Shown here: positions 1 through 6,466 of the stretch, piece by piece | How the letters are laid out: every line of letters starts with the position of its first letter | Position numbering within the stretch: position 1 is the first letter of the stretch | IMG/VR virus record: IMGVR_UViG_2606217106_000014 | Location: 1 to 6,466 of that record | Source of the DNA: a virus | Taxonomy: Duplodnaviria; Heunggongvirae; Uroviricota; Caudoviricetes | Length of the DNA stretch: 6,466 nucleotides | Direction: 5' to 3' (one strand) | The notes under the pieces: model-generated | What the model saw: only the letters and a program-made list of their open reading frames with translations | Told to the model about the DNA's origin: nothing | Database searches by the model: none | Position numbers and translations under genes: made by a program

Positions 1-328
1 CACAAGCAACTGATAATGCCCCCGGAGCAGGAGCATCTGTAGCACAGCGCGGGGTGTCGATAAGTTCCACTGGAACCAGAGTCGGAGAGGCCGGAAAAGA
101 TTGTGATACTGTAGGGCCTACAATAGTTGGAGGCATTCTACGAGAAATACGTCCTTCTCTTTGCCAGAGGCGTAGCCATTTAAAAATCAGGTTGTTATCA
201 ACGCCATGTTCCCGGGCCAGTTGTGCAACATTGGCATTTGGTTTCGAAGCCAGTTCAACCATATGAAGTTTAAATTCATTAGAAAATATCCGGCGGGTTC
301 CGGAGCGCCAGTCTGTAGGTTTATCCAT
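1..328 (-). CDS. IS transposase OrfA-like helix-turn-helix protein, N-terminal part (gene continues past window start)
   Basis: Not in the ORF track because it has no stop in the window. Reverse-strand translation from ATG (complement of 326-328) gives MDKPTDWRSGTRRIFSNEFKLHMVELASKPNANVAQLAREHGVDNNLIFKWLRLWQREGR..., open to position 1. The pattern FSxEFK...VAQLAREHGV..NLIFKWLR is typical of IS OrfA HTH domains. GGAG lies 8 nt upstream on the minus strand. Confidence 0.6.
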   Translation of the reverse strand, partial: MDKPTDWRSGTRRIFSNEFKLHMVELASKPNANVAQLAREHGVDNNLIFKWLRLWQREGRISRRMPPTIVGPTVSQSFPASPTLVPVELIDTPRCATDAPAPGALSVAC

Positions 329-341
329 CAATAGAACTCCG

Positions 342-368
342 TCTAATTTAGAAGGAGCTCTAATTTAG
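342..368. repeat. Two exact 10-bp direct repeats TCTAATTTAG (342-351 and 359-368) separated by 7 bp
   Basis: Read directly from the sequence. They lie between the OrfA start and the putative IS terminus, so they may be subterminal transposase-binding repeats. Confidence 0.5.
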
Positions 369-473
369 TCTGCAAGGAGCAGGTGTTACAGACGGCATTG
401 GCTTTACGCTTACCTTACTCTGAACGCCCACCGCGTCCGTCCCGCACATTCCAGCAACGCATCTGGAGGTAAC

Positions 474-1520
474 GTGCGGGTATTACTTCGACCTGTTCTG
501 GTACCGGAACTCGGGCTGGTGATCGTTAAGCCGGGCCGTGAATCCATGCCGGTATTCCACAATACCCGGGTACTGGTGGAGCCGGAACCGAAAAGCATGC
601 GTAATCTGCCGTCCGGGGTCGTTCCTGCCGTTCGCCAGCCGCTGGCGGAGGATAAATCATTACTGCCATTTTTCAGCGACGAACGAGTGATTCGTGCTGC
701 TGGTGGCGCTGGCGCATTGTCTGACTGGTTACTGCGCCATGTTAAATCCTGCCAGTGGCCACACGGCGATTATCACCACAGTGAAACCGTCATTCACCGT
801 TATGGTACCGGCGCAATGGTGTTGTGCTGGCACTGCGACAACCAGCTGCGCGACCAGACCTCCGAATCACTCGGGCAACTTGCTCACCAAAACCTGTCTG
901 CATGGATGATTGACGTCATACGCCATGCAATGAATGGCTCGCAGGAACGGGAATTATCGCTGGCTGAATTATCCTGGTGGGCGGTCCGCAATCAGGTGGC
1001 GGACGCGCTACCGGAAGCGGTATTACGTCGTTCGCTGGGGTTGCGTGCGGAAAAAATCCGCTCAATGTACCGTGAAAGCGACATCGTACCGGGAGAGCAG
1101 ACCGCCACCAGCATACTGAAGCAGCGCACAAAAAATCTTGCGCCGCTGCCTCACGCCCACCAGCAAACCCCGCCACAGGAAAAGACGGTGGTCAGCATTG
1201 CTGTTGATCCGGAGTCTCCGGAATCTTTAATGAAGCGACCTAAACGTCGCCGTTGGGTAAATGAGAAATATACGCGCTGGGTAAAGACACAGCCGTGTGC
1301 GTGTTGTGGTAAGCCAGCCGACGATCCCCATCACCTGATTGGTCATGGTCAGGGCGGAATAGGGACAAAAGCCCACGATATTTTCACGCTACCGTTGTGT
1401 CGGGAGCATCACAACGAACTTCATGCTGATCCGCTGGCATTTGAAGAAAAGCATGGTTCCCAGATTGATTTAATTTTTCGTTTTCTTGATCGCGCCTTTG
1501 CAACCGGCGTGCTCGGGTAA
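474..1520 (+). CDS. DUF968-family prophage protein (YdfU-like) with C-terminal Cys/His HNH-like motif
   Basis: 348-aa ORF with GTG start preceded by GGAGG (465-469). C-terminus CACCGKPADDPHHLIGHGQGGIGTKAHDIFTLPLCREHHNELH has CxxC...HH...C..HH..H spacing resembling an HNH/zinc-finger nuclease fold. Position immediately upstream of rusA and Q matches lambdoid nin regions. Confidence 0.8.
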   Translation: MRVLLRPVLVPELGLVIVKPGRESMPVFHNTRVLVEPEPKSMRNLPSGVVPAVRQPLAEDKSLLPFFSDERVIRAAGGAGALSDWLLRHVKSCQWPHGDYHHSETVIHRYGTGAMVLCWHCDNQLRDQTSESLGQLAHQNLSAWMIDVIRHAMNGSQERELSLAELSWWAVRNQVADALPEAVLRRSLGLRAEKIRSMYRESDIVPGEQTATSILKQRTKNLAPLPHAHQQTPPQEKTVVSIAVDPESPESLMKRPKRRRWVNEKYTRWVKTQPCACCGKPADDPHHLIGHGQGGIGTKAHDIFTLPLCREHHNELHADPLAFEEKHGSQIDLIFRFLDRAFATGVLG

Positions 1521-1532
1521 AAGAGGTTACTG

Positions 1533-1907
1533 ATGCGTATAGAGTTTGTTTTGCCTTACCCGCCGACGGTGAACACCTACTGGCGTCGTCGTGGCAGCAC
1601 ATATTTTGTATCAAAAGCCGGTGAGCGTTATCGCCGGGATGTGGCACTTATTGTCCGCCAGCAGCGGCTGAAATTAAACCTGTCCGGAAGGCTGGCAATA
1701 AAAATTACTGCAGAGCCACCGGATAAGCGCCGTCGTGACCTGGACAATATTCTGAAAGCACCACTGGATGCACTGACGCATGCGGGGCTTCTCATAGACG
1801 ACGAGCAGTTTGATGAAATCAATATTGTGCGCGGTCAGGTCGTTCCCGGTGGGCGGTTGGGCGTGAAAATTTACGAAATAATGCATGACGGGCAGGTCAA
1901 AAAATGA
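1533..1907 (+). CDS. rusA: RusA-family Holliday junction resolvase (crossover junction endodeoxyribonuclease)
   Basis: 124-aa ORF with RBS AAGAGG (1521-1526). PPDKRRRDLDNILKAPLDALTHAGLLIDDEQ matches the RusA catalytic core of E. coli RusA ([30 protein letters not shown]), as recalled. Confidence 0.9.
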   Translation: MRIEFVLPYPPTVNTYWRRRGSTYFVSKAGERYRRDVALIVRQQRLKLNLSGRLAIKITAEPPDKRRRDLDNILKAPLDALTHAGLLIDDEQFDEINIVRGQVVPGGRLGVKIYEIMHDGQVKK

Positions 1908-2725
1908 AGCTGGAAGATTTACCGAAATACTATTCCCCGAAATCGCCTGGCCTGACCGATGCGTCCGCCTCGACATCAAAAGATGCGCTGAGTATCACTG
2001 ATGTGATGGCCGCGCAGGGCATGACACAAAATCGGGCTGAGATGGGTTTTTCTGCGTTCCTTAGGAAAATGGGCATTAGTATGAATGACAGAGAGCGGGC
2101 AACAGAATTGCTGACAGAATATGCACTCAGTCGGTGTGATCGCGTGGCGGCGTTAAGAAAACTCCCGGCAGAAATAAAACCGGTAGTGATGCGCATTATG
2201 GCTTCGTACGCTTTTGAGGATTATGCCCGCAGCGCAGCGAGTAAAAAGCAGTGCCCTTGTTGCTATGGGGAAAAATTTATTGAAAGCGTAGTTTTTACAA
2301 ACAAGGTCCAGTATCCGGATGGTAAGCCGCCGGTATGGGCAAAGTGTACGAAAGGTGTGTATCCGTCTTACTGGGAAGAATGGAAAAAAGTCAGGGAGGT
2401 GGTAAAAGTTGCCTGTCCGGAGTGTGGCGGAAAGGGTGAGGTTTCCACCGCCTGTAAGGATTGCCGTGGGCGTGGTGTCGCCATTCATCGTGAAGAGTCG
2501 GTAAAACGTGGTATGCCTGTTATCAGAGACTGCCAGCGTTGTGGTGGTCGTGGCTGTGAAAGACTACCATCAACGGAGGCATTTAATGCCATATGCAAAG
2601 TGACGAGTGCTATCACGCTTGATACGTGGAAAAAATCAGTGAAACGCTTTTACGATACGTTGGTGGTTCGGTTTGACATTGAAGAGGCATGGGCGGAGCG
2701 GCAGTTAAAGAGGGTAACGCGATAG
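1904..2725 (+). CDS. Q: Lambda-family late antiterminator Q with expanded CxxC zinc-binding region
   Basis: 273 aa. N-terminus (YYSPKSPGLTDASASTSKDALSITDVMAAQGM) and C-terminus (TWKKSVKRFYDTLVV...RVTR) align by eye with lambda Q. Four CxxC motifs, three of them CxxCxGxG (CPECGGKG, CKDCRGRG, CQRCGGRG). ATG overlaps the rusA stop (ATGA at 1904-1907). Confidence 0.85.
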   Translation: MKLEDLPKYYSPKSPGLTDASASTSKDALSITDVMAAQGMTQNRAEMGFSAFLRKMGISMNDRERATELLTEYALSRCDRVAALRKLPAEIKPVVMRIMASYAFEDYARSAASKKQCPCCYGEKFIESVVFTNKVQYPDGKPPVWAKCTKGVYPSYWEEWKKVREVVKVACPECGGKGEVSTACKDCRGRGVAIHREESVKRGMPVIRDCQRCGGRGCERLPSTEAFNAICKVTSAITLDTWKKSVKRFYDTLVVRFDIEEAWAERQLKRVTR

Positions 2726-2730
2726 TGTTG

Positions 2731-2775
2731 TTGATTTTTCCCGAATCTGTGGTAAATTTGCTCTAACGATGGGCG
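2731..2775 (+). promoter_or_regulatory. pR'-like late promoter with qut (Q-utilisation) site
   Basis: TTGATT (2731-2736), 16-bp spacer, extended -10 TGgTAAATT (2750-2758), then TGCTCTAACGATGGG. This closely resembles lambda pR' (TAAATTTGACTCAACGATGGG), including the AACGAT pause-inducing element (2765-2770). Sits directly downstream of Q. Confidence 0.7.
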
Positions 2776-2806
2776 TTTTATGCCTGACGTTATAAGATTT
2801 TTTACA

Positions 2807-2831
2807 CCCCGCCGCCTGGCGGGTTTTTTTA
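2807..2831 (+). terminator. tR'-like intrinsic terminator
   Basis: Stem CCCGCC (2808-2813) / GGCGGG (2818-2823), loop GCCT, then T7 (2824-2830). Predicts a short pR' transcript of about 65 nt. Confidence 0.75.
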
Positions 2832-2952
2832 TGACTGAAATCGCGTCAGTACAGTAAACGCGCTGGTGGCGGTGAATACCTGTCTTTCAGCTTGCTGGCT
2901 TTTTCGACAAGAGTTATTGGTGTGTCACGTTAACCGGAAAAGGGAAAAAGAC

Positions 2953-3150
2953 ATGCTAAAACAGCAGGATATGACAGAAACCGCCAGAGTAGTGTTTAAT
3001 GAATTAAGCGTTACCGAACCGGCGACAGTCGGGGAGATTGCACAGAATACTTACCTTTCACGCGAACGCTGCCAGTTAATACTGACCCAGCTGGTTATGG
3101 CGGGTCTGGCAGACTATCAGTTCGGTTGTTACAGACGCCTTCCGCAGTGA
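2953..3150 (+). CDS. Small hypothetical protein (65 aa), possible winged-helix DNA-binding protein
   Basis: ATG at 2953 preceded by AAAAGGGAAAAAGAC. Translation MLKQQDMTETARVVFNELSVTEPATVGEIAQNTYLSRERCQLILTQLVMAGLADYQ has an HTH-like segment (TVGEIAQNTYLSRERCQLIL). The track's upstream start at 2866 has no RBS. Function unknown. Confidence 0.45.
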   Translation: MLKQQDMTETARVVFNELSVTEPATVGEIAQNTYLSRERCQLILTQLVMAGLADYQFGCYRRLPQ

Positions 3151-3160
3151 AGGCTTTTTT
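3137..3160 (+). terminator. Intrinsic terminator overlapping the stop codon of the small ORF
   Basis: Stem GCCTTC (3137-3142) / GAAGGC (3149-3154), loop CGCAGT, then T6 (3155-3160) and ATTT. Confidence 0.65.
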
Positions 3161-3177
3161 ATTTGTGGTAAATGGGC

Positions 3178-3208
3178 GGCTGGTGGGTGTTAGGGGCACC
3201 CACCAGCC
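3178..3208. promoter_or_regulatory. Perfect 12-bp inverted repeat GGCTGGTGGGTG-N7-CACCCACCAGCC upstream of the methyltransferase
   Basis: Read directly. No T-run follows, so it is not a canonical terminator; could be an operator or RNA processing/stability element. It is preceded by TGTGGTAAAT (3164-3173), which duplicates the pR' -10 region (2748-2757). Confidence 0.4.
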
Positions 3209-3300
3209 ATCTGCTCATGCGTTGGGTTCACAAGCAAACCTCAGGCCCACTGCTTTGCGCAAAAGCAGAATGAGCCTATCAGAGACAGGCTTAATGATCC

Positions 3301-4350
3301 ATGCTTAATACTGTAAAAATATCCAGTTGTGAGTTAATCAACGCCGACTGCCTGGAATTTATCCGGTCGTTACCCGAAAATTCTGTTGACCTGATAGTCA
3401 CGGACCCGCCGTACTTTAAAGTGAAGCCTGAGGGCTGGGATAACCAGTGGAAGGGCGACGATGATTACCTGAAGTGGCTGGACCAGTGTCTGGCGCAGTT
3501 CTGGCGGGTGCTGAAACCTGCCGGAAGTCTTTACCTGTTCTGTGGTCATCGCCTGGCATCTGATATCGAAATCATGATGCGTGAACGCTTCAGTGTGCTG
3601 AACCATATTATCTGGGCGAAGCCGTCCGGACGCTGGAACGGATGCAACAAGGAAAGCCTGCGGGCGTATTTCCCCGCCACAGAGCGCATTCTGTTCGCGG
3701 AACATTATCAGGGGCCGTATCGTCCGAAAGATGCCGGGTATGCGGCGAAGGGCAGTGCACTGAAACAGCATGTGATGGCCCCGCTGATTTCTTACTTTCG
3801 TGATGCGCGCGCGGCCCTGGGGATAACGGCAAAACAGATTGCAGATGCCACAGGAAAGAAAAACATGGTGTCGCACTGGTTCAGTGCCAGTCAGTGGCAG
3901 TTGCCGAACGAAAGCGATTATCTGAAATTACAGGCGCTGTTTGCCCGGGTGGCAGAAGAGAAACATCAGCGCGGTGAACTGGAAAAGCCCCACCACCAGC
4001 TGGTGGATACGTATACGTCACTGAACCGGCAGTATGTGGAGCTGCAGAGTGAATATAAGCATCTGCGGCGGTATTTTGGTGTGACGGCGCAGGTGCCGTA
4101 CACGGATGTGTGGACACATAAACCGGTGCAGTTCTATCCCGGGAAACATCCGTGCGAAAAACCGGCAGAAATGCTGCAGCAGATAATCAGCGCAAGCAGT
4201 CGTCCGGGTGACCTGGTTGCAGATTTTTTTATGGGCTCAGGTTCAACGGTAAAGGCGGCTATGGCGCTTGGGCGTCGTGCAATTGGTGTTGAGCTGGAGA
4301 CCGGACGTTTTGAGCAGACAGTCAGGGAAGTTCAGGATTTAATCGTTTGA
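3301..4350 (+). CDS. Orphan DNA N6-adenine methyltransferase, beta class (N6_N4_Mtase type)
   Basis: 349 aa. Motif IV DPPY near the N-terminus (LIVTDPPYF) and motif I FxGxGS near the C-terminus (DFFMGSGSTVKAAMALGRRAIGVE), i.e. the permuted IV->TRD->I order of beta-class amino-MTases. No restriction endonuclease partner in the window. Confidence 0.9.
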   Translation: MLNTVKISSCELINADCLEFIRSLPENSVDLIVTDPPYFKVKPEGWDNQWKGDDDYLKWLDQCLAQFWRVLKPAGSLYLFCGHRLASDIEIMMRERFSVLNHIIWAKPSGRWNGCNKESLRAYFPATERILFAEHYQGPYRPKDAGYAAKGSALKQHVMAPLISYFRDARAALGITAKQIADATGKKNMVSHWFSASQWQLPNESDYLKLQALFARVAEEKHQRGELEKPHHQLVDTYTSLNRQYVELQSEYKHLRRYFGVTAQVPYTDVWTHKPVQFYPGKHPCEKPAEMLQQIISASSRPGDLVADFFMGSGSTVKAAMALGRRAIGVELETGRFEQTVREVQDLIV

Positions 4351-4399
4351 AACGGATGAGATTGCAGAATTAATTACGCACCATTATTATTCTGCTCCC

Positions 4400-4475
4400 G
4401 GCCCTTTAGCTCAGTGGTGAGAGCGAGCGACTCATAATCGCCAGGTCGCTGGTTCAAATCCAGCAAGGGCCACCA
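4400..4475 (+). tRNA. tRNA-Ile2 (anticodon CAU, ileX/ileZ-like; automated tools may call it Met)
   Basis: 76-nt cloverleaf: acceptor GGCCCTT/AAGGGCC, D-arm GCTC...GAGC, anticodon loop CTCATAA, T-arm GCTGG-TTCAAAT-CCAGC, discriminator A, encoded CCA. Near-identical in layout to E. coli ileX as recalled. Confidence 0.85.
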
Positions 4476-4482
4476 TCACATA

Positions 4483-4559
4483 CCGCCATTAGCTCATCAG
4501 GAAAGAGCGCCAGCCTTCGAAGCTGGTTGCGCGGAGTTCGGGTCCCCGAAGGCGGTCCA
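4483..4559 (+). tRNA. tRNA-Arg-like, apparent anticodon UCG, with non-canonical features
   Basis: D-arm GCTC...GAGC, anticodon stem CCAGC/GCTGG with loop CTTCGAA, T-loop TTCGGGT, 3' CCA. Acceptor CCGCCAT/AAGGCGG has one mismatch and starts with C; the T-stem has one mismatch. Boundaries +/- 2 nt. Confidence 0.6.
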
Positions 4560-4572
4560 TTATCTGTATCCT

Positions 4573-4649
4573 GCGTTGTTAGCTCAGCCGGACAGAGCAA
4601 TTGCCTTCTAAGCAATCGGTCACTGGTTCGAATACAGTAGAACGCGCCA
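4573..4649 (+). tRNA. tRNA-Arg (anticodon UCU)
   Basis: Acceptor GCGTTGT/AGAACGC (one mismatch), D-arm GCTC...GAGC, anticodon stem ATTGC/GCAAT with loop CTTCTAA, T-loop TTCGAAT, discriminator G, encoded CCA. Confidence 0.8.
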
Positions 4650-4664
4650 CACTTATTTTCCCTG

Positions 4665-4688
4665 GCTCGCTTTTGCGGGCTTTTTTTT
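4665..4688 (+). terminator. Intrinsic terminator downstream of the tRNA cluster
   Basis: Stem GCTCGC (4665-4670) / GCGGGC (4675-4680) with one G-U pair, loop TTTT, then T8 (4681-4688). Confidence 0.6.
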
Positions 4689-4900
4689 AAATGTCTCATA
4701 ATTCAGGCGGTTGACTGTTGTCTGGTTTGCGGGGAGTTTGTTAAAAGAAACTGGCATGGTGAATCCCCCTGTGCGGAGGGGCAATCAGCAACTGGTGTTT
4801 TGTCACCGACCCTTATCCTTTCTGTGCGGGTTCAGGTGCTGATACTGAACTCACCGGGAGGCACCCGGCACCATGCAATGGCACATAGCGCCACTCTCCA

Positions 4901-4925
4901 GCCCCTCTCCGGAGGGGCTTTCTTA
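4901..4925 (+). terminator. GC-rich hairpin with weak U-tract (terminator-like or RNA structural element)
   Basis: Perfect 8-bp stem AGCCCCTC (4901-4908) / GAGGGGCT (4913-4920), tetraloop TCCG, then TTCTT. Confidence 0.35.
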
Positions 4926-4930
4926 TGGAC

Positions 4931-4958
4931 AAAAAAATCCCGCGCTGGGAGACGCGGG
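4931..4958 (-). terminator. Minus-strand intrinsic terminator
   Basis: On the minus strand: stem CCCGCG (4958-4953) / CGCGGG (4944-4939), 8-nt loop, then A and T7 (4937-4931). Confidence 0.45.
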
Positions 4959-5152
4959 CGGCAAGGAATAAACAACAAAACGTGAAGTAATATTTCAGTT
5001 GGCGAATAATATCCGACAGTAATCACTCTGCGCAATAGCGCGGCCTTTTTCGTATTGCGGGCTGTTGTCTATCTTCTGCCATTGTCCTGTAACTTCCGGA
5101 CTTCAGCCCGCTCCTCATTTTACTCACAATATTATCCAGGCCGGGAGGATTC

Positions 5153-6466
5153 ATGGCATTTAAACACTATGACGTGGTCAGGGCGGCGTCGCCGTCAGAC
5201 CTTGCGGAGCGACTGACACAAAAACTGAAGGAAGGCTGGCAGCCGTTTGGCAGTCCTGTGGCTATCACGCCTTATACACTGATGCAGGCCATTGCCGCAG
5301 AGGGTGATGTGACCACGCCTGTGGTTGTGCCCGACACAGGGGCTGGTGGCTCTCCGGGAGTGGCTACCACTGAACCGGAGTATTACTACGTTATTCCCCA
5401 GGCCGGGCAGTCGAACGGTATGGCCTATGGTGAGGGGCTTCCTCTGCCGGAGACCTATGATCGCCCTGACTCCCGTATTAAGCAGCTGGCCCGTCGCAGC
5501 ACTGTGACGCCGGGTGGTGATACCTGTGCATACAATGACGTTATTCCGGCAGACCACTGTCTGCATGATGTTCAGGACATGAGCGCACTTAACCATCCTC
5601 ATGCAGACCTGAGTAAGGGCCAGTACGGGACTGTCGGTCAGGGGCTGCATATTGCCAAAAAACTGCTGCCTTATATCCCGCAGAATGCCGGGATTCTTCT
5701 GGTGCCCTGTTGCCGTGGCGGGTCTGGTTTAACCGTGGGTAATGACGGCACGTTCAGCGAAACGTCTGGCGCATCGGCAAATTCAGCCCGCTGGGGAGTG
5801 GGTAAACCGCTGTATCAGGATTTTCTCTTCCGTACAAAAGCGGCGCTGTCGAAGAACCCGAAAAACAGGCTTCTGGCCGTGGTATGGATGCAGGGGGAAA
5901 ATGATCTTGCGGACGGCAGTCAGCAGCACAGCGGCCTGTTTACCACTATGGTGCAGCAGTTCAGGGCTGATATGGCTGCATATTCTGCACAGTGTGTTGG
6001 CGGAAGTGCTGGCTCGGTGCCGTGGATTTGTGGTGACACCACGTATTACTGGAAGAATCTTAACGCCGATAAATATGAGGCGGTATATGGCGGTTACAAG
6101 GGCAGGGAAGCACAGAATATTTTCTTTGTTCCTTTTATGACGGATGAGAATGGACAGAGCACGCCAACGAATGCTCCGGCGGAAGACCCGGATATTGTGG
6201 CTGTCGGGTATTACGGTGCAGCATCCCGAACCCAGGGCAGTTTTGTTTCGACACAGCGTGACAGCCATTTCAGCTCATGGGCACGCAGGGGCGTCATTTC
6301 AGACCGTCTGGCCTCAGCTATTATGCTCCATGCAGGGCGCACGGCTGAATTGATGCGCGGGCAGACCGTGACACCACCGGATGAGAAGCCGTCACCTGAT
6401 ACACCATCAAAACCGTCCACGCCACCCGCAGACACCACGACGATGAGTACGCTATTTGCTTACCGG
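5153..6466 (+). CDS. nanS-p: NanS-p-type prophage sialate O-acetylesterase (DUF1737 N-domain + SASA/SGNH esterase domain), 5' partial - runs off window end
   Basis: Not in the ORF track because there is no stop in the window; 438 codons open from ATG 5153 (RBS GGGAGGA) to 6466. Translation MAFKHYDVVRAASPSDLAERLTQKLKEGWQPFGSPVAITPYTLMQAIAAEG... then YYYVIPQAGQSNGMAYGEG (GQSN catalytic-serine block), and a Pro/Thr-rich linker TPPDEKPSPDTPSKPSTPPADTTT near the window end. Confidence 0.85.
   Translation, partial: MAFKHYDVVRAASPSDLAERLTQKLKEGWQPFGSPVAITPYTLMQAIAAEGDVTTPVVVPDTGAGGSPGVATTEPEYYYVIPQAGQSNGMAYGEGLPLPETYDRPDSRIKQLARRSTVTPGGDTCAYNDVIPADHCLHDVQDMSALNHPHADLSKGQYGTVGQGLHIAKKLLPYIPQNAGILLVPCCRGGSGLTVGNDGTFSETSGASANSARWGVGKPLYQDFLFRTKAALSKNPKNRLLAVVWMQGENDLADGSQQHSGLFTTMVQQFRADMAAYSAQCVGGSAGSVPWICGDTTYYWKNLNADKYEAVYGGYKGREAQNIFFVPFMTDENGQSTPTNAPAEDPDIVAVGYYGAASRTQGSFVSTQRDSHFSSWARRGVISDRLASAIMLHAGRTAELMRGQTVTPPDEKPSPDTPSKPSTPPADTTTMSTLFAYR

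Follow-up and report, generated by a model that had tools for sequence, protein, structure and literature searches.

A lambda-family Q antiterminator in a lambdoid prophage with an insert that is likely a second zinc ribbon

The window analysed here is a stretch of 6,466 nucleotides of a Caudoviricetes record (IMG/VR IMGVR_UViG_2606217106_000014, positions 1 to 6,466), and it carries a gene for a Q antiterminator (1904..2725, + strand), an ATG open reading frame of 273 aa plus stop. Lambda Q has 207 aa, so that the window protein is 66 aa longer. The locus therefore raises the question of what the additional, cysteine-rich length is and whether a Q protein that carries it acts differently from lambda Q. 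The answer that we favor, with a probability of about 85%, is that the gene encodes the lambda-family Q of a resident lambdoid prophage, that this Q acts in a lambda-like way, and that the additional length is likely a second zinc ribbon, which is accessory and probably ancestral.

Judged by its sequence, the open reading frame is a Q-lambda-family antiterminator. In a Pfam scan, PF03589 (Antitermination protein Q) was matched with 169.6 bits (cutoff 26.7; E 1.6e-50), and the Q21 (PF06530) and Q82 (PF06323) families gave no match at E <= 0.01. A further domain listed for homologues, PF27659, was discarded since it is a faint match to CHP02642 and not a Q-specific domain. The top PDB matches were lambda Q structures (7ubm, E 4e-38; also 4mo1 and 7ubj). 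An AlphaFold2 model of the full-length protein (mean pLDDT 71) was matched by Foldseek to 7ubn_Q with E 5.7e-13 and a target-normalised TM-score of 0.70; 7ubn_Q is lambda Q in the engaged loading complex. Thus the Pfam family, the alignment to lambda Q in the PDB and the Foldseek match all agree with the original prediction that this is a Q antiterminator. RefSeq holds a copy one residue away from the window protein, WP_000762914.1, under the name "antitermination protein".

The body of lambda Q is made of residues 61-113 and 153-207, and its zinc-ribbon arm of residues 114-152 (PMC9388147). Residues 1-113 of lambda Q align with residues 1-113 of the window Q, and residues 116-207 with 182-273. 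The part of the gene at 1904..2242 (+; aa 1-113) would thus encode the N-terminal segment, which is the disordered, nozzle-forming part in lambda Q (PMC9388147), and the first half of the helical body, for which the model has helices at 31-110. The lambda-type zinc-ribbon arm lies at 2447..2563 (+; aa 182-220) and aligns with lambda Q 116-152. It is followed by the second half of the body, with the helix-turn-helix region and the C-terminal helix (2564..2722, +; aa 221-273), which aligns with lambda Q 153-207; the model places helices at 223-233 and 239-272 in this C-terminal half.

The additional residues form one block, aa 114-181 (68 aa; 2243..2446, +), which falls between lambda Q residues 113 and 116. 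Because the limits of body and arm in lambda Q (PMC9388147) place it there, the insert sits exactly at the body-arm junction. Four cysteine motifs are present in the window Q: CPCCYGEK at aa 117-124 (motif 1; 2252..2275, +), CPECGGKG at aa 171-178 (motif 2; 2414..2437, +), CKDCRGRG from aa 184 (motif 3; 2453-2476, +) and CQRCGGRG from aa 210 (motif 4; 2531-2554, +). None of 100,000 shuffled versions of the protein had more than 2 C..C.G motifs, versus the four observed. Three of the motifs are exact CxxCxGxG repeats and the one that contains CPCC is CxxCxGxK, which confirms the coordinates, the length difference and the motif description given earlier for this gene. The two motifs in the arm have direct counterparts in lambda Q, which itself carries CRDCHGTG at 118 and CGRCKGVG at 144. 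Since lambda Q already has two motifs, just two of the four in the window Q are extra; what is new relative to lambda Q is the pair of motifs 1 and 2 together with the 46 residues that separate them. The original prediction had assigned the additional length to the Cys-rich region, and this was correct in that the length is a single block at aa 114-181, but motifs 3 and 4 are not part of it. As a description of the sequence, the term "expanded zinc-binding module" is accurate, with four motifs versus two in lambda Q.

The motifs are strongly conserved. The motif Cys and Gly residues are present in about 140/143 full-length homologues, with C117 and C120 each found in 140 of the 143 and C171, C174 and G176 likewise in 140/143; the latter three are also invariant in alignment A1. 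Motif 1 ends with K in the window Q, a position that is G in 124/143 homologues (87%). In the arm, C184, C187, C210 and C213 align with the lambda zinc ligands C118, C121, C144 and C147 and are invariant in alignment A1.

A long β-hairpin is predicted to lie between motifs 1 and 2 (2276..2413, +; aa 125-170). AlphaFold models of both the full-length protein and aa 108-224 alone have 12-residue strands at 125-136, right after motif 1, and at 159-170, right before motif 2; the insert is modelled with no more than moderate confidence (pLDDT 50-78, dropping under 50 at 146-160). Both models also contain the lambda-type strand-helix-strand arm between motifs 3 and 4, and the arm sub-model superposes on the lambda Q arm with an rmsd of 2.6-3.0 Å over 41-43 columns. 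Because the ends of the hairpin bring motifs 1 and 2 together, the simplest reading is that of tandem ribbons, one formed by motifs 1 and 2 and the other by motifs 3 and 4. The insert is thus most likely a second Cys4 zinc ribbon, whose motifs would clamp the base of a long β-hairpin and which would stand in tandem with the lambda-type ribbon. The sequence data show the membership in the family, the conservation of the motifs, the place of the insert, the layout of promoter, pause and terminator, and the distribution of the module; we infer zinc binding, the pairing of the motifs and whatever the extra ribbon contacts. When the profile of the insert is aligned with that of the arm, motif 1 falls on motif 3 and motif 2 on motif 4 (hhalign probability 58% global and 94% local, a signal that comes mostly from the motif itself). 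Pfam PF03589 matches twice within window-type Q proteins, and family members carry either two motifs or four, with no intermediate set. The two PF03589 matches, the insert-arm pairing and the two-or-four motif counts weakly suggest, at the level of sequence, a tandem duplication of the ribbon.

The Q gene sits in a typical lambdoid prophage late-regulation region. The left end of the window is occupied by the N-terminus of an IS transposase (1-410, - strand; Pfam HTH_Tnp_1, E 1e-10), the frame of which runs off the left end. Since homology to E. coli prophages does not begin before about 408, the prophage segment borders on an insertion sequence here. Upstream of Q are the genes for a DUF968 protein (474-1520), with a weak HNH-nuclease-like match, and for RusA (1533-1907); the start of Q overlaps the RusA stop in the ATGA at 1904-1907. 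The late terminator described below is followed on its 3' side by a 65-aa open reading frame (2953-3150) with a weak winged-helix (TrmB-like) match, and a second terminator-like hairpin (3137-3154) overlaps the end of this frame and precedes a DNA methyltransferase gene (3301-4350). Three tRNA genes (anticodons CAT, TCG and TCT) and then the STnc100 sRNA occupy 4400-4930. RefSeq names the first tRNA (CAT) tRNA-Ile, and the match to the STnc100 sRNA family is full length at 143 bits. The layout of the tRNA genes resembles that found 3' of Q in Shiga-toxin phages. The last open reading frame (5153-6466; DUF1737 plus sialate O-acetylesterase, SASA) has at least 438 aa and runs off the right end, and RefSeq calls the equivalent gene in a matching E. 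coli prophage "SASA family carbohydrate esterase". The same gene arrangement is annotated by RefSeq in E. coli chromosomes, where Q is named "antitermination protein".

A late promoter begins directly 3' of the Q stop codon, and a pause element and a terminator lie beyond it. Alignment with lambda PR' and phi80 pR' placed the putative PR'-like promoter at 2731..2758 (+), with the -35 element TTGATT (2731-2736, +), a 16-bp spacer that holds the candidate Q-binding element TTTCCCGAATCTGTGG (2737-2752, +) and the -10 element TAAATT (2753-2758, +). The annotated Q site of phi80 occupies the same position as this candidate element, and the spacer is kept in four related loci. A generic sigma-70 promoter scan did not call the late promoter because its -35 and -10 elements are weak matches. 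The sigma-dependent pause element AACGAT (2765..2770, +) was assigned by alignment to lambda; it is identical to that of lambda and lies at the same distance from the -10 element (TAAATT-TGACTC-AACGAT-GGG in lambda versus TAAATT-TGCTCT-AACGAT-GGG in the window). A terminator scan identified a strong tR'-like intrinsic terminator (2808..2830, +), in which a stem of 6 GC pairs, CCCGCC-GCCT-GGCGGG, precedes a T7 tail, and the RNA fold of 2765-2832 has -21.9 kcal/mol with a z of -2.5. Since the geometry of promoter and pause is that of lambda, the insert demands no different site layout.

Among known Q proteins, that of phi80 (gp17, AFV29194.1, 269 aa) shares the architecture of the window Q. It carries four motifs (115 CDCC.G, 169 CKPC.G, 182 CRC.G and 207 CDRC.G) and, at the same site, an insert of 66-67 aa that is 54% identical to the window insert. 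With 41% identity overall, the insert is the best-conserved region between the two proteins, and the window hairpin "VFTNKV.YP.GKPP.W...PS.WE.W" is shared. Motif 3 is CxC in phi80 Q and CxxC in the window Q. The phi80 Q gene, like that of the window, is followed by pR', for which a Q-binding site is annotated, and then by a pause-like element and terminators. The helix-turn-helix halves of the two proteins are only 19% identical, and the annotated phi80 Q site is TCGCGGA versus TTCCCGA at the same position in the window; because this half and the site diverge, DNA specificity probably differs between the two. Guo & Roberts (2004; cited in PMC9388147) reportedly studied the regions with which lambda and phi80 Q bind DNA. 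Lambda Q is 39% identical to the window Q over window aa 1-113 plus 182-273 and has the same zinc ligands in the arm. The position of the gene is also the same, as are the -10 and pause sequences given above, whereas the Q-binding spacer of lambda has a sequence unlike that of the window. In lacking aa 114-181 (motifs 1 and 2 and the hairpin), lambda Q has one zinc ribbon versus the two predicted in the window Q. A further long form is found in E. coli K-12, where YdfT/QuuQ (250 aa), the Q of the Qin cryptic prophage, carries four motifs, at 113, 148, 161 and 187, and an insert at the same site. It is 44% identical to the window Q; its insert is shorter, at 49 aa, and its hairpin is of another kind. 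A DUF968 gene precedes Q in both (ydfU before ydfT in K-12 Qin, 474-1520 in the window).

An exhaustive search of 1.8 billion cluster representatives recovered 230 Q-lambda-family members at 50% clustering. Of the full-length family representatives, 29/34 have the long form and 5/34 the short form, and the inserts of the 29 long forms measure 28-77 aa. In many long forms motif 3 is CxCxGxG, not CxxCxGxG. By tblastn, long forms are present in phages Evi (95.6% identity), mEp237, ES18, ST104 and Fels-1 and in Stx2c phages. The window Q gene itself occurs in 2478/5426 complete E. coli genomes at a coverage of at least 80%, mostly at 90-95% nucleotide identity, and clusters at 94% identity to the window Q hold thousands of members named "antitermination protein". 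The variant had been taken, by implication, for an unusual one, and this did not hold up: the same four-motif module is in phi80 Q, in K-12 YdfT and in 29/34 representatives. The prediction had also named the finding that would count against it, namely that the extra motifs are common in an already characterised Q subfamily without a difference in function. Through phi80 Q this is largely what we found, and the module is common. The expanded module is thus the normal state of the family, present in known proteins.

With the insert masked, the nearest neighbor of each short form is a long form, and one such pair (short P0172 and long P0133) is 82% identical outside the insert. In an unbootstrapped neighbor-joining tree of representatives P0121-P0270, the short forms are scattered among the long forms. 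These sequence comparisons suggest that the short, lambda-like forms, lambda Q included, arose by repeated losses of the insert, and the insert-bearing form is the majority state of the family and probably the ancestral one. If the first ribbon was indeed lost repeatedly, it would be dispensable for core Q function; the pattern suggests that the insert is an accessory, dispensable element.

The tandem-ribbon reading has to be weighed against others. There is a possibility that the four motifs form one DnaJ-type domain with nested sites (1+4 and 2+3), a V-shaped two-zinc unit that would replace the Q arm and might possibly have a DnaJ-like protein-binding role. The central Cys-rich domain of DnaJ (PF00684) likewise has the CxxCxGxG motif four times, the K-12 YdfT protein, alone among the window Q, lambda Q, phi80 Q and YdfT, scores above the Pfam DnaJ_CXXCXGXG cutoff (35.4 vs 32.7 bits), and the window Q gives a sub-threshold match of 26.3 bits. 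However, lambda Q with its two motifs scores similarly (23.1 bits against the cutoff of 32.7), so that the DnaJ signal reflects the motif and not the domain. The Foldseek matches of the sub-model to DnaJ zinc domains (2ctt, E 0.5; 7zhs, E 0.67) are not significant, and a Pfam search with the insert by itself returned nothing significant. In the solved lambda Q structures the zinc site is formed by the equivalents of motifs 3 and 4 alone, the 46 aa that separate motifs 1 and 2 are predicted to form a hairpin and so to come back to where they started, and motifs 1 and 2 come and go as a pair. The spacing of the motifs differs from that in DnaJ, the predicted topology of the window Q is tandem and not nested, and, unlike DnaJ, the protein has neither a J domain nor other DnaJ context. 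A single DnaJ-type domain is thus improbable; the resemblance to the DnaJ repeat noted in the original prediction stands at the level of the motif, where it is family-wide, and does not extend to a domain match. The function of this particular allele might also be doubted, as the window Q could be what is left of Q in a prophage under decay, inactive or weakened and without current function. At codon 54 (2063-2065) the window has R, which is found in 0/143 homologues, and the nearest genomic (E. coli) allele encodes the same protein sequence except for G at 54. Because lambda Q residues 52, 56 and 58 contact the β flap-tip helix (PMC9388147), this private G54R could impair function. A second change, Y218C (2555-2557), is common to the window and the nearest allele but rare in the family, 86% of homologues having Y at this position, and the transposase fragment at about 1-410 that abuts the prophage segment would also fit decay. 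Against this, the open reading frame is intact with all zinc ligands present, and the promoter, the pause element, the terminator and the neighboring genes are intact as well, which makes a decayed remnant unlikely.

The most variable part of the insert invites one more explanation. The hairpin tip, at about aa 131-166 (2294-2401), is of low confidence in the model and hypervariable: relatives with 85-91% identity in the rest of the protein carry at least five tip cassettes, unrelated to one another and 23-40 aa long. The extra ribbon, and this tip in particular, could read additional DNA and thereby set or extend the specificity for the Q-binding element. The lambda Q arm does contact DNA via residues near the zinc site (PMC9388147), the insert adjoins the arm, and tip types differ sharply between close relatives. 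We compared the window and the DNA downstream of the Q genes of four relatives (loci L005-L008) and found the spacer TTTTCCCGAATCTGTG essentially identical 3' of Q genes with tip types A (the window), B, C, D and F. Because the spacer is the same across these five unrelated types, the tip does not set DNA specificity, and we rejected it as the determinant; the spacing of promoter and pause is moreover the same in lambda, which is without the ribbon. A DNA-reading role of the extra ribbon is thus very improbable.

Returning to a lambda-like Q with an accessory second ribbon, the window Q should, by homology, work as lambda Q does. The loading mechanism of lambda Q (pausing, contact with the β' zinc-binding domain, and the nozzle) is that described in PMC9388147. 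In the window, the helix-turn-helix body and the zinc-ribbon arm would bind the Q-binding element between -35 and -10 while RNA polymerase is held at the sigma-dependent pause AACGAT. Q would then load onto the paused polymerase, with its zinc ribbon contacting the β' zinc-binding domain, and its N-terminal segment would refold into a nozzle at the RNA-exit channel, so that polymerase would read through the 2808-2830 terminator into the downstream late region. In lambda Q, residues 110-112 and 117 touch the β' zinc-binding domain (PMC9388147). Because the insert adjoins these residues, we infer an added RNA polymerase contact as its most plausible accessory role. Going further, the extra ribbon might be a functional accessory surface that has no lambda Q counterpart, with its conserved base, at the body-arm junction, adding a contact to RNA polymerase close to the β' zinc-binding domain or flap and its hypervariable, cassette-like tip under diversifying pressure, a proposal that we consider possible but doubtful. 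The variable partner of the tip could be, for example, a host factor or a factor of a competing phage that targets Q.

Sequence and Foldseek searches of the PDB found no solved structure of a long-form Q, and searches of a full-text collection of papers turned up neither a second zinc ribbon in Q nor a role for it. Given that RefSeq has a near-identical protein and that nearly half of the complete E. coli genomes carry the gene, the value of this locus as a discovery is small. Its meaning lies with the family: the structurally characterised lambda Q is a minority and probably reduced form, and the majority form has a second predicted ribbon. If the extra ribbon is an accessory surface, then the lambda Q paradigm would not quite fit the loading or action of most members of the Q-lambda family.

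Follow-up and report, generated by a model that had tools for sequence, protein, structure and literature searches.

Here, we identified positions 2731-2830 of a 6,466-nt stretch of viral DNA (the window) as, very probably, the late-gene control cassette (pR', qut and tR') of a lambdoid E. coli prophage, which adjoins its own lambda-family Q gene and has the usual layout of this family. The window as a whole (6.5 kb) is the late-control region of such a prophage, and its features are listed in Table 1. A lambda-type Q/qut/tR' cassette had already been proposed from the sequence alone (the sequence-only reading), and this proposal is supported by a PF03589 Q protein, a match to the lambda Q structure 7UBM, a pause element identical to that of lambda and, at the homologous site of the K-12 prophage Qin, a 3' end mapped in vivo. 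On the other hand, the same reading had regarded the distance between promoter and terminator as unusual. When relatives beyond lambda are considered, this unusual compactness dissolves, and the element proves to be an ordinary switch for late genes in a family of prophages that is very common. What is new is modest: a 5'-terminal AACG/CGUU hairpin that recurs across the family, and the sRNA-like layout of the short RNA.

Table 1. Features of the window, with the basis of each assignment
Feature	Position	Strand	Basis
DUF968/YdfU gene	474-1520		
rusA	1533-1907		
Q antiterminator gene, 273 aa, lambda-Q family long form	1904-2725	+	Pfam PF03589
pR'/qut/tR' cassette	2731-2830	+	Directly 3' of its own Q gene
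Predicted pR' -35 hexamer, TTGATT	2731-2736	+	Sequence; same position relative to the -10 in related loci (TTTACT or TTGCAT)
Promoter spacer, 16 bp, TTTCCCGAATCTGTGG, candidate Q-binding element	2737-2752	+	Position; analogy with lambda
TG giving an extended -10	2750-2751	+	
pR' -10 hexamer, TAAATT	2753-2758	+	Identical to lambda pR'
-35-like TTGCTC, 1 bp upstream of the pause element	2758-2763	+	Counterpart of lambda TTGACT
Predicted start (A 2765), sigma-dependent pause element AACGAT (+1 to +6) and GGG; AACGATGGG	2765-2773	+	Comparison with lambda
5'-terminal RNA hairpin, nt 1-27; AACG (1-4) with CGUU (24-27), inner stem 7-12/16-21	2765-2791	+	Minimum-free-energy fold
TATG, +15 to +18, fits the T-N-Y-G scrunched-pause consensus	2779-2782	+	
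Single-stranded A/U-rich linker AUAAGAUUUUUUACAC, 16 nt	2792-2807	+	Unpaired in minimum-free-energy and centroid folds
tR' intrinsic terminator, +44 to +66	2808-2830	+	Terminator scan, fold; same place in every related locus
TrmB-like ORF, 65 aa	2953-3150	+	ORF list, Pfam; first gene past tR'
N6/N4 DNA methylase	3301-4350	+	ORF list, Pfam; 3' of the TrmB-like ORF
tRNA cluster (three genes)	4400-4649	+	
STnc100 sRNA	4725-4930	+	Rfam match, 143 bits, E = 1.3e-32
DUF1737 + sialate O-acetylesterase (SASA) ORF, runs off the window end	5153-6466	+	

The promoter follows the Q gene closely, with the Q stop codon ending at 2725 and the -35 hexamer beginning at 2731. A lambda-derived pattern (TAAATTTGNNNNAACGATGGG) matched the window only once, at 2753-2773, and was found in none of 200 shuffled sequences, even when two mismatches were allowed. 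Compared with lambda, the -10, the TG after it, the spacing and the 9-nt AACGATGGG are identical, and all but one of 30 lambda-family Q loci (29) carry AACGATGGG or a near variant. The sequence-only reading had described a near-copy of lambda pR', which is correct for the -10 and the initial transcribed region but does not extend to the promoter spacer. It had also placed a CTC between the -10 and pause blocks, which is one base short: the 4 nt between the -10/TG and AACGATGGG are CTCT here versus ACTC in lambda. The promoter was absent from the list of a generic promoter scan, as only 8 of its 12 hexamer positions agree with the consensus and 9 were required. Because the generic scan missed the site, the promoter call rests on homology to lambda and P22, and its activity has only indirect support, from the 3' end at the K-12 homologue described below.

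Several details of the initial transcribed region were predicted by comparison with lambda, by analogy with which transcription would start at 2765. The -35-like element keeps only the TTG of lambda TTGACT, and variants among the copies read TTGCCC. In lambda, sigma region 4 is repositioned on this element (cf. PMC9388147), and TTGCTC may play the same role here. The pause consensus at lambda pR' is T+14 N Y+16 G+17 (PMC9191641); as the match in the window (T15 A16 T17 G18) lies 1 nt further downstream than that of lambda, a pause is predicted at about +17 (2781). An 8-codon ORF on the plus strand (ATGGGCGTTTTATGCCTGACGTTATAA; MGVLCLTL, 2769-2795), which starts inside the pause element, was also noticed. 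It is unconserved, with two codons in lambda and an open end in Qin, and is probably meaningless; a hidden peptide gene was rejected on this basis.

The Q-binding element of lambda lies between the -35 and -10 hexamers. We found conservation of the spacer TTTCCCGAATCTGTGG in loci with Q proteins of 50-100% identity, and that the spacer block TTTTCCCGAAWCTGTGK is kept in loci (L202-L208) whose Q proteins are only 50-58% identical. As lambda Q recognises an element within the late promoter (PMC9388147), the spacer at 2737-2752 is presumed by analogy to be the Q-binding element of this cassette. It is unlike the lambda spacer (TATTGAATAAAATTGGG), and a different DNA specificity of the Q protein is therefore predicted.

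The protein encoded upstream is a clear member of the lambda Q family (PF03589, 169.6 bits versus a cut-off of 26.7; 1.6e-50). It is 30% identical to lambda Q in an alignment with a 68-residue gap, and it matches the lambda Q structure (PDB 7UBM) over residues 1-113 and 182-273 (E = 4e-38). The intervening 68-aa insertion (residues 114-181) adds two Cys-pair motifs to the zinc-ribbon arm, so that four such motifs are present (CPCCYGEK, CPECGGKG, CKDCRGRG and CQRCGGRG) versus two in lambda Q. Extra CxxCxGxG repeats had been pointed out by the sequence-only reading and are indeed there, with the Pfam model DnaJ_CXXCXGXG itself remaining below threshold (26.3 bits versus 32.7). The protein shares its N-terminal segment and a C-terminal VTR with lambda Q, in which they help to build a nozzle that narrows the RNA-exit channel (PMC9388147). 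Based on family membership, the alignment to the lambda Q structure and the conserved nozzle-forming termini, we infer the same mechanism of antitermination. Such long-form Q proteins are common, including those of Gifsy-2, SfV, Stx2c phages and K-12 Qin (QuuQ/YdfT, 40% identical to the window Q).

The tR' hairpin (CCCGCC-GCCT-GGCGGG, 2808-2823) has a 6-bp all-G/C stem and a 4-nt loop and is followed by seven T residues at 2824-2830. Its first base lies 38 nt past the last base of AACGAT, and the predicted terminated RNA (2765-2830) is 66 nt; the sequence-only reading had given ~40 nt and ~65 nt. By the same measure, the lambda unit is 193-194 nt (L002, 788 to 980/981). To examine how unusual such a close terminator is, we surveyed one genome per species and found 29 lambda-family Q loci across Enterobacterales. 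The order of promoter, AACGATGGG (or near variant) and terminator is kept in all of them. The distance from the start to the end of the T-tract has a median of 64 nt (range 54-166 nt) and does not exceed 76 nt in 25 of the 29 loci. A tR' at this distance is thus not unusually close, and P22, with 59 nt, was already annotated; a terminator is also annotated in SfV. The short distance between promoter and terminator is the usual layout of this Q family, in which lambda is an outlier. Although the position of the terminator is conserved over the 29 loci, the hairpin sequences are often unrelated, a pattern that speaks for selection acting on early termination itself.

The sequence-only reading had also combined compactness and the extra Cys motifs into one variant of the switch. 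This combination did not hold in the family. Short units were found both with Q proteins of 250-277 aa and with Q proteins of 207 aa (P22, 59 nt; Yokenella locus L247, 55 nt), and four long Q proteins (L204, L205, L212 and L220) have long units of 103-166 nt. Hence, the spacing is not tied to the extra zinc motifs. The 166-nt leader of L204 (Dryocola sp.), located 3' of Q, contains a block very like the interior of lambda 6S (GAGGCGGTGCTTATCACGGATTCCGCCTAGTTGG...GAGAGGTCTGC), which suggests that the extra length of lambda represents an inserted block shared with a few relatives. These results imply that the 194-nt 6S RNA of lambda is atypical and that the common design is a promoter-pause-terminator unit of 55-75 nt, which prophage annotators could label routinely. 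Our understanding of how Q antitermination works is unchanged by these findings. In addition, the same 621-bp Q match (~30% identity to the query) was observed in many non-enteric assemblies (L228-L245 and L258), such as Pseudomonas, Shewanella, Bacillota MAGs, Bradyrhizobium and others. Some of the contigs are ~48.4-48.5 kb, and these matches appear to stem from contaminating phage-lambda DNA and not from native prophages.

Evidence that a terminator of this kind operates in vivo came from the Qin prophage of E. coli K-12. Just 3' of quuQ/ydfT, the sequence reads TTGCAT-17 bp-TAAAAT-TTTTTC-AACGATGGGCTTTGTATACCCGACGTTAAG...CCCGCTgatgAGCGGGTTTTGTG, and this leader is clearly homologous to that of the window; the terminator stems of the two differ by a compensatory change from C-G to T-A (U-A in RNA). 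A curated 'orphan' 3' end has been reported by Term-seq at 1642356(-), exactly past the Qin hairpin (Adams et al., 2021, Supplementary file 1; PMC7815308). This position is entered three times in a table that covers three growth conditions. Thus, the homologous terminator of Qin yields a real 3' end in vivo, with the evidence fixing the 3' end only, and the orphan site is explained as the Qin late-promoter terminator. If the start is placed at the A of AACGAT, the Qin RNA would be ~67 nt, an unannotated late-promoter unit at NC_000913.3 1642356-1642422 (-) (4357-4423 (-) of our locus L200). Qin resembles the window in its long-form Q (250 aa, 40% identity), its homologous leader and a terminator at the same distance. 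It differs in its promoter hexamers and their 17-bp separation, in a spacer of the TTCAAAAAATATGGA class, in the lack of any RNA annotation in K-12 and in being a defective prophage.

Taken with what is known of lambda, these features suggest how the cassette would work. Sigma-70 RNA polymerase would initiate at about 2765; sigma region 2 would then re-bind the -10-like AACGAT formed by the first six transcribed bases, and the complex would pause near +17. If Q is absent, the polymerase would resume and terminate at the hairpin and its U7 tract (+44 to +66), releasing an RNA of ~66 nt. If Q is present, it would bind the promoter-spacer DNA and load onto the paused complex, where its N-terminal segment, as in lambda, would form a nozzle on the RNA-exit channel that blocks the terminator hairpin. 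Transcription would then continue into the small ORF, the methylase gene, the tRNA genes and the late genes. It has been reported that lambda Q finishes loading at an RNA length of ~16 nt, with the RNA 5' end threaded through the nozzle (PMC9388147), and a hairpin beginning at +44 is therefore fully compatible with antitermination. Several points count against the cassette reading: the -35 is weak, the spacer is unlike that of lambda, the -35-like element keeps only TTG, and the Q protein of the homologue with Term-seq data is 40% identical to that of the window.

The leader RNA has a predicted structure of its own. Its fold has an energy of -21.9 kcal/mol (z = -2.74; -2.78 in a second run), and among 28 distinct leaders of the family, 22 had a hairpin closing the 5' end in their best fold, versus 1.3 expected when the pause element was kept and the remainder shuffled. 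These hairpins vary from 20 to 29 nt, with one compensatory case (AAUG/CAUU). Within the class of equal length, 93% of cells were paired versus 28-44% in slid registers. As the pause element keeps the 5' strand invariant, covariation of the 5' hairpin in this class did not exceed that of column shuffles, and RNAalifold on a mixed alignment recovered the terminator alone. The 5' hairpin is plausible but not proven.

A hairpin flush with the 5' end is known to stabilise an RNA. The hairpin may protect both transcripts, the short RNA as well as the late mRNA, against 5'-end-dependent decay, or may act as a stopper after the RNA has been threaded through the Q nozzle. It is also conceivable, by analogy with StxS, that the hairpin, the A/U linker and the U-tailed terminator together may form an Hfq-type regulatory RNA. 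We regard it as a rather unlikely possibility that the short RNAs (54-76 nt) from pR' in cassettes with a lambda-family Q are more than waste of the switch and that the conserved 5' hairpin, which includes the RNA copy of the pause element, is functional. Such RNAs would be made constitutively by the prophages of nearly half of the complete E. coli genomes, including Qin of K-12.

The most serious alternative, which adds a second role to the RNA, is that the ~66-nt transcript is also a regulatory sRNA, made constitutively from the prophage and acting in trans, possibly with Hfq, like StxS and IsrK. We consider this improbable. The layout is sRNA-like, with a 5' stem-loop, a U7-tailed terminator and, between them, 16 nt of single-stranded A/U-rich sequence; the K-12 homologue is expressed in three conditions; 'cspF.ydfT.IGR' is a node in Hfq RIL-seq data; and precedents exist in StxS (PMC7547250) and in IsrK, directly 3' of antQ (PMC4825925). 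However, the linker, which would be the likely seed, is unconserved between subgroups (AUAAGAUUUUUUACAC in the window versus AAGAAAAAGUAGAAAA in Qin), and the K-12 intergenic region has a very low score (0.0024) in a RIL-seq-based predictor. No Hfq peak was reported at the Sp6 copy of the element in Sakai, in a study that excluded peaks within 100 nt of a gene (Tree et al., 2014), which makes this absence uninformative. Moreover, the Rfam covariance-model scan over 2731-2831 gave no match at E ≤ 1, and the homologous positions of six related loci, including Gifsy-2, SfV, P22 and Sakai Sp6, gave chance-level matches only, by which membership in an IsrK-type or other known Rfam sRNA family was rejected. 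The evidence for a StxS/IsrK-like function of the window RNA is thin. The pR' transcript may be viewed as a candidate: a very widespread prophage RNA, presumably made constitutively, with an sRNA-like shape.

The tR' hairpin (2808-2833) is also a mosaic joint between phage modules. About 20 records of Stx2 phages and phiP27 match the window from 2808 onward with a different Q upstream (126 aa in Stx2_EH2201, the single record inspected among them), and phage Evi matches the end of Q up to 2833 only and then diverges. Joints that fall exactly at the terminator, together with the poor -35, might indicate that the main task of the hairpin is to terminate the early-right/Q transcript arriving from upstream and that it marks a recombination joint between modules, with a weak or inactive promoter-like sequence in front of it. 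We find this very improbable. Across genera, the promoter and AACGATGGG are conserved together with the terminator, the -10 and pause element exactly match a proven promoter, and the K-12 orphan 3' end, found in all three conditions, needs an active promoter nearby, because the early genes of Qin are presumably repressed. Besides, ending an upstream transcript and serving as a late-gene switch are not mutually exclusive. It is just as hard to believe that the element is a non-functional relic of a decayed prophage (many E. coli prophages are cryptic, and the Qin homologue itself lies in a defective one), since an intact Q ORF is present, with copies of 100% identity on other contigs, every element of the cassette is intact and the same unit occurs in phage genome records (Evi; Stx2_EH1910 at 90.9%).

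The late-gene cassette is widely distributed. The Q-pR' region (1904-2900) was found at a coverage of at least 80% in 2479 of 5426 complete E. coli genomes, and the segment 2700-2900 at the same coverage in 1414 of them. Prophage Sp6 of EHEC O157:H7 Sakai has the same 273-aa Q gene followed by the same pR'-tR' element, with its RNA predicted at 1554209-1554273 on the plus strand, and in ~110 near-identical IMG/VR copies of the element the terminator ends at +64 to +66 in all cases. The order of TrmB-like ORF and methylase gene downstream is common to Stx2 phages, and expression of these two genes would need Q-dependent readthrough of tR'. In Sp6, EcOnc33 is encoded on the opposite strand, 3 kb from the pR'-tR' element.

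Further downstream, several additional features were observed. The tRNA trio consists of CAT, Arg-TCG and Arg-TCT; the CAT tRNA is assigned to Met by ARAGORN, and its equivalent in Sakai Sp10 is annotated as tRNA-Ile 'ileZ'. Stx phages are known to have such a trio upstream of stx, whereas no toxin genes follow it here. The STnc100 sRNA ends in its own terminator (4900-4925), and copies of it occur in Sakai Sp6 as well as twice in an Enterobacter hormaechei locus (L202). A minus-strand terminator (CCCGCGTCTCCCAGCGCGGG followed by seven T residues; 4939-4958, upstream to ~5030) converges on that of STnc100. Convergent sRNA pairs, including the anti-sRNAs AsxR and AgvB, have been placed at such a position (Tree et al., 2014); when window positions 4925-5030(-) were aligned to the AgvB1 region of Sakai, no convincing match emerged. 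The ORF at the end of the window is the counterpart of a gene annotated in Sakai Sp6 as 9-O-acetyl-N-acetylneuraminic acid deacetylase.

Among known systems, IsrK of Salmonella Gifsy-1 (PMC4825925) resembles the window in that a short terminated RNA lies directly 3' of antQ and has a readthrough isoform that extends into downstream genes. It differs in acting on its own readthrough mRNA, a kind of target that is not evident for the window RNA, and the latter has no Rfam link to the isr families. StxS of Stx1/Stx2a phages (Sy, Lan and Tree, 2020; PMC7547250) is likewise produced in lambdoid prophages of E. coli by early termination at tR' of a constitutive late promoter directly 3' of Q. However, its Q is of another type (144 aa), RNase E processes its 258-nt unit to 74 nt, and it has demonstrated Hfq binding and the targets rpoS and stx1B (PMC7547250). 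The window, with a PF03589 Q of 273 aa and a unit of 66 nt, is set apart from StxS by both Q type and unit size, and identity with StxS was rejected on these two features.

Lambda shares with the window the Q protein family, the -10, the spacing, AACGATGGG, the T-N-Y-G consensus and the order of Q, promoter, terminator and late genes. The differences concern the length of the RNA (193-194 nt versus 66 nt), the promoter spacer and the 68-aa zinc-motif insertion, which lambda Q lacks. A homologue of lambda 6S RNA along its full length was ruled out, as the similarity is confined to the first ~9 nt and the hairpin-closing CGTT. P22 (NC_002371.2) also has a lambda-family Q (gene 23). A promoter comes next, then an RNA that begins with AACGATGG and ends at an intrinsic terminator, and its leader forms an AACGA/UCGUU 5' hairpin. 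Its record carries the annotations 'P late or pR'', 'similar to lambda qut', an RNA 5' nucleotide at 37887 and 't late or tR'' at 37917-37945, which places the terminator at +31 to +59 and gives a unit of 59 nt. P22 differs from the window in its short-form Q (207 aa versus 273 aa) and in a spacer almost identical to that of lambda, and the terminator hairpins of the two are non-homologous. In spite of these differences, the window has a compact unit of the P22 type, with a terminator within ~60-70 nt of the RNA 5' end and 3' of a lambda-family Q.

Follow-up and report, generated by a model that had tools for sequence, protein, structure and literature searches.

Phage Mu carries mom, a toxic DNA-modification gene that is expressed late only; its translation is controlled by the Com protein and a hairpin of the mom mRNA leader, with the initiation region lying in RNA structure, and transcriptional control comes in addition. 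In the lambda N leader, RNase III cleavage remodels the downstream initiation region. M.EcoGII-type DNA methyltransferases (MTases) methylate every accessible adenine and are in wide use as reagents for the footprinting of chromatin and RNA. About 40% of complete E. coli genomes contain prophages with such an MTase gene, and we know of no explanation for the safe carriage of these toxic genes by prophages. M.EcoGII-type enzymes have 349 aa, are deleterious if constitutively expressed and are not expressed in the lysogen; the prophage enzymes of the family include those of O104:H4 and of phage 1720a-02, the latter very similar to M.EcoGII (PMC5778455). Tight control of the MTase has a motive because M.EcoGII is deleterious when constitutively expressed. 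Each small RNA of the moron region is a short transcript of its own that ends at its own terminator; these RNAs map either to pR'-tR' or to the downstream side of the moron (PMC4104026; 10.64898/2026.05.13.724894).

Here we analyse such an MTase gene and the DNA before it in a stretch of 6,466 nucleotides from a virus of the Caudoviricetes (the window). An earlier note, made from the letters of this stretch, had proposed a control region upstream of the gene. We find that 3165-3306 is one conserved unit, most likely the 5' leader of the mRNA of an M.EcoGII-family MTase.

The methyltransferase gene and its upstream neighbours

The MTase gene (3301..4350, + strand) encodes a beta-class N6_N4_Mtase of 349 aa of the M.EcoGII/M.EcoGI family (Pfam PF01555, E = 1.8e-44), and the leader together with the MTase start shares 95.6% DNA identity with phage 1720a-02. 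The translation shows TDPPY and FFMGSGST motifs; length (~349 aa), N-terminal DPPY, C-terminal FxGxG and prophage likeness all agree with the family. Judged by its sequence, the downstream gene qualifies as an M.EcoGII-type adenine MTase, and its non-specificity is predicted. That it forms a module with tRNAs, as had been supposed, does not hold among relatives, where tRNAs follow the MTase in 0 of 45 non-Escherichia leader-MTase loci.

The terminator that had been noticed just upstream is confirmed, as is the MTase ATG at 3301. A terminator scan places it at 3137..3163 on the + strand, where it overlaps the end of the 65-aa ORF at its stop codon; its GC-rich stem (3137-3154, GCCTTC/GAAGGC) is followed by T6, so that hairpin and U-tract of an intrinsic terminator are both found at 3137-3160. 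A GC-rich hairpin, usually with a T-run, lies directly 5' of the leader in all 20 contexts that lack the small ORF, persisting there under several different upstream genes, and a hairpin precedes the leader also in the window-type contexts that we read. The terminator at 3137..3163 is an insulating hairpin preceding the leader. The 65-aa ORF itself (2953..3150, + strand) is winged-helix-like, with a weak TrmB match of 18 bits that falls below the 25.6-bit cutoff. Of the 50 species loci, 30 have a homologue whose end lies about 20 nt upstream of the leader, and 20 have none; the ORF often adjoins the leader on its upstream side but is dispensable.

A conserved leader adjoins the methyltransferase gene

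The whole leader RNA motif covers 3165..3306 on the + strand and ends, at 3306, just inside the MTase ORF. Covariance model R1 (141 model positions) matches it with 122.4 bits, a score obtained by construction, as the seed alignment of R1 included the window. Homologous R1 matches of 75-166 bits adjoin the MTase ATG upstream in 50 species-representative genomes, and among the species-representative genomes fetched (n = 50 with leader) the leader-MTase pairing spans about 20 genera of Enterobacterales. Across these taxa the leader keeps a fixed 5'-UTR position in one gene family (50 species-representative loci), and the genes upstream of it differ among loci. Pairwise identity amounts to 82% in the leader vs 75% in the first 330 nt of the MTase CDS and 45% in the upstream DNA. 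The proposed control region was thereby upheld as a structured one dedicated to the MTase: the region travels with MTase homologues across Enterobacterales and is better conserved than the gene. The MTase homologues of Xenorhabdus and Photorhabdus retain a P1-like hairpin only, and the leader is absent at two loci, L170 and L183.

Relatives differ by 1-nt indels within the leader region, which is therefore not a coding region. Two coding candidates were rejected. A small protein encoded by the 60-aa ORF at 3126-3308 is broken by 1-nt indels in relatives, and a leader peptide from the AUG at 3172 (MGGWWV..., with tandem UGG inside Chi) has no Shine-Dalgarno (SD) sequence and is conserved neither in length nor in sequence, hand translation giving MGGRR... 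in L224 and four codons in L200.

Scanning the window against Rfam 15 at E <= 1 returned no leader family; the sole match, P26 on the minus strand, is at chance level (24 bits vs a gathering score of 36). In twenty related loci no family reached its Rfam gathering threshold on the leader, a search of the L176 leader at E <= 10 yielded noise only, and our literature searches found no described MTase leader. The known phage sRNAs AgvB, AsxR, Pas and STnc100 were dismissed as candidates, since they lie elsewhere (STnc100 at 4725-4930 of the window in the Rfam scan) and their Rfam models miss 3165-3306. With the leader, the late region of Stx-type phages gains an RNA motif not described before.

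Repeats and promoter-like sequence at the leader

The three sequence features on which the earlier note was built are all present where it had placed them, exactly or to within one base. The putative -10 core of pR', TGTGGTAAAT, is found at 2748-2757 and again at 3164-3173, and the repeat extends to 12 of 13 bases (ATCTGTGGTAAAT vs ATTTGTGGTAAAT). The 12-bp inverted repeat is perfect, with GGCTGGTGGGTG (3178-3189) and CACCCACCAGCC (3197-3208) around a 7-nt loop; by our own arithmetic, 6.5 kb of DNA should hold about 0.003 perfect inverted repeats of 12 bp that enclose a short loop. The second palindrome, CTGCTTTGCGCAAAAGCAG, was located correctly (3250-3268) and holds a perfect 10-mer, TTTGCGCAAA, but it is not perfectly symmetrical, having a 7-bp stem and a 5-nt loop. 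Folding of the 181-nt region is more favourable than that of shuffles by 3.8 sd (window sequence -72.4 kcal/mol, z = -3.8).

The repetition of TGTGGTAAAT is a chance-level match; it is not significant because a random sequence of 6.5 kb should, by our own arithmetic, contain about 20 pairs of exact 10-mer repeats. The motif was seen at least twice at <=1 mismatch in 10 of 200 shuffles, and 2600-3400 alone has six similar short repeat families. The internal promoter that the repeat had suggested is not borne out: a promoter scan found no sigma-70-like site in 2600-3500. The best hexamer, TAAATG, has G in place of the T at -7, the motif is shortened by a 1-bp deletion in close relatives (TGTGGTAAT), and other clades have TGTGAAAAT, TGTGGAAAT or TGTGAAAT there with variable spacing; a sigma-70 extended -10, that is TGn plus TAnnnT in conserved register, is not found. 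The claim of a second Q-engagement element is not supported either. pR' itself has TTGATT-16-TGgTAAATT and AACGAT (2731-2770), whereas the second copy is without a pR'-like -35 hexamer or the AACGAT pause element and shares with a lambdoid pR'/qut site the 12/13-base match only. Conserved at this place is a 5' motif, UGUG followed by 2-5 purine-rich bases (3164..3171, + strand), which forms the core of the supposed duplicated -10. TGTG is near-invariant, and its spacing to ATGGGC varies (TGTGGTAA, TGTGGTA, TGTGAAA, TGTGGAA, TGTGAGAA).

Helices and covariation

Pairing was counted on a model-based alignment (A5); a MAFFT alignment misplaced P1b and P4 and gave falsely low pairing. All helices described here are on the + strand. 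Hairpin P1 (3172..3218) is composed of a lower stem P1a, a bulge and an upper stem P1b. In P1a, AUGGGC (3172-3177) pairs with GCUCAU (3213-3218); the stem is 99% paired and all its changes are wobble-compatible. The 4-nt bulge AUCU (3209-3212) lies on the 3' side. P1b is the 12-bp inverted repeat (3178-3189 with 3197-3208, loop 3190-3196) and pairs in 96% of cells, with both sides changed in 9 of 13 pairs; it is wholly rewritten yet paired in Yersinia (L224), Lonsdalea (L201), Symbiopectobacterium (L199) and Chania (L200). It is not a terminator, as AUCUGCUCAUG comes next. P3 (3244..3276) joins GGCCCAC to (A)UGAGCC, a conserved C·A included, with 93.7% paired and 3 pairs changed on both sides. 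It encloses P4 (3252-3256 with 3262-3266), the second palindrome of 3250-3268, which is 97.5% paired and changes from UGCUUU/AAAGCA to UGCUG/CAGCA in Ewingella and Chania. The long-range helix C (3225..3300), formed by GGUUCA (3225-3230) with UGAUCC (3295-3300) and AAGC (3232-3235) with GCUU (3289-3292), covers -12 to -1 before the MTase AUG. It appears in the RNAalifold consensus and in the minimum-free-energy fold of the window sequence and is 91.7% paired with G·U to A-U exchanges; in at least 5 leaders GGAUC replaces UGAUC, and one helix C pair is broken.

Two further helices are alternatives to these. P2 (3210..3238) pairs UCUGCU (3210-3215) with AGCAAA (3233-3238), holds a conserved GGUCAC-type motif (3225-3231) in its loop and is incompatible with P1a and half of helix C. 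It is 92.5% paired; its pair 3212/3236 is CG in 30, AU in 12, UA in 10 and UG in 5 sequences and unpaired in 0 of 57 (1 gapped), and the helix is longer and compensated in L224 (UUCGCCUGU/ACAGGCGAA), L180 and L096. Hairpin P5 (3270..3294), (A)UGAGC with GCUUA(A), in the window lineage AGCCU (3273-3277) with AGGCU (3287-3291), rivals P3 and helix C for strands; it is 91.2% paired with 2 pairs changed on both sides, and reads AGCUU/AAGCU in L196 and AGCAUA/UGUGCU in L189. P1a, P0 and most of P4 hardly vary and are hence uninformative on covariation. A pseudoknot of GGUCA/UGAUC with P2 is compatible with the data (95.9% paired), its changes being only G·U to A-U. A GUGAA:UUCGC pairing, taken from the short form of Xenorhabdus and Photorhabdus, was discarded, as it has no covariation in the long form.

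Strand of the pairing

Read as the + strand, the alignment contains 218 G·U vs 27 A·C cells, and 95.3% of cells are paired vs 87.2% when read as the minus strand. The pairing is + strand-specific and therefore belongs to RNA and not to a DNA operator. The right arm of the inverted repeat drifts by transitions, with variants such as CACCTGCCAGCC and CACCTGTCAGTC among others and no matching change in the left arm; the DNA palindrome is lost and the G·U pairs of the + strand RNA are kept. Conservation of the inverted repeat in near-identical prophages, which had been named as the point to check, is thus found for the RNA hairpin and not for the DNA. An operator bound by the 65-aa HTH protein, the function once suggested for the repeats, fares no better, since the palindrome is not conserved and the small-protein homologue is absent in 20 of 50 loci; neither symmetry in both half-sites nor co-occurrence of the regulator, as expected for a dimeric-HTH operator, is seen. 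The compensatory, strand-specific base pairs of a structured cis-regulatory mRNA leader are present. A minus-strand RNA or terminator was also considered and rejected: the terminator-like match at 3291-3273 is not conserved, and the G·U statistics favour the + strand.

Two folds and a proposed mode of control

The alignment lends about equal support to two predicted folds that are mutually exclusive. In fold A, 95.3% of cells are paired vs 26-40% with partners slid, and 17 pairs are changed on both sides vs 5.1 +/- 1.3 in shuffles, a control that overstates significance because the aligned sequences are related. Fold B is 93.2% paired with 16 pairs changed on both sides, the counts being biased toward fold A, to which the A5 alignment was fitted. 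In six species the two folds are 0.7-5 kcal/mol apart. Two equally supported, exclusive folds suggest a conformational switch beside the start codon. Some of the alternative pairings could be coincidental, with folds A and B reusing short GCU, AGC and GGC words. Positions -12 to -7 are paired in both folds, so that an ON/OFF logic is not clean, and on inspection of the sequence no SD is visible before the MTase AUG.

With moderate confidence we propose that the leader at 3165-3306 acts in cis and post-transcriptionally and, until lytic growth reaches its late stage, keeps the toxic MTase silent or at a low level. The cassette would consist of the terminator at 3137-3160, which would halt transcription that is not Q-antiterminated, followed by the leader of about 140 nt and the MTase ORF without SD. 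In fold A, P1a and P1b would form one long hairpin, and AAGC/GGUCA would pair with GCUU/UGAUC, masking -12 to -1. In fold B, the bulge plus GCU would pair with AGCNAA (P2), AUGGGC with GCCCA and GUGAGC with GCUUAC, by which UGAUC beside the AUG would be freed. We infer that the two folds interconvert and may thereby gate translation or stability. A possible trigger would be an RNase III-type cut at the asymmetric 4-nt bulge of the ~19-bp P1, which would leave P2 as a 5'-terminal hairpin. Together, terminator and two-fold leader would offer a concrete, testable answer to the question of how enzymes of this type are carried safely. It is doubtful that the leader is a true switch, either a riboswitch or one triggered by a protein or RNase, which senses a lytic signal or methyl-donor status and only then lets the MTase be translated; if it were, it would represent a new regulatory RNA class dedicated to a toxic phage DNA-modification enzyme.

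Alternative explanations

The leader might be chiefly an RNA processing or stability signal, with P1 (~19 bp, asymmetric bulge) as an RNase III/RNase E boundary and no fold switching; such a boundary would cut the MTase message off from the late RNA ahead of it, and the hairpins left behind would be protective. The geometry of P1 (6 bp, 4-nt 3' bulge, 12-13 bp) is conserved, including its length, is predicted to fit an RNase III site and resembles that of phage T7 R1.1-type sites. Moreover, P1 is kept before a gene for an HTH-domain protein at three loci (L003, L009 and L011), where the remaining leader is replaced, and an AU-rich stretch follows the terminator. We nevertheless judge this unlikely as the main function, since it leaves the base conservation and covariation of P2, P3, P4, P5 and the AUG-flanking bases unexplained. 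That the conservation is functionless, the leader merely hitch-hiking with a recently spread MTase cassette, is barely conceivable: lambdoid modules do spread horizontally and many copies are >95% identical, but the leader outdoes the adjacent CDS in conservation at 62-80% protein identity, and the changes that occur are compensatory. Very improbable, too, is the model of the earlier note, in which TGTGGTAAAT serves as the extended -10 of an internal promoter or as a second site of Q loading, with the repeats as operators for the 65-aa protein. The 12/13 match to the pR' -10 region, the resemblance of TGTGAAAAT in one clade to an extended -10 and the small wHTH gene directly upstream in 30 of 50 species are in its favour, but it is opposed by the G at -7 and the missing promoter-like match, the 1-bp indels and variable spacing across the leader family, the chance expectation for 10-mer repeats, the loss of the palindrome in DNA with RNA pairing conserved, and the 20 of 50 loci without the small gene.

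The inverted repeat could, finally, act as DNA, with back-to-back Chi sites shielding replicating or packaged phage DNA from RecBCD whichever way it approaches, and serving as a recombination hotspot for the exchange of late-region modules. An exact Chi octamer, GCTGGTGG, lies in the 5' arm of P1b (3179..3186, + strand), and a second exact, lineage-specific match in the 3' arm (3200..3207, minus strand). Chi is the commonest octamer of the window (9 vs 0.28 expected), a further back-to-back pair, CCACCAGCTGGTGG, is found at 3993-4006, and related loci hold 0.7-0.95 Chi per kb, 253 on the MTase strand vs 65 on the other. Homology to phages without the MTase stops right after the left arm, at 3189 (L002, L010 and 9 IMG/VR copies), and HTH-module phages diverge near 3224. 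Most relatives, however, have CACCTGCCAGCC, CACTCACCAGCC or similar at the minus-strand position, which is not Chi. In a sample of 122 leaders drawn without bias at the site, 111 retain the + strand Chi and 11 have lost it; in Yersinia, Lonsdalea, Symbiopectobacterium, Chania and Ewingella it is lost, and compensatory changes preserve the hairpin. Besides, RNA selection on a G/U-rich 5' arm would be expected to freeze it regardless of Chi. Chi may well be active at the inverted repeat, and its enrichment bears on module exchange among lambdoid prophages and on RecBCD evasion; it cannot be what conserves the 140-nt unit, and as an account of the repeat we hold this reading to be quite improbable.

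Comparison with known systems

Our preferred reading, a cis-acting leader of the MTase mRNA, can be set beside several described systems. With Chi sites the region shares the exact octamer on each strand of the inverted repeat; Chi is an 8-bp DNA signal, whereas the leader is a 140-nt structure at the RNA level that outlives the loss of Chi in distant genera. The pR' moron sRNAs (StxS, AgvB, AsxR, PasD/STnc100) occupy the same Stx-type lambdoid prophage neighbourhood as the leader; not one of them reaches into 3165-3306. Riboswitch-like expression platforms resemble it as multi-helix 5' UTRs with covariation, conserved unpaired bases and alternatives that share strands, but the leader has no terminator/anti-terminator pair, no SD to sequester and no Rfam match. 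RNase III hairpins of the T7 R1.1 type and of lambda N likewise lie within long polycistronic phage transcripts and consist of about 19 bp broken by an asymmetric bulge, and a cut in P1 could reshape the initiation region as it does in lambda N; the leader motif is far larger, and its unpaired parts are more conserved than such sites need. In reading the neighbouring genes we noticed none for a zinc-finger activator like Com. With Mu mom the locus has in common a toxic modification gene and an initiation region in RNA secondary structure, but there is no similarity in sequence or structure between the two, and the leader is much the larger, with ~140 nt and five or six helices, and has two folds that compete.

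Results

The window covers the late-regulatory region of an Escherichia prophage of lambdoid, Stx-phage-like type. A DUF968 gene (474-1520), RusA (1533-1907) and the Q antiterminator (1904-2725, Pfam Antiterm) precede a lambda-like pR' (within 2731-2831; TTGATT-16-TGgTAAATT, then the AACGAT pause element at 2765-2770), which is close to lambda pR' in its -10 and pause elements, with tR' (2808-2831) 3' of it. We take it that the short pR'-tR' transcript would match the StxS-type sRNA of Stx phages. Next come a 65-aa winged-helix-like ORF (2953-3150) and, just 5' of the leader described here, a second terminator (3137-3160); these are followed by a DNA methyltransferase (MTase) of 349 aa (3301-4350), three tRNAs (4400-4649), a full-length STnc100 sRNA homologue (4725-4930; 143 bits, E = 1.3e-32) and an esterase gene. 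The STnc100 homologue, between tRNAs and esterase gene, occupies the place of stx in Stx phages. The first tRNA (4400-4475) is called Met (CAT) by ARAGORN and tRNA-Ile (ileZ) by RefSeq and phage records; ileZ is presumably read as Ile through lysidine modification. E. coli strain 203740 carries an identical segment, and its RefSeq annotation leaves the interval from the small ORF to the MTase empty. Of 5426 complete E. coli genomes, 2109 contain the 221 bases around the finding; so do Stx2 phages, phiP27 and phage 1720a-02. The MTase is a member of the M.EcoGII/M.EcoGI family of non-specific adenine methyltransferases, which are deleterious if constitutively expressed and silent in the lysogen (PMC5778455).

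Relatives were collected from eleven BLAST hits, from two IMG/VR pattern scans (the first anchored on the inverted repeat's left arm, the second, against bias, 3' of that arm), and from a scan, with an MTase protein alignment, of a single genome for each species. From TGTG through to the ATG of the MTase, the leader (3165-3306) is a single conserved unit. It lies directly 5' of MTase homologues (62-99% identity) in Escherichia, Salmonella, Citrobacter, Klebsiella, Enterobacter, Kosakonia, Kluyvera, Buttiauxella, Mangrovibacter, Trabulsiella, Mixta, Rosenbergiella, Erwinia, Symbiopectobacterium, Lonsdalea, Chania, Yersinia and Ewingella. Pairwise identity is 82% in the leader, 75% in the first 330 nt of the MTase coding region and 45% in upstream DNA. 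One-base indels among relatives rule out a coding function. The gene 5' of the leader varies between loci, in some of which pR'/tR' stand immediately 5' of it; a GC-rich, usually terminator-like hairpin abuts its 5' end in the 20 contexts without the small gene, as in those contexts of window type that were read. A GATC (Dam site, 3296-3299) just before the MTase AUG is near-invariant across the leader family.

A covariance model was made from 50 diverse leaders, and 59 sequences were realigned to it. Fold A is the RNAalifold consensus and comprises P1a (3172-3177 with 3213-3218), P1b (3178-3189 with 3197-3208), a 4-nt 3' bulge (3209-3212), the long-range helix C (3225-3235 with 3289-3300, covering -12 to -1 before the AUG), P3 (3244-3250 with 3270-3276) and P4 (3250-3268). 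Fold B shares P1b and P4 and adds P0 (AUGGGC with GCCCA), P2 (3210-3215 with 3233-3238) and P5 ((A)UGAGC with GCUUA(A)). Standard pairs fill 95.3% of the cells of fold A, as compared to 26-40% with partners slid one to three columns, and both sides change at 17 pairs against 5.1 +/- 1.3 in shuffles. As judged from the alignment, fold B is about as well supported (93.2% paired, both-side changes at 16 pairs) and is mutually exclusive with fold A; when forced, the two folds lie within 0.7-5 kcal/mol of each other in six species. P1b is the best-supported helix, compensated at 9 of 13 pairs and wholly rewritten in distant genera (GGCAGAAGAGUG with CACUGCUUCUGCC in Yersinia L224, GAUCGGAGAG with CUCUUCCGAUC in L201, GGCGGUUAG with CUAACCGCC in L200). 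The clearest single covariation of the family joins bulge base 3212 to 3236 in P2 (C-G 30, A-U 12, U-A 10, U-G 5; no unpaired cells). Pairing is specific to the + strand, with 218 G·U against 27 A·C cells. Among close relatives, drift is confined to the right arm of the inverted repeat, which is C/A-rich, and always occurs by transitions giving G·U; the left arm, rich in G/U, is frozen. The + strand specificity of the pairing accounts for this asymmetry.

The earlier note had suggested an internal promoter or second Q-engagement-like element here, in a control region for an MTase-tRNA module possibly bound by the 65-aa protein. The sequence features themselves are all there. The perfect 12-bp inverted repeat (P1b) is confirmed and far above chance expectation, the fold of the region surpasses that of shuffled sequence by 3.8 sd, and the second palindrome CTGCTTTGCGCAAAAGCAG (P4) is present, albeit as a near-palindrome rather than an exact one. 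The 10-mer TGTGGTAAAT does occur at both 2748 and 3164, but without significance: 6.5 kb should contain about 20 exact 10-mer repeats, and two near-matches were reached in 10 of 200 shuffles. For a promoter or another Q-loading site we find no support: the promoter scan gave no match, the -7 position is G, and relatives show indels and variable spacing. The inverted repeat keeps its RNA pairing in relatives and not its DNA symmetry, and the small gene is dispensable (homologue present at 30 and absent from 20 of 50 species loci), both of which argue against a DNA operator; the protein may bind RNA or DNA in the 60% of loci having its gene. Since no tRNA was found 3' of the MTase outside Escherichia, the unit is terminator-leader-MTase and not MTase-tRNA.

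The left arm also contains Chi (GCTGGTGG, 3179-3186) and, in the window's lineage, the right arm has a copy on the opposite strand. Chi is the commonest octamer of the window, with nine copies in 6.5 kb (699, 1105, 1157, 2862, 3179, 3200, 3993, 3999, 5342) against 0.28 expected from shuffles. A second back-to-back pair within the MTase coding region (3993-4006) forms the perfect palindrome CCACCAGCTGGTGG. Related loci carry 0.7-0.95 Chi per kb, the E. coli genome average being about 0.2, and in 80 oriented species loci 253 copies lie on the MTase (late-gene) strand versus 65 on the other. In MTase-less phages (L002 PhiR5_1, L010), homology stops exactly after the left arm (3189/3190) and resumes near 4690; in phages where a 237-aa HTH-domain gene replaces the MTase (L003, L009, L011), the whole P1 hairpin is kept and divergence begins near 3224, the sequence beyond including a consensus TATAAT. 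Taken together, Chi may be active here and may mark a module junction. As the cause of leader conservation Chi is ruled out, because distant genera that lost it retain the hairpin.

Partial leaders occur in other contexts. MTase homologues of Xenorhabdus and Photorhabdus (L202-L228) have a short variant that retains only a P1-like hairpin, about 90 nt 5' of the ATG: an outer stem GGUGAA...UUCACC encloses a GGCUGGUG/CACCAGCC hairpin and is followed by GUGGCUUUCC; the P2-P5 part is absent. A partial copy in L096 (7419-7538; 45 bits), comprising P1 and a compensated P2, precedes non-MTase sequence, in which a GUGAUU further 3' could pair with the copy's GAUCAC loop motif. In Symbiopectobacterium L199 (1427-1616), the leader-MTase cassette is found about 750 nt 3' of isrK and C4 antisense RNA genes, part of a P1/P7-type immunity region; lambdoid Q/pR' contexts are thus not its only setting. 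A conserved AUG at the P1 base opens a 33-codon frame (3172-3270; MGGWWV..., tandem UGG codons inside Chi), which in Yersinia L224 reads MGGRR with two AGA codons; on hand translation of the relatives' leaders, neither peptide nor length is conserved and no Shine-Dalgarno sequence precedes it.

Discussion

Conservation and covariation support a cis-acting structured leader RNA governing expression of a toxic methyltransferase. With a dedicated terminator upstream, the MTase gene would be reached only by Q-modified polymerase. The MTase AUG lacks a Shine-Dalgarno sequence and adjoins helix C. In our model, folds A and B would interconvert, fold A representing the closed and fold B the open state. 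Cleavage of RNase III type within the ~19-bp P1 hairpin, at its asymmetric bulge, would be an attractive candidate trigger; it would dissolve P1a and leave P2 as the 5'-terminal hairpin. That P1 may be a separable module fits its retention, alone, in some phages (L003, L009, L011) where another gene follows it.

No Rfam family matches the leader, the described sRNAs of the neighbourhood are all located elsewhere, and no description of an MTase leader was found in open-access literature text. We rate it as a new RNA motif that belongs to a known general class, the structured regulatory mRNA leader, unusual in its two-fold architecture and in its client gene, a toxic methyltransferase.

Follow-up and report, generated by a model that had tools for sequence, protein, structure and literature searches.

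We propose that the 65-aa ORF between the antiterminator gene Q and an adenine methylase gene of a lambdoid prophage encodes a dedicated accessory regulator of the methylase cassette, and we assign this reading a probability of about one half. The ORF would belong to an insulated unit, made up of a conserved promoter-like block, the gene for a winged-helix protein and an intrinsic terminator, and placed between the terminator tR' and the leader of a methylase that appears to be of the M.EcoGII type. The recurring layout is terminator, promoter-like block, winged-helix gene, terminator, leader (where there is one) and methylase.

The stretch of DNA that we analyzed (6,466 nucleotides, referred to here as the window) covers the late-control region of a lambdoid prophage and carries a DUF968/HNH gene (474-1520), RusA (1533-1907), the Q gene (1904-2725, plus strand, 273 aa), the small ORF (2953-3150, plus strand), the methylase gene (3301-4350, plus strand, 349 aa), three tRNAs (4400-4649) and a DUF1737/SASA esterase gene (from 5153). 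The initial annotation had named Q and a methylase as the genes that flank the ORF, and this was right: the product of the first matched PF03589 (E=1.6e-50) and the Q-like PHROG 127 and 25523, and that of the second, a beta-class N6-adenine DNA methyltransferase, matched PF01555 (E=1.8e-44). A 99.8% identical stretch is present in an E. coli chromosome, in which PGAP annotated the same genes, including the 198-nt CDS of the small ORF. The window holds no stx gene; the same block is present in related Stx phages, and in mosaic phages the shared homology begins at the tR' hairpin. The region from the end of Q through the ORF and the leader to the start of the methylase (2700-3320) matched 2460 of 5426 complete E. 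coli genomes (45%), Stx phages included, at up to eight places per genome, and in 1739 of the 2460 a single place spanned at least 80% of the query.

The 65-aa gene and its predicted fold

The small ORF runs from the ATG at 2953 to the TGA at 3148-3150, and PGAP called the same CDS. Its product matched PHROG 331, a family without an assigned function, over residues 1-64 (profile positions 35-98 of 111; E=1.4e-37). Database searches recovered 334 homologues, mostly 63-65 aa in length, which PGAP labels as 'TrmB family transcriptional regulator' or as 'hypothetical'. It is a narrow family, for which a set of 1.84 billion proteins contains 61 representatives. From 77 distinct sequences that we collected, the median dN/dS against the copy in the window was 0.08 (44 pairs); the start codon and an SD-like site are conserved in the homologues, the length is steady at 63-67 aa, and the indels consist of whole codons. 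We consider it practically certain that this ORF is a genuine gene subject to purifying selection. Comparison with solved structures found no sequence homology (best match E=0.63), no Pfam or NCBIfam model matched the ORF at its cut-off, and defence-system models gave a chance-level match only, PADLOC matching the methylase and nothing else. A full-text literature search for the small ORF as a neighbour of Q and the methylase returned nothing relevant.

We modeled the small protein with AlphaFold2 from an alignment of 17 sequences (pLDDT 93.4, pTM 0.81). The model consists of three helices (residues 9-16, 26-33 and 37-49) and a beta-hairpin that forms the wing (53-62); the predicted fold is a canonical winged helix, and we regard it as settled. 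An HTH-like segment in the translation had been taken, in the initial annotation, to suggest a small regulator. The segment is real, as indicated by sub-threshold Pfam winged-helix matches and by the confident model, and the reading frame that encodes it is conserved in homologues. The match to TrmB (PF01978) covered residues 13-55 only and scored 18.0 bits (E=0.0026) against a gathering score of 25.6, and MarR_2 scored 14.7 bits against a cut-off of 27. Members of the MarR family are ~140 aa long and have a dimerisation helix on the N- and on the C-terminal side of the winged helix, and full-length TrmB proteins have a sugar-sensing C-terminal domain, whereas the small protein ends at residue 65 and has no dimerisation or sensor domain of the kind found in TrmB, MarR and ArsR winged-helix factors. 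The 'TrmB family' label given by PGAP names the fold, not a function, and is uninformative as a family name.

Foldseek returned weak matches (E 1.6e-3 or worse) that reflect the generic winged-helix fold. The structural neighbours included RPA32C and ScpB, both of them stand-alone winged helices, together with the winged-helix dimerisation domains at the N-terminus of SAM O-methyltransferases. The family as a whole is acidic to neutral, with a median net charge of -1 and a median pI of 5.2, which is unusual for a nucleic-acid binder of 65 aa and weakens the model of a simple DNA-binding repressor. Its invariant residues (M1, T8, A11, L44, T45, Q46 and G51) do not include basic ones; helix 3 is largely hydrophobic, and its basic residues are not conserved.

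Promoter-like elements, terminators and the RNA leader

Directly 3' of Q we found the sequence TTGATT-N16-TAAATT-tgctct-AACGATggg (2731-2773), which we read as a putative lambda-like late promoter pR' (2731-2770, plus strand), with a -35 element TTGATT at 2731-2736, a -10 element TAAATT at 2753-2758 and a pause-like element AACGAT at 2765-2770. The putative promoter matches the consensus at 8 of 12 positions and was not scored by a consensus promoter scan. Its arrangement presumably mirrors lambda pR' and its pause element (TAAATT...AACGATGGG in lambda), a likeness that makes it reasonable to take the terminator at 2808-2830 (plus strand) as tR'. This site has a stem CCCGCC/GGCGGG of six G-C pairs (2808-2813/2818-2823), a loop of 4 and a T7 tract, and a GC-rich hairpin with a T-run is found at its position in 23 of 23 aligned relatives, the stem sequences differing. 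In Stx phages pR' is constitutive and its transcript is terminated at tR' (PMC7547250). The predicted pR'-tR' transcript would be ~65 nt in length here, compared to 194 or 258 nt (lambda 6S RNA, StxS; PMC7547250).

The second terminator (3137-3164, plus strand) has a stem GCCTTC/GAAGGC (3137-3142/3149-3154), a loop of 6 and then TTTTTTATTT (3155-3164, T6AT3). It covers the last four codons and the stop codon of the small ORF, with the TGA at 3148-3150 spanning the loop and the 3' arm. At both sites (2808-2823 and 3137-3154) a GC-rich hairpin directly precedes a U-tract, as expected of an intrinsic terminator, confirming that the ORF is flanked by two terminators, the second over its stop, as had been claimed from the sequence at the outset. 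The region 2600-3400 contains four terminator-like sites, compared to 0.8 +/- 0.9 in shuffled sequences. The second terminator is retained, G-U variants included, in 74 near-identical loci, and a terminator or GC-rich hairpin over the ORF stop codon is recurrent in relatives. Outside the Morganellaceae, a hairpin followed by a T-tract of variable length lies just 5' of the leader. In ORF-bearing loci it spans the stop codon of the ORF, and in loci that lack the ORF tR' fills that role. The leaderless Proteus-like lineage has a clear terminator between the ORF and the methylase, and the methylase there has a normal SD.

Between tR' and the ORF we located a conserved non-coding block (2890-2928, plus strand) composed of CTTGCTG, ~13 variable nt and (C)A(A/G)AGTTAT.TG.(A/G)TGT, the latter also written as CAGAGTTAT.TG.ATGT. 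Its sequence and invariant spacing are kept in all lineages, from E. coli to Morganella, Providencia and Proteus, and it accompanies the small ORF. The block can be read as a promoter with a -35 element TTGCTG (2892-2897), a spacer of N17 and a -10 element TATTGG (2915-2920), ~33 nt before the ATG. The initial annotation had allowed for a weak local promoter, and TTGCTG-N17-TATTGG supplies a conserved candidate for it; the match, however, is to 6 of 12 consensus positions, and the promoter scan missed it. It is present as a single copy in the window, and we saw no conserved dyad or repeat in it. We regard the block as a candidate weak or regulated promoter, or as a candidate operator. A 10-nt complement between 2896-2905 and 2944-2953 could mask the ribosome binding site of the ORF in this clade. 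We rejected a long-range helix masking the ORF start, in which CUUGCUG (2891-2897) would pair with CAGCA(A/G)G in codons 4-6, on account of many uncompensated mismatches, set against possible compensation in one or two cases (L138, L161).

The methylase is preceded by a 136-nt RNA leader (3165-3300, plus strand). It starts with the single-stranded GUGGUAAA (3165-3172), forms five helices and ends in AUGAUCC before the AUG. P0 (3173-3177 with 3245-3249) closes a three-way junction with P1 (3178-3189 with 3197-3208) and P2 (about 3210-3219 with 3229-3238), and is followed by P3 (3250-3256 with 3262-3268) and P4 (3271-3277 with 3287-3293). The methylase AUG lies 7 nt 3' of P4 and has no Shine-Dalgarno sequence. 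The single-sequence fold of the leader gave a z of -4.3, and some pairs of the leader are G-U where the other strand would have A-C, which places the structure on the plus-strand RNA. The leader is better conserved than the ORF itself, and its junction strands (AAAUGGGCG, CCAU and ACCAAGGCCCA) are near-invariant.

Covariation in the leader was strong. In a raw MAFFT alignment of 55 non-redundant leaders, 84.3% of the cells were paired, compared to 31-42% when the partners were slid, and double changes occurred at 14 pairs, compared to 6-8 in the controls; none of 500 shuffles reached the observed values. An alignment of 82 sequences made with the covariance model (R1) gave 86.8% paired cells (31-45% in controls), compensatory changes at 30 of 39 pairs (10-14 in controls) and a covariation score of 0.187 (0.04-0.09 in controls), counts to be read with the caveat that this alignment is fitted to the model itself. 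RNAalifold recovered P0 and parts of P1 only from the raw MAFFT alignment, because indels misalign the interior of P1, and the manual structure and the covariance model were required. Examples of covariation are ATGAGC/GGCTCA (locus L136, a natural variant in which G to A at 3175 is accompanied by C to T at 3247) and UGGGG/CCCCA (Gilliamella) in P0, and GACUGUAAAGGUG/CACCCUUACAGUC (Providencia) in P1. With R1 we detected the leader 5' of the methylase gene in PY54 (67 bits), Serratia OS31 (66), N15 (50), PhiR46_1 (44) and VHML (42); further matches came from Gilliamella (33 bits) and from plasmids and contigs of Vibrio (41-49 bits). At the Vibrio locus that we checked (L187), the RNA is followed by a Com-like zinc-ribbon ORF that is immediately adjacent to the methylase gene and matches PF10122 below threshold (E=0.0016; 18.3 vs 22.9 bits). 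The leader is a conserved structured RNA with strong covariation, present from E. coli to Vibrio phages.

We attempted to assign the leader to a known element and rejected each candidate. Rfam 15 gave no gathering-level match for 3165-3300; with E-values up to 10 it returned P26 alone, a chance-level match to the P1 hairpin (24 vs 36 bits), and the leader was rejected as a known RNA. A coding uORF starting at the AUG at 3172 (MGGWWVL) was rejected since its length is anywhere between 3 and 45 aa and its peptide sequence is divergent, in contrast to the covarying base pairs. A sigma-70 promoter within the leader, suggested by a 13-nt copy of the pR' -10 region (3161-3173), was set aside as well; the copy is found in the E. 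coli clade only and is without the -7 T. A full-text literature search on the leader sequence returned nothing relevant. As far as Rfam 15 and the searched literature go, the leader matches no described family.

Linkage of the small gene to the methylase

The methylase is 96% identical in amino acid sequence to the methylase of phage 1720a-02, an enzyme that a published study names as very similar to M.EcoGII (PMC5778455). M.EcoGII is described there as a 349-aa, non-specific adenine methylase that is deleterious when constitutive, unexpressed in the lysogen and active alone in vitro (PMC5778455). The available portion of that text mentions neither the small upstream ORF nor the leader, and the word 'upstream' is absent from the text of the paper. 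The methylase of the window shares its length (349 aa) and its prophage setting with M.EcoGII/M.EcoGI. It has DPPY at residues 35-38 and FMGSGS near the C-terminus; the motif order of the beta class is N-terminal DPPY, central TRD and C-terminal FxGxG. Enzymes of the M.EcoGII type methylate all accessible adenines and are in wide use for chromatin footprinting. We classify the methylase as probably M.EcoGII-type by way of the 1720a-02 enzyme, its presumed non-specificity and toxicity being carried over from the published description. Among the annotated phages that we examined (lambdoid, N15-like and VHML-like), the methylase gene is closely followed by the lysis genes (holin or endolysin); in Stx phages the tRNAs and stx are found between them.

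All intact homologues of the small ORF that we examined, at 42-100% identity, lie directly upstream of the same methylase family, and no other context was seen. The order Q, small ORF, ~140-150 nt and methylase is found in phiP27, SfV, mEp460 and in Klebsiella, Morganella and Providencia phages. The ORF is 100% identical at the amino acid level in phiP27, 94% in SfV (orf47), 82% in the Klebsiella phage, 50-53% in mEp460 and the cdtI and Stx2c phages, and 48% in the Morganella and Providencia phages. The Q genes, the other upstream neighbours and the downstream genes differ among these phages, whose genomes are mosaic. In IMG/VR, the leader and the methylase followed an identical ORF in 73 of 74 loci with enough downstream sequence, the exception carrying an insertion. 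The most divergent homologue (42% identity), from Proteus-like genomes, is also located between Q and the methylase, with a terminator between and no leader.

The converse does not hold. The ORF is absent from about one-third of the leader-bearing genome loci, where tR' or another small gene takes its place, and in ORF-less loci tR' is joined directly to the leader. N15, PY54, VHML and Serratia OS31 carry the methylase and the leader without the small ORF. In some genomes the slot is filled by unrelated small genes, as expected at a moron insertion site, and a few decayed phages have kept the ORF with the methylase lost or truncated. Since the methylase and leader occur without it, the ORF is an optional add-on, and its gene context marks it as an accessory specific to this methylase. 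We consider it probable that the small protein is functionally tied to the methylase; that it controls the methylase is what we infer from the synteny.

Candidate roles of the small protein

As far as the window shows, the small ORF is the only gene between the putative pR'-tR' and the methylase, and the methylase would be harmful if made in the lysogen. A toxic, non-specific enzyme of the M.EcoGII type would be a reason for heavy insulation. Because pR' would be constitutive, the double terminators and the folded leader would serve to keep the methylase silent; any read-through from a leaky pR' would reach the methylase first, which offers a rationale for the extra insulation. Q would supply terminator-resistant polymerase, and the two terminators in series, together with the folded leader that has no SD, would hold the methylase off until a Q-modified polymerase passes both. 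In our preferred mechanism, which we put forward tentatively and by analogy, the small protein would bind nucleic acid at its own upstream block and so determine both how much of it is made and how much transcription proceeds to the methylase, with a timing logic like that of C-proteins and without membership of their family. We rank this mechanism above a role as a partner of the methylase, which we rank in turn above action on the leader RNA.

Control of the methylase in the way that C-proteins control restriction-modification systems had been raised as a speculation in the initial annotation, and the comparison stands as a matter of logic but not of family. As with C.PvuII and C.AhdI, a small HTH-type protein is encoded just upstream of a modification-related gene that is harmful if untimely, a conserved non-coding block precedes the small ORF, and an autoregulatory delay circuit is conceivable. 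C-proteins, in contrast, are Xre-type (lambda-cI-like) five-helix HTH dimers that act on palindromic C-boxes and control a restriction gene. The small protein is predicted to have three helices and a beta-hairpin, it gave no HTH_3 or Xre Pfam match, and we saw no C-box-like dyad in its upstream block. The methylase here is an orphan; we found no restriction endonuclease gene nearby or downstream, the neighbours being Q, the methylase, three tRNAs and the esterase.

A possible though rather doubtful alternative is that the small protein is a partner of the methylase (an antitoxin-like inhibitor, a chaperone or a modulator), made in excess owing to the intervening terminator. The acidic family, with few conserved basic residues and a largely hydrophobic helix 3, would suit such a role, as would a linkage to the methylase that is independent of the leader. 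A small upstream gene, an attenuating terminator and a toxic enzyme also resemble the stoichiometry of toxin-antitoxin systems, and the structural neighbours (RPA32C, ScpB and the SAM O-methyltransferase dimerisation domains) point the same way, but the E-values behind them (1.6e-3 or worse) are weak and the fold is generic. Many methylases of the family work without the small ORF, and M.EcoGII is active alone in vitro (PMC5778455).

Post-transcriptional action on the leader appears unlikely. Here the small protein would bind a hairpin of the leader and open or close the SD-less methylase start, as Mu Com does on mom mRNA. The com-mom system is similar in having a late toxic adenine-modifying gene under layered control, with a small ORF beside a structured mRNA and a poorly accessible start. 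At our locus the leader is strongly structured, the SD-less AUG is 7 nt after P4, and the distance from the ORF end to the conserved AUGGGCG of the leader is fixed at 8-24 nt; Vibrio relatives have the Com-like ORF (PF10122, sub-threshold) between the same RNA and the methylase. Com, however, is a zinc ribbon, and com overlaps mom and lies downstream of a promoter-proximal leader, whereas the small ORF encodes a predicted winged helix and is located 5' of the leader, with a terminator between the two. Mu Com (PF10122) is a Cys4 zinc ribbon that binds an mRNA hairpin; the small ORF has no CxxC pairs, and Com-like ORFs were found in the Vibrio relatives only. The leader is equally conserved without the ORF (N15, PY54, VHML and many genomes), its features do not, by eye, track the presence or subtype of the ORF, and in a lineage that lost the leader the link between ORF and methylase persists. 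The acidity of the small protein also argues against binding to the leader.

It is improbable that the ORF is an ordinary moron unrelated to the methylase, concerned with host regulation or exclusion and positioned in a favoured slot downstream of tR'. The promoter-like block, gene and terminator do follow the classic moron layout, and the setting is that of lambdoid morons: a constitutive pR' is stopped at tR' just downstream of Q, and an extra gene with a terminator sits in the late leader, like stx. Unrelated small genes in the same slot, and survival of the ORF after deletion of the methylase in a few phages, fit as well. Typical morons differ, in that the small ORF is confined to one neighbour: every intact homologue examined, down to 42% identity, is directly upstream of one methylase family in otherwise mosaic genomes, no intact homologue was seen in another context, and the family is narrow (61 representatives). 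We discount the idea that the ORF is untranslated and conserved for RNA or DNA signals in the late leader, for which the unusual nucleotide conservation of its 5' end and 5' UTR and the 10-nt complement could be cited, in view of the dN/dS of 0.08, whole-codon indels, steady length of 63-67 aa, conserved start and SD, and confident globular fold.

The small protein, most likely a dedicated accessory regulator, is a member of PHROG 331 and of none of the C-protein, TrmB, MarR and Com families, and the control logic resembles, by analogy, C-protein, com-mom and moron arrangements. It is conceivable, if doubtful, that the ORF, terminator and 136-nt leader would form a layered fail-safe, in which the leader, as a sensing RNA of a new class, would respond to the methylase itself, to SAM/SAH or to the small protein, and the acidic winged-helix protein would be a dedicated anti-methylase or methylase-tuning factor, giving a toxin-antitoxin-like module in a lambdoid late operon. 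In the sources that we searched, we found no account of how phages silence an M.EcoGII-type enzyme in lysogens and activate it late. The locus is a concrete and very common control region, in which a pair of serial terminators is combined with a small dedicated winged-helix protein and a structured RNA absent from Rfam, and all of its parts are short, which opens the taming of a non-specific methylase to direct test. In phiP27 and some related Stx phages the cassette is directly upstream of stx, and the control of read-through at this locus may bear on toxin expression.

An RNA leader 5' of the methylase

The spacer between the small winged-helix ORF and the methylase (window 3165-3300) is a conserved RNA leader with five helices and strong covariation, and it had no match among the Rfam families. 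This leader precedes methylases of the M.EcoGII type over a range that extends from E. coli as far as N15, PY54, VHML and Vibrio elements. We also observed a 13-nt direct repeat, with one copy at window 2745-2757 (ATCTGTGGTAAAT) and the other at window 3161-3173 (ATTTGTGGTAAAT), that is restricted to the E. coli clade. The latter repeats the pR' -10 region on the 5' margin of the leader, just 3' of the second terminator.

The methylase homologues of Vibrio, Aliivibrio and Psychromonas (loci L192, L194-L199, L201, L202, L205 and L206) carry a distinct conserved leader about 150 nt 5' of the methylase start. Its elements are arranged in the order ...GCCTTGAGTACCTGAGACCCA...GGAGAGGAAGCA...hairpin...ATTCAAGGCTCT, with an apparent long-range GCCTTGA/TCAAGGC pairing, and it was matched neither by R1, the covariance model of the structured leader, nor by Rfam. 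The structured leader was lost from a Proteus-like lineage (L297-L300; e.g. L299 2400-2780), which retains tR', the conserved block 5' of the small ORF, the winged-helix ORF and a terminator; the methylase of this lineage has an ordinary Shine-Dalgarno sequence, AAAGGA.

Methylase starts in related loci

In the methylase start region of phage N15 (L289 1364-1735), tblastn aligns the methylase from locus position 1501 onward, and the R1 match ends slightly beyond this point, at 1512. N15 gene 52 is annotated as starting 234 nt downstream of 1501, and judged from these match positions the annotated start looks too late. The leader is disrupted in the Stx2k phage phiSTEC1575-Stx2k (L295 2853-3695), where the gene after the small ORF has as its sole annotation a 237-aa 'helix-turn-helix domain-containing protein'; this gene may be a methylase with a truncated N-terminus. 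Small Cys4 zinc-ribbon ORFs resembling Mu Com adjoin or overlap the methylase start in three loci, L187 (2841-2966), L204 (2865-3041) and L203, with a sub-cut-off score against the Mu Com profile PF10122 (E=0.0016). The order in L187 is R1-type leader, zinc-ribbon ORF, methylase.

Elements flanking the small ORF and the methylase

A non-coding block at window 2890-2928, 5' of the small ORF, is conserved with invariant spacing in all lineages; a weak promoter and an operator are candidate roles for it. Positions 2896-2905 are complementary to 2944-2953 over 10 nt, and pairing of the two segments could mask the ribosome site of the small ORF in the clade of the window.

Downstream of the methylase, the tRNA gene at window 4400-4475 was called tRNA-Met (CAT) by ARAGORN, whereas PGAP gives tRNA-Ile in a 99.8% identical record and the gene is named ileZ in phiP27; the disagreement probably reflects a lysidine-modified Ile2 type. 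The sRNA family STnc100 (RF02076; 143 bits, E=1e-32) is matched over its full length at window 4725-4930. This site separates the tRNA cluster from the esterase gene and corresponds to the position of stx in Stx phages.

Follow-up and report, generated by a model that had tools for sequence, protein, structure and literature searches.

An M.EcoGII-type adenine methyltransferase gene in the late operon of an Escherichia coli prophage and the conserved structured leader RNA that precedes it

Introduction

Why should a prophage carry among its late genes a DNA methyltransferase (MTase) that has no restriction endonuclease at its side, and how would such an enzyme be kept under control? The window, that is, the whole stretch of 6,466 nucleotides analysed here (viral record IMGVR_UViG_2606217106_000014, Caudoviricetes), contains open reading frames (ORFs) for DUF968, RusA, Q, a 65-aa wHTH protein, the MTase and a NanS-p esterase, and its prophage context is clear from DUF968, RusA, Q, the tRNAs and NanS-p (Table 1). 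An earlier note on this DNA had suggested two roles for the enzyme, self-protection of progeny phage DNA or an epigenetic function.

Non-specific adenine methylation, the orphan status of such enzymes on prophages and the idea of progeny self-protection are all published already, the last having been proposed for M.EcoGII (Murray et al. 2018, PMC5778455), and the gene itself is ordinary, as this published enzyme family has thousands of nearly identical copies. Two points go slightly beyond the literature: the promoter-proximal late-operon position of the family, behind at least five types of Q in many genera, and the presence of its own conserved structured leader RNA, often with a small winged-helix partner. 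M.EcoGII is a common tool for chromatin footprinting and RNA labelling, and its toxicity makes expression hard, so that a native control element could be of practical and biological interest. The full explanation favoured here, in which a toxic orthologue of M.EcoGII is expressed late, under double control, as an anti-restriction function, is considered highly probable.

Table 1. Features of the late region; positions are those of the window
Feature	Position	Strand	Basis
Q, late-gene antiterminator, 273 aa, PF03589 (Antiterm)	1904..2725	+	E=1.6e-50; 'antitermination protein' in relatives
pR'-like late promoter	2731..2770	+	aligns with lambda pR' (TTGACT..GGTAAATTTGACTCAACGATGG)
tR'-like intrinsic terminator, CCCGCCGCCTGGCGGG + T7	2808..2830	+	terminator scan
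65-aa winged-helix-like protein, phrog_331 (function unknown)	2953..3150	+	weak TrmB/MarR matches
Second intrinsic terminator, GCCTTCCGCAGTGAAGGC + T6	3137..3160	+	overlaps stop codon of the 65-aa gene
Conserved structured 5' leader RNA, ~135 nt	3169..3303	+	covariance model, covariation, folding z-score
Leader helix P1	3173-3177/3245-3249	+	covariation; RNAalifold
Leader helix P2	3178-3189/3197-3208	+	covariation; RNAalifold
Leader helix P3	3210-3218/3230-3238	+	covariation
Leader helix P4	3250-3256/3262-3268	+	covariation; RNAalifold
Leader helix P5	3273-3277/3287-3291	+	covariation
Predicted M.EcoGII-type beta-class N6-adenine methyltransferase, 349 aa, intact	3301..4350	+	PF01555, motifs, M.EcoGII alignment
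Three phage tRNA genes: CAT, Arg-TCG, Arg-TCT	4400..4649	+	ARAGORN
Intrinsic terminator, GGCTCGCTTTTGCGGGCT + T8	4664..4690	+	3' of tRNA cluster

A beta-class methyltransferase without a restriction partner

The MTase ORF is intact, begins with ATG and is a real gene by ORF analysis. Its product matches the Pfam family N6_N4_Mtase over residues 29-340 (E=1.8e-44, 152.8 bits against a cutoff of 26.7) and harbors the catalytic motif IV (DPPY) at residues 35-38 and motif I (FMGSGS) at 310-315. This is the beta-class order, with motif IV N-terminal, a central target recognition domain (TRD) and the SAM-binding motif I (FxGxG) C-terminal; the earlier note had named the same class. The nearest solved structures, M.RsrI, CcrM, M.MboIIA and M.PvuII, are all beta-class enzymes, and the structural matches are split over their N- and C-terminal parts. 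The automatic database name of the protein is 'site-specific DNA-methyltransferase'.

The ORF list and the profile search revealed no endonuclease-like ORF in the window, and the annotated genes next to the MTase of the ECO2947 prophage and of phages 1720a-02, N15, mEp460 and the Morganella phage include none either. The MTase is thus an orphan, or solitary, enzyme, and the absence of a cognate endonuclease, claimed beforehand, extends to the annotated neighbours of its relatives.

Relation to M.EcoGII and the question of specificity

The likeness to M.EcoGII, suggested in the earlier note, has now been measured. The window protein (from E. coli 2-460-02_S3_C1) is identical to M.EcoGII, which comes from a prophage of E. 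coli O104:H4 C227-11 (PMC5778455), at 334 of 349 positions (95.7%), with 342 positives and no gaps over the full length. M.EcoGII is likewise a prophage-borne orphan of 349 aa with the same DPPY and FxGxG motifs, and by sequence comparison the window ORF is its orthologue. The reference sequence was taken from Table S1 of PMC11551740 (SUPREM supplement) after correction of three machine-reading errors (NHHIWAK, RRRAIG, TKVPQ), and as corrected it is exactly the protein of O104:H4 genomes (AFS73976.1, AKE83937.1, A0A0E0Y1D5_ECO1C). Only one of six corrected versions submitted to exact look-up, that with 'TYKPVQYYPGK', corresponds to a real protein, which O104:H4 genomes encode; the uncorrected supplement, which gives 331/350 with 2 gaps against the window protein, was set aside since it contains the reading errors.

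All 15 differences fall within residues 148-278 (window residue first: A148E, S152R, S164A, S191P, A212S, D236S, T239S, S240E, Q244K, V246M, Q249L, H254N, A263V, H273Y, F278Y), while residues 1-147 and 279-349 are identical. The catalytic core is therefore the same, as are the stretches 97-110 and 116-140 that form the conserved dimer interface of M.EcoGII (PMC11551740). The part that differs, the region of the linker and the TRD, could affect specificity. The charged linker has been tied to non-specific binding, and it and the four-helix TRD together span about residues 135-260, the predicted TRD being 160-237 (PMC11551740).

These substitutions could have given the enzyme a defined site, and with it protection limited to one restriction system or a few. 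All of them lie in the segment that includes the predicted TRD, the database label, though automatic, is that of a site-specific enzyme, and M.PflMI (site CCANNNNNTGG), the nearest relative of the family among characterised site-specific enzymes, has a similar predicted two-domain fold. M.PflMI, however, is only ~27% identical to M.EcoGII, does not have the charged interdomain linker and belongs to a restriction-modification pair, whereas the linker of the window protein is free of insertions and deletions and most of the substitutions are conservative. Reconstructed ancestors of the M.EcoGII family, far more diverged than the window allele, are still non-specific. Because of this, and of the 95.7% identity, the window allele is predicted to methylate adenine non-specifically, and a site-specific orphan is highly improbable. 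Its divergence from M.EcoGII is about equal to that of M.EcoGI, a second prophage-borne copy in the same O104:H4 strain, reported as 333/349 identical; no biochemical characterisation of M.EcoGI is reported in the literature consulted on the family.

Position behind Q and a putative late promoter

The MTase lies downstream of Q and on the same strand, with a predicted promoter and an intrinsic terminator between them. The pR'-like promoter comprises a -35 element (TTGATT, 2731-2736), an extended -10 element (TGgTAAATT, 2750-2758) and, close to the start, AACGAT (2765-2770), which matches the pause-inducing element of lambda; by this homology it would function as pR'. A consensus sigma-70 scan of positions 2600-5000 returned no promoter, and this result was set aside as insensitive because the alignment to lambda shows pR'. 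The strong tR'-like terminator would stop the pR' transcript at ~65 nt unless the RNA polymerase is Q-modified, so that expression of the MTase is predicted to depend on Q. The sequence in common with phage 1720a-02, the best phage match (95.5% at the nucleotide level), which has a different type of Q, starts at this terminator. The start of Q overlaps the end of rusA.

The earlier note had placed the MTase between tR' and the tRNAs. The tRNA genes do follow it, and tR' is not directly adjacent, as the conserved 65-aa gene, the second terminator and the structured leader lie in between. Beyond the tRNAs come an STnc100 sRNA and the NanS-p esterase gene, and in a relative with identical gene order holin and lysozyme genes lie 3' of this module. 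The tRNA with the anticodon CAT is called Met by ARAGORN and Ile in the RefSeq annotation of relatives.

Of 5426 complete E. coli genomes, 1981 (about a third) have the MTase gene together with its leader. Homologues occupy the same slot in other species: across 80 genome loci, at least 54 follow a recognisable Q and at least 39 lie ahead of genes for holin or lysozyme, and the Q proteins are of at least five sequence types. Both the orphan status and, as far as layout goes, the assignment to a Q-dependent lambdoid late operon hold for the window as well as for these loci. That the same slot recurs behind at least five types of Q in many genera supports a late, toxic and broad anti-restriction function as the selected role.

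The MTases of phage N15 (gene 52), mEp460 (mEp460_053) and Morganella phage IME1369_02, homologues with 58%, 82% and 61% identity, likewise lie between a late regulator and lysis genes, and all three are preceded by the same leader RNA (38-146 bits). Unlike the window, none of them has a tRNA cluster or a NanS-p gene after the MTase. In N15 the winged-helix homologue gp51 is encoded upstream of the predicted promoter and terminator, while in the window the corresponding gene lies downstream of them.

A conserved leader RNA upstream of the start codon

The leader directly adjoins the MTase start codon, the ATG of which is at 3301, and has five helices, of which P1, P2 and P3 meet in a three-way junction while P4 and P5 form two hairpins after it. 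The sole Shine-Dalgarno (SD)-like sequence, AGG (3287-3289), is in P5, on the 3' side of the helix, and UGAUC (3295-3299) is conserved just before the ATG. A covariance model scores 127 bits in the window and gave 69 matches on the + strand (E<=3.3e-6), of which 68 were used for an alignment. Covariation is strong: 33 of the 38 pairs show changes on both sides that preserve pairing, 88% of cells are paired as against 32-43% when the partners are slid, and the covariation score is 0.252 as against 0.04-0.09 slid and 0.107 shuffled, with none of 500 shuffles reaching 0.252. RNAalifold alone gives P1, P2 and P4, and the folding z-score is -3.84.

The model matches are found only upstream of the M.EcoGII-type MTase family, and they end at or within ~25 nt of the MTase start or, in Vibrio, of the start of a Com-like ORF. 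In IMG/VR the MTase starts 130-134 nt after the leader's AATGGGCG in 114 of 118 usable pattern matches; the other four, which have no MTase downstream, are not leaders by the model test.

It could be argued that this stretch acts as DNA, being an operator, a promoter or a Dam- or SeqA-sensitive site. P2 and P4 are near-palindromes that might serve as inverted repeats for a binding protein, GATC is conserved at 3296-3299, and a small winged-helix protein is encoded next to it. An operator, however, would not need P1, which joins segments about 70 nt apart at the three-way junction, and it would not account for the covariation described above. G-U pairs are frequent on the + strand, where the model reaches 127-160 bits, compared with at most 21 bits on the - strand. 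At least 17 loci have the element but no winged-helix gene. A DNA-level element is therefore very unlikely, and the leader can be regarded with confidence as a real, conserved RNA structure. An ORF that spans it (3126-3308, 60 aa, TTG start) was rejected as coding because single-base indels in homologues break the frame and the substitutions are compensatory in the helices. An alternative or pseudoknot pairing, P5' (AUCA 3278-3281 with UGAU 3295-3298), is conserved in sequence without compensatory changes, and several groups break it.

The leader is apparently new. When the whole window was scanned permissively (E<=1), no Rfam 15 family was returned for it, and no description was found in the searchable literature; the single P26 match, on the minus strand at 3177-3241, was discarded (24 bits, below the gathering score of 36, and on the wrong strand). 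Its novelty and its role in translation are the less certain parts of this reading. The leader probably gates translation of the toxic MTase. The broader proposal, that it represents an undescribed cis-regulatory RNA family, dedicated to M.EcoGII-type genes from Escherichia to Vibrio, which gates translation by sequestering the ribosome-binding region in P5, is given an even chance of being right. Possible triggers are a protein made late by the phage (in enterics the 65-aa winged-helix protein, in Vibrio a Com-like zinc ribbon), the RNA-binding MTase itself, or a small molecule, for instance SAM or SAH; a ligand-sensing riboswitch is the least likely version of the proposal and is improbable.

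The 65-aa gene lies directly upstream of the MTase in 42 of the 80 loci and usually ends ~140-160 nt 5' of the MTase ATG. A single-sequence AlphaFold2 prediction of its product, made without an alignment, gave three helices with a pLDDT of 53, which does not suffice for a fold search.

Proposed silence in the lysogen and protection of progeny DNA

In vitro, M.EcoGII can methylate as much as 99% of dA, which blocks many restriction enzymes; lysogens do not express the enzyme, and its expression slows growth or is toxic (PMC5778455). [quoted passage not shown] The model proposed here is that pR' fires in the lysogen and its transcripts would end at tR' or, failing that, at the second terminator, which would keep the toxic enzyme silent. 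After induction, Q-modified RNA polymerase would resist termination, and MTase mRNA would then be produced together with the tRNAs and with the transcripts for lysis and morphogenesis. The leader would add a second, probably translational, layer of control, since P5, its last helix, buries the only SD-like sequence. The enzyme would methylate replicating or concatemeric phage DNA before packaging, and the progeny genomes would therefore enter the next host guarded against adenine-sensitive Type I, II and III restriction.

The epigenetic role is the less likely half of the earlier interpretation, since M.EcoGII, the published orthologue, is not expressed in lysogens and the MTase has two terminators and a structured leader in front of it, an arrangement consistent with silence. 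To act as a regulator of host or prophage genes in the lysogen, the MTase would have to be transcribed from a promoter of its own 5' of the leader instead of pR'. An extended -10-like sequence, TGTGGTAAAT at 3164-3173, lies just there and could be a weak independent promoter; it, or the variant TGTGAAAAT, is conserved in enterobacterial copies, and the annotation of N15 marks a -35/-10 pair in the interval from gp51 to gene 52, at ~70 nt 5' of the leader. The conserved GATC just 5' of the ATG would also suit a regulatory function, and the orphan MTases Dam and CcrM do act as regulators. The -10-like motif is, however, not conserved in Vibrio, there is no conserved -35, and non-specific methylation offers no site-selective signal, all of which makes an epigenetic regulator very improbable indeed.

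It has also to be considered whether the relevant substrate is RNA or single-stranded DNA (for instance, late transcripts or intermediates of replication and packaging) and not duplex phage DNA. M.EcoGII acts on ssDNA almost as on dsDNA, and it also modifies RNA and both strands of RNA:DNA hybrids. Its activity on RNA is nevertheless roughly 100-fold below that on DNA (published supplementary kinetics) and is deemed promiscuous in PMC11551740, m6A has no known function in bacterial mRNA, and the position of the MTase fits that of other phage anti-restriction modifiers; such a substrate is accordingly the most remote of the alternatives.

The benefit of duplex DNA methylation against restriction is a putative one; no published test was found in the literature of whether phage without the MTase plate worse on restricting hosts. 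Plasmids heavily methylated by M.EcoGII transform even non-restricting E. coli 10^4-10^5-fold worse (PMC5778455), so full methylation could be harmful, and the benefit may require that methylation stays partial.

Parallels with com-mom and alpha-class enzymes

Late expression, toxicity and control through Com are common to the mom gene of phage Mu and three non-specific MTases of the alpha class, Hia5, Hin1523 and Nme1821 (PMC3299994). Like the role proposed for the MTase, Mu com-mom provides a late, host-toxic, broad-spectrum adenine modification that guards phage DNA from many restriction enzymes, and it is controlled at both transcription and translation by way of a structured mRNA leader at the start codon. 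Mom, however, has an acyltransferase fold and makes acetamido-adenine, whereas the window enzyme is a methyltransferase; the window, unlike Mu, has no Com, and the two leader sequences are unrelated. Hia5, Hin1523 and Nme1821 (Drozdz et al. 2012, PMC3299994) resemble M.EcoGII in being non-specific N6-adenine MTases of prophages, silent in the laboratory and presumed to be late anti-restriction functions. They differ in their alpha-class order (FxGxG before DPPY), their Mu-like transposable prophages, their mom position and the com gene upstream. The MTase system may therefore work like com-mom, yet it is not a member of it.

Neither the window nor the enterobacterial loci have a Cys4, Com-like ORF upstream of the MTase. 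Among 21 sampled loci without the leader or with a divergent one, such ORFs occur only in three Vibrio loci, all of which have a leader. The matches of these zinc-ribbon ORFs are weak (PF10122, E=0.0016, below the cutoff; phrog_6417, 'translational regulator', E=3.3e-5), and the ORFs are placed between the leader and the MTase.

Identity and published biology of the methyltransferase

The ORF that the earlier note had read as a beta-class adenine methyltransferase (MTase) is intact, and the class is borne out by a Pfam N6_N4_Mtase match (E=1.8e-44) and by the motif order, DPPY (residues 35-38) preceding FMGSGS (310-315). The closest solved structures are beta-class enzymes, their alignment to the MTase being limited to the two halves of the catalytic core. 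The protein is an exact database entry, KDY44023.1/WP_032188722.1, from E. coli 2-460-02_S3_C1. It is also an orphan, as had been proposed, with no endonuclease found in the window or in the annotated neighbourhoods of relatives.

The suggested likeness to M.EcoGII amounts to near-identity, 334 of 349 residues being the same without gaps. The M.EcoGII reference was the Table S1 sequence of Ochiai et al. 2024 with three reading errors corrected, after which exact look-up matches it to the real O104:H4 protein (AFS73976.1, AKE83937.1, A0A0E0Y1D5_ECO1C). All 15 differences fall within residues 148-278, which hold the interdomain linker and the target-recognition region, and residues 1-147 and 279-349 are unchanged, including the conserved dimer-interface stretches of the family (as given in PMC11551740). 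Non-specificity is kept in reconstructed ancestors far more diverged than the window allele, and M.PflMI, the nearest site-specific relative, has only ~27% identity and no charged linker (PMC11551740). Given this near-identity, the location of the differences, the non-specific ancestors and the distance to M.PflMI, the sequence makes non-specific adenine methylation by the window allele very likely.

M.EcoGII, a 349-aa beta-class enzyme of an O104:H4 prophage, shares 333/349 residues with a second copy, M.EcoGI, and belongs to "a very large family" carried by E. coli prophages; phage 1720a-02 has a close relative (PMC5778455). [quoted passage not shown] Self-protection of phage DNA, one of the two readings proposed earlier, is supported by the sequence and is already the published interpretation, according to which the gene is probably turned on at induction, against host restriction (PMC5778455). 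The main caveat to an anti-restriction benefit is that, even in non-restricting E. coli, the transformation efficiency of plasmids with 80% m6dA drops 10^4-10^5-fold (PMC5778455), so that the methylation level in vivo must matter. The searchable literature yielded no phage-genetics test of this benefit.

Predicted late transcription and gene order

The window covers the junction of the nin, Q and late regions in a lambdoid prophage, and all its genes run left to right. Holin, lysozyme and Rz genes come next in the best complete-genome relatives (92% identity). The sequence right after the gene of the late antiterminator Q can be aligned with the lambda late promoter pR', of which the -10 and the AACGAT element are near-exact copies, whereas Q belongs to another Pfam family (PF03589). 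In lambda, AACGAT induces the sigma-dependent pause that is the site of Q loading. With a strong terminator (tR') so close, the predicted transcript that escapes Q modification is ~65 nt long. The lambdoid late logic has been established in Stx phages: pR' is constitutive, transcription stops at tR', and Q brings about read-through (PMC7547250). Applied to the MTase, constitutive transcription from pR' would stop at tR', and read-through allowed by Q would reach the gene. The location between tR' and the tRNAs stated in the earlier note is right but incomplete, since the gene of a 65-aa protein, a second terminator and a leader RNA also precede the MTase.

The best phage match is 1720a-02 (95.5% nt), which has a different Q type, and the sequence that it shares with the window starts at the tR' hairpin. 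This points to swapping of the downstream cassette between late promoters of different specificity, and tR' looks like a recombination boundary between the Q/pR' modules and the MTase cassette.

Features of the window (and, in the last three rows, approximate positions in Vibrio loci)
Feature	Position	Strand	Remark
DUF968/NinG-like gene	474-1520	+
rusA	1533-1907	+
Q antiterminator	1904-2725	+	PF03589 type
pR' -35	2731-2736	+	TTGATT
pR' extended -10	2750-2758	+	TGgTAAATT
pR' start-proximal element	2765-2770	+	AACGAT
tR'	2808-2830	+	strong intrinsic terminator
65-aa gene	2953-3150	+
Second terminator	3137-3160	+	after 65-aa gene
Leader RNA	3169-3303	+	~135 nt
P1	3173-3177 / 3245-3249	+
P2	3178-3189 / 3197-3208	+
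P3	3210-3218 / 3230-3238	+
P4	3250-3256 / 3262-3268	+
P5	3273-3277 / 3287-3291	+
GATC	3296-3299		Dam site
Methyltransferase	3301-4350	+
tRNAs (n=3)	4400-4649	+
CAT-anticodon tRNA	4400-4475	+
Third terminator	4664-4690	+	after tRNAs
STnc100 sRNA	4725-4930	+	143 bits
Terminator-like hairpin	4900-4919	+
Terminator-like hairpin	4958-4939	-
NanS-p type esterase	5153-6466, on past window end	+	DUF1737+SASA
Com-like ORF, L074	~4840-4965
Com-like ORF, L075	~4830-4935
Com-like ORF, L077	~4825-4955

Distribution of the methyltransferase

Searching a single genome per species gave 80 loci with MTase homologues (54-99% identity) in Escherichia, Salmonella, Klebsiella, Enterobacter, Serratia, Proteus, Providencia, Morganella, Vibrio, Psychromonas and other hosts. 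The late-operon placement claimed earlier extends to them: just a few reference proteins revealed a recognisable Q of one of five sequence types upstream on the same strand in 54 loci, and a holin or lysozyme downstream in 39. Homologues hold the same position in phage N15 (gene 52), mEp460 (mEp460_053) and a Morganella phage. Of 5426 complete E. coli genomes, 1981 carry the MTase together with its leader, in up to six copies per genome, and the 90%-identity cluster of the MTase counts 5932 members. The gene is a common one, and the late-operon position is a family trait. The window MTase, nearly identical to a published and very common enzyme and found in the slot usual for it, is already known; the leader RNA, and the proteins that sometimes accompany it, deserve closer attention.

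A conserved leader RNA

From Escherichia to Proteus and Plesiomonas, the spacer between the 65-aa gene and the MTase is conserved above both proteins, and the raw sequences show compensatory changes on plain inspection. It comprises a three-way junction (P1-P2-P3) followed by hairpins P4 and P5, and abuts the start codon. A covariance model of this five-helix structure, written on a clean sub-alignment, found 69 plus-strand matches (34-160 bits, E<=3.3e-6), the window leader scoring 127 bits (folding z=-3.84) and minus-strand scores reaching at most 21 bits. Each match ends at the MTase start or within ~25 nt of it, except at three Vibrio loci, where it ends likewise near a 41-44-aa Cys4 ORF ahead of the MTase. 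In an alignment of 68 of these matches, which is biased toward the model because it was fitted to it, standard pairs fill 88.1% of cells (32-43% with partners slid), both sides change at 33 of 38 pairs, and the covariation score is 0.252, which none of 500 shuffles reached, versus 0.04-0.09 slid and 0.107 shuffled. RNAalifold alone recovers P1, P2 and P4, with double changes at 18/22 pairs; support is weaker for P3 (75% paired) and P5 (80%).

Exact-pattern matching in IMG/VR returned 120 stretches, 118 with sufficient downstream sequence, and in 114 of the latter an MTase starts 130-134 nt past the leader's AATGGGCG; the remaining four proved not to be leaders. Across these 69 loci and 114 contigs, the leader occurs only upstream of M.EcoGII-family genes. 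It matches no family in Rfam 15, and its sequence strings do not occur in the searchable literature.

Proposed translational control and candidate protein partners

The sole SD-like AGG lies within the 3' arm of P5, 11 nt ahead of the ATG. The simplest reading is that the leader gates the translation of a toxic enzyme. Such gating would have a parallel in com-mom of phage Mu, where Com is a translational activator of mom, and in Hia5 and Hin1523, com-linked non-specific MTases (PMC3299994). In the Vibrio relatives, the ORF between leader and MTase encodes a Com-like Cys4 zinc ribbon. It fits the com-mom parallel, although it is matched weakly (PF10122 at E=0.0016, under the cutoff; phrog_6417 at E=3.3e-5), and by its sequence would connect the beta-class M.EcoGII family with control of the com-mom type, known from alpha-class non-specific MTases.

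A second candidate partner is the 65-aa protein, a member of phrog_331 (annotated as function unknown) with weak winged-helix matches (TrmB, E=0.0026; MarR; DprA_WH), which might regulate the MTase or assist it as an accessory factor. Its AlphaFold model, made without an alignment, is too poor to use (pLDDT 53). The ORF is bracketed by two terminators; in mEp460 and the Morganella phage, homologues with 44-52% identity are found at the corresponding position, and N15 gp51 is a distant homologue. By profile search, the family lies directly upstream of the MTase in 42/80 loci, its end usually ~140-160 nt ahead of the ATG, and is thus a frequent, not obligatory, partner. The leader is found at at least 17 loci that lack the 65-aa gene, and also in N15.

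In nearly all enterobacterial copies, GATC (UGAUC in the RNA) stands 1-2 nt ahead of the ATG. Its conservation could reflect pairing with the 16S 3' end, an alternative helix near P5 (P5') or Dam-dependent control. In Serratia-group copies, UGAUC overlaps an in-register AUG (AUGAUC), which may be the start codon.

Other features of the late region

The ~65-nt pR'-tR' transcript is positioned like the StxS sRNA of Stx phages, and the tRNA trio matches their ileZ-argN-argO set. Its CAT-anticodon member is tRNA-Met by ARAGORN and tRNA-Ile in the RefSeq annotation of relatives; as tRNA-Ile it is presumably lysidine-modified. Terminator-like hairpins, one on each strand, flank STnc100, a full-length Rfam match (gathering score 47) that separates the tRNA cluster from the NanS-p gene and occupies the slot of the stx genes in Stx-converting phages. 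The next late gene encodes the NanS-p type sialate O-acetylesterase and has a good SD (GGAGG) ahead of it. The window is one entire assembly contig of 6466 bp, which probably ends at prophage repeats met by the assembler, given the up to six copies of the leader-MTase segment per E. coli genome.

Follow-up and report, generated by a model that had tools for sequence, protein, structure and literature searches.

The window, as we call the whole stretch of 6,466 nucleotides analysed here, carries exactly three tRNA genes according to ARAGORN, all on the + strand, with the following genes and signals around them:

1904-2725, + strand: gene for a Q-type antitermination protein of 273 aa (open reading frame; homologous loci annotated "antitermination protein" or quuQ)
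2731-2759, + strand: late-promoter-like sequence TTGATT-17-TAAATT, read from the sequence directly after Q
2808-2830, + strand: terminator-like hairpin with a T run, also directly after Q (terminator scan)
3301-4350, + strand: DNA methyltransferase gene, adjoining the tRNA genes upstream (open reading frame and annotation of homologous loci)
4362-4390, + strand: candidate sigma-70 promoter, with -35 TTGCAG at 4362-4367, a 17-bp spacer and -10 TATTAT at 4385-4390
From this -10 up to the 5' end of the first tRNA, + strand: discriminator TCTGCTCCC of the candidate promoter, read from the sequence
4400-4475, + strand: ileZ, anticodon CAU, read as tRNA-Ile2 (AUA) and not as tRNA-Met (ARAGORN; Rfam 72.5 bits)
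4483-4559, + strand: argN, tRNA-Arg-like, anticodon UCG (CGA/CGG) (ARAGORN tRNA-Arg(tcg); Rfam 43.4 bits)
4573-4649, + strand: argO, tRNA-Arg(UCU) (AGA/AGG) (ARAGORN; Rfam 53.4 bits)
4664-4689, + strand: intrinsic-terminator-like hairpin GGCTCGC-TTTT-GCGGGCT followed by a T run (terminator scan)
4725-4930, + strand: prophage sRNA of the STnc100 family, downstream of the tRNA genes (Rfam RF02076, 143.2 bits)
5153-6466, + strand: 5' part of nanS-p, a SASA-family sialate O-acetylesterase gene that starts at ATG 5153 and runs off the window

An initial annotation had described a trio of phage tRNAs with these anticodons and codon assignments. The ARAGORN calls agree, and all three genes score above 29 bits, the gathering score of the Rfam tRNA model RF00005. 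The phage context was borne out too; Q, the methyltransferase and nanS-p match related prophage loci. The gene order common to those loci is Q - methyltransferase - tRNAs - (stx2AB) - STnc100 - nanS-p - holin, and the late-region position of the trio, 3' of Q and 5' of nanS-p, is that seen in loci L001, L153 and L365. Homologs of nanS-p are annotated there as SASA family carbohydrate esterase or yjhS; in Stx2 phages (Stx2_EH1910 locus map), stx2AB lies between argO and the STnc100 element.

The trio is the already known ileZ(CAU)-argN(UCG)-argO(UCU) cassette of lambda-like and Shiga-toxin prophages. Its anticodons follow each other in this order, on one strand and within about 250 bp, and 289 phage records match the segment, mostly at 90-95% identity, with the genes named ileZ, argN and argO; these names stand in Stx2-phage GenBank records. 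Of 5426 complete E. coli genomes, 3061 carry the cassette, with up to 13 copies in one genome. The highest identity found was 94.9% among phage records and 99.6% among chromosomal E. coli prophages, and the genomes at 99.6% are annotated by PGAP as tRNA-Ile, tRNA-Arg and tRNA-Arg. A full-text literature search for ileZ, argN and argO named together found no paper; Plunkett et al. 1999, on the 933W genome, reportedly described the ileZ-argN-argO tRNA genes of this Stx2-converting phage. We also considered whether the genes might be what is left of an attachment site where a prophage had entered a host tRNA gene, and rejected this because the cassette, with a conserved candidate promoter of its own, is internal to the prophage and lies in the interval from Q to the lysis genes.

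Transcription signals

The element at 4362-4390 would serve as the cassette promoter, its predicted start of transcription lying near 4397. It was omitted by a consensus promoter scanner because its -35 matches at only three of six positions. Across 64 unique related upstream sequences, TTGC at -38 to -35 and TAtnAT at -15 to -10 are kept at fixed spacing, and the 17-bp spacer between them is variable. Loop and stem variants of the terminator-like hairpin were likewise found 3' of argO in most related cassettes, in downstream sequences gathered by way of ARAGORN coordinates. The comparatively conserved sigma-70 promoter (4362-4390) and the terminator (4664-4689) suggest that the cassette is an autonomous unit and would make it self-contained. 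It would also be nested in a Q-dependent late operon, between the methyltransferase gene and the STnc100, nanS-p and lysis genes. Lambdoid gene order suggests that 2731-2830 is a pR'/tR'-like region, in which case the tRNAs would sit inside the Q-dependent late transcript. Given both its own promoter and the Q-dependent operon, the cassette could be expressed in the lysogen and, more strongly, after induction.

The three tRNA genes

ileZ in the window is exactly the consensus allele, which accounts for 112 of 148 collected copies of the CAU tRNA; among the remaining 22 alleles are ileX-like genes from the chromosomes of other genera. It combines the CAU anticodon, shared with ileX and ileY of E. 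coli K-12, with an ileX-like and not a Met-type body, as expected of a tRNA-Ile2 gene. It is close to the ileX-type genes of other Enterobacterales, with which it has in common the pairs C4-G69 and C5-G68 (GGCCC.../...GGGCC) and most of its sequence. These two pairs are TilS determinants, and the ileZ tRNA would be expected to carry lysidine and to decode AUA. PGAP labels near-identical copies tRNA-Ile. An A27·C43 mismatch is present in every ileZ copy.

The middle gene, argN, had been singled out for its anticodon loop CTTCGAA, its C1 start, an A6·A67 mismatch in the acceptor and an A52·C62 mismatch in the T stem, and all of these are indeed in the sequence. The two mismatches stand as defects of this allele, but the C1 start is no oddity: C1-G72 occurs in 87 of 89 unique members of the scaffold family described below. 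Like C1-G72, U73 is a family trait rather than a defect, the discriminator being U73 in 64 of 89 family alleles and A73 in relatives. A third change had gone unnoticed, namely G58 in the T loop (TTCGGGT) in place of A58, a nucleotide that is near-universal in tRNA T loops. The conserved T-loop pattern (T54, T55, C56, A58 and G53-C61) is therefore broken at A58, with G53-C61 kept. The 7-bp acceptor and 5-bp T stem are not fully paired in window argN, whereas both are paired in the consensus allele; consensus alleles score 56.0-58.4 bits with Rfam, and the window allele is 12.6 bits lower.

The argN anticodon loop is a canonical 7-nt loop (C32 U33 U34 C35 G36 A37 A38, with U33 and a purine at 37), and the gene retains an encoded CCA, A20, C35, G36, C1-G72 and U73. 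The E. coli ArgRS identity set is A20, C35, U/G36 and A/G73. The Arg anticodons of K-12 are ACG, CCG, UCU and CCU, and we know of no K-12 tRNA with the UCG anticodon of argN. The minimum free energy (MFE) fold of window argN lacks canonical acceptor and T arms, with a z-score of -0.45, whereas that of the consensus allele is a cloverleaf. Little weight can be put on MFE folding in this case: even consensus argO has an MFE fold other than a cloverleaf. A pseudogene classification, which the initial annotation would have taken as evidence against a functional gene, was not what we found: ARAGORN and Rfam both pass argN as a tRNA, and PGAP annotates a 1-nt variant as tRNA-Arg, unflagged.

argO carries two disruptive defects of its own, G6·G67 and G53·A61, which had also escaped the earlier description. 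Window argO thus lacks both G53-C61 and a fully paired acceptor stem, whereas the consensus allele is clean; consensus alleles score 68-70.1 bits and the window allele 16.7 bits lower. Its anticodon loop CUUCUAA and G73 are identical to those of K-12 argU, but compared with argU it has re-coded acceptor, anticodon and T stems, with changes that compensate each other.

We note separately that a purine-purine mismatch falls at the same position, 6:67, in both Arg genes, which simple decay does not predict.

Alleles and diversity

A perfect cloverleaf is found in 49 of 90 argN copies, and variation among these is limited to tolerant positions. Window argN belongs to a clade of 21 copies and 10 alleles whose members have A6·A67, A52·C62 and G58 in common, and this clade gathers further hits (CCA to UCA, A50·C64 and U10). 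The window argO allele is rarer, occurring in only 4 of 82 cassettes, all of them inside the defective-argN clade. Judged from these comparisons, the two Arg genes carry lineage-specific structural defects in the window copy. Both appear to be derived alleles, argN with three and argO with two structure-disrupting substitutions, next to an intact consensus ileZ, and they are most likely weakened (hypomorphic) or becoming pseudogenes, not specially adapted.

Nucleotide diversity among 67 cassette haplotypes is 0.014 in ileZ, 0.026 in argO and 0.068 in argN, as against 0.19 in spacer 2 and 0.26-0.30 in the flanks. argN is therefore about 5x more diverse than ileZ, yet 3-4x below the adjacent spacer and flanks. 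The defective haplotype is matched at 99% identity or more by at least 223 genome records; one carrier is E. coli H3 (CP028732, at about 2.216 Mb). Because this haplotype is common and its argN is called a tRNA by ARAGORN, Rfam and PGAP, function may be retained. The suggestion that the middle gene is a "diverged functional tRNA" has to be qualified: its mismatches are the derived defects of one clade and not a property of argN generally, and window argO is damaged as well.

The middle slot in related cassettes

In relatives, the middle slot holds a conserved tRNA-like scaffold in which the anticodon triplet and loop vary widely, giving Lys-like forms with C33, 5-6-nt loops, 12-nt loops and deletions. 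In 69 copies, the short-loop members alone show 16 different loop forms of 5-6 nt. One 68-nt body, identical throughout, occurs with seven different triplets (NNN-AU), though half of the body was fixed by the search pattern in this set and only the 3' 37 nt, with nine segregating sites, are unbiased. Many scaffold members lack U33, or lack both C32 and U33 (the 5-6-nt loops). The short-loop forms fall below the tRNA gathering score, are missed by tRNA finders and have no PGAP annotation.

The acceptor, D and T arms of the scaffold are conserved with covariation, pair 7:66 being UA in 45 sequences and CG in 38; pairs 27:43 and 30:40 also covary. Overall, 91.3% of cells are paired, and the observed covariation was reached in none of 500 shuffles. 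MAFFT and covariance-model alignments mis-register the anticodon stem of short-loop members (23 "other" cells), and this stem was read by an anchored parse instead. A metagenome scan with a 16-mer from the scaffold returned mostly unrelated soil and water contigs, with family members making up only some of the matches. We looked for DGR-type targeted mutagenesis of the loop and found no evidence of it, the variable positions not being adenine-specific. An antisense Rfam match to "Plastid-ycf2" (36.3 bits against a threshold of 65.7) was dismissed as the reverse strand of ileZ.

Codon use

AUA, CGA, CGG, AGA and AGG are among the rarest E. coli sense codons in standard codon tables. As a baseline for the window ORFs (1601 codons) we took 13,248 codons from K-12 core genes, in which AUA, AGA and AGG fall far below the common synonymous codons in frequency:

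AUA: 9.4 per 1000 in the window, 3.2 in K-12 (2.9x, p=3e-4)
AGA: 3.7 per 1000 in the window, 1.1 in K-12 (3.5x, p=0.008)
AGG: 6.9 per 1000 in the window, 0.5 in K-12 (15x, p=4e-10)
CGG: 13.7 per 1000 in the window, 3.6 in K-12 (3.8x, p=2e-7)
CGA: 4.4 per 1000 in the window, 3.2 in K-12 (1.3x, p=0.27)

Enrichment of the matching codons, proposed earlier as a check on the cassette, is thus seen in the flanking prophage genes for AUA, AGA, AGG and CGG, but there is no significant enrichment of CGA, one of the two codons of argN. In the related prophage L365, rare-codon enrichment is higher upstream of the cassette than in the downstream late genes. A general AT-rich foreign codon bias would give the same enrichment pattern. 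The cassette would add decoders for AUA, CGA/CGG and AGA/AGG, all but CGA being over-used by the prophage genes.

Discussion

What the window contains is an ordinary, textbook accessory tRNA cassette of Stx-type prophages, and the middle tRNA that looked odd is a somewhat damaged allele of a known gene. We think that this lambdoid/Stx-prophage cassette is probably a rare-codon supplement, with both Arg genes weakened or decaying in the present lineage. This reading builds on the identity, position and prevalence of the cassette, on the allele defects and the codon enrichment, and on the conservation of promoter and terminator. The genes would then be transcribed, processed, charged by ArgRS and IleRS and modified by TilS, with an effect on fitness. 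Codon supplementation cannot explain the Lys(UUU) genes of sister cassettes, because Lys(UUU) serves a common codon.

Decay might have gone further than this. Window argN, and possibly argO, could be a dead pseudogene that is transcribed but not matured, charged or used, with ileZ the only gene that matters; we regard this as possible, though we do not expect it. A "pseudo-tRNA" in the cassette has been noted in the literature (PMC13641118), and dead forms of argN exist elsewhere: an anticodon-arm deletion in L106 and L044, an argN/argO chimera in L051, and 12-nt-loop forms whose T loop is wrecked and which no tRNA finder calls. The window allele itself has three defects, one of which removes A58, the T-loop partner of T54; its MFE fold departs from a cloverleaf (z-score -0.45), its clade goes on collecting disruptive changes, and argN has about 5x the diversity of ileZ. 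Yet the gene scores 43.4 bits against a threshold of 29, a 1-nt variant is tRNA-Arg to PGAP with no pseudogene flag, and the gene keeps an undamaged anticodon loop, A20, C35, G36 and CCA end. Diversity 3-4x below that of the neighboring spacer and flanks also counts against a dead gene, and single stem mismatches and A·C pairs are tolerated in many tRNAs.

A different purpose is conceivable for the cassette as a whole. Phage tRNAs might mainly stand in for host tRNAs that fall victim to tRNases or anticodon nucleases of rival prophages, plasmids or colicins, with argN and argO backing up tRNA-Arg and ileZ backing up tRNA-Ile2, and with changes in the phage stems and loops giving resistance. 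The slot after the ileZ-like gene, in the antiterminator-lysis interval, does hold Lys(UUU)-like, Thr(UGU) and Gly(UCC) genes elsewhere. Lys is not a rare-codon tRNA, and the Lys-like loop CCUUUAA differs from CUUUUAA, the anticodon loop of host tRNA-Lys, only by U33C. In published experiments, cells were rescued from PARIS AriB by phage tRNA-Lys(UUU) and from P2 OLD by phage tRNA-Thr(UGU), that of the lambdoid phage 21 among them (PMC12445682); anticodon nucleases, HepS and RemAIN for example, are also encoded by lambdoid prophages (PMC13043305). The thorough re-coding of the argO stems, compensatory changes included, points the same way. However, the argO anticodon loop is identical to that of argU and so bears no signature of loop evasion, the window Arg alleles are structurally damaged and not refined, and our literature searches found no phage-defence nuclease that targets tRNA-Arg or tRNA-Ile2. 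To our knowledge, colicin D is the only Arg-specific tRNase. On balance we judge this role unlikely for the cassette. The initial annotation had named a decoy and a substitute for cleaved host tRNAs as possibilities; for Arg, either would draw at most indirect support from the sister cassettes (Lys-like, Thr, Gly) and from the published results on tRNA-Thr of phage 21 (PMC12445682).

The variation at the middle slot hints, at the level of sequence, at a non-decoding or anti-defence role in the relatives. Rather than a decoder, the slot, whose Stx-phage form is argN, may primarily house a conserved scaffold of tRNA shape on which a rapidly changing anticodon triplet is displayed, a speculative idea to which we give little weight. 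Such scaffold RNAs could be decoys or inhibitors of anticodon-specific nucleases in prophage-prophage and host-phage conflict or, alternatively, nuclease-proof substitutes like the C33 Lys-like form. Were this true, the UCG copy in the window would be one, now decaying, member of an arms-race family. Carried over to the middle gene itself, the argument would be that it is not a decoder and that its tRNA-shaped body is what matters, as a decoy or inhibitor of anticodon nucleases or as a processing "punctuation" element, argN(UCG) being one among many displayed triplets. The covarying arms of the relatives, matched by none of the 500 shuffles, the 16 loop forms of 5-6 nt in 69 copies, the seven triplets on an identical 68-nt body and the unannotated short-loop forms below the gathering score would all fit. 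But half of that body was fixed by the search pattern, only the 3' 37 nt being unbiased, and the argN subgroup has a canonical 7-nt loop, CUUCGAA, with U33 and A37. The anticodon is UCG in 88 of 90 argN copies, the subgroup also has the ArgRS identity nucleotides A20, C35 and G36, and the window allele is damaged in its body, the opposite of what a body-dependent function predicts. We therefore consider a non-decoding argN very improbable and keep to the rare-codon supplement with weakened Arg genes.

About half of the sampled argN copies are structurally impaired or dead, so that a tally of "extra tRNA genes" in genomes of EHEC and other E. coli gives too high a functional capacity. Copies of the cassette are not equivalent, and annotators are inconsistent on the variants. 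In the relatives the tRNA body is otherwise conserved, and it is mainly the anticodon triplet and loop that vary; if this reflects selection, a very common prophage locus would be tied to tRNA-targeting defence and counter-defence.

Comparison with known systems

Phage tRNAs with anti-defence roles include T5-family tRNA-Lys against PARIS, tRNA-Tyr against retron-Eco7 and phage tRNA-Thr(UGU) against P2 OLD (PMC11464382, PMC11555353, PMC12445682). The window genes resemble them in being encoded by a phage that relies on its host for the rest of the translation machinery, and in that Lys(UUU)-like and Thr(UGU) genes occupy the same slot in sister cassettes. Unlike them, the window genes show damage rather than specific evasive changes, and their Arg and Ile2 targets have no known nuclease. 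Another comparison is with the "tRNA - pseudo-tRNA - Arg" variants noted in passing in stx2i prophages (PMC13641118): by their description these stx2i-adjacent variants are the same cassette, with a middle or first gene that is no longer called a normal tRNA in most strains.

The Stx2-converting phages (933W/Sp5 type) have the same three genes in the same order and spacing, at 90-95% identity, and likewise carry them downstream of Q and upstream of stx2 or nanS-p. The window differs from these phages in having no stx, argO being directly followed by the terminator, STnc100 and nanS-p, and in the three and two additional disruptive substitutions that set its argN and argO apart from the Stx2-phage copies.

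The ileZ-argN-argO cassette and its setting

ARAGORN and the Rfam tRNA model (gathering score 29) give the same three tRNA genes, so the coordinates and anticodons in the initial annotation are exact. ARAGORN found no further tRNA gene in the whole 6466-bp window. On the minus strand of ileZ (4400-4473), tRNA-like sequence produces a spurious Rfam match to 'Plastid-ycf2 5'UTR', which at 36.3 bits stays below its gathering score (65.7) and was rejected.

Features of the window, in gene order
DUF968/ydfU: first gene
rusA: second gene, before Q
1904-2725: Q antiterminator, after rusA
2731-2830: promoter-like TTGATT-17-TAAATT and strong hairpin with a T run, directly after Q
Small ORF: between the Q antiterminator and the DNA methyltransferase
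3301-4350: DNA methyltransferase, the gene directly before the three tRNAs
4362-4367 and 4385-4390: candidate cassette promoter, TTGCAG, 17-bp spacer, TATTAT, 5' of ileZ
4400-4475, plus: ileZ, anticodon CAT (ARAGORN), 72.5 bits (Rfam tRNA model)
4483-4559, plus: argN, anticodon TCG (ARAGORN), 43.4 bits (Rfam tRNA model)
4573-4649, plus: argO, anticodon TCT (ARAGORN), 53.4 bits (Rfam tRNA model)
4664-4689: terminator-like hairpin with a T run, after argO
4725-4930, plus: STnc100 sRNA (RF02076, 143 bits, full-length match), between the cassette and nanS-p
From 5153: nanS-p, last gene

The trio is a known cassette, ileZ-argN-argO. With a 371-bp query spanning the tRNA genes, 289 phage records matched, mostly at 90-95% identity; most are Stx2-converting phages, whose annotation uses the names ileZ, argN and argO. 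Its 271-bp core is present in 3061 of 5426 complete E. coli genomes, in up to 13 places per genome, and 223 E. coli genome records are at least 99% identical to it. The closest copy, in E. coli H3 (99.6%), differs solely at 4557 (C to T, CCA to UCA); PGAP annotates it as tRNA-Ile followed by two tRNA-Arg genes, none flagged as a pseudogene. Related prophages have the same gene order; one Stx2a phage carries stx2AB as an insertion that separates argO from the STnc100-like segment. STnc100 also lies 3' of the cassette in relatives, with up to four tandem copies in one locus (L038, 2265-3380); a 2026 preprint links this RNA to PasD and esterase genes. The H3 prophage, which has the same cassette haplotype, also encodes the tRNA-modifying epoxyqueuosine reductase QueH (L365, 1463-2128) and carries hokD, and other relatives (L041, L060) carry sok, C4 antisense and isrK RNAs.

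Expression signals

By analogy with lambdoid organisation, we read the promoter-like element and hairpin after Q as a putative pR'/tR', which would place the tRNAs within the Q-dependent late transcript. The motif TGTGGTAAAT occurs here at 2749-2758 and again at 3164-3173, the repeat being just preceded by a second terminator-like hairpin (3137-3154).

The sequence 5' of ileZ is a predicted sigma-70 promoter. Among 64 unique upstream sequences from related loci, TTGC at -38 to -35 and TAtnAT at -15 to -10 are conserved at a fixed distance and the spacer between them varies freely, which is comparative evidence for a real promoter. A 9-nt GC-rich stretch separates TATTAT from ileZ and ends at the tRNA 5' end. 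The hairpin 3' of argO recurs in most relatives, with stem and loop variants. With a predicted promoter and terminator of its own, the cassette therefore has a "moron" architecture; plausibly, the lysogen would express it, and induction would add read-through transcription.

Both Arg genes carry structural defects

All the features initially described for the middle tRNA are present: the loop C-U-U-C-G-A-A, a C start, and A6·A67 and A52·C62 mismatches in the acceptor and T stems. Their reading as non-canonical holds for the mismatches, which are defects of this allele, and fails for the C start. That base pairs with G72, and C1-G72, like U73, is a family trait: 87 of 89 unique members of the argN scaffold family have C-G at 1:72. 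Two further points had been missed. The argN T loop, TTCGGGT, places a G at position 58, and argO is damaged too (G6·G67 and G53·A61). In all phage copies of ileZ the uppermost pair of the anticodon stem is a mismatch, A27·C43 (4426/4442); sampled chromosomal ileX-type genes of other Enterobacterales have G·U there.

Cassettes were gathered from metagenomes, GTDB genomes and IMG/VR by means of three anchors, one in each gene: the 3' end of ileZ, the 5' end of argN and the anticodon arm of argO. In the 67 unique haplotypes, nucleotide diversity is 0.014 in ileZ, 0.026 in argO and 0.068 in argN, values skewed towards conservation in each gene's anchored part; it is 0.185 in spacer 2, 0.26-0.30 in the flanks and 0.008 in the nearly invariant 7-nt spacer 1. 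Even so, argN is clearly the least constrained of the three genes, though spacer 2 and the flanks are less constrained still. All stems are paired and all near-universal nucleotides kept in 49 of 90 argN-type copies (19 of 43 alleles), and the intact copies vary at tolerant positions (D-loop 17 and 20a, the variable loop, 57, and G·U or G-C at 51:63).

The window argN allele falls in a clade (21 copies, 10 alleles) sharing A6·A67, A52·C62 and G58; CCA to UCA, A50·C64 and U10·C25 arise in it as additional disruptive changes. Of 82 cassettes, only 4 have the window argO allele, and each of these lies within that argN clade. The ileZ allele is the consensus allele (72.5 bits for both), whereas argN scores 43.4 bits against 56.0-58.4 for consensus alleles and argO 53.4 against 68-70.1. 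In minimum-free-energy structures the consensus argN is a textbook cloverleaf and the window allele is not, although this is weak evidence because consensus argO yields no cloverleaf either.

The middle tRNA gene is already known; the allele present here is derived and structurally weakened, and argO is equally weakened. The initial annotation, which proposed a diverged functional tRNA, a decoy or a pseudogene, is confirmed in its observation and supported only in part in its interpretation. Our reading is that in this lineage both Arg genes are weakened or decaying and ileZ is maintained. Each Arg gene has a T-arm defect besides a purine-purine mismatch at 6:67 (A·A at 4488/4550 in argN, G·G at 4578/4640 in argO); this shared mismatch falls outside that account. 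'Pseudo-tRNA' variants of the same cassette have recently been mentioned in passing (PMC13641118).

The middle slot in related cassettes

The middle-slot scaffold in relatives may deserve follow-up. It combines an acceptor stem CCGCCA[U/C]...[A/G]UGGCGG with encoded CCA, a D arm UAGCUCAUC[A/G]GGA.AGAGC and a T arm CG[G/A]GG-UUCGAG[U/G]-CC[C/U]CG; the anticodon arm varies by lineage. In the scaffold arms 91.3% of cells are paired, against at most 51% in slid controls. Pair 7:66 covaries (U-A in 45 sequences, C-G in 38), 27:43 and 30:40 each show several pair types, and 0 of 500 shuffles matched the observed covariation.

Anticodon loops on the middle-slot scaffold
CUUCGAA: Arg UCG, 73 copies
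UUUCGAA: Arg UCG, 14 copies
CUUCUAA: reading UCU
CUGCGAA: reading GCG
CUUAUAA: reading UAU
CCUUUAA: Lys-like with C33, 25 copies
CUUUUAU: 1 copy
5-6 nt: non-canonical size, 69 copies
12-13 nt, T loop ruined: non-canonical size, about 30 copies
Anticodon arm deleted: dead (L106, L044)
argN/argO chimera: dead (L051)

The chimera (3 copies) joins the argN 5' half to the argO 3' half at their common CCUUCxAAGC anticodon region, and L106 and L044 lost the anticodon arm through a 16-nt deletion. In the Lys(UUU)-like gene (L012, 1403-1479, and 24 other copies) C33 replaces the universal U33; its loop is one substitution from that of host tRNA-Lys. Its annotation is inconsistent: some records list it as tRNA-Lys and others pass over it. 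In the 12-13-nt forms, which no tRNA finder calls, the loop is CACGAUAACAGG and the T loop, GCGGGU, is wrecked (for example L026, 7602-7682; also L144, L087, L104, L073 and others). PGAP gives their cassettes tRNA-Ile and one tRNA-Arg only, as in ST131 strain EC958 (about 90% identity to the window).

The short-loop forms, which score under the Rfam tRNA threshold, comprise 16 loop variants, seven of them different NNN-AU loops on one completely identical 68-nt body. Their 3' 37 nt, unconstrained by any search pattern, has only 9 segregating sites. The 6-nt loops read C-NNN-R-U, and the short loops resemble a normal anticodon loop that lacks U33 (6 nt) or both 32 and 33 (5 nt) and whose triplet can vary. 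Examples are L157 (5537-5609), L163 (923-996) and E. coli FAM21845 (L366, 5081-5154), where PGAP leaves the element without annotation; there it lies between tRNA-Ile and tRNA-Thr, in a locus flanked by antiterminator and holin genes. The concentration of changes in the loop argues against a uniformly decaying pseudogene. Judged from these sequences, either the loop would be unconstrained on a selected body, or the triplet would be under diversifying selection. Neither reading applies directly to the window argN, whose loop is canonical and whose body is damaged.

Codon supply and phage defence

The initial annotation linked the tRNAs to rare codons, and matching codons except CGA are indeed enriched, so the lack of enrichment that it named as a refuting observation does not occur. 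The comparison set the 1601 codons of the window ORFs against 13,248 codons from 39 core genes of K-12 that lie near oriC.

Codons per 1000, window ORFs against K-12 core genes
AUA: 9.4 against 3.2, p 3e-4
AGA: 3.7 against 1.1, p 0.008
AGG: 6.9 against 0.5, p 4e-10
CGG: 13.7 against 3.6, p 2e-7
CGA: 4.4 against 3.2, not significant

In the H3 prophage the late genes are enriched too, yet less than the genes upstream of the cassette. This enrichment supports the classical explanation by rare codons but is no proof of it, since any AT-rich foreign DNA gives an equal pattern.

Alternatively, the cassette could counter phage defence, a role that we consider unlikely for the window. In published screens, cells are rescued from PARIS AriB by phage tRNA-Lys(UUU) and from P2 OLD by phage tRNA-Thr(UGU), the one from lambdoid phage 21 among them (PMC12445682); lambdoid prophages themselves encode anticodon nucleases (PMC13043305). 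Sister cassettes of ileZ, Lys-like, Thr(UGU) and Gly(UCC) genes fit this theme, but the literature searched yielded no defence nuclease against tRNA-Arg or tRNA-Ile2. For that reason, and because the anticodon loop of argO equals that of K-12 argU, although the argO stems are re-coded, we keep anti-defence as a rival and not as the main explanation.

Follow-up and report, generated by a model that had tools for sequence, protein, structure and literature searches.

We found that the 503-bp interval at positions 4650-5152 of the window (the whole 6,466-nucleotide stretch of DNA that was analysed) holds a pair of convergent small-RNA genes that meet, 3' end to 3' end, at 4930/4931. The interval is real, non-coding and functional-looking. 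It is in all likelihood the standard sRNA dyad module of the lambdoid late region, with no protein moron upstream. The initial annotation had offered a slot holding a non-protein element as one of three options for this DNA, the others being an ancestral empty acquisition site and a deletion scar, and the two sRNA genes that occupy the interval bear that option out.

The window is the late-regulatory region of a lambdoid prophage (Table 1). The gene order Q, pR'/tR', three tRNAs and NanS-p given by the initial annotation was recovered through PF03589, ARAGORN and the DUF1737 and SASA domains, but it omitted the 65-aa ORF and the DNA methylase. The backbone of Stx phages that it named (Q, tRNA cluster with terminator, sRNA dyad and nanS-p) is present in the window and is supported by the collinear match to Stx2 phages described below. 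The stx genes that lie between the tRNAs and nanS-p in a Stx-converting phage are absent, and no stx-like sequence was found anywhere in the window (best match 19/23 nt, E=0.31). ARAGORN placed the three tRNAs, which form the left flank of the interval, at 4400-4475, 4483-4559 and 4573-4649. They have 1, 1 and 2 mismatches, respectively, to ileZ1, argN1 and argO1 of Sakai Sp4; the first, which ARAGORN called Met(CAT), is one base off a Sakai gene annotated as tRNA-Ile with anticodon cat. The closest complete E. coli genome to the whole window matched it with 90% coverage and 92% identity. The 10-mer TGTGGTAAAT is repeated at 2748 and 3164; in 6.5 kb, chance alone would give about 20 repeats of this kind, and we dropped it as a signal.

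Table 1. Features of the window, with candidate elements named as such
Feature	Position	Strand	Basis or remark
DUF968/NinG-like ORF	474-1520
RusA	1533-1907
Q-type antiterminator, 273 aa, lambda-type	1904-2725		PF03589
pR'/tR'-like stretch after Q, strong terminator	2808-2823 (terminator)		Terminator scan
65-aa ORF	2953-3150		Between tR' and tRNAs
N6/N4 DNA methylase	3301-4350		Between tR' and tRNAs
tRNA cluster: ileZ-like CAT, argN-like TCG, argO-like TCT	4400-4649	+	ARAGORN, Rfam tRNA matches
Intrinsic terminator closing tRNA cluster	4664-4688	+	Stem 4664-4681 plus T-run; terminator scan
Moron junction TAAA	4688-4691		Sole window position matching the stx2AB cassette of Stx2 phages, and other cassettes elsewhere
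Left end of conserved sRNA module (TGTCTCAyAATTCAG...) with candidate STnc100 promoter	4692-4753	+
STnc100-family sRNA gene (EcOnc27/sRNA103 family)	4725-4930	+	Rfam RF02076
Convergent Hfq-type sRNA gene, EcOnc08/21/42 type (EPEC 'E2348C_1409.E2348C_1408.IGR')	4931-5112	-	No Rfam model
EcOnc08/21/42 northern-probe match	5005-5039	+	35 nt, exact (Tree et al. 2014); probe antisense to minus RNA
Third plus-strand terminator-like hairpin	5028-5050	+	Terminator scan; within minus-strand RNA body and nanS-p leader
Candidate minus-sRNA promoter(s), overlapping nanS-p RBS and start codon	5117-5159	-	Scan hit, motif coordinates; putative function
NanS-p-type esterase, 5' part (DUF1737 + SASA), right flank	5153-6466	+	PF08410 58 bits, PF03629 46.5 bits

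The plus-strand gene of the dyad matched the STnc100 family over the full length of the model (RF02076 positions 1-206; 143.2 bits against a gathering score of 47, E=1.3e-32). It comprises a closing stem at 4754-4761/4869-4876, an invariant core at 4852-4877 and a terminator stem at 4900-4919 with a U-rich tail reaching ~4927, and its fold has a z of -3.15. We tested the structure on an alignment of 46 distinct relatives and found that 98.6% of the cells in the scaffold pairing were paired, compared with 38-50% in slid controls. Compensatory change was seen in 7 pairs, against 1.7 +/- 0.7 in column shuffles (0 of 500 shuffles). The conserved helices are the closing stem, a CCCCC/GGGGG hairpin, a GGGUUCAG/CUGAACUC stem, a CCGGG/CCCGG hairpin and the terminator. 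Two hairpins of this scaffold are invariant and one stem shows GC-to-AU exchanges. Two segments, the central loop and the single-stranded stretch that runs from the scaffold to the terminator, are swapped cassette-like among relatives. Swapping of this kind on a fixed scaffold is to be expected if a structured sRNA has an exchangeable seed.

We found a candidate promoter for this gene at the left end of the module: TTGTCT at 4718-4723, an 18-nt spacer and an extended -10, TGtTAAAAG, at 4739-4747. The consensus scan called no sigma-70 promoter for STnc100. However, the motif TTGTTAAAA(A/G)A stands 7-8 nt upstream of GCATGG in 45 of the 46 relatives. TTGACT at 4711-4716 was rejected as a -35 element, being too far (25 nt) from the conserved TAAAAG. 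The TTGTCT-18-TGtTAAAAG element would place the start at the conserved GCAUGG (4754), which fits the 5' end of PasD. The probe for EcOnc13 covers the equivalent region in another prophage, and 4754 is therefore a tentative 5' end of STnc100. Reported lengths of its relatives span 172 nt (PasD) to 235/247 nt (EcOnc27).

STnc100 corresponds to EcOnc27 in Sakai and to sRNA103 in EDL933, an Hfq-bound RNA (northern blotting, Hfq-CRAC) of ~235/247 nt that has also been detected in outer membrane vesicles. The gene occupies the same place in the late region of VT1-Sakai, Stx2a phages, a 933W-like phage, Sakai Sp4 and O104:H4. A full-length copy lies 75-80 nt past stx1B and stx2B, and all the toxin-less relatives that we examined have one as well. 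A 486-bp "insertion" in matches H43-H47 proved to be a second STnc100 module in tandem, and we rejected it as foreign cargo.

The minus-strand gene encodes an RNA of the EcOnc08/21/42 type. From 5112 to 4931 it has 5/182 mismatches to the EPEC sRNA (97.3% identity) and 4/182 to Sakai Sp4. Its 3' end consists of a terminator stem (4958-4939) and a U7 tail (4938-4931) that abuts the end of STnc100. Beside the terminator lies the seed CCUUGCC (4966-4960), which is invariant in 37 variants and complementary to the EPEC RIL-seq target motif GGCA(A/G)GG; a G/U-rich stretch precedes it (4983-4967). The 5' end at 5112 is the EPEC estimate and the RNA may start further upstream: its reported length is 182 nt in EPEC, compared with ~271 nt by northern blotting in EHEC. 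The fold is less marked than that of STnc100 (z=-1.81), and none of 45 predicted pairs shows compensatory change in copies that, at 90-99% identity, hold too little variation. The only promoter candidate called by the consensus scan is on this strand, ATGCCA (5159-5154)-17-GATAAT (5136-5131), and TAAAAT (5122-5117) is a second possible -10 element. The minus strand also has a possible extended -10 inside the gene, TGaAATATT at 4997-4989, which stands ~5-7 nt ahead of CACGUUUUG and is conserved in 36 of 37 variants. This internal element could yield a ~55-nt form like the AsxR class; the AsxR/AgvB family has short primary transcripts (51-60 nt) that start at a proximal promoter.

The position of this gene, on the minus strand and abutting STnc100, is that of AsxR and AgvB (4930/4931 in the window; 6459/6461 in the 933W-like phage L008). 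The family models of AsxR and AgvB (RF02703 and RF02702; conserved ~42-nt 3' region) gave no match in the window at E<=1, compared with 88 bits for the control, the AsxR of L008. We therefore rejected an AsxR or AgvB identity for the minus RNA and regard it as only positionally equivalent. Among 114 STnc100 loci the partner slot is polymorphic, holding the type in the window, AgvB-like RNAs, AsxR or several others.

Exactly such an arrangement has been described before. Tree et al. 2014 (PMC4104026) reported convergent pairs of Hfq-binding sRNAs in Sakai Sp3, 4, 5, 9, 10, 11, 15 and 17, flanked on one side by the moron CDS that follows pR' and on the other by a conserved phage ORF. A 2021 review (PMC7873438) counted such dyads in at least 8 prophages and called the reason for the arrangement unclear. 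Sakai Sp4 resembles the window in having ileZ1-argN1-argO1, a 489-bp spacer and the NanS-p-type gene ECs_1088, without a toxin, and the two spacers align end to end. The Sp4 spacer holds the published EcOnc08 and EcOnc21 Hfq-CRAC peaks, EcOnc42 lies in Sp15, and the probe target is identical to the window. Sp4 differs in the central variable loop of STnc100 (alignment columns 155-210) and, before the tRNAs, has an AraC-family regulator gene where the window has the DNA methylase. According to the initial annotation, the interval would be an ordinary intergenic spacer if it aligned end to end with the spacers of stx-negative prophages and gave no transcript. The alignment was found, with both the Sp4 and the O104:H4 spacers, but published data show that homologous copies are transcribed and bind Hfq. 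The interval is therefore not an empty site, and it is not an ordinary silent spacer either.

The EcOnc27/AsxR dyad of the Sp5/933W type has the same plan as the window, with a plus-strand STnc100 abutting a minus-strand Hfq sRNA between the moron site and nanS-p. In the 933W-like phage L008 these genes lie at 6254-6459 (+) and 6461-6513 (-), and the block at 5028-5135 is common to this phage and the window. However, the 933W-type dyad has a 1335-bp stx2AB cassette ahead of it, its STnc100 differs in the seed-like segment and the terminator, and its minus partner is AsxR (53 nt, an FnrS sponge), which has no detectable similarity to the partner in the window. The sRNA of PP6 in EPEC E2348/69 (Pearl Mizrahi et al. 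2021, PMC8550237) shares with the minus RNA its terminator, its CCUUGCC seed and its place upstream of an esterase gene. There, ISEc13 interrupts the partner STnc100 gene, whereas STnc100 of the window is intact.

PasD1 and PasD2 of EPEC (Zhu, Shabalina & Storz 2026 preprint), distant relatives of the STnc100 family, also lie directly upstream of a sialate esterase gene. PasD and STnc100 of the window both start with GCAUGGUGAAUCC and are similar in scaffold and length. However, the shared part is the first ~25 nt and the scaffold; the window lacks both the UGUGAG seed and the terminator of PasD, and only the start of the esterase aligned when the window was compared with the PasD2 locus by BLAST. 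PasD2 has no convergent partner, its terminator being followed within ~90 nt by the start of the esterase gene. We rejected a PasD identity for the plus RNA, which is a clear STnc100 member; PasD2 itself stays below the threshold of the STnc100 model, at 41 bits.

Published work on near-identical copies shows that they are transcribed in lysogens, bind Hfq and have RNA partners. In the window itself we observed the homology, structure, terminators and junction; the expression and targets of its own copy, the promoters and an insulating role are inferred. In order, the module comprises the terminator of the tRNA cluster, the 4-nt junction, the plus-strand STnc100 gene and the abutting convergent EcOnc08/21/42-type gene. 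In the lysogen, each sRNA would be transcribed from a promoter of its own, bind Hfq and base-pair in trans. The minus RNA would pair through the CCUUGCC beside its terminator, and STnc100 through the variable single-stranded segment between scaffold and terminator. Before induction, the three plus-strand terminators would prevent transcription of the tRNAs and any moron from running on into nanS-p and the lysis genes. After induction, RNA polymerase modified by Q would read from pR' through all of them. This insulation and its override would follow from the established behaviour of lambda Q.

It is possible, though on balance unlikely, that the dyad is more than two trans-acting sRNAs and serves also as a cis gate, a GcvB-like repressor and/or a recombination joint. 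A minus RNA of ~271 nt, the size seen in EHEC, would run antisense across the first ~50 nt of nanS-p. In the lysogen it could then gate nanS-p and the downstream lysis genes in cis, by an antisense effect or by transcription interference. The G/U-rich stretch (GUUUUGUUGUUU) and the chimeras with the dppA 5'UTR would fit a direct repressor like GcvB. Such a repressor would be the mirror image of AgvB, the anti-GcvB sponge found in the same slot in other prophages. Finally, the invariant boundary TGTsTCAyAATTCAG may mark a defined recombination joint for the exchange of morons.

We also considered whether the interval is purely a cis-acting spacer, its hairpins forming a terminator stack that insulates nanS-p and the lysis genes and its short RNAs being by-products without targets. 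The hairpin density noted by the initial annotation is real: our scan found 9 terminator-like sites in 2700-5300, compared with 3.1 +/- 1.8 in shuffles, and 5 of the 9 (4 distinct) fall within the interval. Three of these are on the plus strand (4664-4681, 4900-4919 and 5028-5043) and one is on the minus strand (4958-4939), so that all four lie within 400 bp. An element homologous to the terminator of the tRNA cluster is annotated as a terminator in phage 06-3462, and the block at 5028-5135, which holds the third plus-strand hairpin, is 92.6% conserved even in the 933W-like Stx2 phage. The arrangement is conserved whatever the cargo, and reviews list no confirmed direct target or phenotype for EcOnc27 or EcOnc42. 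However, homologues are Hfq-bound with abundant specific chimeras; in EPEC RIL-seq 767 chimeras joined the minus RNA to the cfa 5'UTR and 197 joined it to the dppA 5'UTR, and tir, espC, perA, gadX and emrA were among its other partners. The CCUUGCC seed and the STnc100 scaffold are kept while other segments are swapped, and the positional counterparts AsxR and AgvB have proven functions in trans (PMC4104026). A purely cis-acting role is thus improbable. The insulating role as such is compatible with the dyad of trans-acting sRNAs and is part of that explanation.

To locate the site of the toxin cassette, we compared window positions 4300-5400 with the Stx2a phage L003 and the 933W-like Stx2 phage L008 by sensitive BLAST. 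Both phages matched in two collinear blocks with a break between window positions 4687 and 4692: L003 2128-2514 corresponds to 4302-4687 and L003 3850-4407 to 4692-5254, and likewise in L008. The left block ends with the tRNA terminator, the right block begins 41 nt past the stx2B stop, and the 1335 bp between them are the cassette of stx2 promoter, stx2A and stx2B. By this alignment, the stx2AB cassette replaces just 4 bases, 4688-4691. The initial annotation had taken the whole ~500 bp for the usual place of stxAB; this does not hold, since 4692-5152 is kept downstream of stxB in both Stx1 and Stx2 phages. The sRNA module after stx1B opens with ...CTCAATTCAG. The left module boundary TGTsTCAyAATTCAG is common to the window and 933W-type phages, and stx2, stx1, TerB-like and other cassettes all end beside it. 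In IMG/VR prophages, the junction gap was 3-6 nt at 101 of the 127 loci with both flanks, a sample biased by having been fetched with exact motifs of both RNAs. Other IMG/VR loci carry a 537-624-bp cassette (~108-aa ORF), a 757-bp cassette (TerB-like ORF) or a ~1353-bp cassette (three ORFs), and all of these non-stx cassettes are inserted at one and the same junction.

These data bear on whether the junction is a deletion scar, left when a prophage derived from a phage carrying Stx or another moron precisely lost its cassette, such as through recombination between T-runs. Right up to 4687/4692, the flanks share ~90% identity with those of Stx2 phages. The T-run plus AAA at the junction is also how the TerB-type and 108-aa-ORF cassettes end (last ~8 nt, TTTTTAAA), and loss through microhomology would therefore leave exactly the sequence in the window. 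However, the stx2 cassette does not end in TTTTTAAA, the weak match reported above is no stx-derived remnant, and the Q gene of the window is of the 273-aa lambda type. The interval also resembles toxin-less prophages (93-99%) more closely than it does any Stx phage, with a best identity of 99.4% in strain SCPM-O-B-9504. The empty state is the commonest among the sampled loci, and at least 80% of the interval was matched in one place in 938 of 5,426 complete E. coli genomes, where one place can join separate aligned pieces and the top matches are single pieces. Such coverage was reached in just 18 of 301 matching phage records because Stx phages make up most of these records and match no more than the DNA on either side of their cassette. 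We consider a scar very improbable, and a lost cassette would concern 4 nt only and not the 500-bp filling. An ancestral empty site and a deletion scar cannot be strictly separated on these data.

Finally, the view of the initial annotation that the interval has no credible ORF was confirmed. Its ORFs are 43-67 aa long, none had a Pfam match, and for each the frame is intact in at most about half of the distinct homologues, whereas in the others it is broken by frameshifting indels or stops or has lost its start codon. Hypothetical proteins are annotated here in some phage records, but RefSeq flags its "hypothetical protein" features in homologous DNA as pseudogene fragments, and the ORFs overlap the structured sRNA genes. 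We rejected them as genes, and it is hardly credible that the interval encodes a small protein such as the 67-aa minus-strand ORF at 4832-5035 or the 61-aa plus-strand ORF at 4800-4985.

The sRNA dyad of the window is an element already described, in its commonest configuration, and we saw no departure from the biology published between 2014 and 2026. The result is mainly a correction: the apparent hole at the place of the toxin is occupied by two regulatory RNA genes, of a kind that gene callers overlook or wrongly label as pseudogene fragments. Cargo in fact belongs at the single junction at 4688-4691, which takes stx2 and at least three other types of cassette while the dyad to its right is retained. 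Because the dyad is retained without the toxin, toxin-less prophages still deliver Hfq-dependent regulators. The partners of the EPEC homologue of one such regulator include cfa, dppA, tir, espC and perA.

We observed that the site where Stx2 phages carry the stx2AB cassette, the 4-nt moron junction at window positions 4688 to 4691, holds other cassettes at exactly the same place in several loci (L010, L046, L054, L056, L062, and others). The ends of these non-stx cassettes (...AAATTTTTAAA) are the same as the empty junction. The stx2 cassette was also compared with the window. Its first ~30 nt (ATATCTGCGCCGGGTCTGGTGCTGATTACTTCAGCC; positions 2515 to 2550 in the Stx2a phage L003 and 4886 to 4920 in the 933W-like phage L008) resemble an internal segment of STnc100, window 4821 to 4843, with 19 of 23 nt identical (E=0.31). 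On this sequence resemblance, the start of the cassette may be what is left of an sRNA gene copy that once lay before stx2A, or else the match may be due to chance.

Cassettes found at the moron junction and an additional small ORF of the window
Feature	Window position	Length	Content or location
Cassette type 1		537-624 bp	~108-aa ORF, MVFSALNIYHSYGV...
Cassette type 2		757 bp	143-aa TerB-like ORF
Cassette type 3		~1353 bp	70-aa, 69-aa, and TerB-like ORFs
65-aa ORF	2953-3150		between tR' and methylase

The 65-aa ORF gave a weak winged-helix (TrmB) match that fell below the cutoff (18 bits), and a terminator of its own comes after it, at 3137 to 3154. This ORF may be another small moron.

The genome best matching the interval was that of strain SCPM-O-B-9504 (L001 4882 to 6000; 99.4%). 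Upstream in this strain lies the IS5-like ISKpn26, and its tRNA cluster is reduced to one truncated tRNA. Between the tRNAs and nanS-p, E. coli G1/2 (CP060083; L215 1576 to 2268) carries two full STnc100 modules in tandem and a weak third match, an arrangement also observed in 19 IMG/VR loci. Identity to the window is 99.7% for the first module (over 4573 to 4921) and 83% for the second (over 4695 to 5329). Judged by these matches, the interval of the window appears to be a mosaic that combines two types of module.

In EPEC E2348/69 PP6, the STnc100 gene is interrupted by the IS4-like ISEc13 (L005 1600 to 3193), inserted at the equivalent of window ~4776. The convergent minus-strand sRNA gene is intact, and RIL-seq has shown its RNA to be expressed (PMC8550237). 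Window 5028 to 5135 doubles as the nanS-p leader and as the minus-strand RNA's 5' half, and it is 92.6% conserved even in the 933W-like phage (L008 6541 to 6648). In that phage, the 3' half gives way to AsxR, which is unrelated and has a promoter of its own. Candidate roles for the conserved block there are leader, promoter context, or longer isoform. Separately, the ant region of this phage (L008 655 to 850) contains isrK and C4 antisense-RNA/a1b1 matches above the Rfam threshold, which are unconnected with the interval.

In the window, the candidate promoter boxes (-35 and -10) for the minus-strand sRNA lie within 5117 to 5159 on the minus strand, where they overlap the Shine-Dalgarno region and start codon of nanS-p (ATG at 5153). 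If the minus-strand RNA is ~271 nt long, the size seen in EHEC by Northern blotting, it would be antisense to the nanS-p start.

Follow-up and report, generated by a model that had tools for sequence, protein, structure and literature searches.

The three GC-rich hairpins that lie close together in the window (the whole 6,466-nucleotide stretch of DNA analysed) are helices of one small RNA gene of the STnc100 family (Rfam RF02076). We consider it probable that this gene combines a pseudoknotted 5' domain with a swappable 3' module and encodes an Hfq-dependent sRNA that acts in trans. The RF02076 match covers window positions 4725-4930 on the plus strand and model positions 1-206 of 206, that is, end to end, with a score of 143.2 bits (E = 1.3e-32) against a gathering score of 47; family membership corresponds to at least 47 bits across the whole model. 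The earlier note, made from the letters alone, had suggested that related stem-loops in this spacer mark either a structured RNA or repeated protein-binding sites. The structured RNA is borne out: a single RNA matches the family over its full length, and its helices covary or are conserved. The features of the locus are as follows.

4739-4747, plus strand: candidate extended -10 element TGtTAAAAG, weak, read from the sequence.
4754-4927, plus strand: predicted STnc100-family small RNA of about 174 nt, from the Rfam match; its putative 5' end comes from the PasD alignment and its putative 3' end from the terminator.
4754-4761, plus strand: 5' strand of helix P1, GCAUGGUG, complementary to 4869-4876 at 8 of 8 positions.
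4764-4781, plus strand: hairpin 1, UCCCCC (4764-69), loop UGUGC (4770-74), GG (4775-76), bulged A4777 and GGGG (4778-81), from comparison.
4784-4790, plus strand: 5' strand of the pseudoknot, AUCAGCA, pairing with 4837-4843 in the loop of the 4828-52 hairpin.
4793-4808, plus strand: variable-insert hairpin UGGUG...CACCG, specific to the window's subtype, in the MFE fold.
4828-4852, plus strand: hairpin GGGUUCAG, loop GUGCUGAUA, CUGAACUC, in the Rfam consensus and the MFE fold.
4854-4868, plus strand: hairpin 2, CCGGG-AGGCA-CCCGG, directly continuous with the P1 3' strand, from comparison.
4869-4876, plus strand: 3' strand of P1, CACCAUGC, from complementarity and covariation.
4877-4899, plus strand: variable, mostly single-stranded stretch AAUGGCACAUAGCGCCACUCUCC, candidate target-pairing ("seed") region.
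4900-4927, plus strand: hairpin 3, an intrinsic terminator, AGCCCCUC-UCCG-GAGGGGCU followed by UUUCUUAU, from a terminator-like scan and the end of the Rfam model.
About 5112-4931, minus strand: predicted convergent partner sRNA with terminator 4958-4939 plus U7 and seed CCUUGCC (complement of 4960-4966), from EPEC homology and a terminator-like site.
5131-5159, minus strand: promoter-like site ATGCCA-17-GATAAT for the convergent sRNA, 9 of 12 matches.

The window element has the helices and the prophage late-region context of STnc100 in common with the family, and nothing excludes its membership. P1, the 4828-52 hairpin, hairpin 2 and the terminator, all consensus helices, form in the window copy and have comparative support; two outer model helices, of 3 bp and 4 bp, do not form and are marked as non-canonical in the match. 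The model, named "Gammaproteobacterial sRNA STnc100", departs from the structure described below: its first ~29 positions are probably promoter DNA, its hairpin 1 is better fitted by a bulged register, and the pseudoknot is not encoded. Distant copies on IMG/VR contigs score 52-88 bits against RF02076, blastn found relatives of distant types in Klebsiella phages and Salmonella phage Fels-1, and one phage record labels its homologue STnc100. A scan of the 15-mer CATGGTGAATCCNCC against genome contigs gave only chance matches in unrelated phyla. As a curated Rfam family the element is already known, as is the presence of Hfq-binding sRNAs in the matching slot of Stx phages, and the finding itself is ordinary.

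The element sits in the late region of a lambdoid prophage without stx genes. Gene order in the window is Q antiterminator, DNA methylase, three tRNAs, STnc100 RNA, sialate-esterase gene and lysis genes, and the flanks encode RusA, Q (PF03589), the methylase, the tRNAs and a DUF1737-SASA esterase. The slot had been called noncoding and proves to be so: it runs from the end of tRNA-Arg (4649) to the ATG of the DUF1737/SASA esterase gene (5153), and the overlapping ORFs at 4800-4985 (plus) and 4832-5035 (minus) have no Pfam match. Coding potential was rejected on this ground, on domain lengths that differ by non-multiples of three, and on the RefSeq annotation, which holds only a broken pseudo-ORF on the opposite strand. 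Among 5426 complete E. coli genomes, 2776 (about half) contain similar DNA, as do 298 phage records, mostly Stx-converting; these records and the flanking genes place the element in Enterobacteria prophage or phage DNA, where STnc100 is found. In VT2-Sakai the homologue follows stx2B by 50 nt, with Q, tRNAs and stx2AB ahead of it and the SASA esterase and holin behind, and this sharing of the same late-region slot supports our reading of the element.

To describe the fold we compared 126 distinct homologous 5' domains and scored covariation on 65 non-redundant relatives, gathered with sequence anchors in hairpins 1 and 2, so that the conservation of both is overstated. The RNA at 4754-4927 folds at -73.4 kcal/mol (z = -3.48), better than 200 of 200 shuffles. 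Across the 65 relatives 86.2% of cells are paired, compared with 73.2% in shuffles, and 0 of 500 shuffles reach 86.2%, although shuffle tests overstate significance because the sequences are related. Pairing drops to 43-46% once partners are slid, and changes on both sides occur at 25 of the 34 pairs. RNAalifold agrees with the comparative structure, and the nested structure together with the pseudoknot duplex roughly equals the MFE fold in stability. Comparison of the stems among relatives was one of the checks that the earlier note had proposed; they covary or are conserved, and the structured RNA is not refuted.

The first ~123 nt (4754-4876) are a compact domain that P1 closes and that also contains hairpin 1 with its bulge, a pseudoknot joining the segment after hairpin 1 to the loop of the 4828-52 hairpin, and hairpin 2, which is near-invariant and stacks on P1. 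P1 has 90.8% of its cells paired in the 65 relatives and 6 of its 8 pairs changed on both sides, one of them being A-U in 29 sequences and G-C in 28. The 4828-52 hairpin, found in 126 of 126 distinct domains, is 88.4% paired with all 8 pairs changed on both sides. Hairpin 2 lies at exactly 4854-4868, where the earlier note had placed it approximately, and is 100% paired, with three invariant pairs, one G-C to U-A compensation and one G-U, a conservation partly inflated by the use of the segment as a search anchor; it is retained in nearly all copies found via the other anchor and deleted in PasD. The domain is 112-148 nt long across the family, and the segment between the pseudoknot strand and the next hairpin differs among members in both length and sequence.

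Hairpin 1 was correctly read as CCCCT-GTGCGG-AGGGG at 4766-4781, but its pairing register has to be revised. The bulged register is 99.5% paired in the 65 sequences and the earlier one 86.8%; the U4770-A4777 pair of the latter fails in 29 of 65. The bulged register was also picked independently by RNAalifold, and compensatory clades (GCGGC/GC(A)CGC and CCUUUC/GAAAGG) occur. For the window copy alone the earlier register is slightly more stable: with it the entire nested structure comes to -66.0 kcal/mol, with the bulged one to -63.9. In the MFE fold of the window RNA, long-range pairing of GUGCGGAGGGG with CCUUUCUGUGC takes the place of hairpin 1; this alternative was rejected as subtype-specific, its pyrimidine stretch being missing from the commonest 118-nt domain type.

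An inverted-repeat search found 4784-94 and 4833-43 to be 91% complementary. At least 6 consecutive pairs form in 66 of the 83 distinct segment-loop pairings in the family, as against 7.3% for shuffled loops. This alignment-free test is the reliable one for the pseudoknot: by columns of a MAFFT alignment only 54% is paired, as clades differ in register. The family shows 41 distinct duplexes, and the duplex of the window has a stability of -8.1 kcal/mol. The 4784-90/4837-43 pseudoknot was not found in Rfam or the searchable literature, which describe nested hairpins only. Covariation thus supports P1, the bulged hairpin 1, the 4828-52 hairpin and the pseudoknot.

The resemblance among the three hairpins, which first drew attention to the spacer, has little bearing on what they are. 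GGAGGGG occurs twice in the 6.5-kb window where 0.71 is expected, and 31 of 200 shuffles reach two, so the core does not go beyond chance. That the motif is not significant by itself would suit a spacer holding functionless palindromes, a reading we regard as wildly improbable: it is refuted by the Rfam match, the spread through half of the E. coli genomes and the extensive covariation, and relatives are experimentally detected RNAs. The shared core does exist, as a 9-mer CGGAGGGGC at 4774-4782 and 4910-4918 with the related CCGGGAGG at 4854-4861; it is not conserved as a pair, since hairpin 1 is present in every relative while a GGAGGGG-bearing terminator is present in only 84 of 189 copies. 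The likeness is therefore incidental. In the terminator the A of the core takes part in pairing, whereas in hairpin 1 it is bulged out and varies (A/U/C). What had been described as repeated related stem-loops have three differing roles: the first is an internal hairpin with a bulge, the second stacks on P1 and hardly varies, and the third is an intrinsic terminator.

The hairpins might still be repeated sites for one protein, either GGA-type CsrA sites on RNA or operator-like sites on DNA. All three carry GGA at the loop-stem boundary, and the window has two copies of CCGGGAGG where 0.18 would be expected, one in hairpin 2 and one that is the ribosome-binding site of the esterase (5141-5148). 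In many relatives, however, hairpin 1 has GGU or GGC in place of its GGA; this speaks against a shared GGA-type protein site and led us to reject the CsrA-type reading; GGAGGGG is lost where the 3' module is exchanged, and unrelated terminators replace the GGA terminator in more than half of the copies. Covariation in the stems preserves base pairing, not sequence, and this is a hallmark of RNA structure rather than of a DNA site. We therefore rate repeated protein-binding sites as very improbable.

The last ~50 nt consist of the variable single-stranded stretch and the intrinsic terminator, and are exchanged as a module among relatives. Hairpin 3 of the earlier note exists (AGCCCCTC-TCCG-GAGGGGCT in DNA letters, then TTTCTTAT), at 4900-4919 rather than 4901-4920. 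It has 8 pairs, 6 of them G-C, and as an isolated hairpin a stability of -17.3 kcal/mol; its U-tail is interrupted (UUUCUUAU). The outer terminator pairs covary among copies (AG/CU, AUG/CAU, AUAC/GUAU and AAAU/AUUU). The 3' part is swapped among more than 40 types; at least 49 terminator types and numerous 3' stretches follow a common 5' domain, and the 3' stretch, a spacer with a median of 24 nt and a range of 1-80, is exchanged among family members. The stretch of the window is identical in copies of differing 5' subtypes, and its module stands behind three 5' subtypes; 38 of 189 copies have no nearby terminator. A terminator/antiterminator switch between hairpin 1 and the terminator, whose arms are 73% complementary, was considered and is not general, since most other terminators have nothing in common with hairpin 1.

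The element is related to sRNAs that have been studied in pathogenic E. coli. PasD1 and PasD2 of EPEC E2348/69 (Pearl Mizrahi 2021; Zhu, Shabalina and Storz 2026) have a 5' domain homologous to that of the window, with GCAUGGUGAAUCC..GGAGGGG, a GAGUUC/GAACU hairpin and the closing GCCAUGC. They are in the same length class (172-173 nt) and in the same position, with a SASA esterase or holin gene downstream and a PF03589 Q gene nearby. PasD RNAs are abundant, Northern-confirmed and Hfq-dependent and form RIL-seq chimeras via their 3' part (PMC8550237), and common ancestry and structure have been described for PasD and STnc100 (bioRxiv 10.64898/2026.05.13.724894). Unlike the window RNA, PasD lacks hairpin 2 through a 7-nt deletion, differs in 3' stretch (seed UGUGAG) and terminator (GGCUGCGCAUGGCGCGGCC), and falls below the STnc100 gathering score. 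Identity of the window RNA with PasD was rejected on the Rfam result and because both E2348/69 loci align in the 5' domain only, the 3' part being unrelated. The PasD chimeras, together with the predicted seed in the corresponding 3' part, are the basis for proposing 4877-4899 as a candidate seed.

EcOnc27/sRNA103 is an Hfq-binding sRNA that overlaps STnc100 downstream of stx2B (PMC12711010, PMC7873438), its Hfq binding having been detected by Hfq-CRAC (PMC7873438). In Sp5 it occupies an equivalent slot, forming a dyad with the convergent AsxR (Tree 2014; Gruber and Sperandio 2015); its slot follows stx2B, whereas the window has no stx genes. The Sakai copy is 69.8% identical over positions 1-178 of a 261-nt query (window 4700-4877), and since the alignment stops at 4877 its 3' module differs. 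Judging from the experiments on PasD1/PasD2 in EPEC and EcOnc27/sRNA103 in EHEC, the window RNA is most likely a related Hfq-dependent, trans-acting sRNA.

In the mechanism we propose, the RNA would have its own predicted promoter, with transcription running from near G4754 to the terminator (~4927). By analogy with its relatives, Hfq would bind it through the terminator and U-tail. The 3' single-stranded stretch, which includes the anti-Shine-Dalgarno-like CACUCUCC, may pair in trans with mRNAs or other sRNAs, and the structured 5' domain would be a conserved scaffold whose own role could be stability, processing or factor binding.

RNA-seq in EPEC places the start of PasD2 at a base that aligns to G4754, 6 nt downstream of the candidate -10. 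A sigma-70 match of at least 8/12, with the -10 ending 3-7 nt before P1, is present in 80 of 120 distinct family upstream regions compared with 10 of 120 shuffled ones. In the window copy a consensus promoter scan gave nothing on the plus strand at the STnc100 RNA; the candidate -10 (TAAAAG) lacks the conserved final T and the -35 is poor. The sigma-70-like promoter carried by most family members suggests that the RNA is probably more than a portion of the late transcript. The lambda 6S RNA and StxS, which are pR'-tR' leader transcripts, are likewise short terminated RNAs of the late-operon leader downstream of Q, but the window element is 2 kb further on, past the methylase gene and three tRNAs. 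Terminator-like sites just after Q, at 2759-2775 and 2808-2823, fit a separate pR' leader, and Klebsiella phage ST512-KPC3phi13.1 has a separate promoter-terminator pair ahead of its element.

The position of the element could also be read as that of a cis-acting part of a late or early phage transcript, either an antiterminator like HK022 put or an RNase III/E processing or stability element. Its orientation is always that of the downstream genes, and it is placed between Q/late promoter and the lysis genes. One distant member, in Klebsiella phage ST405-OXA48phi1.2, lies inside the early-left operon between repressor and kil, where nutL or putL would be; it lacks a dedicated promoter and terminator, and a Shine-Dalgarno sequence and ATG follow directly. 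The P1 of this member is 22 bp long and would be a substrate for RNase III. Against a cis role, the window RNA ends in its own strong terminator, its relatives build up as discrete RNAs of ~170 nt, and most members have their own promoter-like site. The put RNA, also a phage-encoded structured RNA near an operon start, is a 73-nt V-shaped pair of stem-loops (PMC9378689); it has a triplex and lacks a closing helix or pseudoknot of the window type, and the conserved motifs of the family were searched for at and near the HK022 put sites and none was found. Homology to put was rejected on the differing architecture and on the lack of the motif at the putL and putR regions. Overall we hold a cis-acting element to be improbable, though less so than repeated protein sites, and prefer the trans-acting sRNA.

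The minus strand beyond the terminator appears to encode a second sRNA. Positions 4931-5112 (minus) are ~97% identical over the whole span to E2348/69 PP6 1444797-1444978 (minus). The EPEC homologue, E2348C_1409.E2348C_1408.IGR, is Hfq-bound in RIL-seq with partners cfa, dppA and tir, and its authors give EcOnc08/21/42 as the EHEC homologues. ATGCCA-17-GATAAT is the only sigma-70-like match in 4300-5400 and lies ~20 nt upstream of the EPEC mapped 5' end as transferred to the window. The terminators of the two RNAs face each other ~20 nt apart. Dyads of Hfq-binding sRNAs between late promoter and lysis genes are described for EHEC prophages (Tree et al. 2014, reviewed in PMC7873438); the window has this arrangement of two convergent genes, with Hfq binding predicted from relatives, and the two RNAs would form one such dyad. 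The minus-strand RNA holds the same convergent position relative to an STnc100-type RNA as the "anti-sRNA" partners AsxR and AgvB, but had no match to either in Rfam even at E up to 10; both identities were rejected in favour of homology to E2348C_1409.E2348C_1408.IGR. This RNA, P1 (4754-61/4869-76), the 4828-52 hairpin and the pseudoknot had been missed by the earlier note.

A pure "seed plus scaffold" model does not explain all of the comparative data. It fails to account for the loops and junctions of the 5' domain (GUG-AAU, the loop U-N-N-G-C, UCA and CCGGGAGGCACCCGG) being more conserved than the pairing region, for the 38 of 189 relatives without a nearby terminator, or for the copy in an mRNA leader. 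The pseudoknotted 5' domain might instead be the functional unit, binding a conserved host or phage factor as a decoy, sponge or modifier of polymerase or ribosome, with the 3' modules as add-ons. Its loops and junctions are also better conserved than its covarying stems, the pseudoknot is kept with so many distinct duplexes, and the domain persists while 3' modules are swapped. It occurs in tandem arrays of 3-5 copies, and in ST405-OXA48phi1.2 it is embedded without its own promoter or terminator. Its binding partner, however, is only putative, PasD works as an Hfq sRNA without hairpin 2, the PasD RIL-seq chimera coordinates consulted map to the 3' part, and the conservation of hairpins 1 and 2 owes something to how relatives were collected. 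We therefore judge it unlikely, but the most credible of the alternatives, that the ~120-nt domain is an autonomous tertiary-folded RNA of temperate enterobacterial phages that binds a factor or acts on the transcribing polymerase.

STnc100 is among the most often annotated bacterial sRNAs (PMC9029176), its function is listed as unknown by Rfam and reviews, and in one study no genomic feature predicted haemolytic uraemic syndrome more strongly than sequence variants in the Stx2a copy (PMC12711010). These points are what keeps the family of interest. The architecture found here suggests that the current Rfam structure is incomplete, and the covarying pseudoknotted 5' domain and swappable 3' modules lead to concrete, testable mutants. 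If the 5' domain does prove to be autonomous, phages would deploy it as an sRNA fused to pairing modules, in tandem arrays, or in mRNA leaders.

The Rfam family STnc100 (RF02076) matches window positions 4725-4930 on the plus strand with a score of 143.2 bits (E = 1.3e-32; gathering score 47), spanning model positions 1-206 of 206, and is the one strong non-tRNA Rfam match in the whole window. The earlier note had seen three GC-rich hairpins here and offered two readings. The first, a structured RNA, was right, in that all three are helices of the STnc100 consensus; the second, repeated units or binding sites, was wrong, and the hairpins are real but were mis-grouped. Hairpin 1 (CCCCT-GTGCGG-AGGGG, 4766-4781) and hairpin 2 (CCGGG-AGGCA-CCCGG, 4854-4868) exist as described. 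Hairpin 3, AGCCCCTC-TCCG-GAGGGGCT followed by TTTCTTAT, also exists, but at 4900-4919, one base lower than reported, and a terminator scan scored it as terminator-like. The consensus also holds two helices that had been missed, the closing helix P1 (GCAUGGUG, 4754-4761, with CACCAUGC, 4869-4876) and a hairpin GGGUUCAG...CUGAACUC at 4828-4852. Below, 4754-4876 is the 5' domain and 4877-4927, a single-stranded stretch plus the terminator, is the 3' module.

The hairpin stretch is non-coding and is flanked by three tRNA genes and a DUF1737-SASA open reading frame; two ORFs that overlap the hairpins had no Pfam match. A domain search of the genes upstream found DUF968, RusA, a Q antiterminator (PF03589) and an N6/N4 DNA methylase, a gene set that marks this as the leader of the late region in a lambdoid prophage.

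Features of the window around the hairpins
4400-4475, tRNA-Met (CAT)
4483-4559, tRNA-Arg (TCG)
4573-4649, tRNA-Arg (TCT)
about 5112-4931, minus strand, convergent sRNA gene (= PP6 1444797-1444978, minus strand)
4958-4939 plus U7, minus strand, terminator of that sRNA, facing the STnc100 terminator
5159-5131, minus strand, promoter-like site just upstream of that sRNA, the only such site in the region
from 5153 and off the window, ORF with DUF1737 and sialate-esterase (SASA) domain matches

The tRNA cluster is followed immediately, at 4664-4681, by a terminator-like hairpin with T8. Two more terminator-like sites, at 2759-2775 and at 2808-2823 plus T7, lie just after the Q gene and would suit a pR'-type leader that is transcribed separately, although no sigma-70 consensus promoter was found near them. 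The only RefSeq annotation at the STnc100 locus is a broken pseudo-ORF on the other strand. In E. coli SCPM-O-B-9504 (L310 5096-5236, locus 99.4% identical) and at L001 1198-1439 it is a "hypothetical protein" pseudogene, frameshifted or incomplete and antisense to the sRNA; this is probably an artefact of annotation that recurs in many genomes.

Similar DNA occurs in 298 phage records, for the most part Stx-converting phages, and in 2776 of 5426 complete E. coli genomes, in up to 12 places per genome. The order in VT2-Sakai is Q, tRNA-Ile/Arg/Arg, stx2A, stx2B, the homologue 50 nt later, SASA esterase and holin; the window has the same layout in an stx-less version. STnc100 is among the sRNAs most often annotated, with function unassigned (PMC9029176). 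The O157:H7 copy overlaps EcOnc27/sRNA103, an sRNA that binds Hfq and is encoded immediately downstream of stx2B, and EcOnc27/STnc100 variants were the strongest HUS predictors in a machine-learning study (PMC12711010).

To compare structures, relatives were gathered by two IMG/VR pattern scans anchored on the 5' junction/hairpin 1 and on hairpin 2, which yielded 189 instances and 126 distinct 5' domains of 112-148 nt. Most of the distant copies still match STnc100 in Rfam at 52-88 bits, and by blastn the distant types have relatives among Klebsiella phages and in Salmonella phage Fels-1. On an alignment of 65 non-redundant 5' domains, with an unalignable insert taken out, 25 of 34 pairs changed on both sides, and the structure was paired in 86.2%, against 73.2% for shuffles (0/500 reached the observed value) and 43-46% for slid partners. 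P1 is 90.8% paired with heavy covariation (one pair is A-U in 29 sequences and G-C in 28), and the 4828-4852 hairpin is 88.4% paired with compensation in all eight pairs. Hairpin 2 is 100% paired and nearly invariant, with one G-C to U-A compensation, partly because it served as a search anchor.

Hairpin 1 required correction. The register given earlier, which is also Rfam's, fails at U4770-A4777 in 29 of the 65 sequences. RNAalifold independently placed UCCCCC (4764-4769), a pentaloop (4770-4774), GG, a bulged A4777 and GGGG, and this register is 99.5% paired and fully compensated in two clades (GCGGC/GC(A)CGC and CCUUUC/GAAAGG). The first register is marginally more stable in the window copy alone; the two registers thus use the same runs of C and G.

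The 6-10 nt after hairpin 1 can base-pair with the 4828-4852 hairpin loop, forming a predicted pseudoknot; in the window a repeat search paired AUCAGCA (4784-4790) with UGCUGAU (4837-4843). The two strands co-vary across the family: AUCAGCA/UGCUGAU, CUGGUG/CACCGG, CCAGUC/GACUGG, CUAGAC/GUCUAG, CCAGUUA/UAACUGG, AAUGAC/GUCAUU, GCCAGGUCG/UGACCUGGC and UAUCAGUAC/GUACUGAUA. At least six consecutive pairs form in 66 of 83 distinct pairings, versus 7.3% for shuffled loops, and the family shows 41 different duplexes whose offset is consistent. The energy of the nested structure (-63.9 to -66.0 kcal/mol) plus that of the pseudoknot duplex (-8.1) matches the MFE energy (-73.4). The Rfam consensus line shows no pseudoknot, the word is absent from a 2026 preprint that concludes in favour of a common ancestor and consensus fold for PasD and STnc100 (10.64898/2026.05.13.724894), and a search of freely accessible literature found no other paper describing one in these RNAs.

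The 3' half can be exchanged as a unit. The same 5' domain is followed by 49 or more different terminators and by many different single-stranded stretches, of median length 24 nt. The 3' module of the window (AAUGGCACAUAGCGCCACUCUCC plus terminator) recurs unchanged after three different 5' subtypes. Terminators among the 189 copies comprise 84 with GGAGGGG and 67 unrelated, with none within 125 nt in the remaining 38. The CGGAGGGG core common to hairpins 1 and 3, on which the earlier grouping was built, is therefore incidental; its A is a variable bulge in hairpin 1 and a paired base in the terminator. CGGAGGGGC occurs at 4774-4782 and again at 4910-4918; the core is unremarkable by count (GGAGGGG twice in the window versus 0.71 expected; 31/200 shuffles reach two). 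The third motif, CCGGGAGG, is the 5' half of hairpin 2, and a second copy at 5141-5148 forms the ribosome-binding site for the DUF1737-SASA esterase gene (ATG 5153); the window thus has two copies versus 0.18 expected (2/200 shuffles reach two), and the recurrence may be coincidence.

The EPEC sRNAs PasD1 and PasD2, 172-173 nt long, are abundant, depend on Hfq and form RIL-seq chimeras that map to the 3' part (PMC8550237). Their loci align with the window in the 5' domain only; they lack hairpin 2, their 3' stretch and terminator differ, and they score below the Rfam threshold for STnc100. The mapped PasD2 5' end aligns to G4754, the first base of P1, 6 nt after TGtTAAAAG, an extended -10-like element; we therefore predict a 174-nt RNA from 4754 to about 4927, which folds better than 200/200 shuffles (z = -3.48). 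Among 120 distinct upstream regions, 80 have a sigma-70-like promoter (8/12 matches or better) whose end lies 3-7 nt short of P1, compared with 10 of 120 in shuffled sequence; TTGAAA-17-TAAATT in Klebsiella phages is an example. The window's own promoter is weak, and the promoter scan had no match there.

The E2348/69 prophage PP6 is about 97% identical to window 4860-5175, and the window's minus-strand sRNA is a homologue, at that identity, of the RIL-seq-validated EPEC RNA E2348C_1409.E2348C_1408.IGR. The PP6 RNA is an Hfq-bound RIL-seq hub with partners including cfa, dppA and tir and the target motif GGCAAGG; its authors list EcOnc08/21/42 as EHEC homologues (PMC8550237). The window copy has the seed CCUUGCC and a GU-rich stretch, GUUUUGUUGUU, and is not in Rfam. 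Because its terminator faces that of the STnc100 RNA, the "noncoding slot" contains two convergent sRNA genes. A review describes such dyads, AsxR/EcOnc27 and AgvB/EcOnc06, between the late promoter and lysis genes in at least eight Sakai prophages (PMC7873438).

By analogy with PasD and EcOnc27, the STnc100 RNA would most likely act as an independent, Hfq-dependent, trans-acting sRNA that pairs with targets through its 3' stretch, with the structured 5' domain as scaffold. Three observations are at odds with a mere scaffold: the conserved loops and junctions of the 5' domain, tandem arrays of 3-5 copies (L248, L256, L271), and a distant member between repressor and kil in Klebsiella phage ST405-OXA48phi1.2. 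The reading of the 5' domain as a functional RNA in its own right is therefore kept as a less likely alternative. A put-like role looks unlikely: HK022 has no family motif at its put sites, and its put RNA differs in architecture.

Variants and neighbours in other phages (L-numbers are comparison loci)
L308 3500-3660, ST405-OXA48phi1.2 (MK416007.1) variant of the 5' domain, below the Rfam gathering score
L248 342-1038; L256 1810-2335; L271 4349-5513 and 8357-8555; L277; L270; L264, tandem STnc100-type arrays in IMG/VR phage contigs
L306 3517-3804, Klebsiella phage ST512-KPC3phi13.1 variant
L271 5220-5316; L264 8665-8763; L245 5465-5560, isrI (RF01392), a Salmonella island sRNA family, adjoining STnc100-type copies

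The ST405-OXA48phi1.2 variant (hairpin 1 GCGGC/GC(A)CGC, P1 a perfect 22 bp) lies in the early-left operon, lacks both a promoter and a terminator, and is followed directly by a Shine-Dalgarno sequence and an ATG; it resembles an mRNA leader and could be an RNase III substrate. Arrays have 2-5 units about 253 nt apart, and every unit carries a 3' stretch and a terminator of its own. The L271 copies are preceded by weak promoter matches, so they may be co-transcribed and then processed. In the ST512-KPC3phi13.1 variant a near-consensus promoter (TTGAAA-17-TAAATT with TG) precedes the 5' domain, and a further 170 nt or so separate that domain from the first terminator. This variant is flanked on one side by a Q gene that has a promoter-terminator pair of its own and on the other by tRNA-Asn and holin. 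The isrI neighbours suggest a recurrent cluster of phage sRNA genes.

The element itself is a known one, Rfam's STnc100, and a relative of PasD and EcOnc27. What may be new, and can be tested directly, are three refinements: the pseudoknot, the revised register of hairpin 1 and the modular architecture.

Follow-up and report, generated by a model that had tools for sequence, protein, structure and literature searches.

A minus-strand RNA gene opposite STnc100 in a lambdoid prophage is a probable member of the Hfq-binding EcOnc08/EcOnc21/EcOnc42 small RNA family

Convergent pairs of small RNAs (sRNAs) have been described in the moron slot downstream of PR′ in the prophages of E. coli O157:H7 Sakai (Tree et al. 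2014, PMC4104026). For prophage Sp4, Table S2 of that study lists three Hfq-CRAC peaks, EcOnc05 on the plus strand (1179806-1179914) and EcOnc08 (1179938-1180010) and EcOnc21 (1180016-1180101) on the minus strand, and a Northern blot with the EcOnc08/21/42 probe detected an RNA of ~271 nt. The same work mapped the 5′ ends of AsxR and AgvB by TAP-dependent RACE as primary ends and found the 5′ ends of EcOnc03 to be heterogeneous. In EPEC, RIL-seq identified a new sRNA of prophage PP6, E2348C_1409.E2348C_1408.IGR (NC_011601, minus strand 1444797-1444978), with a length estimated from RNA-seq at 182 nt and, in Table S6B, the remark “Homologues identified in EHEC (EcOnc08/EcOnc21/EcOnc42)” (Pearl Mizrahi et al. 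2021, PMC8550237). A 2021 review lists the function of EcOnc42/21/08 as unknown. The work on HnrS (EcOnc10-12) and the EcOnc27 HUS machine-learning study concern other sRNAs, EcOnc08, EcOnc21 and EcOnc42 are absent from the main text of the RNase E CLASH paper, and a published 5′ end for an RNA of the EcOnc08/21/42 type was not found in the literature.

The DNA analysed here, referred to as the window, is a stretch of 6,466 nucleotides that represents the late-regulatory region of an stx-negative lambdoid prophage (Table 1). The minus-strand sRNA locus falls between STnc100 and nanS-p, with Q, the methylase and the tRNAs upstream. Its convergent partner is STnc100, which is of the EcOnc05/EcOnc27 type; the EcOnc05 probe maps to the Sakai homologue. 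STnc100 is full-length in the window and homologous to Sakai EcOnc05/EcOnc27 (sRNA103). Its central part (~4790-4826) is variable, with a 15-nt indel relative to Sakai Sp4, and it is related to PasD (2026 preprint). The tRNA with the CAT anticodon is called tRNA-Met by ARAGORN, and its Sakai homologue is annotated as ileZ, tRNA-Ile.

Table 1. Coordinates of annotated and predicted features in the window
Feature	Position	Strand	Remarks
DUF968 protein	474-1520		
RusA	1533-1907		
Antiterminator Q	1904-2725		
DNA methylase	3301-4350		
Three tRNAs	4400-4649		CAT anticodon, Arg-TCG, Arg-TCT
STnc100 sRNA	4725-4930	+	Rfam RF02076, 143.2 bits, E 1.3e-32
Predicted short sRNA, ~70 nt	4931-5000	-	predicted start A5000; contains G/U-rich stretch, seed and terminator
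Intrinsic terminator	4931-4958	-	stem 4958-4952 / 4945-4939, loop 4951-4946, A4938, T7 4937-4931
Seed CCUUGCC	4960-4966	-	extended form UCCUUGCCG, 4967-4959; complementary to GGCAAGG/GGCAGGG
-10 hexamer TATTAT	5006-5011	-	read from sequence; 18 nt downstream of -35
Upstream segment of longer isoform(s)	5011-5096	-	equivalent to EcOnc21 Hfq-CRAC peak
-35 hexamer TTGCGC	5030-5035	-	read from sequence
Candidate upstream promoter ATGCCA-17-GATAAT	5131-5159	-	predicted start ~5124, ~194-nt RNA
DUF1737+SASA protein (NanS-p type)	start 5153		

Comparison with the Sakai and EPEC loci makes it highly probable that 4931-5035 on the minus strand is a prophage-encoded Hfq-binding sRNA gene of the EcOnc08/21/42 family and the minus-strand partner of STnc100 in the moron slot. 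The region is ~97% identical to Sp4; identity to Sp4 is 95% over 4650-5260, and 4880-5150 differs by ~4 SNPs. Sequence identity to the Sp4, Sp15 and EPEC PP6 copies runs across promoter, body and terminator, and the position is that of the family, the minus-strand partner of a convergent pair with the moron cargo on one side and nanS-p on the other. In lambdoid and Stx prophages the cargo flanking this pair is a tRNA cluster or toxin genes. When the Sp4 peaks were mapped to the window by alignment, EcOnc05 fell at ~4786-4909 (plus strand, inside STnc100), EcOnc08 at 4933-5005 (minus strand) and EcOnc21 on the segment given in Table 1. The EcOnc08 peak is almost exactly the predicted transcript (4931 to ~5000). 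As a check on the coordinates, the EcOnc05 probe lies inside the mapped EcOnc05 peak, with a shift of ~0 at Sp4. The copies in Sp4 and Sp15 (the Stx1 phage) share strand, slot and terminator with the window copy, which differs from Sp4 by 3 SNPs in the 70-nt core: A rather than G at 4999, A rather than T in the loop (4946) and A rather than C after the stem (4938). Otherwise we saw no substantive difference, except that the published size of ~271 nt exceeds the 70 nt proposed earlier. The minus-strand small RNA ending at the terminator that the preliminary description had postulated is thus borne out by the EcOnc08 peak and by the EPEC copy, which is a RIL-seq sRNA. Hfq binding and expression were observed for the near-identical copies of Sakai and E2348/69 and would apply to the window copy by homology. 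The feature is already known and partly characterised, so its detection here is a rediscovery, and current understanding is unchanged by it.

The intrinsic terminator proposed for the minus strand was recovered both by a terminator scan of that strand and by the folds. Its stem, CCCGCGTCTCCCAGCGCGGG (4958-4939), has 7 pairs, 6 of them G-C, around a loop of 6, and is followed by ATTTTTTTGT. Among the terminator-like sites in the window it ranks second of 15, where shuffled sequences lead one to expect 6.6 ± 3.3. Pairing is kept in the variants through U-G to C-G changes, and the T run ranges from 6 to 8. In the predicted fold of the 70-nt RNA the terminator hairpin alone is stable, and the seed UCCUUGCC(G), directly 5′ of the terminator, is kept unpaired in the window copy. 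Sequence and predicted fold show the marks of the general class of Hfq-dependent trans-acting sRNAs with a Rho-independent terminator, namely a G+C-rich 3′ hairpin, at least 6 U and a single-stranded seed upstream. Covariance folding across homologous prophages, suggested earlier as a check, bore out the terminator hairpin and nothing else in consensus and covariation analyses of 29 and 19 unique sequences; true compensatory covariation was not found in the variant alignments, where U-G to C-G changes were the only ones seen. Single-sequence folds of the 194-nt and 271-nt RNAs contain a long-range helix that covers the seed; it was lost in the consensus, and we make no claim for it. The earlier remark that no annotated feature type explains the orientation of the terminator does not hold, since the convergent architecture of exactly this slot had been published by 2014 (PMC4104026).

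A further terminator-like hairpin, CTGCGCAATAGCGCGG followed by CCTTTTT (5028-5050), lies on the plus strand and overlaps the minus-strand -35. It pairs better as plus-strand RNA (U-G) than as minus-strand RNA (C-A), and its conservation extends to the AsxR, AgvB and EcOnc03 loci. Together with the minus-strand terminator it makes up an inverted repeat on either side of the sRNA cassette (4933-4946 / 5037-5050, 86%).

The EPEC locus aligns with the window free of gaps from the terminator to the nanS-like start (4931-5153), and the sRNA sequence printed for EPEC matches window 4983-4931. The two loci share this sequence and the seed CCUUGCC; the EPEC locus differs in an IS element beyond an STnc100 remnant and in its estimated length of 182 nt. 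The EPEC RIL-seq partners include the 5′UTRs of cfa (767 chimeras) and dppA (197), emrA, tir, espC, pcm, a LEE gene and the yagU intergenic region; in 9 of the 10 listed interactions the EPEC sRNA came second in the chimeras, which is the sRNA position, in the tenth it took both positions, and it never stood in the first only (PMC8550237). The motif derived from these targets, GGCAAGG/GGCAGGG (MEME E 0.0096), is complementary to the EPEC sRNA just 5′ of its terminator (PMC8550237), and in the window copy CCUUGCC matches GGCAAGG in the same way. CCUUGCC is invariant in 12 copies derived from BLAST, including one at 75% identity; in the copies from viral contigs its invariance is by construction, the search pattern having contained the seed. 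Predicted duplexes of the seed with the target sites in print have energies between -13 and -21 kcal/mol, values that are partly circular because the sites were selected by motif. A published interactome with a defined seed points to a trans-acting, Hfq-dependent sRNA rather than to an antisense function in the late operon, and we consider it most likely that the RNA acts in trans through Hfq and is not mainly antisense to that operon. Hfq would bind the 3′ hairpin and U tail and make the seed available to host and virulence mRNAs that carry GGCAAGG-type sites.

Three further Sakai sRNAs, AgvB (RF02702), AsxR (RF02703) and EcOnc03, occupy the same slot in the same orientation on the same promoter scaffold, and, as predicted for the window sRNA, they are short, Hfq-bound and end at an intrinsic terminator. 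The bodies and terminators cannot be aligned with confidence, as identity is only scattered. The window sRNA lacks the conserved ~42-nt 3′ region of AgvB and AsxR (GUAUCUCAUGC..UUGCCCGAACCCAYUCGGGC), the RF02702 and RF02703 models gave no match in the window at E≤1, and the predicted length is 70 nt versus 51-60 nt for AgvB, AsxR and EcOnc03. Judged by its sequence, the window sRNA is not a member of the AgvB/AsxR Rfam families. Sponges of the AgvB/AsxR type target core sRNAs (GcvB, FnrS). Most of the partners listed for the EPEC homologue are mRNAs, two are intergenic regions and none is a core sRNA, so a sponge role is not indicated.

PasA and PasC of EPEC (PMC8550237; Zhu, Shabalina & Storz 2026 preprint) are likewise encoded by prophages, Hfq-dependent and linked to a sialate esterase gene and STnc100/PasD, and a longer transcript is the presumed source of the mature short RNA. 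PasA is found beyond the esterase gene, adjoining holin and lysozyme genes, and its printed seed region differs. On the strength of this location we rejected identity with PasA/PasC. At ~1060613-1060672 (minus strand) of EPEC NC_011601, in prophage PP4, an annotated “CDS”, E2348C_1013, is convergent with pasD1 and forms very many RIL-seq chimeras with the dnaK and entC 5′UTRs and the nlpD intergenic region. This “CDS” could represent an sRNA of the same slot that was mis-annotated as coding.

The sigma70-like promoter claimed for the sRNA, TTGCGC and TATTAT with an 18-nt spacer, is present in the minus strand exactly as described. The -35 shares just 3 of its 6 positions with TTGACA, and for this reason the promoter is absent from the list produced by the automated scan. 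Sigma70-like sites of equal or better quality number 16 in the window, compared with 14.2 ± 4.5 in Markov-1 random sequences. By itself the match is at chance level, and it is credible only through the comparative and published evidence. The comparison covered 50 copies drawn from phages, viral contigs and E. coli genomes, which reduce to 34 distinct sequences. In all 34 variants TTGCGCAG and TATTATTC (5011-5004) are invariant, and the spacer is always 18 nt long, yet varies at 6 or more positions. In phage PhiR5_2, TTGCGC is unchanged although the other arm of the plus-strand hairpin (5028-5043) is mutated. The promoter and the terminator pairing are thus both conserved in related prophages, one of the points on which the original proposal had been made to depend, and the invariance of the hexamers is weak evidence because all copies are closely related.

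An alignment of four loci (the window, AsxR in Sp5, AgvB1 in Sp10 and EcOnc03 in Sp9) shows a common block, GAAAAAGGCCrCGC..TTGCGCAG, followed at exactly 18 nt by the -10. The -10 reads TAAAAT in the three Sakai anti-sRNA loci and TATTAT, in the same column, in the window; past it the four loci diverge into different sRNA bodies and terminators. The mapped +1 of both AsxR and AgvB is the sixth nucleotide after the -10, and we therefore predict that transcription in the window starts at A5000. Together, these alignments suggest that the proposed promoter is plausibly real.

The size of ~65-75 nt given in the preliminary description agrees with the 70 nt from A5000 to the end of the T run and with the CRAC peak at 4933-5005, and it is smaller than the reported species of ~271 and ~182 nt. 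A short primary sRNA together with one or more longer isoforms that share its terminator is the likely arrangement, of which the longer RNA alone has been seen directly. In lysogens, sigma70 RNA polymerase would start at about A5000 and stop at the T7, yielding an RNA of ~70 nt, and longer isoforms of ~180-270 nt would start upstream, near the nanS-p start, and use the same terminator. The published Northern probe, AATAATATCCGACAGTAATCACTCTGCGCAATAGC, corresponds to window plus strand 5005-5039; the short form is undetectable with it because the probe overlies the proposed promoter and lies upstream of the predicted start.

A substantial possibility, if not the one we favour, is that the locus makes only an RNA of ~180-270 nt that starts near or inside the 5′ end of nanS-p, with TTGCGC-18-TATTAT inactive and the short form arising by processing. 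The ~271-nt signal obtained with a probe on the proposed promoter speaks for such an RNA, as do the EPEC estimate, which corresponds to window 4931-5112, the second Hfq peak (EcOnc21) and the chance-level match of TTGCGC-18-TATTAT; given the two longer sizes, the 73-nt CRAC peak could be just the Hfq site on a longer RNA. A start is also on offer, since ATGCCA-17-GATAAT, the only other minus-strand sigma70-like site upstream, scores better than the internal one and would yield ~194 nt. Its -10 reads GATAGT in several variants, and its conservation is uninformative because it shares sequence with the ribosome-binding site and start codon of nanS-p. The 271-nt RNA would need a start at ~5201, for which no sigma70-like promoter was found on the minus strand, and this counts against an exclusively long RNA. 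So does the finding that the TTGCGC-18-(-10) scaffold yields TAP-dependent 5′ ends in AsxR and AgvB, as do the fixed hexamers around a variable spacer and the EcOnc08 boundary at 5005, which is 5 nt from the predicted start and separated from EcOnc21 by a gap at 5006-5010. Moreover, in strains 94-3024 and “10” the cassette and the 3′ end of STnc100 persist in a degraded prophage remnant adjoining tolA; homology there (386-800 of the retrieved loci) extends only from ~window 5085, and nanS-p and the upstream candidate promoter are absent. On this evidence we retain a short primary sRNA with longer isoform(s) as the likely arrangement.

The other readings concern what the RNA does and whether there is an RNA gene at all. 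The preliminary description presented the transcript as antisense to the late operon, and physically it is antisense to the PR′ late transcript; a long isoform that starts at 5124 or beyond would also cover the ribosome-binding site and start codon of nanS-p. That it mainly opposes the Q-antiterminated late transcript or nanS-p translation, through convergent transcription or RNase III-sensitive duplexes, is nevertheless unlikely. The short form lies clear of every coding sequence and ribosome-binding site, the RIL-seq chimeras tie the RNA to unlinked mRNAs through a defined seed, some genomes keep the cassette with no adjoining nanS-p, and the sister cassettes AgvB and AsxR act in trans from the same slot. 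Cargo genes of moron slots may lie on the opposite strand, and the terminator could be left over from a lost minus-strand moron gene or serve as a transcriptional insulator, with the chance-level promoter match being just that and no RNA gene present. Such a relic or insulator is very improbable in view of the signals that Hfq-CRAC, Northern blotting and RIL-seq have given for near-identical copies and of a cassette conserved from promoter to terminator in ~1000 genomes. The program-made list of open reading frames also contains a 67-aa ORF with a TTG start (5035-4832, minus strand), and the match carries hypothetical-protein annotations in some phage records. This ORF passes through two terminator hairpins, and a T run of 6, 7 or 8 would shift its frame from copy to copy; we therefore take it not to be coding. 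RefSeq has no annotation here in the genomes listed, and a small protein is the reading to which we give the least credence. We thus continue to regard the locus as a gene for an Hfq-dependent sRNA acting in trans.

The cassette is present in 992 of 5426 complete E. coli genomes (~18%), in 1447 copies with at most 6 per genome, and RefSeq annotation at the sRNA locus is absent among the genomes listed. Phage records with the cassette number 55, among them those of Stx1-, Stx2a- and Stx2d-converting phages; in a few of the 55 a “hypothetical protein” is annotated over the sRNA match. In viral contigs, ~40 of 120 pattern matches were genuine after filtering, and the 14-base seed pattern yielded nothing but random matches in genome contigs. 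An Rfam search of the whole window at E≤1 left the minus-strand element with no match except a chance-level one to anti-hemB (19 bits, E 0.66).

The sRNA lies in or beside Shiga-toxin cargo slots and is found in Stx1 and Stx2 phages, and its published partners include virulence (tir, espC, LEE) as well as envelope and metabolic (cfa, dppA, emrA) mRNAs; it is unnamed and has neither an Rfam entry nor a RefSeq annotation. The comparison provides a precise gene model for annotation and links the EHEC and EPEC data sets, and the promoter scaffold held in common with the anti-sRNAs makes the question of one RNA or two isoforms directly testable. We speculate, as a rather doubtful extension of these results, that the ~70-nt RNA is an independent primary transcript from the scaffold common to AgvB, AsxR and EcOnc03, that the slot is an “sRNA cassette exchange” site, that the body acts on dppA, cfa and virulence mRNAs and that the longer isoform masks the seed or opposes nanS-p. 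If so, the -35 would stay fixed, and the -10, body and terminator would be swapped as a unit; the G/U-rich GUUUUGUUGUUU stretch and CCUUGCC seed of this cassette would act directly on those mRNAs, making it the functional counterpart of the anti-GcvB AgvB in the same slot of sister prophages.

Several observations concern the published coordinates and the rest of the window. At Sp5 the coordinates of Tree et al. 2014 lie ~135 bp below those of NC_002695.2 (AsxR at 1268627-1268680 versus the published 1268494-1268542), so re-use of Table S2 at Sp5 needs a correction of ~135 bp; at Sp4 the table matches NC_002695.2. The window as such is absent from all complete E. coli genomes of the collection, where it is matched at best with 92% identity over 90% of its length. 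The segment 4650-5160 alone is 99.4% identical in strain SCPM-O-B-9504, and the window is therefore a mosaic of prophage modules. On the plus strand, 2726-2830 holds a strong terminator, CCCGCCGCCTGGCGGG followed by T7 (2808-2823), ~85 nt past the Q stop codon. This region gave no match in the Rfam search of the window and resembles the PR′-tR′ short-transcript region, the StxS-producing position in Stx phages. The interval from Q to the methylase contains an ORF of 65 aa that gave no match in Pfam (2953-3150, plus strand); it is followed by its own terminator-like hairpin (3137-3154) and is possibly a small moron gene.

Follow-up and report, generated by a model that had tools for sequence, protein, structure and literature searches.

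The best described relatives of the gene studied here are the NanS-p proteins of phages 933W (z1466/L0105) and phi24B (vb_24B_21/gp84). They are composed of a DUF1737 domain, a NanS-like SGNH esterase domain with GQSN and R-x-S-H blocks, and a lectin-like C-terminus, and are encoded between a tRNA/cargo site and the DUF1378/DUF826/holin genes. The chromosomal NanS protein (YjhS; structure 3pt5), in contrast, is the product of a gene in the nanC-nanM-nanS operon and consists of one domain of 326 aa, without DUF1737 or the C-terminal domain; this domain is the homologous SGNH type II fold, in which Ser19 and His301 make up the catalytic dyad and Gln18 lies in the oxyanion hole (PMC9063846). NanS-p proteins from Stx and non-Stx prophages show induction-dependent expression and esterase activity (PMC10462455, PMC8065619), with functional enzymes coming from non-Stx prophages as well (PMC10462455). 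Among these, the alleles from lambdoid prophages without stx in EDL933 and O104:H4 (Saile et al. 2016, 2018), described here as reported in reviews and in Pascal et al. 2023, are active esterases and support growth on Neu5,9Ac2 (Saile et al. 2016/2018 via PMC10462455, PMC8065619). Both the NanS-p enzyme and its presence in non-Stx prophages are therefore already known. A 2026 preprint on phi24B further reports that gp84, a member of the NanS-p family, is abundant in virions, where DUF1737 forms a hexamer on the central hexons of a T=9 podovirus capsid and binds them through an anchoring loop with a Tyr42 'tooth'.

The DNA analysed in this study (the window, 6,466 bp) is the whole of draft contig JNRB01000130.1 from assembly GCA_000704465.1 of E. 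coli 2-460-02_S3_C1. It displays, in this order, the late antiterminator gene Q, terminators, a methylase gene, three tRNA genes, a terminator, an unoccupied cargo site, an sRNA pair including STnc100, and nanS-p (Table 1). Loci with identical nanS-p alleles continue 3' of the gene with DUF1378, DUF826, holin, lysozyme and spanin genes. With Q, the methylase and the tRNAs upstream in the window, and DUF1378/DUF826/holin/lysozyme downstream in these same-allele loci, NanS-p is placed in a prophage late region, at the position that it occupies in 933W and phi24B; unlike 933W, the window has no stx genes upstream of it. Our best explanation, which we hold with high confidence as a whole, is that positions 5153-6466 cover the first two-thirds of a nanS-p gene in the late (Q-dependent) unit of a mosaic lambdoid prophage.

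Table 1. Features of the 6,466-bp window; residue numbers are those of the NanS-p product.
Feature	Position	Strand	Basis
Late antiterminator Q, 273 aa	1904..2725	+	PF03589
Strong intrinsic terminator after Q, candidate tR'	2808..2830	+	Terminator scan
N6/N4 DNA methyltransferase, 349 aa	3301..4350	+	PF01555
Three tRNA genes (CAT = ileZ/tRNA-Ile in relatives; Arg-TCG; Arg-TCT)	4400..4649	+	ARAGORN, Rfam
Intrinsic terminator GGCTCGC-TTTT-GCGGGCT plus T-run, at left edge of cargo site	4664..4688	+	Terminator scan
Unoccupied cargo ('moron') junction	4687..4692	.	blastn breakpoints and junction alignments
sRNA STnc100 (RF02076), between cargo site and nanS-p	4725..4930	+	cmscan
Candidate convergent small RNA, terminator 4958-4939	4930..4995	-	Terminator scan
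nanS-p, 5' 438 of 647 codons	5153..6466	+	ATG start, no stop, cut by contig end
DUF1737 N-terminal domain, residues 1-57	5153..5323	+	Pfam PF08410
SGNH type II/SASA catalytic esterase domain, residues 75-391	5375..6325	+	Aligned to NanS 3pt5
Codon 83, CAG (Gln)	5399..5401	+	Leu in 114/117 homologue representatives
SGNH block I G85-Q86-S87-N88 (nucleophile Ser87, oxyanion Gln86)	5405..5416	+	Alignment to NanS
SGNH block IV R369-D370-S371-H372 (catalytic His372)	6257..6268	+	Alignment to NanS
Pro/Thr/Ser-rich linker 2 and first residues of C-terminal lectin-like domain	6326..6466	+	Alignment to 933W NanS-p

The earlier note on this DNA had proposed a NanS-p-type esterase, and the domain content agrees. 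Matches to PF08410 (DUF1737; residues 3-50, E 7e-16, 58 bits, cut-off 24) and to SASA (residues 149-278, E 4e-12) both exceed the Pfam curated cut-offs, and the ORF matches PHROG 143 (E 2e-240). The fold of the esterase domain is fixed by a solved homologue, since residues 71-391 match the NanS/YjhS structure 3pt5 at E 1e-113. GQSN aligns with the catalytic serine as the note had assumed: G85-Q86-S87-N88 pairs column by column with G17-Q18-S19-N20 of NanS, so that Ser87 corresponds to Ser19, and R369-D370-S371-H372 pairs with R298-S299-S300-H301. RDSH is the commoner form of block IV (67 RDSHFS versus 53 RASHFS among the homologue representatives). The C-terminal domain lies beyond the contig end; the full-length, near-identical allele P0009 matches the NanS-p C-terminal structure 6yp6 over residues 432-646 (E 1e-98), and the 647-aa proteins P0001-P0003, to which the 438-aa product is identical along its full length, carry PF20350 (C-terminal jelly-roll, DUF6645). 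No NCBIfam model matches the esterase, which leaves it without an equivalog-level name.

Taken alone, the close match between residues 71-391 and NanS 3pt5 could point to a copy of chromosomal nanS (yjhS). Such an origin is refuted by the fusion of DUF1737 and a C-terminal domain to the esterase, by a genomic context of Q, tRNAs and lysis genes in place of nanC-nanM-nanS, and by the identity comparison, in which the catalytic domain shows 55% identity to K-12 NanS versus 71% to 933W/phi24B NanS-p; the probability left to it is practically nil, and the closest kin are prophage NanS-p proteins, as the note had expected. Identity to 933W/phi24B drops to 41% over linker 2 and the start of the C-terminal domain, and the best protein identity among 351 sequenced phage records is 72.7%.

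The note had also described the product as a 438-aa fragment. The open frame does run off the end of the window, but because the window is an entire contig this end is an assembly artefact, and the length of the ORF reflects an assembly break and no biological truncation. Contig JNRD01000117.1 of a sibling assembly is 100% identical to window positions 4976-6466 (1,491 nt), runs on into a complete 647-aa gene, passes the nanS-p stop codon and reaches the lysis genes. The 3' third of the gene lies outside the window, and its intactness in this strain is judged from these relatives. An alternative is that nanS-p is non-functional in this strain, either interrupted past the contig end or inactivated by a substitution at residue 83. 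The contig stops inside the gene, IS insertions in nanS-p have been recorded in Stx2a phages (PMC10462455), a UTI89 prophage with the same backbone keeps a DUF1737 stub only, and Gln83, four residues before the nucleophile, is rare (3 of the 117 representatives); Leu83Gln could impair folding or activity of this allele. However, the last 141 nt are 100% identical to intact alleles and contain no IS end, the sibling contig reaches a complete gene, and the catalytic blocks are intact. Gln83 is also present in P0001-P0003, which excludes a read error, and this form occurs on at least nine contigs, one of them a closed chromosome. We therefore consider a defective gene quite improbable, and an intact 647-aa nanS-p is preferred.

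Upstream of nanS-p, Q belongs to a rare type that is also found in the Stx2a prophages 00-3076 and Stx2_EH1910, as well as in UTI89 and ECO2947. The candidate tR' that follows it is a module boundary, since homology to Stx2_95 and PhiR5_1 begins at 2808/2809; the methyltransferase gene beyond it has 95.4% DNA identity to that of Stx2_95. At the position of the tRNA genes, 933W is annotated with ileZ-argN-argO, and the terminator next to them is homologous to a 933W element annotated 'terminator upstream of the stx genes'. The terminator scan found nine intrinsic terminators in the window, versus 3.4 +/- 1.8 in shuffled sequence. STnc100 scores 143.2 bits versus a gathering score of 47 (E 1e-32) and covers model positions 1-206 of 206, its terminator being the hairpin at 4900-4919. 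The putative minus-strand RNA facing it recurs almost unchanged in Stx2_95, strain 9000 and PhiR5_1 and has a modest fold z-score of -2.2; the two are laid out like the pairs of convergent sRNAs described by Tree et al. 2014.

The note's empty stx slot is real, and it is precise. By blastn, stx2AB of Stx2_95, 933W and Stx2_EH1910 is placed exactly between window positions 4687 and 4692, and the TerB/DUF3927 cassette of other prophages is inserted at the same point (4687 / 4688-4692). Where Stx2_95 has 1,335 bp the window has 4 nt, and the distance from the tRNAs to the esterase gene is 503 nt versus approximately 1.8 kb in 933W. In TerB/DUF3927 prophages of stx-less E. coli (loci L009-L016, and in strains like 83972 too), nanS-p is 99.5-100% identical to that of the window, the tRNA-terminator segment is 94-98% identical and the boundaries of the cargo site are the same, but a 758-bp TerB/DUF3927 cassette is found where the window has nothing, and in the intergenic stretch ahead of nanS-p identity falls to about 82%. 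How the lambdoid late region is put together is clearly visible from this comparison: Q, the tRNAs, a terminator, the sRNA pair, nanS-p and the lysis genes form a conserved frame that encloses a single, exactly placed cargo site.

The empty state of this site is also found in loci L020-L023, and in diverged surroundings: the flanks have 79% identity in strain 9000 and 99% in a 4.96-Mb chromosome. Strain 9000, listed alongside O157:H7 strains, provides the closest non-Stx prophage locus of the kind studied by Saile et al. among those compared here; in it the junction is likewise empty, an esterase gene follows, and DNA identity is approximately 79%. A megablast search recovered nanS-p in 1,118 of 5,426 complete E. 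coli genomes, a count in which diverged alleles are under-represented and which is not intersectable with the list of stx genomes; for these reasons a junction probe was used instead. The probe detected the empty junction in 937 of the 5,426 genomes (about 17%), including UTI89, CE10 and non-Stx prophages of O157:H7, while stx2AB is present in 602. Because the junction occurs with flanks as diverged as 79%, and in 937 genomes versus 602 with stx2, we conclude that absence of cargo is an old and widespread condition, and not the result of a recent loss.

These results bear on the main proposal of the earlier note, namely that the gene had been retained despite the absence of stx and marks a prophage of the Stx-phage lineage. 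Such a history, in which stxAB was deleted from a former Stx phage while nanS-p was kept as a linked virulence gene, or in which the prophage is poised to regain the toxin, draws on the left side of the locus: the methylase-tRNA segment shares 92-95% identity with Stx2a phages, and the whole ydfU-rusA-Q(273 aa)-methylase-tRNA backbone recurs in Stx2_EH1910 at 92% identity. The stx and TerB cassettes also have about 11 nt in common after the T-run at their left end that are missing from the window, and T-runs flank the TerB cassette, which makes a T-run-mediated deletion conceivable; this difference is compatible with a past deletion but too small to decide between loss and a site that was never occupied. 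Homologous flanks would moreover let the locus gain stx if it recombined with an Stx phage entering the cell. However, the left flank is as close or closer to the stx-less TerB loci, and on the right side the window nanS-p has approximately 70% DNA identity to Stx-phage alleles, versus 99.5-100% to alleles from stx-less prophages whose Q genes fall into three families and whose head modules are of two unrelated kinds. When the window was searched for an stx remnant with Stx2A/B by tblastn and with the stx region of 933W by blastn, chance matches only were returned (E >= 0.3 with tblastn), an absence that applies to this single 6,466-bp contig of the strain. 'Retained' presumes a loss that has left neither scar nor remnant at a site that may alternatively hold TerB/DUF3927, and the age and frequency of the empty junction speak against it as well. 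A former Stx phage is accordingly an improbable source. Since the allele is common to stx-less prophages and the junction is empty in 937 genomes, nanS-p is, on the strength of these sequence comparisons, a mosaic late-region gene and no marker of the Stx lineage.

For this late-region gene, a course of expression and action may be proposed. Its position suggests that nanS-p is most likely transcribed from pR', once Q carries RNA polymerase through the at least five terminator-like hairpins upstream; a simple scan found no + strand sigma-70 promoter between the cargo site and nanS-p, which is weak evidence. By analogy with other nanS-p alleles, which are expressed after mitomycin C or norfloxacin, expression would follow induction. 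Given 71% identity to tested alleles and intact catalytic blocks, Ser87 and His372 would strip 9-O-acetyl groups from Neu5,9Ac2 and mucin sialoglycans. The de-acetylated sialic acid could then feed the nan pathway of the host; alternatively, if tethered to the capsid via DUF1737 as reported for phi24B, NanS-p would work in mucus on behalf of the virion. The cargo site is simply unoccupied here, with nanS-p as part of the conserved frame around it and not as the companion of a toxin.

That NanS-p is mainly a virion protein, anchored to hexons by DUF1737, then processed, and aiding the binding or penetration of mucus and surface glycans, with lysogen growth as a secondary benefit, is a possibility that we regard as less probable but worth weighing. 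In addition to the phi24B preprint, it agrees with the location of nanS-p in the late operon beside lysis and head genes at every locus examined, with the survival at this site of DUF1737 as a separate gene or a stub (PHROG 2036, vB_EcoS-640R1, UTI89), and with the lectin-like C-terminal domain. Against it, lysogen growth on Neu5,9Ac2 has been reported to depend on nanS-p alleles (PMC8065619), and the preprint concerns a podovirus head, as in 933W and phi24B, whereas the relatives of the window carry the same 647-aa allele in prophages whose heads are either lambda-type (gpD/gpE) or HK97-type (S78-capsid fusion), so that capsid binding is not assured. The window DUF1737, with 64% identity to residues 1-57 of gp84, has a loop that is three residues shorter around the reported Tyr42 anchor, with a Tyr at 41; PhiR5_1, an isolated phage of lambda morphotype, has the same DUF1737 variant. 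The virion and host-nutrition roles are not mutually exclusive. A DUF1737-anchored esterase that decorates virions independently of head type is a still more doubtful proposition. If DUF1737 did bind hexon pores on all head types, nanS-p would amount to a mobile module that equips the capsid with a mucus enzyme and passes between unrelated heads; if it binds none of these capsids, phi24B would be a special case and DUF1737 would have another role in these prophages.

The analysis corrects the interpretation of such loci: nanS-p beside an empty stx site should not be taken as the footprint of a Shiga toxin phage or as a marker of the risk of toxin acquisition. The empty junction is found in about one sixth of complete E. 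coli genomes, uropathogenic and meningitis strains included, the cargo site can be empty or carry either stx or TerB/DUF3927, and the esterase allele of the window circulates among stx-less prophages. The biological question that the locus touches is whether NanS-p serves the lysogen, through sialic acid nutrition, or the virion, through decoration of the capsid.

The open frame at the right end of the window encodes a NanS-p-type esterase, as the earlier note had proposed; that note's interpretation is borne out in part. The ATG comes six bases past the end of a GGGAGG Shine-Dalgarno-like motif (5143-5148), and both Pfam domains of the product scored above the curated cut-offs. Residues 71-391 hit 3pt5, a solved structure of E. 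coli NanS/YjhS, with E 1e-113, and in a multiple alignment NanS G17-Q18-S19-N20 and R298-S299-S300-H301 lie under G85-Q86-S87-N88 and R369-D370-S371-H372, so that the GQSN block falls on the catalytic serine; in NanS, Ser19 and His301 are catalytic and Gln18 helps to form the oxyanion hole (PMC9063846). The catalytic domain is nearer to the NanS-p enzymes characterised from 933W and phi24B (71% identity) than to the chromosomal NanS of K-12 (55%), from which NanS-p also differs by the fused DUF1737, a prophage hallmark. The protein belongs to an already known family in a known position. Codon 83 (5399-5401), four residues ahead of the nucleophile in strand beta-1, encodes Gln, while 114 of the 117 homologue representatives have Leu; this is a real variant, since it recurs in the database homologues P0001-P0003, on at least nine contigs, and it is a caveat on the predicted activity of this allele.

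Features of the window, with protein domains given in nanS-p residues
Feature	Position	Strand	Remarks
IS66-family accessory TnpA gene fragment	1-328	-	left contig end; NCBIfam matches under cut-off, gene being partial
DUF968/YdfU	474-1520		
RusA	1533-1907		
Q antiterminator	1904-2725		273 aa
Candidate tR'	2808-2830	+	strong GC hairpin and T7, ~85 nt downstream of Q
65-aa ORF	between Q and methyltransferase		
N6/N4 methyltransferase	3301-4350		
Three tRNAs	4400-4649		
Intrinsic terminator	4664-4688		T-run is left edge of cargo site
STnc100 sRNA (RF02076)	4725-4930	+	full length; Rfam, 143 bits vs gathering score 47, E 1e-32
Candidate convergent sRNA	~4930-4995	-	hairpin and T-run terminator 4958-4939, ~40-60 conserved nt before it
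Terminator-like hairpins, among nine	2808-2823, 3137-3154, 4664-4681, 4900-4919, 5028-5043		
nanS-p, 5' part	5153-6466	+	ATG start, open for 438 codons to window end
DUF1737	residues 3-50		Pfam
SASA (sialic-acid-specific acetylesterase)	residues 149-278		Pfam

The truncation of nanS-p is an assembly artefact. The window is the entire 6,466-bp contig JNRB01000130.1 of the draft assembly GCA_000704465.1 (E. coli 2-460-02_S3_C1), and its right end lies inside a continuous nanS-p: its last 141 nt match intact alleles at 100% identity and hold no IS terminus. Over the 438 residues that the window encodes, P0001-P0003 (n=3, 647 aa) show no difference from it, and the sibling-assembly contig JNRD01000117.1, 100% identical over window 4976-6466, carries the gene to its end, followed by DUF1378, DUF826, holin and lysozyme genes. 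P0009, a near-identical protein of full length, also hits 6yp6, the solved C-terminal domain of NanS-p (E 1e-98). At the left end, homology to other prophages starts only at base 413, past window 1-328 (-) and 329-412, which places an IS directly upstream of ydfU that probably broke the assembly. Because the window is a draft contig, the stx status of the strain elsewhere is not readable from it.

The stx slot, described as empty in the earlier note, is real and precisely vacant. Along the Stx2a phage Stx2_95, the alignment of window 2809-4687 stops 53 nt short of stx2A and resumes at window 4692, 41 nt past stx2B, so that 4 nt stand for 1,335 bp. Breakpoints are the same in 933W and in Stx2_EH1910, whose ydfU-rusA-Q-methylase-tRNA backbone corresponds throughout to that of the window (92% identity); tblastn of the window with Stx2A/B gave nothing better than E 0.3, and the site is bounded on its left by the T-run of a terminator whose 933W counterpart bears the annotation 'terminator upstream of the stx genes'. 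Further upstream, homology to Stx2_95 and to PhiR5_1, an stx-less phage isolate of lambda morphotype, starts exactly at the candidate tR' (2808/2809), and the Q-pR'-qut unit therefore appears to be swapped as a block ending at this terminator. The first tRNA (4400-4475) was called as Met (anticodon CAT) by ARAGORN, its homologue being annotated ileZ/tRNA-Ile in 933W and RefSeq genomes; we take it to be a lysidine-modified AUA reader, which together with two Arg tRNAs forms the usual rare-codon set of such modules.

The spacer between this site and nanS-p, previously taken as empty, holds a full-length STnc100, whose terminator is the hairpin 4900-4919. It faces a candidate minus-strand RNA with near-identical copies in Stx2_95, strain 9000 and PhiR5_1, while 933W has another sequence of the same design. 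The arrangement fits the position of the convergent sRNA pair or anti-sRNA (AgvB/AsxR class) of Tree et al. 2014, although the 5' part of the candidate (UUUUGUUGUUUAUU) is unlike the CACAACA motif of AgvB.

The cargo site is not specific to stx, the toxin being one of several alternative inserts in a late-region frame. In eight loci carrying P0009, precisely this interval (after window 4687, before window 4684-4692) is filled by a TerB/DUF3927 cassette of 758 bp. The unoccupied junction, GCGGGC(C)-T7-9-AAATGTCTCA, recurs in four different settings: a 4.96-Mb chromosome (L021, 99.2% identity to window 4383-6466); two further contigs (L022 and L023, the latter with the layout of L021); a non-Stx prophage of strain 9000, listed alongside O157:H7 strains, with flanks diverged to 79%; and, with about 30 extra nucleotides, E. 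coli ECO2947. Of 5,426 complete E. coli genomes, 937 contain a match covering at least 80% of a 121-nt probe that spans the junction (a single contiguous piece in every match listed), against 602 genomes with stx2AB. About a sixth of the complete genomes share the unoccupied configuration, among them UPEC UTI89, NMEC CE10, one APEC strain and strains of O157:H7 and O111:H8. In UTI89 (NZ_CP062985.1), the empty junction goes with the same YdfU-RusA-Q(273 aa)-methylase-tRNA backbone, but the holin gene is preceded by a DUF1737 stub alone (5996-6214 of locus L027, a pseudogene by annotation); DUF1737 can persist where the esterase, which is not always retained, is missing. Phage vB_EcoS-640R1 matches nanS-p residues 1-88 only.

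Membership of the Stx-phage lineage, which the earlier note had drawn from nanS-p, did not survive the comparison. The window allele is 99.5-100% identical to those of stx-less prophages and ~70% to Stx-phage alleles, with a best tblastn identity of at most 72.7% among 351 phage records with a homologue, in a collection of mostly deliberately sequenced Stx phages. Nearest relatives differ from segment to segment, which makes the window a patchwork: ydfU-rusA-Q matches a contig of another assembly (L004, GCA_000627215.1) at 99.9-100%, the methylase is nearest to Stx2_95 (95.4%), the tRNA-terminator segment to the TerB loci (97.6%) and a 460-nt intergenic stretch to PhiR5_1 (97%), whose DUF1737 variant is identical. 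An identical or near-identical 647-aa allele occurs in L009-L016 and L021-L023 (10001-11944 in each locus), the same 647-aa allele being found with three Q families (PF03589, PF06323, PF06530) and beside two unrelated head modules, either lambda-type (Nu1/gpA/gpW/portal/gpC/gpD/gpE) or HK97-type (TerL/S78-capsid fusion). The literature likewise agrees that nanS-p is no Stx-lineage marker.

The direction of the event at the cargo site is not settled by the sequence. Past deletion of stx from this prophage would be consistent with the ~11 nt that open both the stx and the TerB cassette directly behind the T-run of the terminator (GTATCCGCGCC / ATATCTGCGCC) and are missing from the window, and with the T-runs on both sides of the TerB cassette (L009 8781-9538, against window 4687/4688), which ends in TTTTT before AAAT and hints that short T-runs may mediate cassette gain or loss. 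A recent loss, however, is opposed by the lack of a scar at the junction, by a right-hand flank without a close Stx-phage relative, and by conservation of the empty junction between loci otherwise ~20% diverged; an unoccupied site in a prophage without recent Stx ancestry is rated well above it. The flank identity (92-95% over ~1.9-3.5 kb on the left, ~70-80% on the right) makes it plausible that an incoming Stx phage could donate stx through homologous recombination, a potential that hundreds of other E. coli prophages have in equal measure.

Between Q and nanS-p, nine terminator-like hairpins were found, versus 3.4 +/- 1.8 in shuffles (both strands). Transcription of nanS-p from pR' would occur only when Q-modified polymerase gets past the terminators, and the product would be set free by lysing or spontaneously induced cells; with its Ser87/His372 dyad it would then strip 9-O-acetyl groups from Neu5,9Ac2, the C-terminal lectin-like domain presumably directing the enzyme to glycans. 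Other alleles are co-induced with stx2a by mitomycin C or norfloxacin (PMC10462455, PMC8065619). A 2026 preprint reports gp84, the homologue in phi24B, as abundant in virions, with its DUF1737 seated as a hexamer on central hexons of the capsid and split from the esterase by proteolysis. If this result generalises, the gene would be a phage structural accessory and the label 'virulence-associated gene' misleading. The window DUF1737 is 64% identical to that of gp84, its loop near the reported Tyr42 anchor being shorter by three residues, and, unlike in phi24B, the allele occurs with non-podovirus heads, so that the capsid-anchor role need not be general. Linkage of an identical or near-identical allele to both lambda-type and HK97-type head modules, and to three Q families, bears on how general capsid anchoring by DUF1737 may be.
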